A stretch of DNA of 63,837 bases, counting the filler, from Reticulomyxa filosa (taxonomy: Eukaryota > Protista > Foraminifera), in assembly GCA_000512085.1 (NCBI GenBank). It is 18 parts of 18 records of this genome, joined end to end, with 100 filler letters (N's around TTAATTAATTAA, not from the genome) between each part and the next. Parts side by side here need not be neighbours in the genome. Positions count along the whole stretch, not along the records: positions 10,562 to 31,730 come from ASPP01005307.1; 17 more parts are not named here. One strand, given 5' to 3'. Position numbers and translations under genes: made by a program. Numbering within the stretch: position 1 is the stretch's first letter; each line of letters begins with the position of its first letter. Below are positions 1 to 63,837 of the stretch, piece after piece. Under the pieces are notes generated by a model. That model did no database searches, was not told where the DNA came from, and saw only the letters and a program-made list of their open reading frames with translations.

Positions 1-73
1 TAAATTCCAAAGAAATAACAACACAATTGCAATACAAATATATATGTACATATACGTATATATATATGCAAAC

Positions 74-578
74 CGTCATCCTCGACATTTTCATCGTTTT
101 CATGAGCTTTCAGATCAAACTCTCCTTGCAACGATTGGAACAATACTTCGTTTCTTTGCTCAATCGATTTCATTATATTTTCAACGTTCGCTTGCTTTGA
201 TAACGAACACAGATCTTGCGTTCTTGCTTTTTGCTTTTCGATCAATTCACTTATTATTTCGTATAATTGCACTATTTTTTGCCCGTTCTCATCCAAGCCC
301 TCTTCTCCTTCTTCATTCCCCATTTCTTCTGTTGATTCTCCTTTCTCTACTTCGTTCTCATCTTCCAATTCTTCTATTGTCCCTGCTTCCATTTCTTCTC
401 GTTCATTTTCGTCTTCTTCCTCTGGCGCCATTGGAGTGTTTGTGTTACTTTCTGCTTCTTCCTTAGTCCCTGCTTCAGCATTCATTTTATCTCCATCATC
501 CTCGAAATCTTCTTCTTCTTCTTCTTCTTCTATAGTCCTATACTTCAGAGATGAAGCGGAATAAGCTTTATTTGACAT
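74..578 (-). CDS. First exon of an acidic, coiled-coil hypothetical protein (3' end off contig; absent from ORF track)
   Basis: Hand translation gives an open frame MSNKAYSASSLKYRTIEEEEEEDFEDDGDK...ELIEKQKARTQDL...ENVEDD followed by a GT donor at 73. Confidence 0.7.
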
Positions 579-1505
579 ATTCTTTTTAATTTTTGTTTAA
601 CTAACAATCAATGTTGTTCCCCAAACAAGGGTTGCTATTTTAAATACAATTTTAATTAACTTCTCCAACATGTTCAACATATTTTCAGCCGATGTATTTG
701 ATTTTTGTAAATATTAACATTTTATATTTGCCAATTATATCGTATCTATTTTTCTTTTTTATTTGTAATGTAGCAGATTGCTTATATTGATAAAGTTATA
801 CGCTATCTTGTGCTAATTCAAGTGGATACACTCTGTAAATTCATTTGTTGCTTTTTTTACTTCTAATAAATTCTTAAACAATTGAGGAAAAAAAAAACAA
901 CATACAAGACGAAAATGACAAAATAAAAACTTATCCTTTTATCTGCTTGTCTGATTATTTTGGTTACAGAAGTCCTTGACAAACTATTCAAAGTACGATA
1001 ATAATAATAATAAAGGACTAAATGCATCTTCGATAAGCATTGGGAACATTAAAAATTTCTTCATTTGGCGATATACAACAAATATATTTCATCTTGGAGT
1101 CACTTTTTCTCTTTAAGATAATCAGGAAAAGGAAAAGTATTAAAGCATAATGTTCATAAGCAAACAGCAACTTCCCACATATTCTCACAGAAACCATCAT
1201 ATCTTGTTTTTGATGTACACGTTGGAGAGACCAACAATATTGGACCTGACATTTGGTTTGGAATTTGATGGGTTGAAAAAAGATTTTAATACAATGGCGA
1301 ATTTCGGCAACAACACACCATTGTCCGTAAATTGACCTCCGAAGAGGATGCTTATTTCAATTTCATATAGATATTTACATTTTTAGTTTCCAAACAAAAG
1401 CTTTTTTTTTCAAAACTTTAAAAAAGCTGTTTCCTTTTTTTTAAGAAAAAAAAACACAATTCCAAGTTCTCTATTATCTTTCCTTTCATCATAATTTCAA
1501 TAAAA

Positions 1506-2072
1506 ATGCGATTTTCCACTGCTTTGTTTGCTGTGATTGTGGCATTGTTTTCTCTAATTGAGTTTTCATCCGCAGTAAACTACGTTCAGAGCGGTCCATG
1601 TCAATACTGCAAGTATGTTAAATTCTGCGATGAATGCCGTCATTGTCCATGTGTCAAGAAAGGTCCAGATGATTTGCCTTATTGCGAGTTAACCCTTTTC
1701 TTTCAAGAAAAAGCTTGTATTTTTTTAGTCGATTCATTGCGGCCATTTTTTTAGGAGAAAAGAGCAAAAGAGTGATGCAAATCATAATGACCTTACAGAT
1801 ATTGCAAGTATTGCCAATTTTGTCGGCTAAGTTCAATGTGTGAATATTGTGAAGAAGGAGGGGTACTGTCAAGTGTCGCTCAAACAATATCAGGATGGAC
1901 TGATTCTTTGGCACACATTTTGAGTGAATCTAAATTTAAGAGAGCCTTCCAGGATTATGAATCAGTTCAAAGCGATGAGAAGATATCTCAAGACAAACTC
2001 GAAGAAATTGAAAGTAAATATGGCCATGCCCTCAATAAAGATAAAAAGGATTCCAAAAAAGAGGACTTGTAA
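1506..2072 (+). CDS. Signal-peptide Cys-rich protein resembling the C-terminal domain of histidine-rich Ca-binding protein (HRC); ends KEDL
   Basis: GT-AG intron 1688-1798 joins two ORFs in frame: MRFSTALFAVIVALFSLIEFSSA...CQYCKYVKFCDECRHCPC...YCEYCKYCQFCRLSSMCEYCEEGG...LAHIL...KKEDL*. Confidence 0.75.
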
Positions 2073-2574
2073 TAATAAAACCATCTACGATCTGCAATCT
2101 TTTTGAACTAACAAAAAACACTTTTTTGTGAGAAGGAAAAAAAAATCAATGCAAATTTTTTAAAATTATTGACTTGTTCAAAATTTAATGCACAAATAAA
2201 CCTTGAAGAAACTCGCTTTTTTATCTATTGCCATTTTGTGTTGCGAACGGCTAAAATCAGCGATTGTGTATTAAGATGATGTGTCCAAATTCTTTTTTTT
2301 AAATAAGAAACGAGTGTTGCCCCTTCTCAAAACATTCGGCTAGAATTAAACTTCTTTTTGTCAAACTCTTTTGTTTTGAACGTTAAATAGTAAAAAAGTT
2401 AAAATCTGCCCTTTTCGTTGCATTTAAATGTTCATTTGCAGAATAATTACCTTTTTTTGTGCCAAGCAAAAACGTTCAGTTCTGACCGGGGTGGCAAAAA
2501 GAGGCAAAGAAAAAAAAAGATTAGAGCCAAATAAGGAAAATTTTTGTTTGGATAAAATCTATTTTGTCATACAA

Positions 2575-2958
2575 ATGGCGTTAATAAATCAGTCGCTAAA
2601 TGGTGAAGATAATAATGTAGCCATAGTGATAACAACTTCTCCACAAACCAAGGAACACTCACCAAGCATGTCAAGAAGATTATCACAGCAATTTGATCAA
2701 TGGGCAGCACATCCACCAGGTGGATCAAGAGTAGTTTCTTCAATATCACAAGTGATGCCACTTATTCTTGGCGAGGGTGCACAAGTGCACGAGTCTTATT
2801 ATTGCCATGTATGTTTTGCACATCACGCCAAAAAAAACGGGATGCAATTGATGAATTGCGGTCACATATTTTGCAAGGAATGTATCAAAGGATACTGGAC
2901 AAGTCGAATCGAAAATGGCAACGTTTATCTCAAGTGCTTTCATCCAACTCCAGAAAAC
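2575..2958 (+). CDS. RBR (Ariadne-like) E3 ubiquitin ligase, N-terminal part with RING1
   Basis: CHVCF...NCGHIFCKECIKGYWTSRIENGNVYLKCFHP is a typical RBR RING1; an intron and the contig end follow. Confidence 0.75.
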
Positions 2959-3028
2959 GTGTGAGCAAACAAACAGAAAAAAAAAAAAATTCCAAACAAT
3001 TCAACGACAACAAATTTGTAAATTTTTT

Positions 3029-3060
<32 letters not shown>

Positions 3061-3160
3061 NNNNNNNNNNNNNNNNNNNNNNNNNNNNNNNNNNNNNNNN
3101 NNNNTTAATTAATTAANNNNNNNNNNNNNNNNNNNNNNNNNNNNNNNNNNNNNNNNNNNN
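3061..3160. other. Artificial contig-joining spacer (first of 17)
   Basis: 100-nt N-run/TTAATTAATTAA/N-run. Identical spacers at 4667-4766, 8070-8169, 9175-9274, 10462-10561, 31731-31830, 35189-35288, 38937-39036, 40480-40579, 41765-41864, 42879-42978, 47681-47780, 52268-52367, 56319-56418, 57734-57833, 59628-59727 and 62634-62733. Confidence 0.98.
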
Positions 3161-4836
3161 AATAGAGATATTGGTCAGGTCAGCTGCAAGTTATGATTGT
3201 TGGTTAACCAACATCGTATGCAAAGCCTTTATCTCTAATCAAATATCATTTCAAAATCCAAATTAATTAAAATGTTTACACAAAACACACAATATGTAAC
3301 TATAATATCAAAAACTCTTCACCAACAACAAAATAAAATAACAAAAAATCTTTTATTTAAGAAAAGTTAAAATGAAAATTAAAAAGTGTTAAAAAAAAAT
3401 TTATTTTATATCTACATTGTACGAAGATAAAAGGCATTCTCAGTGGAGTGGCTGAGTGTAGCGTTGTGCTAGAATATGATTTATCCCCATCTTCATTCTG
3501 CTGCAACACCTCTTTCTTCTTAAGGATAATAAAAAAAAAACTTTTTCTTATTACAATTTAACCCACAAAATAACTAAAACTCAAACAAAAAAAAATTTGA
3601 AATTTAAAAAGTTGCAGGTGTTTGTCGTTGCTTCGGGTAGTCGAAAGATGTTTCTCACTCTCGGGGGGCCGACGCCGAACCCTTCGGGTTCGGTGACCAC
3701 CCTAATAGTTTCTTTTTGTCTAGTTTCACTGGACTGCGCTTCTTTGGCCATAATCTTATCCTCCATGTCGAGATTAGAGACATGGCCAGCATGTCCATGG
3801 GGTTTGTTTGGGGCTCCCCATTTTTCTCAAAATACCACTTGACCACTTATTTGAGTTTGTCTTTGATGATATGATAGTGTGCTTTGATTTTTTTTTTTTT
3901 AGTATATGGAGTCTGGTAAGAAAGTAAGTTTAAAATGATTTTATTTATATAAACAAATAACCTCAAAACAATAAACACAAAACAAATAAGAAAAATCTAA
4001 GCTGCATAAGCTATTATACTGTATTCAAATTTGATGACTAGTTACTCTGTTCAATTTTTTATCTTAAGCTGTAGTGATACTCCTACGTTATAATAATTCC
4101 AATATCATCTTTCTTTTTAAATTCGACTTTTGCCTGGATATTACGTGTATTCTATTGTTTTACATTTTAAGAAAATGAGCAGAAATATTGATTGACAATT
4201 ATTAGATTGAAGTTCCATAACAATAATAGTAAAATTTGGTGATTGAAACATTTTAGTCTGGTCATGTTTTGGGGCATTATGAATAAGTTATGCTTGCAAG
4301 GCTGAAGGTGGAGTAAATACTGATATATATATATAAATTTTATCTGACAAAATCTAAAGAACGTCAATTGTTGAGTAGAAAATAAAGATGATTGGATTTT
4401 CAGCAAGATAATGCAACATGCCATAAATCGGAAAAAATTATGAAATGGTTAAAACAAAAAAAAACAATGGATTTCCTAATTTAAATCTAATTAAAAATCT
4501 TTGGTAAATAGTAAAGACAATGATTCACAAAAAAGGGCCATTTAATACTACTGAAAAAATCTTTGTAACAAATTCGAAACAGAAAGTGAAAAAATAGAAA
4601 TAAACATTTGTGAAACCTTAATAAACCAAAATGATATTTAAAAACTACACGATTCGTAGATTTTTTNNNNNNNNNNNNNNNNNNNNNNNNNNNNNNNNNN
4701 NNNNNNNNNNTTAATTAATTAANNNNNNNNNNNNNNNNNNNNNNNNNNNNNNNNNNNNNNNNNNNNTTTTTTTTTTTTTTTTTTTTTATTGTACGTGTGT
4801 GTGTGTGTGTGTGTGTGAAGTAAAAAAAAGTACTGT

Positions 4837-7800
4837 GTGCAAACAACAACGGCGATATTAACAAAACAAAAACAGAAGATGAAGACAATCGTCGGAACAA
4901 AACAAATGTCAAAAAACCACTCCAAAATCATCCAAGGGCTAATTCACGACGCAATCCGCTTTTTAAACAGTTCCTCTTCGGCATCCAATAAGGCCTTGTA
5001 TCTGGAGCGAATGTATCGTATCGAAGCTGCTCTCGACCTCGCTGTCAGCATGACATATGCCTCCAAAACAAGAGACGTATGTTTTTTTTTCTTTTCTTCT
5101 TTAACGAATAGACAACAACAAAATAAAAAAAATTAGAGAGAACGTGGTTATTGGCAATGGTACAATGAAGACATTGGCGTATTGTCTCGTAGTGCTCAAA
5201 AACAAAAAACAGAAGAGGCAGCAAAAGAAGAGCAAAAAACGGCAGAGAGAGGGGAATGGGTGGACTTCCCAATTGACATTACACATCAAATTGAATCACT
5301 TTACTTGAGATGGCAGGCTGATTTGGTATGCATCAATTGTCCGTTCGTTTGTTTGTGTAGAAATGCGAAAAGGTATAAAAACTAAATGAAACAACAACAA
5401 CAACAACAACAACAGCGACGTCCCAATGAATTGGTACGATTCATCGATCCATCCAAACCTTACGCAGAAGCTCTAATAGTGGAAAATGCAGACGACCTGG
5501 ACGACGGGACAAAAGACAAAAAGGACAGCGAAGCAAAGAAAGCGGGAGTGCTGAAAGACGACTACAGTGACTTTGGTGTCGTGACGTACCCCGTTGGCTA
5601 TCACGCTCAGCGATGGCAGACAAAGGACATGACAGACGAAGAGAAGCGCACAATTTTCCAGCCTTACAGCGGTGATGATCCACATGTACGTGTGATGAAG
5701 GTGGACCCATTGAGGACCGTCCAAAATATGGTGTATCACTGGGAATGGGGTCCTCTGTATTATCGTGGACGACATATGACGGCGCACTACACCACCACGG
5801 AAGGCAAAGCTTACTATCAGCGCTCGATCATTTTGGATCGCTTTCAAAAGGCCAATGGCGTGTGGTATCGAGTGTTTCATCCGTTGCCAACACGCAAAGA
5901 CATTGACAAAGCCCAACTCTTTCCTGTGTCCCACTTGCAATTGGCCAGCGTTGGCAAGTTTTTCAAAAGCTATATTCGCGGCCCGGACAACAAACACTAT
6001 GTCATTGACGTCCTGGCCGGCACTGTGCGCTGCGTCCAAGACCAGACGCTGTTCAAAATCCGCAGGCAAGTTCGAACCGCGTCCACCGATACGTTGTGGC
6101 GAGAAATCACAAAACAAGTCGACACCAATGATAACACCGATGTGCCGTGGAAGCAGCCCGAAGAAAAAGCTGTTTGTAATTTTACTAAGTGCTATTTATA
6201 TACGTATACATATATACATATAACTTATACGTATGTATGCATTTTGCATTAGATAATACCTTTGCCGAAAATGGATTGGAGAAAATGGGCCCGTGTCTGT
6301 CCTTTCCTTGACGTATGTAACTGTGTCGTGGTTGTAATGTAATGTTGTGTTGGATTACTCATTGCATGTGTTTGCTTTTGGTTGATTGAAAGATTGTCGA
6401 CGAAGAGAATGAAGAAAACGAAAACGAAAAGAACAAAAAAAGAAGAAAAAAAGGAAAAGGAACGAAAGTGTCAGAAGAGGAAATCAAAAAAGAATGATGA
6501 CAATGAGGAAGAAGAAGAAGAAGAAGAAGAAGAAAAGAAGGAACCAGAAAAACCCACAAACAAACAAAAAGGAAAATCGAAAAACAATGGTTCGAAACCC
6601 ACCACAAAGCCGAAAGCAAAAGAGATAGACACAGAAAAAGAACAGACAACGACAGCAATAAAAAATACAGGGAAATTACCGAACAAAAAGAGATACAGAG
6701 TTCAGCTCGAAAAACTTGCGAAATTGACAGATGAGGAAAGACAGAAGACGCCATTGCCATCGACTGGAGACCGCGTGTCGGGGAAAGTTGTAAAATTGGT
6801 GCGTTATGGCATGTTTGTTGACATTGGTTTAACACGCGATGCGTTTTTGCACATATCTCAAATCCGGTTCACGAAAGAAGATTGGGATGATTTACTAAAG
6901 GATTACTCTCAAGTGACATCAAACGAACACGGACATGGACATGGACATGAACGTGGACATGAACATGAACATGAGACGACAGATGCTCAAGCCGCGGCTC
7001 TTCGCAGCTTGCCAAAGCGGGTGCGAGACATGAGCCAGGTGCCACTGCGGACAGGAGACTTTATCGAGGAACTGTGGGTCGAGGACCTGGAGTTTGACAA
7101 TGGCTGCAGAGTGACGCTAAGTCAATTCCGACCTTTGGACATGATCAAAGTCGGGGATTATCTAACTGGATATGTGCGCGGCATTTCGTCGTGGGGAGTA
7201 TTTATTGACCTTGGCTTCGAGCCGGATGCGTTGTTGGATCGCACGCACTTGGAGGCTGGACTGATGGATCGACTGGTGTTCGATTGTCGACACGAAGTGA
7301 AGCTGGGCCAAGAAATAAAAGTATACGTGCTGAAAGTGGATTTGGAGTCGAAAGACAAATTGGTGGTCGACTTGGACTTGAGAGAGAAACTTGCCGATCA
7401 TCTGACACTGCCTGATGACTTCAACGAGTCCAGAGCTGTAAAATACTCTCTGTTTGGAATGCTGCCCGATGACATTAATGAATTGTCCTTCCGCTATTTG
7501 GATCGCGGCTCTTTGCATTACTGTCGAAAGGTATGTCGTCTGTTCGAACGCATCATCGATGACAAAACCTCCTTGGTTTGGGATATTCAAGAACTAAAGT
7601 GCTTCCATTCCAAACTCACCTTTCAACACGAAGTGCTTGGAATGGGAGTCATGGTGGAAAGATATCCTGGTTCCGGCGTCATTTGTGCCATCGAGCCCAA
7701 ATTAGATCTGATATCGGCCAATTCTGTTCAAGCTTTTAATGTGCGAATGAGCGTGTGGAAAGAACCTTTTTCCCATTGGTTGCCTGTATACATATGTCCT

Positions 7801-8023
7801 CAGCACGGCGAAAGAAGCTTGCCTTGGGCAAAGAAAGTCATGAGTGAAATGATCGATCCAAAAAAAGCAAATCATGGAATCCCTTTTATGCGTTAAAGAT
7901 TATTCCAGCTTTGATGAACACCATGGTCGTCAAGGTTATGAAAGGACAATTGCATGAATCTATTGTGGCTTTGGAAGGATATACTATGTTTTATCATATG
8001 CTCTTGGCCATGTTACATAATTG
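4837..8023 (+). CDS. Partial multi-exon protein: split WWE-like domain, two S1 domains, F-box, conserved C-terminal domain of unknown function
   Basis: Introns 5077-5136, 5326-5415, 6172-6252 and 6313-6392. Motifs YWQWYNED..WVDFPIDITHQIESLY; YVIDVLAG..KIRR; GDRVSGKVVKLVRYGMFVDIGLTRDAFLHISQI; GDYLTGYVRGISSWGVFIDLG; LPDDINELSFRYLDRGSLHYCRKVCRLF; CFHSK..VLGMG..VRMSVWKEPFSHWLP..LMNTMVV..HES..ALEGY. Homopolymer shifts near 6440 and 7884-7887. Confidence 0.75.
6926..6975 (+). repeat. Hexamer repeat (GGACAT/GAACAT) encoding a His-rich loop inside the first S1 domain
   Basis: Translates EHGHGHGHERGHEHEHE. Confidence 0.8.
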
Positions 8024-8169
8024 AATTTTTTTTTTTTTTTTTTTTCTCCCCCCCCTTTTTTTTTTTTTTNNNNNNNNNNNNNNNNNNNNNNNNNNNNNNN
8101 NNNNNNNNNNNNNTTAATTAATTAANNNNNNNNNNNNNNNNNNNNNNNNNNNNNNNNNNNNNNNNNNNN

Positions 8170-8620
8170 CCAACTTCGCAAGTACATTGATATACAGTAA
8201 ATGCGAGTGTAGTTATCACAACAAATTGCCAGTTTCTTGCATGACATCAATTGTTTGAATATACTCAATTATCAAATTTGTATTGGTTACTTTGTCCATA
8301 GAAAAGGGATTGTAAATATTACGTAGTATTTTTTTTAGCAGTGCTGTGGTACATAAGGGCTTGATCTGAATTTTGGTCACTTGCTAACACATAACACGTA
8401 ACGCACTTGTGTTGCAAGAAAACCAATTATTTAATTCATTCAAGCTGTTTGCCACCGCACTGCTAAAAAAAACACTACGTTATAATTACAATCCCTTTTA
8501 TATGGACAAAGTACATAATACAAATGTGCAAATCGAGGTCATCAAAAATTGGCAGCACAAGATACTGGCATTTTGCTGGACCACTACTCTTGGGCTTGTT
8601 GTGCTGTAGGGAGTTGCCAT
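8170..8620. repeat. Long imperfect palindrome (fold-back) centred near 8400
   Basis: 8288-8349 matches the reverse complement of 8452-8513 with about 5 mismatches; weaker similarity continues inward to the centre and outward to the contig edge. Confidence 0.85.
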
Positions 8621-9274
8621 TGAAAGGTCCAATGTATGGCCACTCCCGATGAACATACTCTGAAAAGTTTAATCCGGTTCAGTGTATCTTGACATTCTAA
8701 TAAAACTATAGAATTTGTAGAATTGTCAGTTGAGTCAGTCTAGAGTTCTTCATCTTCAACTTCACGCTTCTTCGAAATGATATATTGTAGATTTGGCTTT
8801 CATCATTTCTACCACGCAGTACATATTTCATCTGCAAACGTATACAACTAGCATGTGCAATACGTCAAAAACATGGACGAATAAATGTACTATCTGCAGT
8901 AGCGATAGTAATCATATTCGCAGTTGCACTTGTTATGGTAGTGCGATGATCTTCAATACGATCGTAAAAAAAAAAAATAAATAAAAATATAGACCCGCTA
9001 TATTGATATTCCAATCACATGTCGCGTCCATTTCCCCGTCCATGTTGTGGGTATGTCACTCACACAAGTCATATATGTCCATGAGAGAATGTGTGCCACA
9101 TGGTGGAAATGCTGATAATCACACAGCCATCATTTCGGTAAGGAGTGTGATGTTGAAGATAAAGAACTCTCCACNNNNNNNNNNNNNNNNNNNNNNNNNN
9201 NNNNNNNNNNNNNNNNNNTTAATTAATTAANNNNNNNNNNNNNNNNNNNNNNNNNNNNNNNNNNNNNNNNNNNN

Positions 9275-9427
9275 TTTATCTTTCAATTCTTCTAAAAATC
9301 TTTGTAATGTCCAATTAGCCGGAATGTTTTTCAGTACAATCTGCTTACTGTTACTTTTATTGACTGTTATGTTTTCGTAAACGTCAGCTTTCTCAATAAA
9401 AGCGTTCAAATTGAGTTCTCCGTCCAT
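9275..9427 (-). CDS. Second, inverted copy of the ubiquitin-like gene (truncated by contig end)
   Basis: Same sequence as 10054-10206. Confidence 0.6.
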
Positions 9428-10206
9428 TCTTCTTTCTTGTTGAAAATAAGCTAAACAATTGTCAAACTTCAAAGAAGCAAGTTAAACACAGAGTGTACTT
9501 CTAAAAAATCACCTTTATACCTTACTCTCTTTTTTAGATAGAAACAAAAACAAAGTATGCCAGCAATATAATTACTAGTCAAACTAAAAAATAAAAAAAC
9601 AAGTTAACTTAAAAAATTGACAAACGCAACCCAAAAATTAAAAAATTAAAGAAAGAGTTGTACCATTTAGATAATGATACTTCAACAATCGAGAGATATT
9701 TCCTCAGAAATCATTTGCAACATTCATTTACTTCTTACTAAAATCGATGAATTTGAAGCGTTCATGACATCTGAAAGACCTCACCAAACTACGTTTAAAA
9801 CACAATTTCGTTGGTTTTTTCAATTGCATTGAAATCGAGTCAGTAAATTCAAACTACTAGTTTTTTAAAATTTGGTTGACTTGCCACTTTTAGTGTATCT
9901 TTTTTGTTTATTTCTTGCATTTGCTATGCCATGGTACGATAAAATAAAAAAGAGAGTAAGGTATAAAGGTGATTTTTTAGAAGTACACTCTGTGTTTAAC
10001 TTGCTTCTTTGAAGTTTGACAATTGTTTAGCTTATTTTCAACAAGAAAGAAGAATGGACGGAGAACTCAATTTGAACGCTTTTATTGAGAAAGCTGACGT
10101 TTACGAAAACATAACAGTCAATAAAAGTAACAGTAAGCAGATTGTACTGAAAAACATTCCGGCTAATTGGACATTACAAAGATTTTTAGAAGAATTGAAA
10201 GATAAA
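9275..10206. repeat. Inverted duplication, 262-bp apparently identical arms (9275-9536 and 9945-10206), 408-bp spacer
   Basis: Identical ORF translations on opposite strands; the arms include the same GTAAG intron. Confidence 0.92.
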
Positions 10207-10461
10207 GATTCAAGTTTTGCTGAGGCAAAAGATGTTACTCTTTGTTTACGCGGTCAGCATCTGGCTGATAAAGTTTTGTATCCAAAATATATCCAAAATG
10301 TATAAGCAAATAACCAACTCCAAAAAAAAAATAACAATAATAAATACGTAAATACAATCGAACTTGTTTAATTTTTTTATAGAGTAAAACTTTGGCCGGT
10401 CATGGATTTCATAATAATGCCACTATTTCCACTATTTGGCATGTCCTTGGGGAGCTGCTGG
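10054..10461 (+). CDS. Ubiquitin-like domain protein (partial)
   Basis: ITVNKSNSKQIVLKNIPANWTLQRFLEELKDK..VTLCLRGQHLADK, intron 10273-10382, then SKTLAGHGFHNNATISTIWHVLG, following the ubiquitin-fold pattern. Confidence 0.65.
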
Positions 10462-11239
10462 NNNNNNNNNNNNNNNNNNNNNNNNNNNNNNNNNNNNNNN
10501 NNNNNTTAATTAATTAANNNNNNNNNNNNNNNNNNNNNNNNNNNNNNNNNNNNNNNNNNNNCTTTGACTTGAGGATTCTTGTTTTGTTGAAACGACTTGA
10601 CTTTTTCGACTATTTTGATATATATCGATATATCTATTTGTTCCTAGTTTATTTGAAGTGATATCGAGATAATTTTGACGATTTTTCACGATGATCGTTA
10701 ATGATGATAATATAGATTTAATTTTTTTTTAATGATAAAGTGGAGCCATTCGACAAGGCAAATCAAGACCAAAATCACATTTCAAGCAATGCTCAAAGAA
10801 GCGCAATGGTATTTAAGCGGCAAACTGCAAAAATAAGTAAACACATCCAAGCGATTCATTGCAATGTGAAGTGATCGCAAAGCAAAAGAAAAGCTTAAAA
10901 AAAAATATCACCCTTCATCATCATTGGCTATCTAAAGACCAACAGGGTAACAGCCAATAAATGGGGCTTCAAGAGTGCTGAAATACATATCATCATCGCG
11001 ATCCGGCATCTCATTTAGATGCGCGGAAAGCACTCGCTCCAGCAACGTGTGAGAAACCGCAGGCCCCGAGCAAGAAAAGGCCAATGAAGGCCCTAAAACC
11101 AAAGAAAAGGCCACCGAATGCCCGAAACCAAAGACAAAAATACTTCAACAAATTTTATGTTTGTTTTACTTTATTTTTGATTGCAATAGTTTTTATTGTT
11201 GAATTTTGATTGATATTTAACTTTCAAAAAATCTGACGT

Positions 11240-12060
11240 CACCACTTGCTGAAGTGTAGTAGAGTCTGAGCGTTGTCCCAAATGATCCTTGGATTCACTC
11301 TGAGCTGTCTCCTTGATTTCATCACGCTTTCGCGAGTTGATACTACTCGAATCATTGCATATCTATTCACTTCATGATTAGCAATGTTTTTTCTTTGTTC
11401 AGCGAATGTCTTACGATAAATGTCATAAAATTCTTTGTTTACAATCTTGATTTTCCTTTTGTTCAATTTGTCCATTCTTGGCATCATTGAAGTTATGAGC
11501 TAGTTGAATTAGCTCATTAACATTAACTGCAAAATAAACAAATAATGTCCGGAAATTTTCAGATGTTGCTAATTTAAGTTCTTTTTGGACTTGATTGTAG
11601 TGACTATAATCGTTGGCGTATTCACACAGGAATTATCGTTTAATTTGCATATTTTTCTTCCATACGTTTTCAAGTTTGACTTCATCAATCTCCTTTTCTT
11701 CGTTTTGTTGTATACTTGATTATGTAATACAACTTGAAATGTTGAATATTGATACTTTGCTTTCTTCACAAGTCATCCGCTAATTCACTATCTGGCGTTT
11801 TGTGCAATTTGTATCGACGTTACTGGATTGTCGTTGGTGATTTCTGTGATCAGGTATATCAATACCATATCCATTCTCAATGCTACCATGCATGCTGACA
11901 TTTATTTCAGACCTGTCTGACTGTTTACCATTAAATTCGAATGTTTAGCATAGTGTAAAAACACATTACCTCGACCGTCCGGATCAACTAGTGATTTTCG
12001 GGACCATCGGAGTTCTGCCAAACAGAAAAAACCTGGCATTTACCAATCTCTCAAAGGCGT
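11240..12060 (-). mobile_element. Possible highly degraded non-LTR retrotransposon (APE endonuclease-like) relic
   Basis: Broken frames include WSRKSLVDPDGRGNVFLHYAKHSNLMVN, similar to the W..S...D.RG..l..f....nL...N pattern of APE domains; many stops. Confidence 0.3.
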
Positions 12061-12099
12061 CTAACACTCTTAAGATCTTTCGAATCTGTAATTAAGAAC

Positions 12100-12790
12100 A
12101 TATGAAATTATGTTGAATTTTAGACTTGAAATTGTATTTGAAAAATTGTCCGTTTGTTCTCTTTTCTTTGTATTCAAATGATATATCATCATTATCCAAT
12201 TTCCTTTTTCTATGTTTAGGTAATGACTTGCACATGTTTTTTCATTTAATATTCAAAGCAATCATACAATGAAATATGCAAAGTATTTTTAAATGATTCC
12301 ATGCCAGTTCTTGTATTAAATATTTATACACTGACTTTGAATTTTTTTTTGTCGCCCTCCCAGCTGTATCCACCAAAAATGAAATGATATCATTGACCAA
12401 ATATATATAAGAAATAAGTGATGCAATATCATCACAAATATGTATTGAGCCAAATTGGAAAGCGTTGTCATCTTCACTATATTCAATTGATAATCCTATC
12501 ACAAAGCAATATCATTTCATCATTTCTTGTCTAGATACAAAACTGTGACTTTGTTATCATTGTTACTACTCCAAACACTTACATGTTCCATAGTTAATGT
12601 ATGTTTATAATATCGGCCAAAACAGTAAAGTGGTTTTATTATTGTCTTTGTTTTTGTTATCCACAAATTTCACTACACAGCGCTCAAAGATTTTTTTGGA
12701 GTTAGTGAACTATGTAAGACACTTGAGCGCAAAGTGAAACAAACGATACGACGCACAATATGGAAGGATATTTAACTCAAAAATTTTTTT
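12100..12790 (-). pseudogene. Kelch-like family pseudogene with internal deletion
   Basis: CVVKFVDNKNKDNNKTTLL / KHTLTMEHVSVWS / GLSIEYSEDDNAFQF..ICDDIASL..SKSVYKY; the N-terminal motifs match the family member at 41291; frameshifts and stops. Confidence 0.7.
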
Positions 12791-13152
12791 GTTTTTTTAC
12801 TGTTGATATTAACAATATCAATTAATTCTCTAACTCTGCTAAATCCTTGCAATACTTTAACTATACGAGCAATAAACTTTTTTTGAAAATGCCACAATTT
12901 TATTAAAATTCTTTATTGATAACAGATAATGTGCGATTCTTGTATGAAAAAAGTAATGTAAGTTTAGAAAGACTTCTATTTAGTAAATTTGTTGTCTTAA
13001 TGTTCGGTGATAAATGTTTATGTTTTGTTCGAACACATCGCTTTTCGAGAAAGTGCAATTCAGTAAAAGTTGGTGCTATAAAAACTGTATACCCACTCTC
13101 AACTCGTTGCAACATCAACACTCAATGAAAAGTGAAGAGAAGATAACAAAGC

Positions 13153-14669
13153 TCATGGTTTTTTTCGCACAATAGGTGGAGCAACTAGTGGTGGAGCAAC
13201 AGAAAATTTGCTAGTGAATAAATTTGAGGGTATTTTGGATTGTGAAGGCGGAGGTGGTGGAGGTGGGGGAGGGAGATTGAGCAAATTCGGATATATGGAA
13301 GGAGCATTAACTGAAGGAACGTTTATTGGCGTATCGAAAGTAGTTGGAGTGCGAATATTATTTGTTTTGAGCGGCTGTGATTGTTGTTTATTATTAATGT
13401 GAGCATGGGGAGCTTCACCTTCACCCATGTTGATATAAAAAAAAGAAGCAAATTCATTGTCGGAATTGAGCGAAATATCAGGCTTGATGGTAACAGCAGT
13501 TTCATTGGAGGGATATGCACTACACACTTGAAAACAGGTCATCAAAGTATTCTTTCAACTCCAAAATGCCTTGGACACCAAGTATATGAATGGCACCATT
13601 TTTAAAAATATGAGCACTTCCTTTGGTATACGTACTGTGAATGTAACGAAGATATTCTGCAGAATACATTTCTGGATCCAAATCAGCATTGTCTGGACAC
13701 CCCCTTTCCAAGCCCTTTAAATCAATTCCGTGAGCTAACTTTGCTGTCCCACTCAAACCGGCAATCGTCACTTTTTTAACCACACTTTTTATATCTAATT
13801 CGACCTTAATGCATTTGCGAATTTTTGCGACTATTTTGCGAATGGCGACGATCCCTATATATTATATTTAATACATGTGATCAAATAAATTTGTCCGTCT
13901 TTGATAAGAAAAGAAAAATGAATGAGTTGTACACAAGACCAATAATCGAAGATTTCACTCCAATAACGGTGATGGTGCCAGTAGTGAAAATATTTCCAAT
14001 GACATTTGGATTTCGAATTTGTATTCGAATGACTACCATATCTTTTGGATTGAAAAATACATTGGGTAATTTCCGTGATAATTCGTGCAAGTTTAATGTC
14101 ATTCCTATATTTGTGGAAAGGTTCATTGCGGTTATTTTTGGAGGTTCTTTCCATTGACTTCCGAACTTGGACGGCGGAAGTTCGTTTATTACTTCATTGT
14201 TTGCCATGTATCCTTTCTGTGCTTTCATCGAACTGCTATTGTTATCGTTACGAAATATCTCTTCGGGAACTCCATTGAGATATAGTACCTTGTTCGTTTG
14301 TTGAGGTTGCTGCAGCTGTTTTACTTGCTTCGACTTATCAAAAGCAGGTGAAACTATCGGTGGAATAGACGGGATAGACTGGGGTGGATAAGGGTAAGAG
14401 CAACCATATGGATGCGTGGATTGGCATTTATTGACTTGATGACAAGAATAGTGATATCCATGAGAATAAACATTTGGATGGTATGCTGTATTTGAAACTA
14501 CTCTTTGTTTTTGCTGAGTGTCCGATAATTGCGCTTCGGATAATGTTCGTTTATTATTGGTAGTATAAATATTTTTTGGCAATGTCGAATCATTTTCTTG
14601 CTTTATGTTTTCACTCACTGGGTTTGAATGGATAGATTTTTCTACGTCCGATTCTTCGTCACTGTTCAT
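13153..14669 (-). CDS. Divergent TATA-binding-protein-like factor with low-complexity N-terminus and Pro-rich C-terminal extension
   Basis: Intron 13855-13939 joins two TBP repeats (LNLHELSRKLPNVFFNPKDM..IRNP..NIFTTG; IDLKGL..DPEMY..HIFKNG..ILG). As written it stops at 13520; removing one T at 13531-13534 restores LFQVCSAY and extends the frame to 13153. Confidence 0.8.
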
Positions 14670-15763
14670 TCACAATATATACAAGGCGAAATAGTTCTTC
14701 CTATCTCCACATCATTAACATAGTCTTTGTCTTACCTATCAAAGCCATATGCTGACATAATTCGAAGTTTGCAATGTGTTCCTTTTTTTGCTTGTCACTG
14801 CAACCCGAAACATATATAGTTTCAATGTTTAAAAATTTTACAATTTGGGTTAAATAAGAAATTTCATTGTAAAAAAAAATTTGATAAATATTAAGGTGTG
14901 GTGAATCCGATATGTGGAATCAGCGCGTTAACACAACATAGGTACGTCTTAAATTTGCAAAATAGCAAATGTTTCTTATATTAGTTTTTTTTTGGTAATA
15001 TGTCCTTGTCATGCCGTACCTAAGTGGGAAATAAATAATTGACAGCAAAAAAATAATAATAATAATTAACTATTACTAAATTTTTAAAAAAAAACGAGTC
15101 TTTAATCTTCATCAAAATTTTCAAAAAAATTAGCAATTTAGTAAAAACTAAATACATTTAATCTCTAGGATGTATTATTTTAAAAAATTTTGATAGTTTT
15201 TCATTCAAAATTTAAATGTTTACAGAGATTACACGCAATATTTTTCGATGTGACAATTTTTTGGATGTGCTGGATGTGTTGGGCTTTTACTTTGGATGAT
15301 AATCAAAAGGTAATTTGAGCAAACCAGAGTTCTTTTGATATTCAATACGAAAACTTAGCTCAGCGTATTCATTTTAGCGTATACAGGTTCTGTATCTAAG
15401 TAAATATGTTTCACGCTGGCAAATTATTGTAATTTTAATATTTGTTATTCAACTTTCCATTGATTTGCTCGTCCTAATTTCTTTTTTAACGGCAGACATA
15501 AACACATAAAAACTATTGGATTGTGTTTATTTTATAATAGTATTACAATCAGCTATTGTAAACCTTCTCTATTTACCATTCAGTCTGTAACAGTTCTGTT
15601 GTAAAAGCCAAATTGAAAAACATAAGTTAAATGACTATTCTCTCCTGAAGTGAAGCGTTTGCTAATGCATCTTGATTACATGATTTTGATTAAGAAGAGA
15701 AAAATTTAGATAGGGTTTGGTAAGTTGTTGTGATAACAACAATGAATATTTGAAAGAATTGAT

Positions 15764-16520
15764 TCAAGAAGTTTTTAATTTGTGAATTACTTCCTTTTTT
15801 TGGGGCGTTTTTTTGGCACTTCTTTCTTCCTTTTCTTGTCGTGCAATGAGCAAGAAAATATCAACCAAAACACCCAATAAAAGTCCCACGCATCCACAAA
15901 CAATATTCATACCCGGAGTATGTTGAAAAAAATGATGGGATAAATAATAAAATACAAAAAATGATCCCACTAAGACTATGATCAAATGCAAGGCTTGTGT
16001 GGACTCTTTGAACGCTTCTGCGAAATCCTTTCCCACATGTCCGGTGCCCGCTTTTGCATTATCCGCGTGATATGTGGTCAGTTTTTCATATTCACGTTGA
16101 TCCTGTTTTGAGCGAAGCTGAAGCAAATGTTCTTCAAATTGCAATTGTTCTTTGGATTTGCCGGCTTTTTCTTTAATAGATTTTGCAGTTGGAACACAGA
16201 AATCGCTTTCATGCAATAACTCGTGACAATAATACTTTTGCGTGGTCTGGTGCTCGTTTAATCTATAATTTTATGCAATAGTGATCTGTTCAATGTTTTA
16301 AAATGAATTGTCTTTTAGACTTCCTATTTTTGAAAGACGACTGTACTTACGTATTGGCAACGAGCGATACGTCTGATAAAGTGACGAATTCCTTGGTTTC
16401 TAGTGGTTTGATTAATGACCTCAAGTTTTCATTTTTTTCAGAAAGAAGCTCCATACATTTTGCGACTGCATTTTTGAACGCTGCAGACGGAACAAAGTTA
16501 AGTATATTTGGTGATGACAT
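15764..16520 (-). CDS. VMA12: V-ATPase assembly factor Vma12/TMEM199-like
   Basis: Intron 16263-16350. HELL..S, LLQLRSKQDQREYEKLT, two transmembrane helices, C-terminal KLKTS (KxKxx ER retrieval). Confidence 0.8.
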
Positions 16521-16738
16521 AATTAATTTTTTTCAAACAAAAAAACTCAAGAACCTTGCAACTTTTTTGGATAGTTTGTTCTTGTGTGAGAAAGTTGTGT
16601 GATTAATAAATTTTTTAAATTCTTCATTATTGTTATAGAAGTAGGCTCAAGTTTTCAAAAGTTGTACCGGAACAAGTGGCACAGGTCCCCCTTTAAATAA
16701 TAGTGCGACATTAAATTGCAAATCGATCAATTTTAAGT
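16521..16738. promoter_or_regulatory. Probable bidirectional promoter between VMA12-like and QTRT1
   Basis: Head-to-head ATGs separated by 218 bp. Confidence 0.5.
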
Positions 16739-18036
16739 ATGAGTGGGTTGGAATTTAAGGTATTGGGTAAAGCAACTTGCGCTCGACGAGGACAATTAAA
16801 AACAAGACACGGAGTAGTAGAGACTCCAGTGTTCATGCCGGTGGGTACGCAAGGAGCAATTAAAGGTGTAACATTTGAAGAAATGAACAAGATGGGATGT
16901 CAAATATTGTTATGTAACACTTATCATTTGGGTTTGAGACCAGATACAAAAGTCATTGATTCGCTGGGTGGGATCCATGATTTCAAAGGATGGGGTAATA
17001 ATGTGTTGACAGACAGTGGAGGATTTCAAATGGTATCACTGTTGGAATTAGCAGAAATTAATGAAGAGGGAGTGAAATTTCAAAGTCCAATGGACGGTAC
17101 AGAAATGATGTTGACACCAGAAAAGTCAATGGAATTGCAACATGAGATCGGAAGCGACATTATGATGGCGTTAGACGACGTAGTGCCAGCTATGTGCACT
17201 GACGAAAAGAGATTCGAAGAAGCGTGCTATCGCACTATTCGTTGGATTGATCGATGTATCAAAGCACACGAAGTCAAAGACTTAAAAAATAACGTTAGTT
17301 TTAGTCAAAAACAAATTTGTTTGGAATCGTCCAGGGTGGGCTAAACGCGAAATTGCGAAAGTACTGTTTAGAAGAAATGTGCAAGCGGGACAAATATTTG
17401 CCTGGTTATGCTATAGGTATGTTGTAATTAATATTTATAATCGATATATTTTTTTGTTTCGAAATGTAACTAATGCACTTTATGTCCTTCCCTTTGACAA
17501 AAAAAGGTGGACTATGTGGAGGCGAAGCCAAGAACGATTTTTGGAAAACAGTTTATCAATGCACACAAATATTGCCTCACAGCAAACCCAGATATGTGAT
17601 GGGTGTTGGATTCCCTTTGGATTTGGTTGTATGTGTTGCATTGGGTGCCGACATGTTTGATTGTGTTTACCCTTGTCGCACAGCACGCTTTGGAACTGCC
17701 TTGGTTCGCTCTGGAGAGCTGCACTTGAAATCAAGTCAATTCAAATTTGATTTTGCTCCTATTGATGACACGTGCACTTGCTCTACTTGTCTTCATTACA
17801 CCAGAGCCTATTTGCACACTGTTGCTACCAAAGAATCCACTGCAGCTTCGTTATTAACTGTTCATAATATATACTATCTACTAAATTTAATGAAACAAAT
17901 GCGCACTCATATTCAAAATGGATCTTTTCACTCTTTTGTCAAAGAGTTTATGCACAATATGTTCCCCAATGGACCAAAAACGTATCCTACTTGGTGTATT
18001 GCTGCTTTTCACACTGTAGGAATTGACTTCTCCTAA
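16739..18036 (+). CDS. QTRT1: Queuine tRNA-ribosyltransferase catalytic subunit (eukaryotic TGT)
   Basis: [65 protein letters not shown] zinc site. Intron 17417-17506; frame break near 17273-17315. Confidence 0.95.
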
Positions 18037-18197
18037 ATGTTATGCTGCTTCCTCTAAACTACTTGATAAACTACTTTTTCTTGGCAATATATTGCCGATA
18101 AAAATTTTTTTTAACTTATTAAAAGTTGCTTTATCATCGATTGCTTTCGGCTTACTGTTCAAAAGGGGGGCTATAACAAAAAGTACGTTTAAAAAAA

Positions 18198-18949
18198 TGA
18201 GTATTTCTAAAAGGCACACCCAGCAACGAAAGAACCTTCCTTATCATGAGATTCAATCACGAAGACTATGTCTGCTGCATGCAGTCAATGCAATACTTGG
18301 AAACAGTGTTTACAGCAAGAAAGACCTAGATTCTTTTTGCAAAGAAATGGATGCAAGTTTTTTGAACAGACACCACTCATGGCTGTTAAGTACGAAAAAA
18401 TTGTGGACAATATTTTGTATGCGGTATATTGATGTCAAATAGTGGCGACGGTAACTATGATGCCAATGTATTAATGATGGCGTTGGAAAAAAAAACTATA
18501 TGGTGGAGTGGTTTGATGCTCGCAAAAGTTCTTTTATATTTTTTCTAAGAAATTTTGGAGTGTCTCAAATTAATTATTACCAAAAAATATATATGTGTGA
18601 ATGTGATAATCAAAAAATTTGAATAGTTGATACATTTGATTTGAAAGATATAACAAAGAGCGATTTTGCAGGGTTTGTATTAAATATCCCCCGCAAAAAA
18701 TTTCACTTTTTTGAAGGAAGACATTGGTTGACTGTCAAAAATGTTGAGGACAAATGGTGGAACTTGGATTCTTCCAAAAAGGTACCTGAAGAAATGGACT
18801 CTGAAAAAGCAACGAAGTTCATTTGTGAATGGATTCACAAGCGGGGGGAATTGATGATCATTCGAAAAGTGCAACAGTCGGTAACTTCGTCTGACACTTT
18901 GAATAGAAGCGAAACATTAACAAGTGAAACAATTGAGGAAAAGAAGTAA
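18198..18949 (+). CDS. Josephin-domain deubiquitinase (JOSD1/2-like)
   Basis: YHEIQSRRLCLLHAVNAIL, GNYDANVLMMAL, RHW, WWNLDS (Cys-His-Asp triad). Introns about 18390-18442 and 18528-18647; A-run shifts. Confidence 0.88.
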
Positions 18950-19660
18950 GTATACTGGAGGAAAAAAAGGGAAAAAATGCTTCGGGGCTTTTTTGTTTTA
19001 ACAAGTTGCTAAACAATCTTAATTACTGTCAGGTCCTTCTCGTAATATGTAGAAATGACGATGTTACACTTAAAAAATATTGTCATTAACGTGCTTGAAT
19101 CATCGCACATATATCTATTATTTCCTGTAACAAATGAATTAGTACCGCAAAATGGTCATTGCAAAAAAATCTTGATTATATTAGTTTATCATGGCTCCAC
19201 ATTTTCACAGGTTGCTTTTGATTGTTTTCAAAATACAAAGCAAAGAAGCAAACGCGCACAAAAGAACATAATTTTCAACGAAGACAAATAAATGACAGAA
19301 AGCAAAAAAGAAGAAACAAACACCAAACTGTCCCCAAAGAAAGCATAAACAACAAACATACACAAAGAAGAAGGAAAAAATAAAACATAATAAAAATAAA
19401 AAAATAATTTGAATTATGGATTTTTTCCTTTTTTATGTTTACGAAGATTAAGATTGCACACAAATAGGTCACAAAATAGATCTGAGAATACGAAAACATT
19501 ATAAAAGTCACATAAATAAAAGAAATTTGTGCAATCGTTTTCGGAGTATCAATCAAAACATCAACTGTGAAAGAGAGAAAGTTTAAAAAGTAATAATTTC
19601 CTTTCACTTTGTGCACTCGCAAAAAAACAAAAAAATGTGTACAGAAAAGGGGTTTACTTA

Positions 19661-20782
19661 TCAAAAAAGACTGCCAGCTGTCCTTGCATCAGTAACAGTC
19701 GATAGAGTAAGCGTTTTGCTGTGCTCTGGTTCGCTAACGTAACTGACCAATATGGACTCGTCACCATAAATGATACCATTTGTAGGTTCGTGAGCAGACA
19801 TTTGAGATTCAAGATGTGGAGTTTTGTCGTCCAATTCGAATGGGCTGTTACTACCAGAATATTGCTGTTGCAGACTGAGATCATTGTCTTCCTCATTATT
19901 TTGAAAAGACAAATTCACATCAAATTCGTTATTGTTTTCATTTATCGTAATATTGGAAAATTTTTTGTTGATTTGAATTGAGGTTATCCCTGCTTTTTCT
20001 TCTTCATCGGTTTCTCCTTCCTCTTCATTTTCTTCTTTTTGATCATTATTGTATTTATTCTCTTTGTCGGAAATGAACTCACTTTTGAAATTGATAAAAG
20101 GTGGTGGTGGAGTTTTTTCCTTTTTTGGCGCGACTGTTGTCACTGTCTCATTTGTGTCCAATGTCTTGGCGGTATTGCTGTTGTTTTCCGGTAACGATGG
20201 CCGTTGGGCTTGCGTTGTCTTCACTTTTGCATTTGCTCCCTCTGGCGAAGACCCTTTCGTTCCTTTTTTTTCGACCCCCTTTCTTATTCTTTTTTTCTTA
20301 CTTTTTTGTGATTCAAGAGAGAGAAAAGTCGAATTTTCTCCATTCTCATCCCAATCCCCTCTTGAATTAGTCTCCTTTTTCGTATCCCTACATTCTGACT
20401 CCGTTGTTTCAGTTGCACATGATAATGACTCATTTTTAGATTCCATGTCCGATTCTTTTTTTTTTTGCATATACACATACACATATGGCGTCTTTATGTT
20501 TATAAAAATACACAAATGACTCATGTGGAAGCGTCAAATCATAGCTGATTCTATCACTTTTGAGCTTTTTACTGTGCCAAATGTTTGACTTTTCATTGCA
20601 TGTCGACAGACACTTTTCTTTGTTATTTTCGCTTCCTCTGCTTCTCCATCTTTATTTGGCTTACAAAGGAAAACAAGGTAAAAAAAGTATTGAAAAAGAT
20701 GATCACCTGTGTGACGTGATTTATTATCTCCAGCAATGGTTCCTCCGTTCAAGGTAGTACAAGGTGAACAGGTTGCACCCAT
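19661..20782 (-). CDS. Low-complexity acidic protein with N-terminal MGATCSPC lipidation-type motif
   Basis: Long biased ORF; probable introns 20650-20706 and about 20456-20521; one apparent frameshift. Confidence 0.55.
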
Positions 20783-21042
20783 TTCAATATTCTTTGTTGG
20801 GGCAAAAATTCCAAATTATAGATTTATAACAAAATTTTACCGGGTCTTTTTCTTTCCCCGTTTTTAGCATAAAAAAAATTTAGAATTATCATTAAATCGT
20901 TAATGATATAACTTTCCTTTATGATAGATATTTTAGTAAACAAAATTGTAGAATGGGTTGATCTTGAGCAGAGCGAGCAAACAAAAGAAGGAACTCGATA
21001 AAAAGGTTCAAGTCGAAATATTGATTTGACGTGTAATATAGT

Positions 21043-22399
21043 ATGAAATATCAGCCGAAATATTATTTATGTTTGTTAATTTGGATATTATTTATTGTAT
21101 CGTACCAACTTCTTTCTTCAAAACTACAAAAATTCGAGATCCAAAGCAGTGTAACTCTTGCATTACCAGCATGGCTGACGTCTGAGATTTTGGTATTTGA
21201 ATATCCAGGACAATGGAATACAAGCCGAAATGGGAGTACGCTGGTGCAATTGTTATTATTTTCCCGAATTCCAAAATGCGGGACAACCATGCTGAGTGAG
21301 TCAATAAATGACTTGGGTCAGCTGCATGTGGAATACATTTTGCCACACTTTAACTCGGTGCATTATCCCAACGCGCATCCAAAGGAGCGCTATGATCAAG
21401 GCTGTGACAACGCTGCACAATTCAAACAATTTGTAAAAGACGCATTGGACAGAATTGAAGAAAGTTTGTCTGCAAATAAAAAAGTCGAAAAAACCTTGCA
21501 CATGTTGACATTTCACAAGCCAATACATAGTCTCAACGAAACGATGCGTTTAATTCACGAGCTTCATGCAAATCATAAGCTTCAGTTTCAATCCAAACTT
21601 GTGTACATTACTATGGTACGTAATCCTGTCAAACGTTTGATAAGTGTATTTTATTATTTAAGGGGGTTAAGTGAACTTTTTTTCCTTTCTTGATGAACAC
21701 GACTTATTATTTTTTTGTTCCATCCCTCTTGTTCGATAAGGCAGTTACAATGCTGGCTCAATTGGAGGTTCCAATACATATCGAATAACTAATTCGCATT
21801 TGATTAAGGAGACTCTTGCGATAACACATAATCTTACCATCGAGCAATGCATTCAAATGCAATATGATACAATTTTTCATCAGAACAAAGAAAATCCTTG
21901 CTTTTTGTCACGCAATTATCTGACCAAATGGTTTTGCGATGAATCGCAATGTAAAAAGCATTTTGATCTCATCAACAGCAATAATGACTTGATCTTGGAA
22001 GGTGCATGGAAAAATATTGATCGACTTTATACATTTGTCGGAGTGCTGGAATACTGGGACGCGTCCTTATTGTGGCTTTGGTACAAATTTGGTGAAACCT
22101 TTCTATTTGATAAGGAAGAGAGGAAAAACAATCGCAAATATCACACGTGGATTGATTTTGACAAACACGACATTGAAAAAGTAAGCCGTTATGTTTTAGG
22201 ATCTGTTGGCACTCAAACATTGGAATCAAGTGACAAGTCTACCTACCCTGCGCTTAATATGAAGTATCGTGCAATGTTGGAAGAAATGAATGCACTGGAT
22301 ATGAAACTGTACAATGGCATTGTCGAAAAATTTAAAACATACATTGAACCTCAAATGCAACCTTATATACAAAAATACTACAACAAATTCAAACAATGA
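21043..22399 (+). CDS. Golgi type II membrane sulfotransferase (Sulfotransfer_2 / HS2ST-like)
   Basis: N-terminal transmembrane helix; 5'-PSB motif RIPKCGTT; 3'-PB motif ITMVRNPVKRLISVFYYLR; FVGVLEY. Intron about 21671-21740. Confidence 0.85.
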
Positions 22400-23581
22400 A
22401 ATCAGCTTTTACTTTTTTATGGTAAACATTTTGACTTTTCTTAAACAATTTCAGGGAAAAAACTCATTGTATTCTGATTGTATCAACAGTAATAAAAAAC
22501 CATTAGAATTCAACATCACACCTCCTTTTCTTAACGGTGTATGTGTATCGATTGATCAAGAGAGAGAAGACTGAAACATGAGAAAATGCATTTACTTGAA
22601 AAAAGTGAATGAGATTAACTCATCATACTGTCACTTGAGCTTAACTGCTGACAGCTCCTTTAAAAAACTTAAAAATGTGATAAAGCATCCATACGTTTGC
22701 ATGGTTGTGCATATAAATATTTGTTGCAAAAATATATCAAGAATGGATGCCTTTTCCAAAATTGTTCTTCAATGATAAACTAACTTGTTCATTGCTATCA
22801 TCTTCACTGTCGTGACCAGAATCATTAGTCATTTGCTTCTCAACTAATACTGTGCGCAATCTGTATTGAAAGTCAGGTGTATGCTATTACGTGAACCTAT
22901 TATGGCGTGCTTCCATTATTCTGAAAATCTTTGAATCTTGCTTTCATTTCTTGATACAGCTTGAGCTCCTGGTTCGTTTTCCTTCACTGACCCGGAAGAG
23001 TAGTAATGATAACGGCCAATACAGTCAAGGAAAGATAGGTCCCATATTCTACAATTCAACAGCCACAACGTGCGTCTGAATATTTTTCCGGCTCCCTTTT
23101 TTGTTGGTCTACTAGTACACTTTGCGTTGTTGTTTGAAGTTTAAACATCTGCGTTGATTATAATCCTGCAAAACTTGAAATTAAACTCATTCAGTTCTTC
23201 TTTTTTTTAGGCACGAACTTAACGAGTCAGACTTAAAAAATGTTTGTATTACTGTACACGGCTAAATCATTCTTTTCCTGAAGGAATTTTATATCTTGCG
23301 TTCTGGGATAATGGATATATGAAATATACTTTCTGAAAATTAATTTGTCCACATAAACATGCTGTGTTATCTACAAACATAGTTATTTTCCAAATGGTGC
23401 AAAACTGCACATTAGCTAGCAGCTAGCCATTTGGTGCATTTAATGATGTGCATAATTTGTACCAATTAAACAGAGAATTAAAGGGAAAAAGAGTGAAAGT
23501 AACGAGGAACAAAGAAGATAGAGTGAGGTTTCGTTTTTTTTGTTGGACCTGCGCTTATCTATCAACAAACAAATTGATATC

Positions 23582-26500
23582 ATGGGTATCAAATCAAGTA
23601 CAAATGCCAAAGTGGAACAAGGAAGAGCAGTTGAGAAACTACAAAGATAGAGAAGTAGCTTTTTTAAAAAATGAAGAGATCTTTCTCTAATATTTGTTGA
23701 GGCCGAAATTAGAAGTATGTACACAAAAACGCAACGAATAGCCAACAACACGTCGTATCCCAAGTTGTAAAGATCAAGAAAAGTGCCAATCGGTTCGAAA
23801 CATAAACCAACGACATAAATACACGATCAGTGATTTGAACCACATTACAGAGTATTCACACCCTCGTAAAATATGCAAAGAGGGATCACAGTGTAACTAT
23901 TACATTCGACTAATGAAAGGAAGTTATAATGTGGAGGATCTGTGCCATTACAGCGTGTATTTGCATCCACTGTCGCGTTTCGTGACGCAATTTACGAATA
24001 ACAATAAGTCAACGAAAAATGAAAATAAATCTAAAAAAGTGGACAAAAACAACGCCGACACCAACGAAGCTCAAAGCAATACACTGCAAGTCCAAAGGAC
24101 AGGAGGCAAAGACGGCATTGGTTCAAGCAAGAAAGTGGGTGTTATGATATGTGATGGCCGATGTGGTTCAGTTATTACAAGAGGTCTGTGGAAGTGTTGG
24201 TGTTATCGCGATCTCATTTGGAAATATCAATATCGACGGTACGCATATTAGTCTAAAAAAATGTTTCCCTTTTTTTATTTACCCTATCAGACAAAAAAAA
24301 GTTGAAACACGTATATAGCATGTATTTATATGTCTTTAATTATAACGCTATGCATATATGCACATATGCATATGCACATATTTATGTATATACCTATGCA
24401 TATGCACCTTGTGTATGTGCGTTTGTCACGATGCCAAAGCTACCACCAGTTGAAAGACAATACCGAAATAAAGAATGGAAAGGACGAGGATGAAACGGAA
24501 AGTCGAGACTTCCATGCAGCGTTGTCGACGATGGTGGATAGTGTAATAGCGGTGGCGGGAGAAACGTTTTTGGAGGAAATGTATGAATTGATAAGTGAAT
24601 GTAAGGGGATTGAAGCCGCAAGCCCAACTGTAGCTTCAACTACATCCACAGTCACAACCGAATCCGCCATAGCAAATGCAACGCCGACAATAAATACGTC
24701 CGATAAAGTCACAAATGAGACAAGTCCATCTCTCGGAAAATCCAAATTTTCCAAAAAAAATAACACTTTGACGGAAACCAACGAACAATGGCAAAGAGAA
24801 TTTGGGAGACTGTTGTTGGAATTTAGTGAAAGCACTCGACAAGAATTTGGTTGTGAGAACAAAGATTTCCCACTTATTCGAAAAGGTAAAAAGTGGCAAA
24901 CCCCAGACATTTATGGCGTTTTAATTGGCGTTGCTAATTCCAAACTGCGCATTTTACCACTTGACCCTGTCACCAACAAGCCAGATACCAAATCTACAAG
25001 AAATTTGAGACATGATATTTTTTCAAAAGGTTAAAAAAAAAAGGGACAGAAAGAAAAGGAAAGGAAACACAAAATTTCTTTTGTTTGATCTTTAAAAAAA
25101 AAGGCTGCAAAAATGGCAGTCGTACATTGTTCAAAGAGATCGAAGCAAACAACTTTGAGGCGGCATTGCAAATTGGTCGCTTCAGCGAAAAGACAATTCA
25201 ACATTTAAATGAAGTAAACATCTCAGAGAACTCGGGAGAATGCTATGGATATATCAATTGCCACTGGGAAACGTTGCAAGAAGTGGCAGTGGAAAAGCTG
25301 AATCATCCAAGACATCTGGAAATGGGTGCCTGTTTGCAAGAAAGTGAGCTTTTGAGTATCTTATTACTTACCGGCACGTCGGTCGGCATTGACCTGATCA
25401 ATGCTCATCGCAACAAAAAGAATTATTGCAAATGGAGGGTACTTCAAAATAATTTGATCAGTGCATTACGTAAAATGTATGAATTCGACAAGCATTCTTT
25501 GCCCAATCAGCTGTTTCATGGACTTAAAAGAGATCCAAATATGGTATTCATTCATTTATTTTATTTTGCTTGTTTGTTTTGCAATGTGCGTATACACGAA
25601 ACGTTATCCTATCACAACAATAAATAATAATAAATAATAAATAAAAAGGAAAAAGATGGAAGAAACGAAGGTGATCAAATGTATTTGTTCAATACGTTTG
25701 TCTCAACGACATTAGATCATCGATTGATTCAATCTTCGTTCACAACACATAAGGAAGGCGCATTATTATTTTTGGACAGACAAGAACCCGTCATTTGCGC
25801 AGACATATCCTGGATCAGCAAGTTTGCATTCGAACATGAAATATTATTTGCACCTTGTGCACTCACTTTGCCATCGCCTTTCACAGAAAGTTTGTGTGTT
25901 TTTTTTCCCCTCTGTCGCGTTCTCGCACAAAGTGCAATGTGATCATTTTGTTTTGCTAACGGCAATCACGAAACTGCTGTGCACATCTTGCCACCCCAAT
26001 GAATTCAGAAAATGAAAAGTCGTCAAGTGATAAGAAAAGTCGTAGCGAGGCAACAAAAGCACACCGAAATAATCGCCAAGGCCATCGCAAGCCAAAAGCA
26101 AAGGAAAATGAGAAGAACAAAGACAAAGACAAAGACAAAGATAAAGATAAAGATGCAGCGCGAAAAAATAAAAAAAAAAGAAAGACAAAGCCTCGAAACA
26201 TGCTCGACGAGACCGTGGGATTTCAATTGCGGATTTGTCTGTGACGCGCGAAAAAGCGGACGAAGAGACGCGAGCGAAGAAGAACAAGCCCAAGGATCGA
26301 AGCAAACCTTCCCACGACTACGTCCGTCCAGGGACGTCACGGGACGTCCGAGGGGCACTCAAGTTTTCATTAATCGATGGGCGTTTGGAAGCCTTTTCCA
26401 TTGACAGTACCTATTCCCAAAGCATTGGCACAAGCATTTTGGCTACCCATGCCCATACCAGTCAAGGTTACTCTTCCCTTCTCTCGTTTGTGCGTGCTCC

Positions 26501-28362
26501 ATTGCACACATTTAGATTGTCTGTTTGTTCGTGTTGACAGTGACCATTGATAGCAAGCCCCCTGAAAAGCCTGAGATTGAAAATTCCAGTGATGTTTTGT
26601 ATGACTTGGCAGTTACGTTGCGCAGGGAGGAGGGATACATGTTTGTATGTTACAAATTTCATGCGATGAGCAACAACACAATGAAAATATATGCAAAATG
26701 GTTCAGAATAGAATCGATTTGGATGTGGTGGCCAATTTTTTGTATGGAAATACGACACCACAAGGATTGTGGGACCATTTGGATACAAAGAATGAAGGTG
26801 AGATATCAATAGACCGTTTGCAAAACTTGTTTTTGGCTGTGTTTGTGTTGTCTATCCAAATTGAGGCCAGTCCCAATGTGCACGCCTATTTGGGTCGCTG
26901 CCAACACTTGGCTTTTGATTACGCACAAAAGTTTGCCAATAATATCAGCACGAACATCGGCAGTCCGTCTCTGAAAAAACAGGATTTCATTGACAACGTG
27001 ACCATGCTAAATGACATGCACTCCAACTTTAGCTCCACGCTCTTGCAACAGATTATTCAAGATACTGAAAAGGCACAAGAACACACCAAGAAGCAGTCAT
27101 CCAATTCCACACCTGCACATCATACCACTGTACCTTCCGCCGATCAAGAGAAAATACCTCTTCAACAAGTCGATGTCATCGAAGATGTTGCCAGCAACGT
27201 TGCCGCCATTCGGGATTATTGCATCAACGCGTGCACTTTACGACAGCTGTGGGCGCATTTTATGCAGTCGACACCGGAGAAACTGGTATTTTTCTATGAC
27301 ATTGCACGTGTGTGTGTGTGTGTAGGATATGTAAAGCACTACCTTTTTTTTTTTTTTTATGTATACGTATGCGTTCTATCATGTATCGATATTTTTTGGG
27401 GGGTTTACTTAGGCCAACTTTATGGATTACACACAATTTGACGTGGTCGTCTTTGCTGCTCTGGCCTACTTTGTGCAACAAAGGAATCCAGATGCTCCTT
27501 TGGCCACGAGAATGTCATTAAATCCGTTGATTGATCAACTGAGTATGAGCTTGTTGGCGGCCTATGATCCAAATCAACGAGGGTACATCACATATGATGA
27601 CTTTGAAGCGTTTGGAGAATACTTGAGAGATGAATTTGGCAAACTCCGCGGCAGCATTTTGGCCCAGGATGTGCAACAGCAGGACAGTGAGGGATACAAT
27701 GTGAATACGCCAAACATTCCCACTGAACCACTGCCCATTGACTCGAGTGAAGACATCCAAAAGCTGCAAACAAACAAAATTGAAAACGAAGACAGCAGTG
27801 AGGACTCACTAGGAATGGAACTCGACACTAGAGACATTAATTCTAGTCCAGAGATGAAAAACAACAATATTGATTTGGAAACGGTCCATAAAGAGAGAGA
27901 GTTTGAAGATAAGAAAGAAGATGCCACCGATGAAAACGACTTGGACAAGTTTGGTTTTATCTTCGTGGTTGTATTTGTTTCACACTAAAAAAAATTCGCT
28001 TCTTATTTTGCCATGATAAATCTTAAAAAATTCAAATAAAATAAAAAAGCCAAATCGTTGAATCGCTGGAACAAATGAAAGAGCAAGTTGACATTTTTTT
28101 GGATATTTTGCGGTCAACTACACAAAAATTGCAAACTCAAGGGCAAGAAAAAAGCACAAATTTCAATGCTAGAGACCTTTTGAAAGCTGGACAAGAGCAA
28201 ATTGAACAAATCACAGCTGATATCAAAGAAATGGAGATCCAGTGTAACAATTTGCAAGATAACAAAGTCCGCTACAAATACGCACAAATGATTAACACTT
28301 TAGATATGGAAAAATTTGATCTAAACTCCAAACTTAAATCCATTGCATTGCAAGGCAAGTGA
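23582..28362 (+). CDS. Ten-exon protein: two PBZ-like zinc fingers, degenerate ZZ-like motif, ADP-ribosyltransferase-like domain, EF-hands, C-terminal helical bundle
   Basis: Phase-compatible GT-AG introns 23655-23741, 24239-24439, 25030-25103, 25544-25648, 25890-26008, 26467-26540, 26641-26711, 27286-27412 and 27949-28049; one A-run shift at 26170-26179. Start is 23582 or 23604. Motifs LFHGL, FVSTT, DISWISKFAFEHEILF; DTKNEGEISIDRL; DPNQRGYITYDDF. Confidence 0.72.
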
Positions 28363-28498
28363 GACATGTGGGTGTTCTTCTGTTGAGTGTAAAATTACGT
28401 GAATATGACCATTTCATATTCTCGATTAACCTATATTGTCTAAACAAACAAAACACACGAAAATGGTGCGGATTTACTGAAATTTTTTTTCAAATTCT

Positions 28499-29230
28499 CT
28501 ATTTCCTGAGTAATTTTTTGTTGTTGCAAATCATACTCGTCTCAAAAAGGATTATATCACAGCAAACAATAAATGATATAAAAAAAAAAAGTGATATTAC
28601 TTTTTTTTTGCGACCATAAGCACTTGGAGACAACCAGTGTTTGTGTCCAGGATGAATCCTCTTGCGACATACTGATAATGAATTAAGTTGAAAACTATTT
28701 TCACTTTTATCATATTTAAATAATAAACCAGTTTTATATTTGAATAATATCATATTATTATTGCTCATTGTTTCTTGTTCATTTGTCTTTAATAGTACAA
28801 GGCATTGCAAAAATAAATTATCCTGATTATTGAAATTAAAATACTGAATAAATTGAAATATATTTAAATCAAATACACTCATTTTTGTTTGACAATTAGT
28901 GATAAATAACAAATGATTGTTATTACCACCAATCACTGCACGTAATCCTAGATTTGTACTTTGGCCTATTCTATTACAATTGGCTTATTGTACCCGTTTG
29001 TGAAATGATCCAATTGATTGCTTTGTTTGAATTAATTGAATCGTCATTATTCCAAACACTTTTATAGTTCGTCACTAATGTATGTCTTGTGTTAGTGTTA
29101 CACCACCAAAAGACAATAACTTGGTACCACTTTTATCTTTGTTTGTGAGTTTTACTACACAATATACGCTTAAATCAACTTTAGTTGGATATTCACAGAT
29201 AAGTCTGCAGTCGTCTTTATCTGTGTTGTA
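28499..29230 (-). pseudogene. Kelch-like family pseudogene
   Basis: CEYPTKVDLSVYCVVKL..LLSFGG, RAVIGGNNNHLLFIT..SVFDLNIFQFIQ, MILFKYKTGL; stops and frameshifts. Confidence 0.75.
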
Positions 29231-29289
29231 ATAATAATACTTTCTTTCTTTTTCATCTCCACAAATGAGAATTTCCTGTTCATATAACT

Positions 29290-29430
29290 CTCAATGCGCG
29301 AATGAAACTGGACCAGACAAACACAAAGAATTGAAATCACCATCTTCTCGAAGCGCGAATGAAACTGGGTCAAACAAGGACAAAGATTCGAAGTAATAAT
29401 ACACTCGAAGCGAAAATGAAATCGGGCCAT
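29290..29430. repeat. 57-bp tandem repeat, about 2.5 copies
   Basis: Units begin at 29290, 29347 and 29404 (ctc.a.gcg..aatgaaa). Confidence 0.85.
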
Positions 29431-32123
29431 GCAGTTATATAAGCGTATACACATATACGTATATTGTACGGAAAAAGATTACAGCATCAATGACAAAGAC
29501 AGGACAACATCGACTACAAAAACAATGACAAAGACAGTAACATTGCAAATACAATACATATTATCAGACAAATGTTTGCGTAAAAATTTTTATAAATAAA
29601 TAAATACACACATCATGCGAAAAGGGTATACATAAACGCATATTGTCTTATGAAAGACTTATTACAAAATCTTCATAATACTATTGAAGACAACATAATA
29701 AATATAGAAAATTTAGAACAATAATTAAAAAAGAAAGAAAATAAAGTATTTTCATGAAAAGGCGAATTACTTGAACTTAAAAACATATTTGGTTTAGACG
29801 AAGATGACTATATCTCGAAATCGATTGGACATTATGATTGTTGTAGTTTAATCAAATCGACTGACATTCTAGTTACATAAAAAGACAATGAAGTTTAGTA
29901 AATATACAATCATCAAGTGATTTACAAACTTTTATACATTGTTGCGACTGTGGAAAATAAAATAATTCAATTATTTCAGTTTACGGTACATAACGTTTAT
30001 TAGCGAATGCAATTAAAGACTTTAAAAATATTTTAGATAAAATTAAAAATATATTCTGTTTCTCTTTTTTCTAAATAATATATAAATATTTATGTTTGAT
30101 GCATTTAACAATTTTATTCAAATGTCAATTTATTTATACGTTGCTACAAATACTTTGTATATCTTTTTAAAAATTACATATAATAAACTCGACTCATAAA
30201 CAAATGCGTAGACTGTCAATGTGAATTGCTATTCTCAGATTGTGTATGCTATTTTCCTTGAAAACTTAAAAAAAACCAATAAGCAAGTTTGCTAAATTAC
30301 ATTTTTAGAAAAAGTAATGAATTTAAATGAAAGAGAGCAAGGTGATTGTTTGGTTTTGAAAAAAAGTTAAAGAATTACATTACTTGACTTAAAAACTCTG
30401 ATTGATAAGGAAAATGCAACATTAAAAAATCAAAATCAAATGATTTATTTTATAGAAACACTAGATCATGGAAATCAGCAAAGTTTGTATAAATTCGCTC
30501 CAGAAAAAATTAAACTACTGCATCACAAAAATACAAATCTTTGAAGTTCTTCTCAATGTAGTAACGTTTATTTAATTTGTTTATTTTGTAATCACAAAAC
30601 ATTTTCGTTCAAATTTCAATAATAAGATACTTGTATAACTTTGTTTGTCGTTTATAGTATGAACTTGTTCTATAATCTCAATGTTGTTAATCATTAAAAT
30701 TCGGCAATGAAGATGTACAATTGATTTGTATTAAATGTTTAAAATAATTTATTATATTATTATTAGATAAGTAGATAATTAAAAAAAAAGAAAAATTTGT
30801 ACATTCATATAAAATTGTAAACGCTTTTTAAATTCTTGTTTTAAATACGTATTTAAAGTAATACCTAATTATTTGAGATTTGATGTTAACATAAATATAA
30901 CATCCAATATTGTTATCACAAATGTTTTAAAAATAAATTTCATTGTAATATAATGTACAAAAGATGAATATTGTGAGTTATTTTTCCAAAAAAGGGGAAA
31001 AAGTAGCTCAAGTTCTATTTCTAAAAAGAAAAATTTGATTTGAAAAAAATTATCAGCTATAAAATGATATAAAGTACTTTATGGAAATACTTCGGTTGTT
31101 GAAATAGTAACATTTTATATAAAGTTTGTAAAACAAAAAGTCTCCAATCAAATCTCTTATTTTGGCAGTAAAAAGTCCAAGACTTGGGCTACATTTTCAG
31201 CTTTTTTGTAAAAATAACTCCCAATATTCAACAATATGTAATGCTAATACTTAGGGGTGTAATGAGTTTTCTTTGGGTCTACTACTAAAAAATAAGAATA
31301 CAACCTTAAGTATTACTGTCATCGCATATGTGTATTAGTGTTGCTTATTTGTTGCATGGGCAATATCTTTGTAAACATCATTGACAACTTTGAAGTTTTT
31401 TTGCAAAAGAATTCAAGCAAATTATTCAGCAAAAAATATTAATCCAATAATATTTGATGGTAAATATCCATTTTTCATTAAATTTAATGCAGAATATATA
31501 ATTGATTGAATATATTCAAATACTTGAATGTTATATACAAAAGAAAAACGATAAACAAACGCATATATGTACAGTAAGTTGCAAAGAAAACTGAACGCCT
31601 AAAACATATCTTATGATGATAATTGATTTTATCAATGAAAAATCAACATTTAGACATAATTTTTTTTTAAAAAATATCTACAAGTCTTGTAGTTTTTAAA
31701 TATGACATTGATTTTTTAATAACTTTTTTTNNNNNNNNNNNNNNNNNNNNNNNNNNNNNNNNNNNNNNNNNNNNTTAATTAATTAANNNNNNNNNNNNNN
31801 NNNNNNNNNNNNNNNNNNNNNNNNNNNNNNCAACATCATACTGCAGTAGCAACAAACAAAATAGCAACATATCTTCACACTTAGCAAGCTTGATTTATTT
31901 TTATTTTTTTTTAAAAAAAGGAAAGTAATAGCCAACTTCCCATTGGCAATCCATGTATTTATTTTGAGGCATATAAAAAAAATCTCTTAATATTAATTTG
32001 TAAACATTATGTTTTGTGCATTGTTAACTTCAGTAAAAAATTTCTTTTTTTAAAAAAATTACTCTGAAAAAAAACCACTCCGAAAAGAAAAAACAAGCCA
32101 TCAATCTGAGACAAAAACGAACA

Positions 32124-33100
32124 GTGTTGGACACTCAGAAAGAAATGGATACAAGAGAGATTTTGAAAGAAATTACTTTTGTTGAAAAAGTAAAAGAAAT
32201 AAAAGATAAATTGAAAAACTATTATAAACTTCAAGACAAATTGGCTCCACTATTTGATGATCTTGAACAATCAATTGATAACAAAAAAAAAAAGAAATGG
32301 AAAATAAAGAAACGGACGAAAAGATGAACAAAATAAACAAGAGAAAGTACATTAAAAAAAAACAAAAATAAAAATGGAAAATGGCAGAATTCATTGGAAT
32401 TGTAAGATATTTGGAAAAACAAAATTATTATTATCGGATGGACTTGATGAAATTGCAAATGAATTGAATAAAAATGTGAGTTCGAAACAATGGTTGCAAT
32501 ATTGTATTGCAAGTACAAATTGTTATGTAATAATGACAAGTCGTCCCAATGCAACGTGTTCATATTTGAATGATCACAGAATTTTCAGTGCGATTGGATT
32601 TCAATCACAAGATATTCGAGAATATATCAATGCATATTTCCAAAATTTTACAATTGATAAAAGCAAGTGTCAATCTCAAGCAGATTTATTAATACGACAA
32701 TTGAATAATAATTCATGTTTGAAATTATTAAGTCATACACCATTATATTTGCGATTGTTTTGTTTCTTGGCAAGGCAACAAATGACTGAAGTGCAAGAAG
32801 AAAAAAAAGAAGAAGAAGAAGAAGAAGAAGAAAAAAAAAAAAAATCAAGTAGCATTTGGAAAATTATATAATTTATCATTATCAAAATTATATGGAAAAT
32901 TGTTGGAAAGTTATATGCGATGGAATTGGATCAAATTAAATGGAACAAAAGATATACCAAATGAACAATTTATGTTTTATATATTCAAAATGGAAATTGA
33001 TTATCTGTCATGTTTTGCATGGAAAGGATTGAAATATGGACACATTCAATTGTTTAGTTGTTTCAATATCCCATATTCGAATGGTTTTATCAAATGATCC
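32124..33100 (+). pseudogene. NACHT/STAND NTPase fragment, probably a pseudogene
   Basis: Walker B LLLSDGLDE, sensor IMTSRP, IGF..DIREYI, TPLYLRLFC; no Walker A seen; frameshifts. Confidence 0.7.
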
Positions 33101-33392
33101 AGAACAAATCAATTGACAATAATCAAATGTTGAATAACAGATACTTCATACATGTCTGATTATTGTCATTAATCTGTTATTTTTTTCCAACTTTTTTTGT
33201 TGTTCAATTATTTGTTTTTCGTTTACTTGCATTTCTTGTTTTATTTTTTTTATCTTTTGATTCGATGTCTTTTTTTCATTTCTCAATTTCAACCAATGTT
33301 GTTTTCTGTTTAATTATTATTTTCTTGCTTTTAATGTTTTGAATAGATTGAAAACAAAAAAGAAAGACATAATAAACCTGAGCATAGTTTAA

Positions 33393-33725
33393 TTATTCAA
33401 TTTCATTAATGTATTGATTCGTCATTTGATTTTGAGAATACAAACAATTGTCATGAGGTTTGACTGGACAAGAATTTGGGTTTTGACGAAGAAATTGCTT
33501 CAAGCAATTCTCTCCAATGATCAATGATTCATCCATGTTTTTGTGTTGAGAGCAATCGATTTCCATTGGATTGTTGGCCACTTGTTTGCAAATTAAACAG
33601 ATAACATTGTGAATGGCTTCTTGCTTGTTCAGTTGTAAAATCCAATTTTTGTCAAAGTAAGATTGTTGTTGAGGAAGTGAATTCGAATCCAGTTTCGCAC
33701 TGTCTTTGCTTTTCTCTTCTTTCAT
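33393..33725 (-). CDS. Degenerate RING finger protein of TRAF-like family (truncated or pseudogene)
   Basis: ICLICKQVANNPMEIDCSQH..IIGENCLKQFL..NSCPVKPH. Confidence 0.6.
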   Translation of the reverse strand: MKEEKSKDSAKLDSNSLPQQQSYFDKNWILQLNKQEAIHNVICLICKQVANNPMEIDCSQHKNMDESLIIGENCLKQFLRQNPNSCPVKPHDNCLYSQNQMTNQYINEIE

Positions 33726-34511
33726 CTTACTCAGTTTCTTTCTTTTGGTTCTTGATTTCTTGGTTAGATGATGTAGAGGAATTTATTCTGGAGTTTTTTT
33801 TGAAGTTTTCTTGAACTGGGAAAGTCTTGTTGTGGCCAACTACAATTTTTTTTGGAACAAAAATCACATTGTTTGAAAAGATTCATTTTATAGAGTTGTT
33901 TTCACTTTTGAAAATTGGAAAAAATAACATATTCTAAATACTGAAATCATGTGATACGTAGATAAAACATTTGTTGTTTAAGATAAGACTTTATTTGTAA
34001 ATTTCACGCAAAAAACGAATACAATATATTTGTTTTTATTCGAATAAATTTGTCTTTTTACTTAGTTGTTCCATACAGAAAGGGGGAGACAATTCAAAAG
34101 TTCAATTGCAGAAAAGGATTAAAAGTTCATCAAGTACAAACTGCAGTTTTAATCATAAAAAAAAGAATAACAATTGATTTTATTTATATCTGAAAAAAGA
34201 GATTGCTTTAACACACAACCAAGATCTTCCTCTGTGAAAATAATAAAAATAAATACAATTGTATCATTGAACAACTGTTTTCAAAGATTTTGAAAAAAAA
34301 AACTTGTGATCTACGTGCATGCTTAGTGTTGGACAAGTTCTTTTTAAAAATTTCTTATCTTCACTAAAAAAGAAATCACATGTATTGTTAAAATCAGTTT
34401 TTCATGTCGCCAAAAATATGTTTGAAAACCCCTTTCATTGCCCCTAAAGGAAAAAAGTTCAAGATCTTCCGTTTTACATCATCGAAAACGATCTTAAGAA
34501 AAAAAAACAAA

Positions 34512-35188
34512 ATGACAACTCTTAGTAGTACGAAGCAAACCTCAGCACAACCAGAGTTGGTAAGCTTTATTATAAGTTTTTAGAAACTATGTTGCATGTT
34601 TTATTTATCGTATGTAAATTGTGATTCAAACAGTCTGAAGAAGAAAAGGTTCAAGTAATCTGCAACATTGGGTTCGAATATTGAAAATCAAATCAGGATG
34701 GATTAATGAGTTTGACAAACTCGTTACCGATTATGTTAATTCATTTGTTTTTATTTTTATTTTTAATATAAATCAAAATATTTAAATGTTTATTTAACAT
34801 AGGTATCTACTGTCTTCATGTTTGAGACATTTCGCTCGTCATCTAAATTAATTAATACATTTATTGGGCATATTAGTGCTGTGTCGAGTATTGATTATTC
34901 AACATTTGATGATTGTCGATTTATTTGTTCTGGATCAGATGATACATCAGTTCGTGTATGGGATGTTGATAACAACAAACAAGTTCAATCATTCAACGGA
35001 CATTCAAGTTTTGTGAGATGTACGAAATTTTCATCATATCATTATCATAATCATCGTCAACATGTCATTTGTTCTTCATCACAAGACAAAATCATTCGTT
35101 TTTGGGATTTCAAACATAATAAGCAATTACAAATATTCAATGGACACACTAATGGTGTTAATGGTATTGAATTTTCACCATTTAATGG
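34512..35188 (+). CDS. WD40-repeat protein (partial, expanded family)
   Basis: GHISAVSSIDYS..CSGSDDTSVRVWD; GHSSFVRCTKFS..SSSQDKIIRFWD; short upstream exons. Confidence 0.85.
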
Positions 35189-35326
35189 NNNNNNNNNNNN
35201 NNNNNNNNNNNNNNNNNNNNNNNNNNNNNNNNTTAATTAATTAANNNNNNNNNNNNNNNNNNNNNNNNNNNNNNNNNNNNNNNNNNNNCAAAAAAAAAAT
35301 TCCCCTCTTGTCACAAGCTCACTCAC

Positions 35327-35481
35327 CTTCGAATTCCGTTTTATCAACTCCCTGAAGGGTAAAAATGCCATTCAAACAAGTTCTCCTCAAACGGCTGTGC
35401 TAAAATACCGGTTACTGGATTTGCTACCAGTTCCTTCCATTCACGCATCAGTCTTTTGACTGTCGGGCTATTCATATTCAT
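35327..35481 (-). CDS. UBE2J1/Ubc6-like E2 ubiquitin-conjugating enzyme, N-terminal exon (absent from ORF track)
   Basis: MNMNSPTVKRLMREWKEL..ILAQPFEENLFEWHF(T)LQGVDKTEFEG then GTGAGT donor; one extra T at 35361-35365. Confidence 0.8.
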
Positions 35482-35900
35482 TTCTTCTCTGCTTGACGAA
35501 AAATTTTGATGATCCTAAAAAAATGTGAATGATGCTTTTTCTCCCGGTTTTTTTGTAGAGTCAGAATGTTTTGCAGATTAAAACACTAAAGCTTTGTTTA
35601 TCTAAAGATCTGTTTTGCTAAAATGTGTACAAGCGCTTACTTAAAAGGTACGTTAGGAAAGTAGACTGCTTAACTTAAAAAAGTAAACGCTTCTGTCACT
35701 TATTGAGGTGGTCTCGCCTGTGTTTCTTTGGGAACAAGCGCTAACCACAAATTAAACAATTTATTTGTGAAAAAAAATGGTTAACTTTTTCAGCTGTAAT
35801 TTTTTGTTGTCTTTTGATGTGTATACTTGCTTTCAAAGGGGAGGTTGACGTCTTTTTTTTATTTTTTGTAATATAATTATATATCTTTTGTCTTCAAAGA

Positions 35901-36890
35901 ATGAAAACCGGAAAAACTGACGATTTATTTGGCGATTTGATGGAATGTAGTGGTTCACTTGGCTTGCCATCGCTACCCAAAAGTCCCTCACCACAGGGGA
36001 ATCAGCAAACAACAAGTCTCGTAAATAATGCTCCCTCGACGACAGTGCAAATGAATGATCTCCAAACAAGAAACATGAGCCCATTAAATCAAGAAAAAAC
36101 AATGACTGGAAAAAATAACGGAAGTGCATTTTTAAATATTTTATTGTCTCCAAGCTCAGATTCACGCGCAAAAGGAAAGACTAATGATGCAGTCAAAGAG
36201 CAACCACAACTTGATCCCAGTATTGACGATGACGACGACATTGGATCCGTTCCCCCTTTGCCTCCGCCTTCAGTAAACTCGGATGACACGCAACAGCATT
36301 TTGAAGATAATCGTATACCCAGGCCATATAAAGAAGAGCCTTTTGAAACGAAAAGACAACCGAGCAAAGACAGAGGTATGGTCAATCCAAATCTAACAAT
36401 ACAGAGCCATTTGGACTGGTCGTTAATTGACGATTTAGAGCCACGTATAATGAACAATAAACTGCATCAACAGGAACTTGGTCGACAAATCATGGAATTG
36501 ACAGAAGAGTTGGAAAAAACTGTGGAAGAACATAAATATTTGATACAGCAAAAATCACAAATGTCAAAGCAAATAAGTATGTTCGAAAGGCAATGGATGA
36601 AGTGGAATGCATTCGACTTTATTGAATGGATTTCGCGGACATATAATTTCAAGTTTCGAAGGATTCTCAGTGCCTCACGTATTGATACCCTGATTAGCAC
36701 TTATGGCTCTACTTTTCGTTACTCTAAACAATTTCGTGGCTCTTTGTTGGCCAAGTTTGACCATTCGTGTCTACAATTTATTGGAATTGCTGATATTGAA
36801 GATTGCAATAATATCATGGTTAAGATAAAACTATTGATTACTCAACAACCGAATCAAAGAGAAGGAGAAGAAGACATTGAGTTTCAGTGA
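35901..36890 (+). CDS. Pro-rich/coiled-coil protein with C-terminal SAM-like domain
   Basis: Single 329-aa ORF; WNAFDFIEWI..FRGSLLAKFDHSCLQFIGI..IMVKIKLL. Confidence 0.7.
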   Translation: MKTGKTDDLFGDLMECSGSLGLPSLPKSPSPQGNQQTTSLVNNAPSTTVQMNDLQTRNMSPLNQEKTMTGKNNGSAFLNILLSPSSDSRAKGKTNDAVKEQPQLDPSIDDDDDIGSVPPLPPPSVNSDDTQQHFEDNRIPRPYKEEPFETKRQPSKDRGMVNPNLTIQSHLDWSLIDDLEPRIMNNKLHQQELGRQIMELTEELEKTVEEHKYLIQQKSQMSKQISMFERQWMKWNAFDFIEWISRTYNFKFRRILSASRIDTLISTYGSTFRYSKQFRGSLLAKFDHSCLQFIGIADIEDCNNIMVKIKLLITQQPNQREGEEDIEFQ

Positions 36891-37404
36891 TTTTTTTTTT
36901 TGAGTTTCTTGCAAAAAAAAGAGTATATATTTGTAAAATGATTAATCCATTTCGTTTTTTATTCCAATTCATTGTACATCTTTTGTGACTATTTTTACTC
37001 TTTTTTGACATTTGAAGATTATCAACAGCTTAAAGATGTACTTGGCTCTGAAAAATTTTTCAGAAAAGGCATCTGTTGAAAAACTTCTTAACGAACAATT
37101 AATACGTGGATGCATTACGTGATGCTCAGATGCAGATTGAAGCCAACACGACGTAGATTTTTATTGACAAAAACCAAAAATATTCTTTAATACACAAATA
37201 AAGAGATCTTCCTTTTTTTTTTAATTGTCATTATTTGTTGTTTTGGGGTTGTTATTAAATTAATTCACATTTGAAGAGGCTGTGTCGAAACAAAACACAA
37301 ATTCTACAAAAAAAACCAACAAAAAAGGAATAACACTGTGTGAGGATTATTTTATTTTATGCAATTTTATTTTTTGTTTTTTTTTTCTCCTTTCATTTAG
37401 TCTT

Positions 37405-38840
37405 TTAAAAAAATGTACTCAATCTCAAGAAACCCAAAAAGACAGGTGTTGTATTGGCAGGAATTTGACAAGTAAGTACGTGAAAATATTGTGTATCCGT
37501 ATCACTGTTGATCTTACATTCTATAGGCGGCCAAAATCTTGTCATCAAAAAAGTTTGCGCTTTTTCAAGCAAATGACGATTGGTCAACTGTGCTTGCCAA
37601 ACTTTTTTGTTGTAAGAGTCTATTCTGGCGGATAATCGTAAGTTTTTATTGGTAATATTTTTATCTTTGTCACATACAATATAAAATATTCTATCTTTAT
37701 CAGTTTTTTTATTTGTCTGAGCGGTCCATATTTTCATCCTGAGCTTTAAGTGATAATAAAGGATGACCTCCACAATATCATAAGTCATAAATGTGATATT
37801 CAAGTCATCTCGAAATTCGTTATTCCATTGTCTCCATAAATTATGTTTGCAAAAAATGTGGAGAAATGAGAGTAAAATTTTGCGATTCTCCAGTTGATGG
37901 GGATGACTTAATAGCAATTCAACAAAATAACTGCAAAACGATGGAGTAAAGATATGCCGCAATGACTTTTCCACTATTCTTTCTTGCGTTGTAAAGTAAT
38001 TGTTATTTTTGTTCGTAAGTTCAAATTTCATTTGTTGTTGCACGTGCACATCCATGACCAATTGCAGTAATTGCATCGCTAATTGGACATCATCTGTTTG
38101 ACGGCACAAGTACATTAAGGTGCCCAAATGCGAAGGATTTAACACATGTCTGTTTTCGTAGGATGTCCAAATATAATCGCTTATTTGCTTATTTGATTTT
38201 TGCATTGCTGATGCTTTGTCTGTTGATAGATCGTTATTGTCAGTATTCTTTTCATCATCGTGTTCTTTTCCTTCTTCTTTTTTTTCTTTTTCTTCTTCTT
38301 CTTCCTTTTCTTCTTTTTCTTCTTCTTCATTAATATGATCAATATCGCCATAATCATTATCATCATCATCTTCTTCTTCTTCTTCTTCTTCTTCTTCATT
38401 TTTATTTTCATTTTCATTTGCGTCATGTTCTGCATTGACGTGCAAAGGTATATAATATTGTAACAATGTGTGAGGATCGCCGGCAGTAATAAACGATTGT
38501 ATGACATGTCTCAAGGCAGATGCCAGCCCATCACGTGAAATGGCGTCTTTGCGAATGCAAGTTTGGAAGAGTTTCACGACAAGTTGATTGAGTCCAAAGT
38601 AGGAACATGTCGTAAACAATGCCTGTTTCAACACAAAATCGTTAAGATAATTTATCTTGTGTTTTTTGATCAATTGCATTGCAAACAACGCACTTTTTCG
38701 GTCGTTCCATCGCATGCTTTGATGCAATAGCAACACAATCGAAGATGGAGTCCAATTTGCCGTGCTGGTCAACTTGACTTTGTCTTCCAAGTGCTTTATA
38801 TTGTTGCTGTGATTTTTTCCCCTACAAAAAATTATTATTT
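37405..38840 (-). CDS. Helical-repeat (PPR-like) protein with possible degenerate Smr-like C-terminus (5'-partial)
   Basis: Long ORF; helix-turn-helix segments such as LGTLMYLCRQTDDVQLAMQLLQLV; LNITFMTYDIVEVIL..IFYIVC. Confidence 0.5.
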
Positions 38841-38892
38841 TTTTAACTGGTTTGACTTTTACAATTTTTAATAATAACACCAACACAAAAAG

Positions 38893-38925
<33 letters not shown>

Positions 38926-41290
38926 CAACACAAGGTNNNNNNNNNNNNNNNNNNNNNNNNNNNNNNNNNNNNNNNNNNNNTTAATTAATTAANNNNNNNN
39001 NNNNNNNNNNNNNNNNNNNNNNNNNNNNNNNNNNNNGAATCCAATTGAACCAAAAAAAACCACCAACAAGACCACATCAAACATTAAATAAAAAAAGTAA
39101 AACTACGAATTGTAAAAAAATGACAATGAAATCAGACAACTGGAAAGGTGCTCAAAAGGGGGTTGATTTCATTTTTTTTATTTTCAACTCTGTTGAAAGA
39201 AAAGTGGCAGTGTTTATGCTTTTAATGATAATACCTTACACTTAAACCAAGAATTTTCTCACAAATAGCAAATACATTGTATAAGACATTTAAATATTAT
39301 CTTATATTTATTTGAAGCAAATGGAAAAATAATTCATTCCTGTAATAATTCTTGATTATGATTTATCCTTGAGTGGGAATAAAAATTGCAAACTTTATTA
39401 AAACAAAAACATTATTTGCCATTTGATTATTCAACAGTTTTTGATTAGTTTTGTTTCGTTACTTCAACATCCAACTTCCACTGAAACAATGAAAATAAAG
39501 TTCTACTTCTTGTAATTTTTAACAATATTTTGAATTTTTTAAAAAAATTATTGAGTCGATGATAGTTTTTCATTAACTTCTACAAATTGTGTTATTTCTG
39601 AATAATTTCCATCCTTTGTTAAAAAAAAATTCATGTCATTGCAGTAGAAATGAAGAAGTGGTGCAAATGAGAACAAAAAAACCCACACATTCAACATTCA
39701 CTTTCAGTACCAAATACAAAAAGAAAAAAAGAGAAAATTACAATTTCATCAAAAATATAACACCGAAAAGAATTTTTTTTGTAGAGTTTAACAAGGTATT
39801 GTTTGAAAGTATTTTTGGGAAAATGAACATACAATTACAGTACATAATTGTAGGCCCCCTTTTTCCGACTTACCTTAGTCGTGTTTACACATTTTTTTAA
39901 ATGATTTAGATGTATCCTATGAATAAAAAAAAATTTTATTGCTTTACATCAAATTTTTTTTTGTGCATTTACATTTCATCATTCAATAGCTACAAAATCC
40001 AACAATACTCAAAAAAAAGGTATTATCAAAGTTTTGGAAGCCAGGCATTAATTGCTCAACTTCATGAACACACTTATAAAGTACATTTCCAACAGAATTT
40101 TAGTTTTTACTCTTTTTTAATATTTAAACTGGATAATTTGAGTTATTTTTGTAAAAGTACACTTATTAATTTCTTTTTTAAACGTATTCAAATATACATA
40201 CAAAGTGTGCACTTTCGCTAGAGAAAATAATAGTTATTTCGAATAAAAAAAGGAAAAAATATTCCAGATAAGTCTGTGATCACTGTTATTGAGTTTTACG
40301 AATCTTTCTTGAAGATTTTCAAATTATTTTGTGTAACATCGATGACTATCATGTTTGATTTTGTTCGTGTGTACAATCACTTTTCTTTTTTTTTAGAAAT
40401 AAAGATATTTTCAAAAAATGAAACGCATTAGTTCTTTTTTTTTTACAAAAAGAAATGTTTATTGGATTTACCATGACGGNNNNNNNNNNNNNNNNNNNNN
40501 NNNNNNNNNNNNNNNNNNNNNNNTTAATTAATTAANNNNNNNNNNNNNNNNNNNNNNNNNNNNNNNNNNNNNNNNNNNNTACAACTATCGCCATTTGATT
40601 TTCTTTTTAATTCCATAAATTTAAGATATTTCGTCATATGAAGTTGATTCTTATTTGATCAAATATTTTTTGAAATAATGTGGAATTTGTTCTGTGAATC
40701 ACATTTGTTTCATATAATACAACAAAACGAATACAAATGTTTTTTGTGGACGCTTCTTTTATGATTTTCATTTTTTAAAAACAATATTTATATCCATTGA
40801 TTTATTTTGTTTGAATTGACTTTGTTTCTTTCTCCAATTATGTCGTCATTTTATTTATCTAGAGTCTCTTTGCATATTCAATCAGATAGTCATAGATCGA
40901 TACTCTTTCGAATATCGTTACCTTTTATTTGAATTGTTTTCATAACAGCGTTCAATGACTATCAGTCGATCTAAACAAAAAAGGAAAAAGGAAAATATCA
41001 TTGAATTTCATTGGTATGAAATGACTTGTTGAAAATATGTATCATATAAACAAGTGCATCTCTCTAAATAGAACATTCAAAAGCAAATAATTTAATACAT
41101 TTCTTTCTCTTTCTGCTGTTTTCAGCAAAATTGCAAACATGAAAAACTTGAGAATTGTACACTTTTTATTACTTAATTCATCAACCAAATAAAAAATGTC
41201 AATGTAAAATACCTTTTTCGTTATTTTAAAAGGGTCACATCCTCTTTTTTAAAAAAGTTGAACTTAAAAAACTTCAATAACATCAACAAC

Positions 41291-41764
41291 ATGGGTAATC
41301 AAACTACAACACAACAACCTCCTGAAAGAGAGACTAAAGAAAGTCAACATCTTATTACTCCCTTTCAAACTTTAAAAAAGTTACCTATTCCACTTGACCG
41401 AACTCAATGTGTTCTACATAAACATGAACTCCTCATTTGTGGAGGTTATCAAAAAAGTGCTTGTTATTCTTATCATACACTCAAAAACGAATACAAGTTT
41501 ATCTGTGAGTATCCAAGTGACGTTGAATTATGGGGACACTGTGTAGTGAAACTGATAGATAGCAACAGTAACAACGACAAAGACAACAATCAAATCACTT
41601 TGTTGTCTTTTGGTGGATCTTGTAATCATACATTGGTGATGAAATATGTAAGTGTTTGGAGTGATGACAACAATAATGATGATGAAACGAATAAATCAAA
41701 AAAATTCAATCAATTTAATCAATTCAATCAATTCAATCAATTCAACAAATCAAACAATTACAAT
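41291..41764 (+). CDS. Kelch-like family protein (partial), MGNQTT N-terminus
   Basis: PFQTLKKLPIPLDRTQCVLHKHELLICGG..CYSYHTLKNEYKFICEYP..GHCVVKL; 9-bp repeat encoding (FNQ)4. Confidence 0.8.
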
Positions 41765-41864
41765 NNNNNNNNNNNNNNNNNNNNNNNNNNNNNNNNNNNN
41801 NNNNNNNNTTAATTAATTAANNNNNNNNNNNNNNNNNNNNNNNNNNNNNNNNNNNNNNNNNNNN

Positions 41865-42820
41865 GAAGAAGAAGAAGAAGAAGAAGAAGAAGAAAGGAAG
41901 ATTCAAAAACAAGGATTTGTTAAAAAAAAAGGAGAGATTAGAGGAGATATTTGGAAGGAACGATATGTGGAATTGTGGACAGATGGGAATTGGTGTGAAT
42001 ATAATGAAAAAGGCATTTTATTAAATGTGATTGATATCTCATTGTCTCAACATATTTGTGCCCTTTGCGATTGTCAATTTTCTATTGTTATGCCTGGACG
42101 TGTGTTTTCATTTGTTGCAAACACACAATCCGAAAGAGATCATTGGATTGCTTGTTTGCATTTGCATTTGCAATTTTATTCAAATGAAAATGATAATGAC
42201 AATGACAATGATAATAATGAATATGAATATCCAATTGAAGCGGCAGTGTATATGGAATTGAAAGAAAATAAAGAAGGATGTTGGGATGACTTGAGAGAAC
42301 AAGTGGAGGATATGGCAGTGTTGGAATTAATAGAATTCAATACAGAAAATGAAAAAAAATATGGAATACGGATTGTGGCGATTCAATATTGGTGGAATAT
42401 CAATGCGCCTGTATTCGATATCAATGGTGCGATAGAAATGACAAAGGAATTTTTTGCACGTGGATGTTTTGGATCCATTGTAATTCGGAGCCACTTGTCC
42501 TTGCATTTGATGCACAAACAACAATGGATACCTTATCTGGTTATTATGCGCACACAAAATGTGTTGGAATGCTATGCCAATGTCAATCACATTGATCCGG
42601 TTGTGACTTTTGATTTCAATCAATTGATCCAAGTTCGTATCCTTTCTTCCAATGCTGATTCTGACGCACGACAATCACAACCAAGTCATATCTTTGAAAT
42701 TCAACCAATTCATCGCAAAGTGCAATTTGGAAGTGAAAATGAGGATGATATCAAACAATGGGTTCATTTGATCCAATCTCGTGCCAGATTCATTCGTGCT
42801 CGAGGATTGAGTGAAAGTTT
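41865..42820 (+). CDS. Tandem PH-domain protein (partial)
   Basis: KQGFVKKKG..WKERYVEL..FSFVANTQSERDHWI, and a second domain ending QFGSENEDDIKQWVHLI. Confidence 0.8.
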
Positions 42821-43093
42821 ACAATATTTCATATTTATCCTTTTCTTTCTATATCTTTATCCTTATTGTTTGTTTGTTNNNNNNNNNNNNNNNNNNNNNN
42901 NNNNNNNNNNNNNNNNNNNNNNTTAATTAATTAANNNNNNNNNNNNNNNNNNNNNNNNNNNNNNNNNNNNNNNNNNNNTTTTAAAAAATCTCTTTTTTTT
43001 TAAAGGCATAAAATTTGGAGCCCTCTCCTTTAAGAACAGTTCTCACGAAAATAGAGCCATTTTATTACAAGACACTCTGTGTTTTTAAAATAG

Positions 43094-43570
43094 AGTCTCT
43101 AAAAAATTGGAGCCATTATTGACGCTCGAGATTTTACAGGGAAATGGTACCAAGCAGAAGTAATCAAGGTACTCAACCACAAAGGAGTTGAATCGAGTTT
43201 AATAAGTGAAACAAATCCTTTACTTGTGCGAAAGATAAAAATCCATTATTTGGGTTATTCGATCAATTATGATGAATGGTTGCATGTGGATGCCGATTCG
43301 CATCGTATTGCACAGCGTGGCGTGCACACGGTTGGGCTGGATTTACGTGCTATTCGAAAATACGCACAACAGTTTGCATCTGTACCTTTTGTTCAAAGCA
43401 ATCCAGTCCATGACAACTTTTTTAATAATGCTATTCCCTCTCACGTGACACACTCAATGCCAAGTCGAGTCAGTGTCTTTCCCATGCCAAGGCTGGTGTT
43501 GAGGTCACAGCAAAATTTAGTTGACACTGTTGCTCATTCACAGCCAACACAACGTCCGAGCTTTAACTAA
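43094..43570 (+). CDS. Last exon with Royal-family (Tudor-knot/MBT-like) domain
   Basis: IGAIIDARDFTGKWYQAEVIKV..IKIHYLGYSINYDEWL. Confidence 0.7.
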
Positions 43571-44229
43571 CACATGTAGTTTTTGTATTCTCTTTATACG
43601 AAATGTTTAAAATAAAAAATAGGGGCTTAGAAAAACTCTTTTTTGTAGGTTAATTTTTGAATTAAGCAGTACGTCTAATTTTTTTTGTCCATTGTCATAG
43701 ACTGTCTCTTAGATGTTTAGTTAAAAATTGTATGTTCAATGATGATCTTCTTTTAAGAATGTTCGTGCACGTATAGCTATCTTCATATTGTGCTAACAGT
43801 TTCTAAGTATTAATCAAAGCAATATTTTTTTCATCAGCTCTAAACAAAAAGTTTAAATTTAATATATTTTTTTAATCAGTTGAACAGTAATGGTCAAGTC
43901 AATAAAAATAAACTTCACAAGAATGTTACTTTATCATCAACAAAAATGTCTTTACAAACGAGAAATATTTGTTGTAAATAACACTAAGCATGAAAAATTC
44001 CAATGACGACAAAGGCTATGAAACGCAATGAGATGTGACATTGAATTTATTACAATTAATATTAAATACTGTGGCTATTATTAATATACTGGTTATAAAG
44101 TTAATGTATTCAAATACAAAAAATGATGTGTTCACCAAAAAAGGGACGCAGGAATATTCAAAGTTTAAGATTTGTTTAATAGAATTTAAGATTGTTTTGA
44201 TCGTTTTTGATAAAATAAAAAAGTGAAGG

Positions 44230-44910
44230 GATGAGCACTATTGCCAACCAAAAAGAGACAATACACAGTTAGCAAGTGTTCACAAAAGTTATTTAACTCT
44301 ACAACACTAACAAGAGGATTTGGATCGATATTCACAATTGGATTGGAATTTTGAATATAAAATTGAGATAATCAGAGATTTTAACAATTATTTCCAAATA
44401 TGATATTGTACGTTTCTGCTTTCTTCAAATCCAAAAATATGTATTGCCGTTACAAATAATTAATTGACAATATGGGACGTTGTATTTGTAAAGACATTTC
44501 AAGATCTATAATGACATTCTGAATGGATTAACGCTGCAAAATTTTCATTAGATGGTGATATTGTTGTTTTTTGCTCAAACAACAAAACAATTCATCCAGG
44601 AAAAGAATTGATGAAAATAGAAGTGCATTCAAATTAGATCGAGAACTTTTTCAGATAATAAATATATCATGTTCAGTTGATGAAACAACACAAACATGGG
44701 ATGTAAATTGTGGAAAAGAGGTAAAAAAGCTAACTGACTACTCTTACATTATATTCAGCGTACGATATTTATCAAATGATCAAAAGATCTTATAATCTTG
44801 TATTGACAGTATAATTACCCTATGGAGTGGAAAAAATAGATGAAATGTTGGGATAATTGACAGAACATGCCGATTGTATAAGAATTCGAAATTTTTTTCC
44901 AAACGGCTAA
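44230..44910 (+). pseudogene. WD40 pseudogene
   Basis: HSEWINAAKFSLDG, SCSVDETTQTWDVNCGKEVKKL; stops and frameshifts; paralogous to the adjacent gene. Confidence 0.7.
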
Positions 44911-45282
44911 TTTGTCGTGTCAAAAAACAAACAAAAAAAGCAATTAAAAGATGTGGATACGAATCTTTTTACTATCAAGATAAACACAATTACAAACATT
45001 TGTATATTTCGCATCTACAAAATGTAGAAGAAAAAATCTAATTAATGCAATTTTTCGTCAGTCGGAGTATGACTTGTAAAATGTTTTAATTTAGAATTGT
45101 CCGATTGAAACAGGTGAGTCATGTACAGTGCAATTAAATTTCTCATTTTCTTTTTTTCACTCCAAACAATACTGAAACAAAACAACAAAAATTGCATTTA
45201 ATTTGCCTATCAATTTCTAATACAACATAATTATTCAGCTTTTTCCTTGTTTCTGTTAATAAAAACAACTTTTCATTTGTTG

Positions 45283-46450
45283 TTATCCCCAGACATGAAT
45301 CGTTCTGTCATCAGAACATGACACAATTGTATTTCCATTGTGTGAAATGTCAACTCCTGTTACCCAACCTAAATGTGCGTCTAATTTTTGTATTTCCTGT
45401 CCTGTTTTAACATCCCACAATCGAACTGTTTTGTCTTTTGAACAAGACACAAGAGTGTGACCATCTGGAAAATATTTTACATTTCTCACAAAATCAGAAT
45501 GTCCATGCAATATTTTCAATTGTTTTCCTGATTCAACATCCCATATTCGTATTGTTGTATCATATGAACATGAAACGATAAATCGACCATCCGGAGAAAA
45601 ATCTGCCTGCCATACAGAATGGGAGTGTCCAATCAATTGTTTCAATTTTTTGCCTGCTTTTACATCCCACAAACTAGTTGTGTTATCCACAGATGTTGAT
45701 GCAATCATTTGACTATCTGGTGAAAATCGTACGCCCACTGCGATATCCGCATGACCTACTAGTTTTTGAATCTCTTTTCCAGAACTCACATCCCATATTC
45801 GTACTGTTTCATCAGAAGAGCCTGACACAAGATATTTGCCATCTGGAGAAAAGTGTACAGCCCATATCCAATTAGAATGTCCATGCAATATCTTTTTTCA
45901 CTCCCTGATTTCACATCCCATAGCCGAACTGTCTCATCTGCTGAGCCTGAGGCTATCGTTTGTCCGTCAGGTGAAAATTCTGCAGCATTGACCCGCTGCC
46001 AATGTCCTATGAAAATTTGAAGTTGCTCTCCAGAAACAATATTCCATAGTCGAACAGTATTATCTTCTGATGCTGATACAATACTTCGACCATCTGGAGA
46101 GAATCTTACACATTTTATATCACGGTCATGTCCTTTTAAAGATTTCAACAATTGAAAATATTTAGCCTATATTTGGTATATGAAAATCCACATTGCCTCG
46201 AAACGTTAAATACAACTTGAAACAAATAACTCAACATATTTGACAACAATTTTGTCAAACTCATCAATCCATCCAAATTTGACATTTAAAATTCGAAGCC
46301 AATTTTGAATAATCATTTTTATTTGTTGTTCTGACTTTTTTTTATGTTCATCGATTTGATTCAGTAAAACACGTTGCGTTTGGTGTTACAACGGTCAAAG
46401 CGTATTTTCTGAAAAGTAACGAGCAAAACTTACCAACTGTAATGTGATAT
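45283..46450 (-). CDS. WD40-repeat protein, about 7 repeats
   Basis: Highly regular GH..V..V.FSPDG..SxS.D.TVRxWD repeats; single-base shift in the run at 45893-45898. Confidence 0.88.
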
Positions 46451-46923
46451 TCTCTTTTTCGTTAGAATCAGTATTCATCATATACTGTTTATTTTTATTT
46501 AATACAAAGCAAGATTGGGTGATTTCGGTTTTTTCTGTTCCAAAAAAAGTCCCTTCACAACTTTTGTACGAAACACCCGTTTATGAGTGTCTTTCATTTG
46601 ATAAAAAATTCTGGAGCAGTAAACTCAAGGTTTACAGCATAATAGAAATGAAAAATGTGAGCATTTTCTCGTTAACTGTTTAACATTGTACAAAGAAAAA
46701 AATGTAGTCTTGCATTTTCTGAAAGACATCAATTACAAGGATTGGAAATAAGTACGATGGGACAAACGAGAAAAAAAGAAAAAAACGAAGTAAGCAAATC
46801 AACAACAACAAAAAAGCAGTGAAAAGAAGTAAGAGCAAATTATCATCATTTCTGTGCAAAACTGAAATGGTGTCTTGTATTTCTCTTTACTTTTTTTTTT
46901 TTTTATAAATTTTTTGCAATCAA

Positions 46924-47638
46924 TCAACAATTTTTTTTTTCAAAGAAAATTTCATAGTGAGTGGTATCTTCAGTTTTGAGACAATACCACTCCCCTCCTT
47001 TGGACTGTTTGACTTGGGACCAAATGCACTTGGCCATGGTACCAAGGTTATTCTTGGCATACATTTTGGAGACAACTTGTTTGATGTGTTCGCTAAACAG
47101 AGCGCTGTCACTGACGGCGTAGCCCGGGGCAGTGGACCAGAGTTCGAAGAAGCCATCTCTGGAATGGCTATATTGAGAGTCTTTCTGTCCTCTGGTAACA
47201 AGAGAAGAAGAAGAAGAAGAAGAAGATGATGATGATGATGAAAGGGGTGTATTGGCTCCACGACAAACATCCACCAAAAAAATTTTGGGCAAGTGTTTGA
47301 AAGACTCGATTCGAATGGGATCAAACTTGTTACGGAACTCATCAAAGGGGACGACTTTACCATCGCTGGTGATGAGACCGTTCTCTTCGCCGTGGCCACA
47401 CACGATGAAGACGAGTCCGTCATAGCGATTGATGTTTTCGCGTAGTTTGTTGTGGAGAATGACTTCCGACAGATAGTTCCTCACATCGTTTGCGGTCATG
47501 TACAGCTCGGAATTGCACACAAACTTGTACTGCAACACGGTGTTGAACAAGTGCTTAAAGTTTTGCACGTCCTTGTCTTTGACATTGGTAAGATCGGCAA
47601 GTTGATTGGAAGAAAAGTCCTTCTTTTGTTTGCCATCG

Positions 47639-47679
<41 letters not shown>

Positions 47680-47680
47680 G
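46924..47680 (-). CDS. Caspase-like (peptidase C14) protease, 5'-partial
   Basis: VFIVCGHG (catalytic His), LPKIFLVDVCRG (catalytic Cys), Ser-rich linker, p10-like DGFFELWSTAPGY. Confidence 0.85.
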
Positions 47681-47812
47681 NNNNNNNNNNNNNNNNNNNN
47701 NNNNNNNNNNNNNNNNNNNNNNNNTTAATTAATTAANNNNNNNNNNNNNNNNNNNNNNNNNNNNNNNNNNNNNNNNNNNNATATATATATATATATATAA
47801 TGCATATAGTAG

Positions 47813-48166
47813 ATGACTGGAAGGGATCAAAAAAGGCTTGTGCAAGCATATACTTGCTTTGCACAAAGTCCTTGTTCCAGAAGGACAAACCGAATCAAAT
47901 GACGCAACTGTAGCTCTACATGACATAACATTCGACGATTCGATTGTACAAGTACAATATTTCTATGACCACATTTTGTGCCTGCGAAAATGGTTGGAGT
48001 CTTTGTACGACAATTTTTACAAGGTTCGGTTTGGTCAAGACAGTTTTACAAACTTTGAGATTGAAATAAACGAAGGAAAAGCTGCACTTGTTATATGCAA
48101 GGACGAAAAAGAGAATGCTAACAAAGCAAAGGAAACGCATAATAATTTTATTTGGGGTCCTGGTTC

Positions 48167-48199
<33 letters not shown>

Positions 48200-49736
48200 C
48201 TTTGTAAGTGATTCTGTTGTTGATATGTATACATGGGATAACGTTCAAGTGGGAGATGAATTTGCACATATTTGTCAAGAAGGACAATCGGCAATGAGTA
48301 ATGCTACGCAATACATTGTGTTGGGTGAATATGTTGAACTTACAAATGAAGAGAAAGAGCATACCCAAAGAACAAACGAAAAAGAGTCAAACAACAAAGC
48401 CAGCAATGGATGGAACATTATTGATCTCTTGAAGGCAGACGACGAAGTTGAAAAAAATCAACTTTGTGAAGTATTTTCTAAAGGCTGTTTGCTTTGGAAA
48501 GAGAAAATAGTTATTTATTTATTTTATTTTTTTTTTTTTCAATTAAAAAGAAATAAAATAGTATATATTGTATGTATAAATAGAAACATGCAAAGAGACA
48601 ATTAGATTTATTTATTGCAATGCTAAATAAAGCACACAAATCGATTCGGGAATTGACAATAACACACGCCTTTGACCAAATGACTATTTTTCCAGTACTT
48701 CCAAATTTGATACATTTACATCTGAAAGATATCAGCATCAGCAGCTGCTTCGAGTCTATTGATATGAAAGAATTGATGCCACAATTGAAAACACTCAATG
48801 TCAAAAATTTGTCAATGACATCGTGTATGTATTGCAATTGGAAACAAAGGATCGAAGAAGCTGAAACGTGCAACTCTAACGACAATGACTCTTTGATGAC
48901 ATCTGTTCCTCCCTTATCCCCTCGGCTTCAGCAAAACCAAAACTGTTCTGGAATTAAATTTCTTAACCATTTGCTACTCTCTTGTCCAAATTTGTTGGCG
49001 CTTTATTATTATGGCACAGATGAGAATTCAGACATACTCGAAATTCCATCAACTTTGGAGTGGTTGCTGATATACAGTATGCCATGGTGGGGTGGACCAC
49101 TGCCTATTCAACTAGATTTGAGCCGATGCAAACGTATCAATGGATTAAGTTTAGGCGTTTTTTTGTATGTAGAAAGATGAAACAATTTAATGTATTTTGA
49201 AAAAAACAGGTTGGACTCCTTCTTTTGTCAAATGGCCGACGGAAACAATGTTAAAGATTGGATGGCTGAAGATTGAACGTCAAGAAGACATTAAATACTG
49301 GGATGATTTGTTATCATTACCCACAAAGCCTTGCGATGTGAAACTTTGTGCACTTCGATCAACTATGAATATATATGATTTGACATCTGATAACTCGATC
49401 TTTCCTCATCAATCTCGTTTCACTAGCAAACAAACAATTGCTAAAAAGCCAGGAATAAATTACAGAGATGCTGAACGATTTTTACAATACAATACCATAG
49501 ATGCTGTTGATTTTAATAATACCAAAAAATTAGGCAAAAAACTAATAGAGTACGAAGATGAGCCTTATTTCGAAAAAGGAAACGTTATTATCGAGAGACC
49601 AATACTCTTTTTTCAAAACATCGTTAAGGCTATGGGAACTGATAACAACAAAGTAGATGAGTATCAAAGATGGTTTGATATTGGTGAAGCAAGTTGGATT
49701 TTTAATTTACTCTGTCCTAAAGTTTGCAAAGCGTAA
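47813..49736 (+). CDS. Multi-exon hypothetical protein with LRR-like segments (5'-partial)
   Basis: Three consecutive ORFs; introns 48510-48583 and about 49149-49209; LPNLIHLHL, MPQLKTLNV, CPNLLAL. Confidence 0.6.
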
Positions 49737-49899
49737 CATTAATAAAATATAGACACGTAAAACTTTAAACTTTTGAAAGAGAATTGTTTCTCTTCAATCA
49801 ATTGCATGCCTTAAACTTAGTAAATGTGTTATCACTTCAGCATCTTTCCAAAAAAAAAACTGTGATTCCCTTTTTCATTTTATTTCGTATCCGAAAAGT

Positions 49900-51166
49900 G
49901 TGTCCCCAAGGAGAAGGGATAATGTTGTTCAATTGTGTTTTCCAAAGTGCGGACATTTCAATGAAGTACATCCAATATCGAATATACTACCAATCCTGTC
50001 GTTTTGGCTTCAATTTGATGATGTACTCAGAAGTAGCAAATCACCATATATTTCAACAACGCTCAATGATTTAGGGCATCCATTATTTCTTAGATTTCTT
50101 TGCGTGTCCATAGCACGACAAATCTCTTTTTCAATTTTCTTATTGCGTCAGTTATGGTAATCGTTTCATAAAGACCAGAGTCTTCTAATCTTTCCTTTTG
50201 TTCAGCTGTTGCTTTGAAAGTTTCAGCGTGGACATTGTTTTCAATTGTTGGGATGGCGTTGCATCATTTCCTATTTGTTCCGACTCTTCAAGAGAGGATA
50301 AGTCGTCTTGATTAATAGCTATTTCATTTTCAACAGATATAGAAAATATTTTATTGGACTTTGCACTTAAGCTGGACTTTTGAAAAATTCATTAAAGTTT
50401 CTATGTTTTTTGTTATTTTGTTTTGTTGTCAACTTACAGAACAAAAATAATTGATCTCTTTGGCGTGTACGTATGTATCATGCATTAGTTTTACTTGCTT
50501 TTTTTTAATTTCAAAGCACTTGACGACCGAAACTTTTTGGATATTATCACTACGTTTCAATTGTTCGTGTGCATCCACTAACAGGTTGATACGATTGTCT
50601 TGCAAATTCATAAACTCCATTTTGAAAGACAAGAGTCTTAATCTTTCATCCAATCACGGAATAAAAATCATGTAATACCAAAACTTTTCTTCAATTACCA
50701 ATAATTCAATTTTTTTTTTATATACGTGTCAATAAAAACGTTTTTGTTTGTACGCACCCTAAAAAAAAACTTGAAATCAAGCTTCTTAGTCATTAGTTGC
50801 CTTCCACGGCAAATTATGCATATGGACAATTTCCAACAAGTCTTTGTTGTTCGAACTTTGCTTCTCAACGTCCAGTACCACCACGAGACACAGTTCAGCG
50901 TCAATGTCTTGTTATTTTTCTTTACATCCAATCTTTCTTGCATTTGTACGCACTGCCAAAAACTCTTGTGCTTGCTCTTTATTTAAATTTTCGTGTATTA
51001 CGTAATGTTCTTTCTTTTCTTCCGTTCTCACAACTGTTGATGTGTATCGAAGAACTAACTTGAAAAAGATTCCTTCGTATATAAAGTTATGAACTAACAA
51101 CAAATTGCTCTCCTTTGTTTTAGGCGAAGAACTCTCAAAATTTCTGCTACACGCCATTTTTGACAT
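49900..51166 (-). pseudogene. Formin FH2-like pseudogene
   Basis: EEKFWYYMIFIP*LDERLRLLSFKMEF..INLLVDAHEQLKRSDNIQK fits the FH2 core; in-frame stops. Confidence 0.5.
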
Positions 51167-52367
51167 TACTCAAAGGGGGCTACCCCTAGATCAAACAAAA
51201 TAAGTGAACGAAAACTTCGATTTTTAATATAATAAGTTCAAAAAAATGTTAATTTGTTAAATTTTAAAAAATATATAAGTGATTTATTTTACTTTCAATT
51301 GTATTTATTTATTGTTTTTAACTGTTTTTTTCTTTTTTTTTCAACTGTTTCCGAAGGGATTAAAAAAAAAAACTAGATAATTGAAGTAACTTAATGTCAT
51401 TGTAGAAAAAATAGAATTTTATAAGCCACTGACGAATTTTACAAAATAAAAAATAAACAAAGAATGTTTTAAAAAATCACTTCAAGTCTTACAAATTTTA
51501 TTTGCTGAACAACATGACAAAATGAAAAACTTTTGAAAGATTGTGTGATTACCACAAAGTTCAGAGAAACATAATCATTTCACATATACAAACAGGTATT
51601 CATCGAATAAACAAAGTATGAAATAAAAGATTTATTATAATCTTGAGCTTTGAAGAGCTGAGAAATTATCAGTAATAAGCTAACGTAGAAATAGAAAAAA
51701 ATCGACTTTTTTCAGTACAAAACAAGTTTTCATACGTGTTCCTTGAATGAAATTTGTTGTCTTTTCTGTCCAAATCATTTTAGTGTATATTTTCTTCAAA
51801 CATTGTCTTGTTCAAAAAGATGAGTACAAGATATGAAATGAAACAATTGAAATTATACTTACTTTGGAGTGGTTAATAATACATGGAGATACAATGATAG
51901 ATTTTTGTTATTGAATATAAATTTCAACTCCTTGACATGATGTCCAATCTTTCACTACCAATTTTTCTGTTTAGATTGAAAAAAGAGGTTTAATAAATTA
52001 TTCCAATCAATGGTTTTGAAAAATTGTAAAAAAAACACAAAAAAGACTGAAAATATTAATTCTTTTGACACAAACTTTTATGATTCAATTTTTTTTAAAA
52101 AATAGATTTTTTAAAATTACTTTGATTTGTTACTTCTCAAGAAAATTTTCAAGAGTTTATTGTGAGTTCAAAATAGCAGATAAAACTTGAATTGTTCGTG
52201 AATAATTTTGAATGAAAGCATTATGGATAATAGCATGACATCACTCTCGAAATTTTTCAGAAATCAGNNNNNNNNNNNNNNNNNNNNNNNNNNNNNNNNN
52301 NNNNNNNNNNNTTAATTAATTAANNNNNNNNNNNNNNNNNNNNNNNNNNNNNNNNNNNNNNNNNNNN

Positions 52368-54243
52368 TTTTTTTTTTTTTAAAAAAGTTTTTTTTTTTTT
52401 TTTTTTTTTTTTTTTGTGAAACTTGGAATAGGCATTCAATAATCAATTGATGAGTGGCACTTTGCACGCGAGCAATAGTGGAATCTAAGCTGACAGGTGC
52501 AGACTGTTGTGATGGCGTGGTATTGCCTTTGGACGACCGTACTTGTTCATAGTAGCGTTGAGACAGCAGATATGGCAACGTTTGGCTTGCACACCATACA
52601 GCACACTGCAGCGCTATTGTCCATTCTTCTTCGTTCATCGTATTCGCTATCCCGTCAATAAGCATTCGCCAGCAATTTACACTTGCCTTTGCCGTTTTTT
52701 CATTGGCCTTTTTTTTTAATTGTGATATGATGTACACTTTTTAAAAGTATTTCTGGAGTCTATGTGTATACGTGTTACCCTTTTTTTTAAAAAAAAACAA
52801 CAAAACCTGATTGGCTCCGTGTTTGATCAACTCGCAAACTTTTTTCAACATGAATCGAGTGGTATCAAAGTATCGAACGAACAACGACACCAATTCGTTC
52901 AAAGCATCCAAACAGGTGGTTTCGAGCCACTTCGAATCGACATTGTCGATTGGATTGGTATTTTTGGCATCTTGTTGTGTTTGATCGTTTTGGGACTGAG
53001 TCGCATTGGACGGTCTCCTTTTGTGCCTTTGCTTTCGAACCGTGCGCTTCAACGAGTTGGACAAGAACTGGAGCATGGGAAGGGCAAAAGGCGGCGAAGG
53101 AGAAGACTGCTGCTGTTTGTCGACGACTTCGCTTTTATCATCTTCGTCTGTCTGCACCGACATACTCTCCGAGGCGACAGCAGTAGCAGCAGAAGCAGAA
53201 GTGGCAGCTGTAGCAGCAGGAGCACTTTTGCTAGCGACCAGAGCGGGGACAGCATGGTTGTCGGTGGAAGCAGCGTTTATGGCAACACGGGAGTGAAGGA
53301 AAGGGGAAGTTACTTGGTTGTGATGAAGGTCATCAAAGATGGGGAAGAGTACGCCACGGAAGATGAGTTCCCACATTTGATAGGAAAAAGCAGAGCCATT
53401 TTGTTGCAAGATTTTGAACAATGCTTGTAATGCGGATTGGCGAATCTGTTTTGATTTTATTTTATTTTGTTTTGCTTTTATTTTATTTTGTTTTGTTTTG
53501 TTTTGTTTTGTTTTGTTGTATATTGATGTTTGTGATGTTGATAATTATTATTATTATTTATTTTTTTATTTTTTTATTTTAAAAAAAAAAAAAACAAACA
53601 AAAAAACAATAAACGAAATCAGATAAAAAGCAACCCACAATGTTCCTCGAAGCCAGTCCAAAAACTGTGTGTCGATCATCAAAAATAATCCTGGACAATC
53701 CTGTCAAGCATAAAAACCATGCTTTCAGCATCGGAGACTCTTTTTCCGGGAGAAAGTCTTTGGACGATCTCTTCAGCAAAAACACGGGATGACTTGTGGG
53801 CTCCGATTTTTCGTCTTGCGATGGGCCGGCCTGCTCTTTATTGTGATCCTTGCTTTCGTCTTTGGTGTGTTTGATGGTTTGGTCCAAATCGTACAGTTGG
53901 CTCGCGCACACCACAAGCGTGTCAATGGCCTTGAGAGCGATGTTTGCAAAGGGACATCCGGCAAAGGCGACCAAACAATTGACGCACTCTTCCAACGTCT
54001 CGGCGCCGACCAAATGAATTGGAAATGATCGCACCTTTTTTACCGATGTTTTGTTCTCGGTCGTTTCCGATGGAGGCGCTCCACTTTTGTATTGCAGCAA
54101 GGGGAAGTAATCGCCCAATATCGACCCCATCACATCGTACGTTTTCAATACCAATGTTTCATCGGAATCTTTGGCCGCCAATGCCACCACCTTTTTTTAA
54201 TAAGAGAGATTGGAGATTATAAATATATACATACATATATATA

Positions 54244-54278
<35 letters not shown>

Positions 54279-56245
54279 ACATATATTTATTCATTTATTC
54301 AAAACTGAAAAAACAGTTTTCCATCCTGATTTGACATTGGTGAATCTGGTCTTGACAATGGAAAATATACACTCGATAATAAGCAATCGAACGGGCTGGG
54401 ACTTGGATTGTTCCATGATTTGATGGAAGGGTAGCAAGAACTTGGACTGGAACTGGAAATTGGTCAGTTCTTCCTTTTCAAAGAAAAGTCCTGCCAATTG
54501 GCGCAAGCTGTTGATGCAATATTCGCCAATGTTGCGATTGCGATGCAGACCGGCCTTCACGAAATGGCGTGATAGTACATTCCATACTCTTTGCCAGATC
54601 AAAGGGATTCGAATGTGGATATTGTCGTGCGCGACCTCGACTATCTTGCGTAGCGAAAACACGCGCGGGTTCAACGGGTTGTCCAACTCCACTGCGCTCA
54701 CTGTGGCCAGCGCAATGCAGAAATGCACGATTGACTCATTGTCCAGCTTCGTGCTGTCCATGAATACTCGATCGACTGCCGAGGACGGGATCTGCGAGGC
54801 CACCATGGCGGCATTTGCATACTCGCCAGAGAATCGTAACACCCCTTTGCTTGTAAATTTCGTGTGCTCTTGAATCAGTTTGGTTTTGTAGCTTCTAGAC
54901 AAACTGCTGCCGCTGCTCGTGTGCACATTGCTGATTTGGGCCCTTTCCTGGTCGTTCATGAAATGCGCCGCATCCACCACTTCCTCCGACTTTATCAAGT
55001 GCAATACTTCAATTTCCGATATGCATTTCAATATCTGGAACCACGAGCCTCGCAGCATGTTTCCATCCTCACTTTAATCATTATGTATACGTATATACAT
55101 ATACATATATATATATTTTTTTTTTTTTAAAAAAAAACCTTGCAATTTCAATCAAAGTTTTAATGGCATCAATGTTCTTTTGATCAATGGGCTTGTCCGT
55201 TCCGAGCAGTGTCAAATTTGCCAAGGAGTTGATATACGCCTCGGCTTCAATGTCCATTTGCAAGCGCGTGGCCAACTTGACTCCGTGGCGATAGCCACTC
55301 AAACAAAGGCCGACCAATTGCTCCGACGCCACCTTGCCCGACTGCACTTGCTTGCCGAGTCCACTGGCCAAAGAATGGAGTTGGTTCAGCATATTGGCCT
55401 GCGGGTCTTCCAGCAGCACGCTAAACGTGGCCAACGACGCCAGCCAGCAGATCCGAAACATTGGTTGGAGCGCTTCTGCATCCTCCTTTTATATATACAT
55501 ATATATGTATGTATACATGTATATATATGTATATATTACTATGAAATATAAAATGTAATTTTTTTTTTTGAAGAAACATATTAGACATATTGAAAAAAAG
55601 GAAAATGAAAAGTACGCAACAGGCTGTGGCTCATAAAACATATTTTCTTCGCGACTTTTTTTACTTTTGACGGCGCTGGTGACATTGGAGACTTCGTCGT
55701 GGACCCTGGCCATAATGTTCTTTCTTTGCTGCAAGAAGTTGGGCTGCGATGGCTGGAACTCGCTGGAATGCGAGTTGTACATGCCATTGAAAAAGGCGAG
55801 GGCGTTGGCAACGGCCTCCCCAGCCGGGTTAGTCAGATTTCCCAACGGTCCGCTTTTGCTGCTGCCATTGGGCGCGTGGTCGTTCAACAGGATTTCATTG
55901 GCGGCAATTCGGTCATATATCAACTCGATGGACTTGGACATCGACGAGTCGGTCACGGCCAACATGGTGTTCTTCACAAACTCTTCTTTGGTCATGTGCG
56001 TCTTCACATTACGATTGTATAGGTTCACGTTCAGCATAATGATGCTGTACGCCAGGATGTACGCGTCGTCAGCCTGCTGGAACGATTCCTCATTCTGCAA
56101 GCAGTATCGCTCTGCAAACTTTTGCATTATCCGGTCGATCTTCTGTCCTTCGCCGGGCAGTTTGAAATTGCTGCACAGCTTGCGAACTGCTTCGTCCAAC
56201 TCCAAATCTTTGAAGTCCAATGAGTCTATGTACTCGTGCATTACC
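52368..56245 (-). CDS. BIG/Sec7-family large ARF guanine-nucleotide exchange factor (internal part)
   Basis: Sec7 motif FKLPGEGQKIDRIMQKFAERY, AYILAYSIIMLN; HDS motifs PRVFSLRKIVEVA, SLRQLA..FFEKEEL..FQFQ..FLLPF, VKSGWK, LFPIFD; several introns. Confidence 0.93.
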
Positions 56246-57063
56246 TATGTTTCACATGAGCATGCGTTAGGATTCAGTTTATTATATACATATACATTAT
56301 ATATATATATATATATATNNNNNNNNNNNNNNNNNNNNNNNNNNNNNNNNNNNNNNNNNNNNTTAATTAATTAANNNNNNNNNNNNNNNNNNNNNNNNNN
56401 NNNNNNNNNNNNNNNNNNTTTTTTTTTTTTTTTTTCTTTCATGTAACGCTGTTATAGCAAAGTACAGTCAAAAGCTGCACAATAAAAAAAGTGGAAAAAA
56501 TGCTTTCAAAAATAAACTTAGAGGAATAAATTGAGTTTCTGAAATTACTTTGCTGACGTAAACGTGTTATTCAATTTGATAACAGATATGTTTTGCTTTT
56601 ATATTTCCATTTGCTTATTAACATTTTGTGCAACTAAATGAGATATGCATCGCAATGACGATTTATGTGTTATTTTTTCCATTGTTCTAAATTGTTAGTC
56701 CATGTGACACTGTAGTGCTCCAGATGAATGAGTGCATGCGCGACTGATACATTAAAAATTGTATTTAGTCTAAACCAAAGTTTGACAACTTGATCAAGTA
56801 AATAAACAATTCAGCGTTACTGAAGATTTATGATTTTTTTTTTCACTTCCTGGGACGTGCACGCTTTTTTTTGATACATCCAAGGATGGAGAAATACACA
56901 CACGCTCGAAAAAAAAAAATTAAATATATTTGACAAGTACTAGTTACTCAACATTAAAAACGAAATTATTTAATCTCACTAGTTAAAAAAAAAAAAAAAA
57001 AAAGCTGTAATCTGCCATTTGTTGATGAATGGCTGTGAACAGTTTTGCTACGAATTCGAGTAA

Positions 57064-57650
57064 TTAAAAAAAACTGCATATGCTCGCGGCTCCAATGATT
57101 AGAAGCACATCTGTGAATAACCAGTGGGAACTGCCAATGCGAACATAGCGAGCGACAAACAAGCTCAGCAGCGCTTTTAGCGCAAGGCTAAACACAATAT
57201 CAAATAATGCATCGTATTGATAAAAAATGATAAGGAGGACTAACACTAACCAATCACGGAGTTTCTCCAAGCCATGTAATACGAACAAAGGTGAAATGTA
57301 AAACCTACATAAATTCGAAACAAGTCCCACCCCTCTTCCTCAAAAATGGTATAAGATTTTCATGACCATATTTAATTCAATAACAGTCCAAAAAAAAAAA
57401 AAAAAAAAACGTAACCCCAATGCCAATAAGCAGGTACCATTTGAAGAGCGCTTAATAAACTTGTGTTGATCCATTACTTCTGCATGAAAGAGATACCACA
57501 GATTGAAAACGTTGAGTAACGTAAAGACTCCATGAACAGCATGTAGCATTACATAGCACTGTTCCGACACGTTTGCCATTTGTACTTCCTTGTTGACTGG
57601 TTTGTCTTCAACAGTCGAGCCATTGCTATTGGCATTGCCTACATGCACAC
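57064..57650 (-). CDS. C-terminal exons of a multi-pass membrane protein
   Basis: Two consecutive hydrophobic ORFs separated by a T-rich intron-like stretch. Confidence 0.4.
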
Positions 57651-59959
57651 ACACACACACACACACACACATACATATTACATATACTGCAATGTTCAAC
57701 CAAATGATGTTGTCCTCTCAGCATGTTTTATGTNNNNNNNNNNNNNNNNNNNNNNNNNNNNNNNNNNNNNNNNNNNNTTAATTAATTAANNNNNNNNNNN
57801 NNNNNNNNNNNNNNNNNNNNNNNNNNNNNNNNNTGAACCGAGACGAAGCCAGAAAAGGAATGGTCAATTGAGTCTCTGAATGGATACGGTGAGGAAGTGG
57901 AGTTGAGTTTGATGCGACTGCACCAGATCTTGTGGTACTCTCTGAAGCAGCGTAAAAAGATGGACAAAATCATACGCGAGTATACGCACAAGGAGCGGCG
58001 AATTGAAATCCAGTGGAAGAATCTGCAGTTAAAATTGCTCATTCGACATATGAGCTTCCTCAAGCACTGCTGTGGAGACTACACTACTAACAAGTCATAT
58101 TCTTCCACTACTACCGTCATGCATGACAGCAAGTTCTTTTTTACCGTCATCTTGTTTTTTGCATAGAACAAGTTCTCCTCACGTCGCCACAAGTTGTCAC
58201 CGATTTAGAATGTGATGTCATCGACTTGTGAGACAAATTAGCCAATCAAGATAAACATGAACTCCGTCGTGCTTGGAATAATTTCTATCGCAAACAGTAT
58301 CCTAAAAAAATAATATTACATATATATATGTATATATATTTGTATATATTGGTAATATTGTTTGCTGAAATATGACAGCAAAAGTTCAAGATTAAATCCC
58401 TTTTATGATTTGAAACACTTGTTGTATTAAGTCGCGCAAAGATATATTGACGAAAAGTTACAATCGCAAACATTGAGACATATCGTAACAGACAACAAAA
58501 AAATATACGTTTGGAATCTCGAAGATATTGACCAAGTTATTCGCCAAATACTAAAGATTGTGTAGCAAGAGTGGACGCAGCACTCGTCCAAGTCCACTAA
58601 AAAACATGAGCCGTTTCATTTTTGAAAAGCAAAGTGATGTCATTGAAAGTATTGGCAAATACATCAGTGAAACCGCAGGTGTCAATATGCTATTCGTTTT
58701 TACATTTTACATTCTGTCAACACCAAAAAAATAAACAACTCAAAACTAGAAGTTTCTTCATGAATTTCATCTAGTTTTGTACTAAAGCTAACATTTTGTG
58801 AAATTATATGTGTAGGAACACAAACATATATCAAAATATATAATATAATATAAAACAATGCAAATTACTATATCAATACAGTACAACATAAATACACATT
58901 CAAACTTCAATGAATTAAAGTAATACAAAAATAACCATTAACTATAAATTTGTATTTCTTTGATAATATATTTTTAAAATATTTTTCAAAGCAACGGAAT
59001 AATACATGTACTCACATATACGTGTTGGATAACGCAGAAATCAAATGATGACCCCTTTTTTAAAAAAAAATGAACTAATAACATCCAAACAAGATTTTAT
59101 CGTCTGTGCAAGTGAACAGGTGGTTATTAAGACATTGAATTGAATCAAATTACCCGACTGATCAAAACTGCAATGACGAGTACGGACGACACAGTTGCTG
59201 ATAACTTATCGCTTGTGTCGACAAAGAAGGTGATGACGATGCGAACAATGGTCTTGGTTCACAATTGCAGACACCAGTTGATTAATCGATTGTTGTCGAG
59301 AATCGCATGACATATGTTGTCATCTGAACCTTCCAAGATCCTTACTCTCTTTCCACAAAGCAATTGATCAACGACGACAATTTGTCTATAGGCGTATACA
59401 CAAACTGATCTGTCGGAAACGTCAAATTTGATCAAATAAAAAATCAAAAATTCTACACCAAAAACAAAACATCAAAACACATTAAAATTCAAACTGAGTT
59501 TTTTCGAAACATTCAGTTAAAAAAAGTTTTTCAAAAAAGGTTCAATGTGATATTTGGATCAAATTTAAATTTTCCTTTCCAACTCGAATGTTCCTTGTTT
59601 TTACATGTAAAGAGCGCAAAAAAGTGCNNNNNNNNNNNNNNNNNNNNNNNNNNNNNNNNNNNNNNNNNNNNTTAATTAATTAANNNNNNNNNNNNNNNNN
59701 NNNNNNNNNNNNNNNNNNNNNNNNNNNTTGGCAAACGTGCCTATTCCACTGGGACACTACATTTTACATTCAAACCAAAGTCACTCTCAATTGATATACG
59801 CCTTTTGACTTCAAACAAATATTGCACAACAAAAAAAAAGATTACAAAAAACCTGAAAGTAGTGATATCGATTGTACATGACATTCTGAGTACCAGGGGG
59901 GTCCATATGTCTATAAAGAAAATACAACATAGCATTACACATTTAAAAAAATTATTCTA

Positions 59960-62500
59960 AAAGAACAAATTTAATTCAAAGCAAATAACTTTACTCTCGG
60001 CAAAAGAAGGACAACCAATGTACTTATGGTTTCAATTGGATGGTCGCATTTGAGGTTTCCGAGCCCAATGGCTTCACCAAAGGAATTACTACTTGAGAAA
60101 TTGGCCCTCTCGCGTGAAATGGCCACGACATACATTGGCCTCAAAATGTTTCGTTCTTCGCGCTGTCCCATTGTGACATACATGTTCAATGCGCCCAACT
60201 CCAAATACTATAATTCTTGCTTCCCCTGATTCAAACTCGGTCGCCGACAGCCACGGCAACGAAATTTACCACCATACTTTTTGTGCGTTCATTTTCGGCT
60301 TGTCGTTTTCGTGCTCATTTTCATTCACTTCTGCTTCTTCCTCGCTTTTTTGATACCGCTCAAAGATTTTTCTTCTGTTCATGGCCGAGTGTCTTTATCA
60401 TATCGTTTTTCACGAGCCAAGTCTTGCAAAATGGGAGATTTTTCCAAATGGCGTATCTCTTATTTGAATTCTTCTTTTTGTCCAACACTTCGGCCCGGTC
60501 TTTATGCGATGATCATTTGTTGCTAAGCACTTTCCATGCTTTTCACTCACTATTATGTTTGCCCGTAACGGCGACGAGCAAGATTCACTGTTTTCGGTAC
60601 ACTGTATTGAAACACACACAAATATGATAACACAAGGTAAGTACAGTCTTTTTTTACTGTCATTGTGAACTTGGAGTATTTCTTCTATCATAATCATCGA
60701 TCCGTCAATTATCGAGTTCGAGTCCCGTTTCTCGCCTCGACTAAAGGCAGTCCGCCAACCCATTTCACGACACTTTTGCGAACACTACCACCAACTTTGA
60801 CGTTCTTGCTTCTTTTGTCGACCCTATCACGGTCACAGTTGGTAACTCCCACGACATGGAATTTTCCGTCATGTGCCCCCTTATCAGTCATGGTCCCTTT
60901 ATCCGTCATGTGCCACCTTTATCCACTTAGCAATCCCAAAATGATCATTTTCTCACATTTGCTTCCAATGAATTTGATCTCACTTCATTTTGCCATGGAT
61001 CATTTTCACTTTGTCGTCGGCTTTGCAAGCTTGGACGAACTGGAAGCGGTGCTGGCCTCCGTCGTAATGATCCAAGTACAAGCAACTCAATGCATCCGGA
61101 TCAGTCGCTGCAACTATTGCTACATTATAATGTCGGCATCGTTTTCACTTTGCGTGCTATCACCATCTTCTTTTCTCTTCTTCCTGGCGGGCTTGGTTTT
61201 ATGTTCTAGCGGCACCAAGGTCTGGATATTGTTTGAGATTGGCTTGATAGTCTTGTCCCAATGCTCCTATGCTATATCGTGATGCTTTCCAACTACGAGT
61301 TTATCTTCTATCGTCGACGTTGTGATGATGAACACACTTTGGCCTGGTCGAATGAACGCGAACATTTGCAATGAGGTACTGCACTATTTGTAAATTCTAT
61401 TTTTTTTTTTTTTTTAAGAGTATCCGTTCTAAATCTTTTTTTTTGCTTTCTTGATTGCCACCAACACGTCGTCCGTATTTCATAGCGATCCCGGAAGAAG
61501 TTCAACAGAGATAATATGCGCTTACTCGGCAAACGCAATTCCAAAACGCTTGCGGCAATGGAGGCAGAAAATGCAACCGACTATATATCTTTCTTCATCA
61601 ATCAACGATTCTCAACGTCGACCCCATCCAAGTTGTGCATTTGCGTACGCACACAAACAGTTTCTTTGCGATCTCTATGTTAACAAACTTAAGTTCATTT
61701 CCATAACGATCAAATTTTCATTGTTCTTTTGATGTGGCACAGCACCAAAATGGTATCGAAATGCGACCTGCCAGCATCAGAGTTATCAGCAGGACTTTTT
61801 TAAATCTAAGTTGGTGGCAAACAAATCTTTCTACTGCTTCGAGTTGCAATTGCCGGACATTAACAAACTCATTTTTCATTGGAGCACAATATGTGAAGAT
61901 AGCCCACGCCTACGAGTGGCGAAATTGCGCTTTTCCTGGACGCGAAGAAAAATAACCAAGTTCGACAATGCCGCAGACTACTTTTTTTTCTTTCACAAAT
62001 CCAACGCGATCCGACTTGTTATTCTTTTTCTTCTTCTTGGCGAACTTGCTTCTAAATCGGGAGTCACAATATCTGGACTATCTGGGATTGGTCTGTGCTA
62101 ATCTTACTAAATTTTTCATTGCCAGCAAATGATGTTTCCAACTACGAAGTTCGATACTTACGACGACAGACTTTGGCCTTGGTAATGCACGTTATTGGAA
62201 ATTGTCGAACAGTCGAATTGCGATGATGAGAACGATTTGCATTTGCGATCCATTGTTCTCCAAGTGCTGGAATATTGAACGAATATAATAATTTTTCTAT
62301 TCATCTCCATTCAACGACGCTCACTGCATATCACGCTCCCTACAATCAGCAAAGTTGCGAATACGCGCACGTACCCAATTTGATAGTGGCGACCGATCTC
62401 CGTTTCGCCAGCTTCTCCACAACGTTTGGCCACTTCTACTTTGTCAATTGTTCGTGCGTGTGGCCAACGCACTCTTTCCAAGTTTTCAGGGAACAAATCC
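59960..62500 (-). mobile_element. Degraded Ty3/gypsy-like LTR retrotransposon pol relic
   Basis: Broken frames: CKSFSSSQ..LRSWKHHLL..KF..ISTDQ (RNase H-like), DALS, AHDG, H..KSP, and a GPY/F-like tail RPMYVVAI..NLK; higher GC than flanks; many stops. Confidence 0.45.
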
Positions 62501-62733
62501 CTTTTTTTCCAAATTTCTTCACTTTTTTTTTTCTCTTTTTTTATTCTTTTTACATTTTTTTTCTTTTTTTTCTTTTTTTTTCTTTTTTATCTTTTTTTTT
62601 ATCTTTTTTTCTCGTTGTCATTTTTTTTTTTATNNNNNNNNNNNNNNNNNNNNNNNNNNNNNNNNNNNNNNNNNNNNTTAATTAATTAANNNNNNNNNNN
62701 NNNNNNNNNNNNNNNNNNNNNNNNNNNNNNNNN

Positions 62734-63231
62734 GGCGTATATGCCGATGGCCACCCACTCCAGCAGCAGGAAAGCCACGCCCAGTTGCAGGAACTGCGGC
62801 GCCACCGGCTGGGCGGTATCGACAAACTGCGGCAAAAAGGCGGTAAAGATCAGGATGGCTTTCGGGTTGCCGGCGGCCACCCACAGCTCTTGCCGCATCA
62901 GCTCACGCAGGCCTTGCTGCGGGCGGGTATCGGCTGGGCCGCTAAGGCTGCCGGCGCGCCACAGCTGCCACGCTAGCCAGAACAGGTAGCCGGCGCCAGC
63001 CAGCTTGATGGCGGTAAACAGCAATACCGAGCCTTGCAACACCACGGCCAAGCCGGTGGCCGCCAGCGCAATCATCACCGCAAACGCCAGCAAACGGCCG
63101 ATACCCGCCACGCACGCGGTACGGAAGCCGTAACGGGTGGCGTTGCTGATCGACAGCAGGTTATTGGGGCCGGGGGCGAGGTTGAGGGCAAAACAGGCGG
63201 GCAGGAACAGCAGCAAGGTGGCAAGCGACAT
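62734..63231 (-). CDS. Bacterial LysE/RhtB-family amino-acid exporter (3'-truncated)
   Basis: APGPNNLL, KLAGAGYLFWLAWQLWR, NPKAILIFTAFLPQFV; GGAG ribosome-binding site; GC-rich. Confidence 0.92.
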
Positions 63232-63308
63232 GGCGGGCTCCGGTAAAGAACAAGGTTGGCCGCAAGGGCATAGCGTTAACTTATCGTTATGCCACTGTCG
63301 CGCGCAAG

Positions 63309-63333
63309 AAAAACCCGCCGGCAGGCGGCGGGT
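63309..63333 (-). terminator. Rho-independent terminator after the VOC gene
   Basis: Minus strand reads ACCCGCCG-CCTGC-CGGCGGGT followed by a T-run. Confidence 0.85.
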
Positions 63334-63370
63334 GATGGCAACAACGGGCCACGCTAGCCCAGGCCAGCCG

Positions 63371-63814
63371 TCAGGCCGGCTGGCGTTTCAGCTTGAGCTT
63401 GCCGGACAGCCAGGTGTGGTCGTAGCTGACGATCTCGAACGGGTTGCCGAACGGGTCCACAAACGAAATCGCGCAGAAAAAACCGTGGTCGTGCACGCTG
63501 TCGCGGGCGATGGTCTGGCCGTCGCGGTTCAGCACCCGCTCGCCGGCCAGCTGGTCGATCCATTCCAGAAAGTCCTGCCCGCTCACCACAAACGCCACTG
63601 CACCGGCCAGGCAACCGGCACCCGGCTCTTCGGTTACCGCCAGGCGTACGGTGCCGCTGGGGTTAGCCAGCATCATGGCGCTGTGCGGGCCTTGCTGGCC
63701 CTGTTTGTAACGCGGGTCCGGCGACAGCCCCAGTACGCGGTCGTACCACTCTACGGCCTTGGCGCCGTCGCTGACGCGGATGTGGATATGGTCGATCTTG
63801 CCTAGCGTTAACAT
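63371..63814 (-). CDS. Bacterial VOC/glyoxalase-family protein
   Basis: IDHIHIRVSD..AVEWYDRVLGL..FVDPFGNPFEI; AAGGGG ribosome-binding site. Confidence 0.9.
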   Translation of the reverse strand: MLTLGKIDHIHIRVSDGAKAVEWYDRVLGLSPDPRYKQGQQGPHSAMMLANPSGTVRLAVTEEPGAGCLAGAVAFVVSGQDFLEWIDQLAGERVLNRDGQTIARDSVHDHGFFCAISFVDPFGNPFEIVSYDHTWLSGKLKLKRQPA

Positions 63815-63837
63815 GCTTTCCCCTTGTGCGGGCTGCC

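Follow-up and report, generated by a model that had tools for sequence, protein, structure and literature searches.

Within the window, the 63,837-nucleotide stretch of Reticulomyxa filosa DNA analysed here, open segments on the plus strand between positions 23582 and 28362 chain through nine introns into a reading of ~1262 codons. All nine introns are of the GT-AG type and, as the initial annotation had proposed, phase-compatible. The exons (E1 to E10), the introns and the principal motifs are as follows.

23582..23611, plus strand: exon 1, start codon ATG at 23582 and MGIKSST N-myristoylation-type start
23742..24238, plus strand: exon 2, fingers 1 and 2, Asn/Lys-rich linker and small C.G.CG motif
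Cys 23766 to His 23861, plus strand: finger 1, C-x5-C-x18-H-x5-H
Cys 23874 to His 23966, plus strand: finger 2, C-x5-C-x17-H-x5-H
24440..25029, plus strand: exon 3, between fingers and ART domain, partly low-complexity (Ser/Thr-rich)
25104..25543, plus strand: exon 4, first half of the ART-like domain, with helical part, LLTGT helix and LFHGL strand
25517-25519, plus strand: His of LFHGL, where R-S-E enzymes have Arg
25649..25889, plus strand: exon 5, second half of the ART-like domain, with S-T-T and E-H-E
25697-25711, plus strand: FVSTT (S-T-T at 25703-25711), at the position of the S-T-S motif
25832-25840, plus strand: E-H-E of FEHEILF (Glu 25832-34 and Glu 25838-40), aligned with Q-E-E of ART2.2
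26009..26466, plus strand: exons 6 and 7, Lys/Asp/Arg-rich linker, frame 0 to frame 2 at or just after an A10 run
26541..26644, plus strand: exon 8a, short coding exon that contains no start codon
26707..27285, plus strand: exon 8, EF-hand-like module 1 (degenerate loops), linker and entering helix of module 2
27413..27948, plus strand: exon 9, rest of EF-hand-pair module 2 (loop DPNQRGYITYDD), then an acidic low-complexity tail
28050..28362, plus strand: exon 10, helical C-terminal region, stop TGA at 28360-28362
Introns, plus strand, GT-AG: E1/E2, E2/E3, E3/E4, E4/E5, E5/E6, E7/E8a, E8a/E8, E8/E9 and E9/E10

The locus is a real multi-exon foraminiferal gene that encodes a PBZ-like finger pair and an intracellular ART-type domain. 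A Bolivina fragment (P0002) reads directly across the E3/E4 junction and sets the end of exon 3, whose frame has the best coding score and which has no match in Pfam or PDB; alignments of many relatives cross E4/E5, and the alignment with P0003 holds the frame of exon 2 up to 24209. At E1/E2, where an alternative donor at 23630 is likewise in phase, P0003 and P0009 also have an MGxxxS start directly before the fingers. Further downstream, the in-frame coding score of exon 8a (0.31, versus -0.18 and -0.26) is the highest in the locus, and its phases fit the donor at 26467 and the GTATGT...TTCAG intron at 26645-26706. The E8/E9 intron falls inside one EF-pair module, and exon 10 (in-frame score 0.17) joins through a phase-2 junction, AA/GTTTGG...AAAAAG/. 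The DNA downstream of exon 10 is AT-rich, and no further exon was found there. Neighbours on the contig are housekeeping genes such as TGT, TBP, Josephin and Vma12.

The proposed MGIKSST start is present and fits the pattern M-G-x-x-x-[STAGCN] (PROSITE PS00008) with no forbidden residues. An MG..[ST] start occurs in 10 of the 52 relatives described below (P0003, P0006, P0009 and seven others). The protein is probably N-myristoylated. Neither a signal peptide nor a transmembrane segment is predicted: the N-terminus is hydrophilic, and no 19-residue stretch exceeds a KD value of 1.7 except a buried ART helix. The product is therefore predicted to be cytosolic, in agreement with the earlier proposal and unlike the vertebrate ecto-ARTs.

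A phmmer search with exon 4 retrieved 52 relatives (best E 6.3e-34), and all those that carry names are from Foraminifera (Bolivina, Nonionella). Finger region and ART region are both present in ~35 of the 52, so the combination is conserved, and the unit of finger pair and ART marks out a foraminiferal family, with ubiquitin-like, PH or PUB domains as further additions in its members.

Membership of the ART-like core in the R-S-E/ARTC ADP-ribosyltransferase superfamily is supported by the family profile, the Pfam matches of relatives and a predicted structure. No single exon of the window reaches any Pfam threshold (exon 5 against ADPrib_exo_Tox gives E 0.16); the region 25031-25861 matches family profile A1 at E 2.5e-43. 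The family profile in turn matches rat ART2.2 (E 4.5e-6), Vis (1.6e-4) and HopU1 (6.8e-4) in alignments that bring Y-x-G, STS and ExE into register, and Pfam ART (PF01129) is matched by 23 of 44 relatives, at best with 43.7 bits against a cut-off of 22.3. Structural evidence comes from the AlphaFold model of the close relative P0004; in the window, the domain is split by an intron. The ART part of that model has a pLDDT of ~90, and Foldseek returned 87 ART matches at E<=1e-3, including ART2.2 (TM 0.60, E 5.7e-6), ExoS, C3 and Tre1 (TM 0.76), which demonstrates an ART fold in this relative and is in line with the ART-like core named in the initial annotation.

Both of the Cx5C..HxxxYxH fingers that had been described lie in exon 2. 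The C, C, H, H ligands of finger 2 are invariant in the finger-pair alignment (A2), a genome search with this profile finds the locus as sole match (E 2.8e-21), and the AlphaFold model of the finger stretch has a pLDDT of 89. Their assignment to PBZ, and with it the claim that they read poly(ADP-ribose), fared less well, since they fail the PBZ model. The window fingers have no match to Pfam PBZ (PF10283) at E<=1 and are absent from the genome's PBZ matches even at E<=10, two canonical PBZ elsewhere in the genome scoring 47.5 and 36.2 bits; the fingers of relatives reach at most 18.6 bits, below the Pfam gathering threshold of 22.7. Alignment with a canonical PBZ of the same genome by hhalign covers only 12 columns (probability 11%). 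The spacing between second Cys and first His is 17 (38 of 46 motif matches among relatives) or 18, compared with 6 in PBZ, which amounts to an insertion of 11-12 residues, and the window has Asp/Glu in place of the ADP-ribose-contacting Tyr of CxYG. In Foldseek, the finger-pair model ranked APLF (2KUO) third and CHFR (2XOC) fifth, with E values of 2.4-3.9, and Nab2-type CCCH fingers level with APLF, none of them significant; VIA-align gave no Z>=2 to the PBZ of APLF or CHFR and a best Z of 2.3 in a wide search, and no solved structure was found to resemble the model. These results would suit a distinct CCHH zinc module that would bind nucleic acid or protein or buttress the ART domain instead of reading ADP-ribose or PAR, its PBZ likeness being limited to a shared zinc-knuckle motif. 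We give this explanation slightly less than an even chance. Against it, PBZ is the only recurrent Pfam resemblance of the fingers (7 of 10 relatives), and the family consensus retains both halves of the PBZ signature, CxYGxxC and HxxxYxHP; the window itself has HxxxYxHP in both fingers and the Gly in finger 2. Fusion to an ADP-ribosylation enzyme also parallels the PBZ-PARP fusions known in Dictyostelium, Entamoeba and others (PMC4245714).

Behind the ART domain, the proposed Lys/Asp-rich linker is present at ~26009-26300, followed by two EF-like regions. Module 2, formed by exon 9 and the end of exon 8, is homologous to EF-hand proteins: it aligns over the whole domain of the same-genome paralogues L011 and L012 (E 1.6e-12, 38% identity), which match Pfam EF-hand_7 (PF13499) with 42 bits, and orthologous fragments 70% identical to exon 9 were found in Globobulimina turgida and Bolivina argentea. 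Module 1 (exon 8) is the weaker of the two EF-hand regions first described: it has a tblastn match to L009 (1.6e-4) and Atlas features for EF-hand/FCaBP (0.92), and aligns along the full length of the small EF-hand protein L012 with an hhalign probability of just 15%; no homologue of 153-486 aa was found for exon 8. Both regions have degenerate loops. A canonical 12-residue EF-hand loop (ligands 1, 3, 5 and 12; PROSITE-type pattern), which paralogues L012 and L014 do fit, occurs in no exon. The best loop in the window, DPNQRGYITYDD, has Arg at position 5, and in the orthologues P0053 and P0054 ligand position 12 is Ala, which argues against the suggested regulation by Ca2+; such control is not established.

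The same applies to the C-terminal helices, in which a resemblance to a Vti1 Habc domain had been noted. Against the Pfam V-SNARE N-terminus (PF05008), exon 10 gives E 0.12 and 13.2 bits, below the cut-off of 25.9; the only other hint is a marginal ungapped match to the VAMP2 SNARE motif (E 0.011). The protein ends at 28362, with no downstream exon for a SNARE motif and anchor, and a Vti1-type Habc/V-SNARE domain is not supported.

A reading of both halves as one protein has to cross the E6/E7 boundary. E6 (frame 0) has an in-frame TGA at 26242 and E7 lies in frame 2, so that reading from one to the other requires either an intron or, at the A10 run (26170-26179), a frame change of one base; the sole option for the former, of 53-80 nt, is GC-rich, unlike all other introns, and not convincing. 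The locus could accordingly hold two genes, a finger-ART protein of ~800 residues ending at TGA 26242 or earlier and a downstream EF-hand-like/helical gene whose start would be an internal ATG such as 26377 (with splicing into exon 8a), 26647/26698 or 27422. We consider this arrangement possible, with a probability nearer one in three than one in two. Further points in its favour are that the EF-hand half is absent from all 52 relatives retrieved with exon 4, that same-strand genes of the contig can be separated by just ~160 nt, and that the beginning of module 1 (RIDLDVVANFL) resembles the N-terminus of the genome's small EF-hand proteins. The foraminiferal fragments P0053 and P0054 moreover have Met at the position of the exon 9 start or eight residues earlier, which would suit a separate C-terminal protein and unspliced or partial transcripts equally.

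Other features of the locus speak for continuity. By score, both E7 (in frame 2) and E8a (in frame 1) are coding, yet neither has a start codon (the frame-2 part of exons 6 and 7 has no ATG), and each therefore depends on an exon upstream; frame 2 scores at least as well as the frame of ATG 26377. Within the contig, no stretch is richer in GC or poorer in T than 26160-26500: its GC content of 0.50-0.54 compares with 0.28-0.35 in all intergenic DNA, and its composition is unlike that of any intergenic or intronic DNA there. Translation from exon 9 onwards would leave the EF-hand pair without its first helix, and assemblies commonly miscount an A10 run by one base. The continuous coding signal and compatible introns behind the original one-protein claim hold, whereas its passage through E6/E7 needs a frameshift; the join of ART half and EF half, read from coding statistics and splice phases, is not established. 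A single cytosolic protein of ~1260 residues, comprising zinc-finger pair, ART-type fold, EF-like modules and helical tail, is the reading that we prefer, with a probability of about one half.

The triad of the ART-like domain reads His-(S-T-T)-(E-H-E), and the family profile places the His opposite the Arg of VYRGT in rat ART2.2. The canonical Arg is thus replaced, as it is in most of the family: the position is occupied by Ser in 12, His in 11 and Thr in 8 relatives, with Ala and Cys among the others, and Arg is found in 4 of 41 aligned relatives. FHGL recurs in the orthologous fragment P0001, and the nearest full-length relatives (P0003, P0006 and P0012) retain the full R-S-ExE. An ExE motif is associated with Arg-directed transfer, a specificity also named in the initial annotation; with the catalytic Arg replaced by His and unconserved in the family, Arg is no more than a candidate target here, and the domain could be inactive or perform other chemistry. 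To our knowledge, Arg binds NAD in all characterised R-S-E enzymes, and its mutation strongly lowers the activity of C3, cholera-like and pertussis-like toxins. That the domain is a catalytically dead scaffold, the protein acting through binding by its fingers, EF-like modules and tail, is in our view less likely than not. Against it, S-x-S and E-x-E are nearly invariant in a family divergent at 20-35% identity, which argues for selection on the active site; active H-Y-E enzymes have His at the equivalent position, and the three nearest full-length relatives keep the Arg.

In the working model, the conserved functional unit is an N-terminal CCHH finger pair before an NAD-binding ADP-ribosyltransferase fold of the ARTC/R-S-E type. 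The most likely mechanism would be NAD-dependent mono-ADP-ribosyl transfer or NAD hydrolysis through the invariant STS and ExE; His would stand in for Arg in contacting NAD, as it does in H-Y-E enzymes. The fingers may be a PBZ derivative with an 11-residue insertion, serving in nucleotide- or ADP-ribose-directed targeting or as a structural module. The C-terminal half, with its basic/acidic linker, two EF-hand-pair-like modules with degenerate ligands and helical tail, would more probably be a region of protein interaction or localisation than a calcium switch.

The most far-reaching interpretation, which we regard as quite improbable in its entirety, is an undescribed foraminiferal system of intracellular ADP-ribosylation signalling. 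Here, insertion-bearing PBZ-derived fingers would read ADP-ribose or NAD-derived marks and be hard-wired to an ARTC-type writer with an H/S/T-S-ExE site lacking the canonical Arg. Added ubiquitin-like, PH and PUB domains would account for the diversity of the system. In the present gene, myristate would anchor it to membranes, and EF-hand-like and SNARE-like modules would be linked to it; if true, the reticulopodial network would have ADP-ribosylation tied to its membrane or cytoskeletal traffic.

PARPs are credited with most intracellular ADP-ribosylation, and the characterised eukaryotic ARTC-type enzymes that we know of are extracellular. The locus represents a conserved foraminiferal family with a cytosolic ARTC-type fold behind PBZ-like zinc fingers, in most members of which the 'essential' Arg has been lost and STS and ExE retained. 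If active, the family would widen the known R-S-E active-site repertoire and provide a second, independent fusion of a reader-like module to an ADP-ribose writer, beside the PBZ-PARP fusions. At least 90 more ART-like genes are present in this genome, which raises the possibility that Rhizaria have in ADP-ribosylation a major regulatory or conflict system that is unstudied.

Among known systems, L011/L012, small EF-hand-pair proteins of this genome that are N-acylated (MGCC... start) and FCaBP/calflagin-like according to the Atlas, have a canonical loop (DTNGDGVISFEEF); here the module is embedded twice in a large protein, and the window and its orthologues lack such a loop. The PBZ of APLF and CHFR (PF10283) share the C-x5-C and H-x5-H ligand pairs, whereas the fingers described here have an insertion of 11-12 residues, sub-threshold scores, no Tyr of CxYG in the window and no significant structural match. 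Tandem fingers fused to an ADP-ribosyl-transferring enzyme are common to the PBZ-PARP fusions, in which the partner is a PARP instead of an ARTC-type (mono-ART) domain. Bacterial R-S-E toxins and effectors (C3, ExoS/ExoT, Vis, HopU1, Tre1 and Certhrax) have the ART fold, STS and ExE in common with an endogenous eukaryotic gene that has spliceosomal introns and housekeeping neighbours, and lacks the Arg and any secretion or translocation part. The vertebrate ecto-ARTs (ARTC1-5; PF01129; rat ART2.2, PDB 1GXY/1OG4) are alike in fold and in motif order (LYTG helix, aromatic-x-G strand, S-x-S, [Q/E]-x-E), and rat ART2.2 is the best match both by sequence profile (E 4.5e-6) and by structure (E 5.7e-6). 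The foraminiferal protein differs from them in having no signal peptide, GPI signal or transmembrane segment, in the change of Arg to His, in the zinc fingers ahead of the domain and the long extra region behind it, and in belonging to a foraminiferal expansion.

Codon usage, compatible splice phases and homology identify a real gene at the 23582–28362 locus. It lies on the plus strand of a 21-kb contig (window 10562–31730; GC ~35%) in a 102-Mb assembly of 50,809 contigs. Stop-to-stop segments on this strand chain through nine GT–AG introns of 62–201 nt with compatible phases, recovering the multi-exon chain of the initial annotation at ~1262 codons across exons E1–E10.

Exons of the locus
23582–23611, plus strand: E1, open segment, phase-compatible splicing
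23742–24238, plus strand: E2, open segment, phase-compatible splicing
24440–25029, plus strand: E3, open segment, phase-compatible splicing
25104–25543, plus strand: E4, open segment, phase-compatible splicing
25649–25889, plus strand: E5, open segment, phase-compatible splicing
26009–26466, plus strand: E6+E7, frame change inside
26541–26644, plus strand: E8a, open segment, phase-compatible splicing
26707–27285, plus strand: E8, open segment, phase-compatible splicing
27413–27948, plus strand: E9, open segment, phase-compatible splicing
28050–28362, plus strand: E10, open segment, phase-compatible splicing

Codon-usage scoring, trained on other genes from the contig and the genome, ranked the proposed frame best in most exons, with a narrow margin for E2 and E7. 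Homology searches were run exon by exon on the unjoined exons, and four junctions are independently supported. The Bolivina fragment P0002, for which no source contig is recorded, is continuous over the E3/E4 splice site, alignments of many relatives span E4/E5, and the intron between E8 and E9 splits a single EF-hand-pair module. At E1/E2, the relatives P0009 and P0003 also carry an MGxxxS start right before the fingers, in agreement with the proposed MGIKSST start. Because the P0003 alignment stays in frame 2 up to 24209, E2 is read as a single exon, and a frame-0 reading of 24148–24237 was dropped. An Rfam search of the contig piece (window 10562–31730) returned no match. Upstream, 13881–22399 holds housekeeping-type genes with identities confirmed by Pfam, among which the gap between the TGT and Josephin genes is ~160 nt.

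Genes upstream of the locus, identified by Pfam
13884–14669, minus strand: TBP
15767–16216, minus strand: Vma12-like
16739–18033: queuine tRNA-ribosyltransferase (TGT), two exons
18641–18946: Josephin
21043–21690: sulfotransferase

No single exon of the locus reached a Pfam threshold, and the identity of the core was established through its relatives. With exon 4 as the query, exhaustive phmmer searching recovered 52 relatives; of 44 tested, 23 match the Pfam ART family PF01129 (best 43.7 bits) and five match ADPrib_exo_Tox. A profile built from the relatives matches rat ART2.2 (E = 4.5e-6), as well as Vis and HopU1, with its own aromatic-x-G strand, STS and ExE lining up with the catalytic elements of ART2.2, and it matches the window locus at E = 2.5e-43. 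For P0004, a close relative, an AlphaFold model in which fingers and ART exceed pLDDT 90 has 87 structural matches at E ≤ 1e-3, including ART2.2, ExoS, C3, Tre1 and Certhrax. From its relatives, the core is therefore assigned to the R-S-E/ARTC-type fold, and the ART-like core first proposed from the sequence stands. Metagenome scans with exons 4 and 8 found no related locus, and when long relatives were sought with the P0003 ART region, the query protein was the sole match.

The active-site motifs of the window protein are His (LFHGL), S-T-T and E-H-E. Across the family, S-x-S and E-x-E are close to invariant, unlike the Arg position, which is occupied by S (12), H (11), T (8), R (4) and others. 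Arg is retained in the nearest full-length relatives (P0003, P0006 and P0012), and the closest fragment, the orthologous P0001 from a 711-nt source contig, has His there, as in the window. That STS and ExE are so strongly conserved speaks for an active site that may still work; the missing Arg speaks for a change in how NAD is handled, or for an inactive domain.

Both finger motifs named in the initial annotation are found in the window. Finger 2 conforms over the family to C-x5-C-x17-H-x5-H with all four ligands invariant (consensus CKYGxxCxAxxRLxxGGxxLxDxCHxxxYxHPPR), and finger 1 is less strictly conserved. The only recurring Pfam family on the fingers is PBZ (PF10283), matched in seven of ten relatives, mostly over the CxYGxxC half, at 9.9–18.6 bits against a cut-off of 22.7; the window's own fingers, which lack the Tyr of CxYG, are not matched by Pfam PBZ. 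Alignment of the finger profile with one canonical PBZ of the genome using hhalign covered only 12 columns. The finger-pair model is confident (pLDDT 89), and a structure search with it gave no significant neighbour, APLF and CHFR ranking third and fifth at E > 2. The finger-pair profile matched the genome at the locus gene only, and a PDB sequence search with the finger region gave no useful match. The fingers may fairly be described as a PBZ-like derivative into which 11 residues are inserted; their membership of the PBZ family is not established. Two canonical PBZ fingers occur elsewhere in the genome (L020:1483–1584, plus strand, 47.5 bits; L021, minus strand, 36.2 bits); the organism therefore has standard PBZ besides the insertion-bearing finger.

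All named relatives belong to Foraminifera (Bolivina argentea, Nonionella stella and Globobulimina turgida). The finger–ART unit is joined to a ubiquitin-like domain in P0004, P0023, P0045 and P0048, to a PH domain in P0006, P0025 and P0039, and to a PUB domain in P0039, partners that hint at possible links to ubiquitin signalling and membranes. The finger–ART relative P0011 is encoded at L026:8001–9107 on a 1.5-Mb long-read contig from an environmental sample (ENA ERZ20067936, ptg000136l), adjoining short-chain dehydrogenase and uricase genes, and the family is thus present in a further organism; P0013 lies on a contig of equal length, 1.5 Mb. ART-like genes are also very greatly expanded in the R. 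filosa genome, with a minimum of 90 loci recovered by the family profile (the 90 scored among 223 first-look candidates; E down to 6e-48), for example C11507:16005–16760 and C7326:2317–3168. Most are intron-less ORFs of ~500–550 aa without the finger pair. In the four examined closely (L002, L003, L005 and L006), Cys takes the place of Arg (LYCGL/LYCKL), and VSTSDD (as VSASDN in two) and ExE (as EREILF) are retained.

Alignment shows exon 9 to be a clear homologue of small EF-hand-pair proteins that start MGCC and are encoded elsewhere in this genome (E = 1.6e-12); these match PF13499 at 42 bits. Orthologues of exon 9 in Globobulimina and Bolivina are 70% identical. Module 1, in exon 8, aligns weakly along the same EF-pair template, and no homologue of 153–486 aa was found for the 278-aa open frame of exon 8. 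A resemblance of exon 8a to locus L009, noted by eye, was dropped, as L009 aligns with exon 8. The small proteins, ~120 aa long (L011:1483–1869, minus strand; L012:1060–1422, plus strand; also L013–L016), are the nearest relatives of exon 9, have an MGCC start of the dual acylation type and one canonical loop each, and an Atlas search points to similarity with flagellar calcium-binding protein (FCaBP). The calcium-binding consensus is matched by the paralogues but by no loop in the exons of the locus; Arg occupies position 5 of the best of these loops, and position 12 is Ala in the exon 9 orthologues. The proposed calcium regulation through EF-hands is consequently not supported by the predicted loops.

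Whether the ART and EF halves form one gene turns on E6/E7, where frame 0 of E6 meets TGA at 26242 and the coding frame beyond is frame 2. The sole GT–AG intron candidates here span 53–80 nt at GC 0.51, unlike all other introns of the gene. If the A10 run at 26170–26179 were miscounted by one base, E6+E7 would be one open exon; a second, allelic copy of 25890–26720, sought in the assembly as a check on the run, was not found. Continuity is favoured because E7 and E8a score as coding yet contain no ATG, and because no part of the contig is richer in GC and poorer in T than 26160–26500 (GC 0.50–0.54 versus 0.28–0.35 in all intergenic DNA). Two separate genes are favoured, conversely, by the absence of the C-terminal half from all 52 relatives found with exon 4, by intergenic gaps on the contig that can be only ~160 nt, and by the exon 9 orthologous fragments P0053 and P0054, whose initial Met falls on the exon boundary or shortly ahead of it. 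On balance we lean slightly towards a single gene, and the putative fusion of the finger–ART unit with the EF-hand half is plausible. Putative exon 7 includes a short direct repeat rich in GC, GGGACGTC(A/C)CG, at 26310–26350, which encodes PGTSRDVRG and contains two of the only four GACGTC sites of the window. The GACGTC repeats at 26333–26348 were dropped as a promoter element, the four sites having no association with gene starts.

Exon 10 is helical, and the Vti1 Habc-like tail once proposed for it finds only a marginal match to the V-SNARE N-terminus (E = 0.12). Residues 6–60 (28066–28230) align without gaps over 55 residues with the VAMP2/synaptobrevin SNARE motif, also marginally (E = 0.011); the Arg sits one residue off the zero layer, and the stretch is not followed by a membrane anchor. 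No further exon was found 3′ of exon 10, and an Atlas search with it gave no usable match. A likeness of the P0053 tail to exon 10 was dropped, BLASTP being empty and 1578 of 2000 shuffles scoring equally high. PDB sequence searches with exon 3 and with the paralogue L003 gave no useful match. The protein has neither a signal peptide nor a transmembrane segment, and its MGIKSST start matches the myristoylation pattern, as do the starts of 10 of the 52 relatives.

The finger–ART unit is solid; calcium control, the Habc tail and a reader–writer function, as suggested at the outset, are unproven. In the literature searched we found no paper on ARTC-type enzymes in Foraminifera, and an earlier description is possible. 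The window protein resembles ARTC/C3-type mono-ARTs in fold and motifs, but departs from them in the Arg criterion and in the ecto-enzyme criteria. Fusions of PBZ with PARP are already known (PMC4245714) and parallel the window protein, in which the partner is ARTC-type and the finger is modified. The protein is thus a variation on known kinds: an ARTC-type fold joined to a modified PBZ-like finger.
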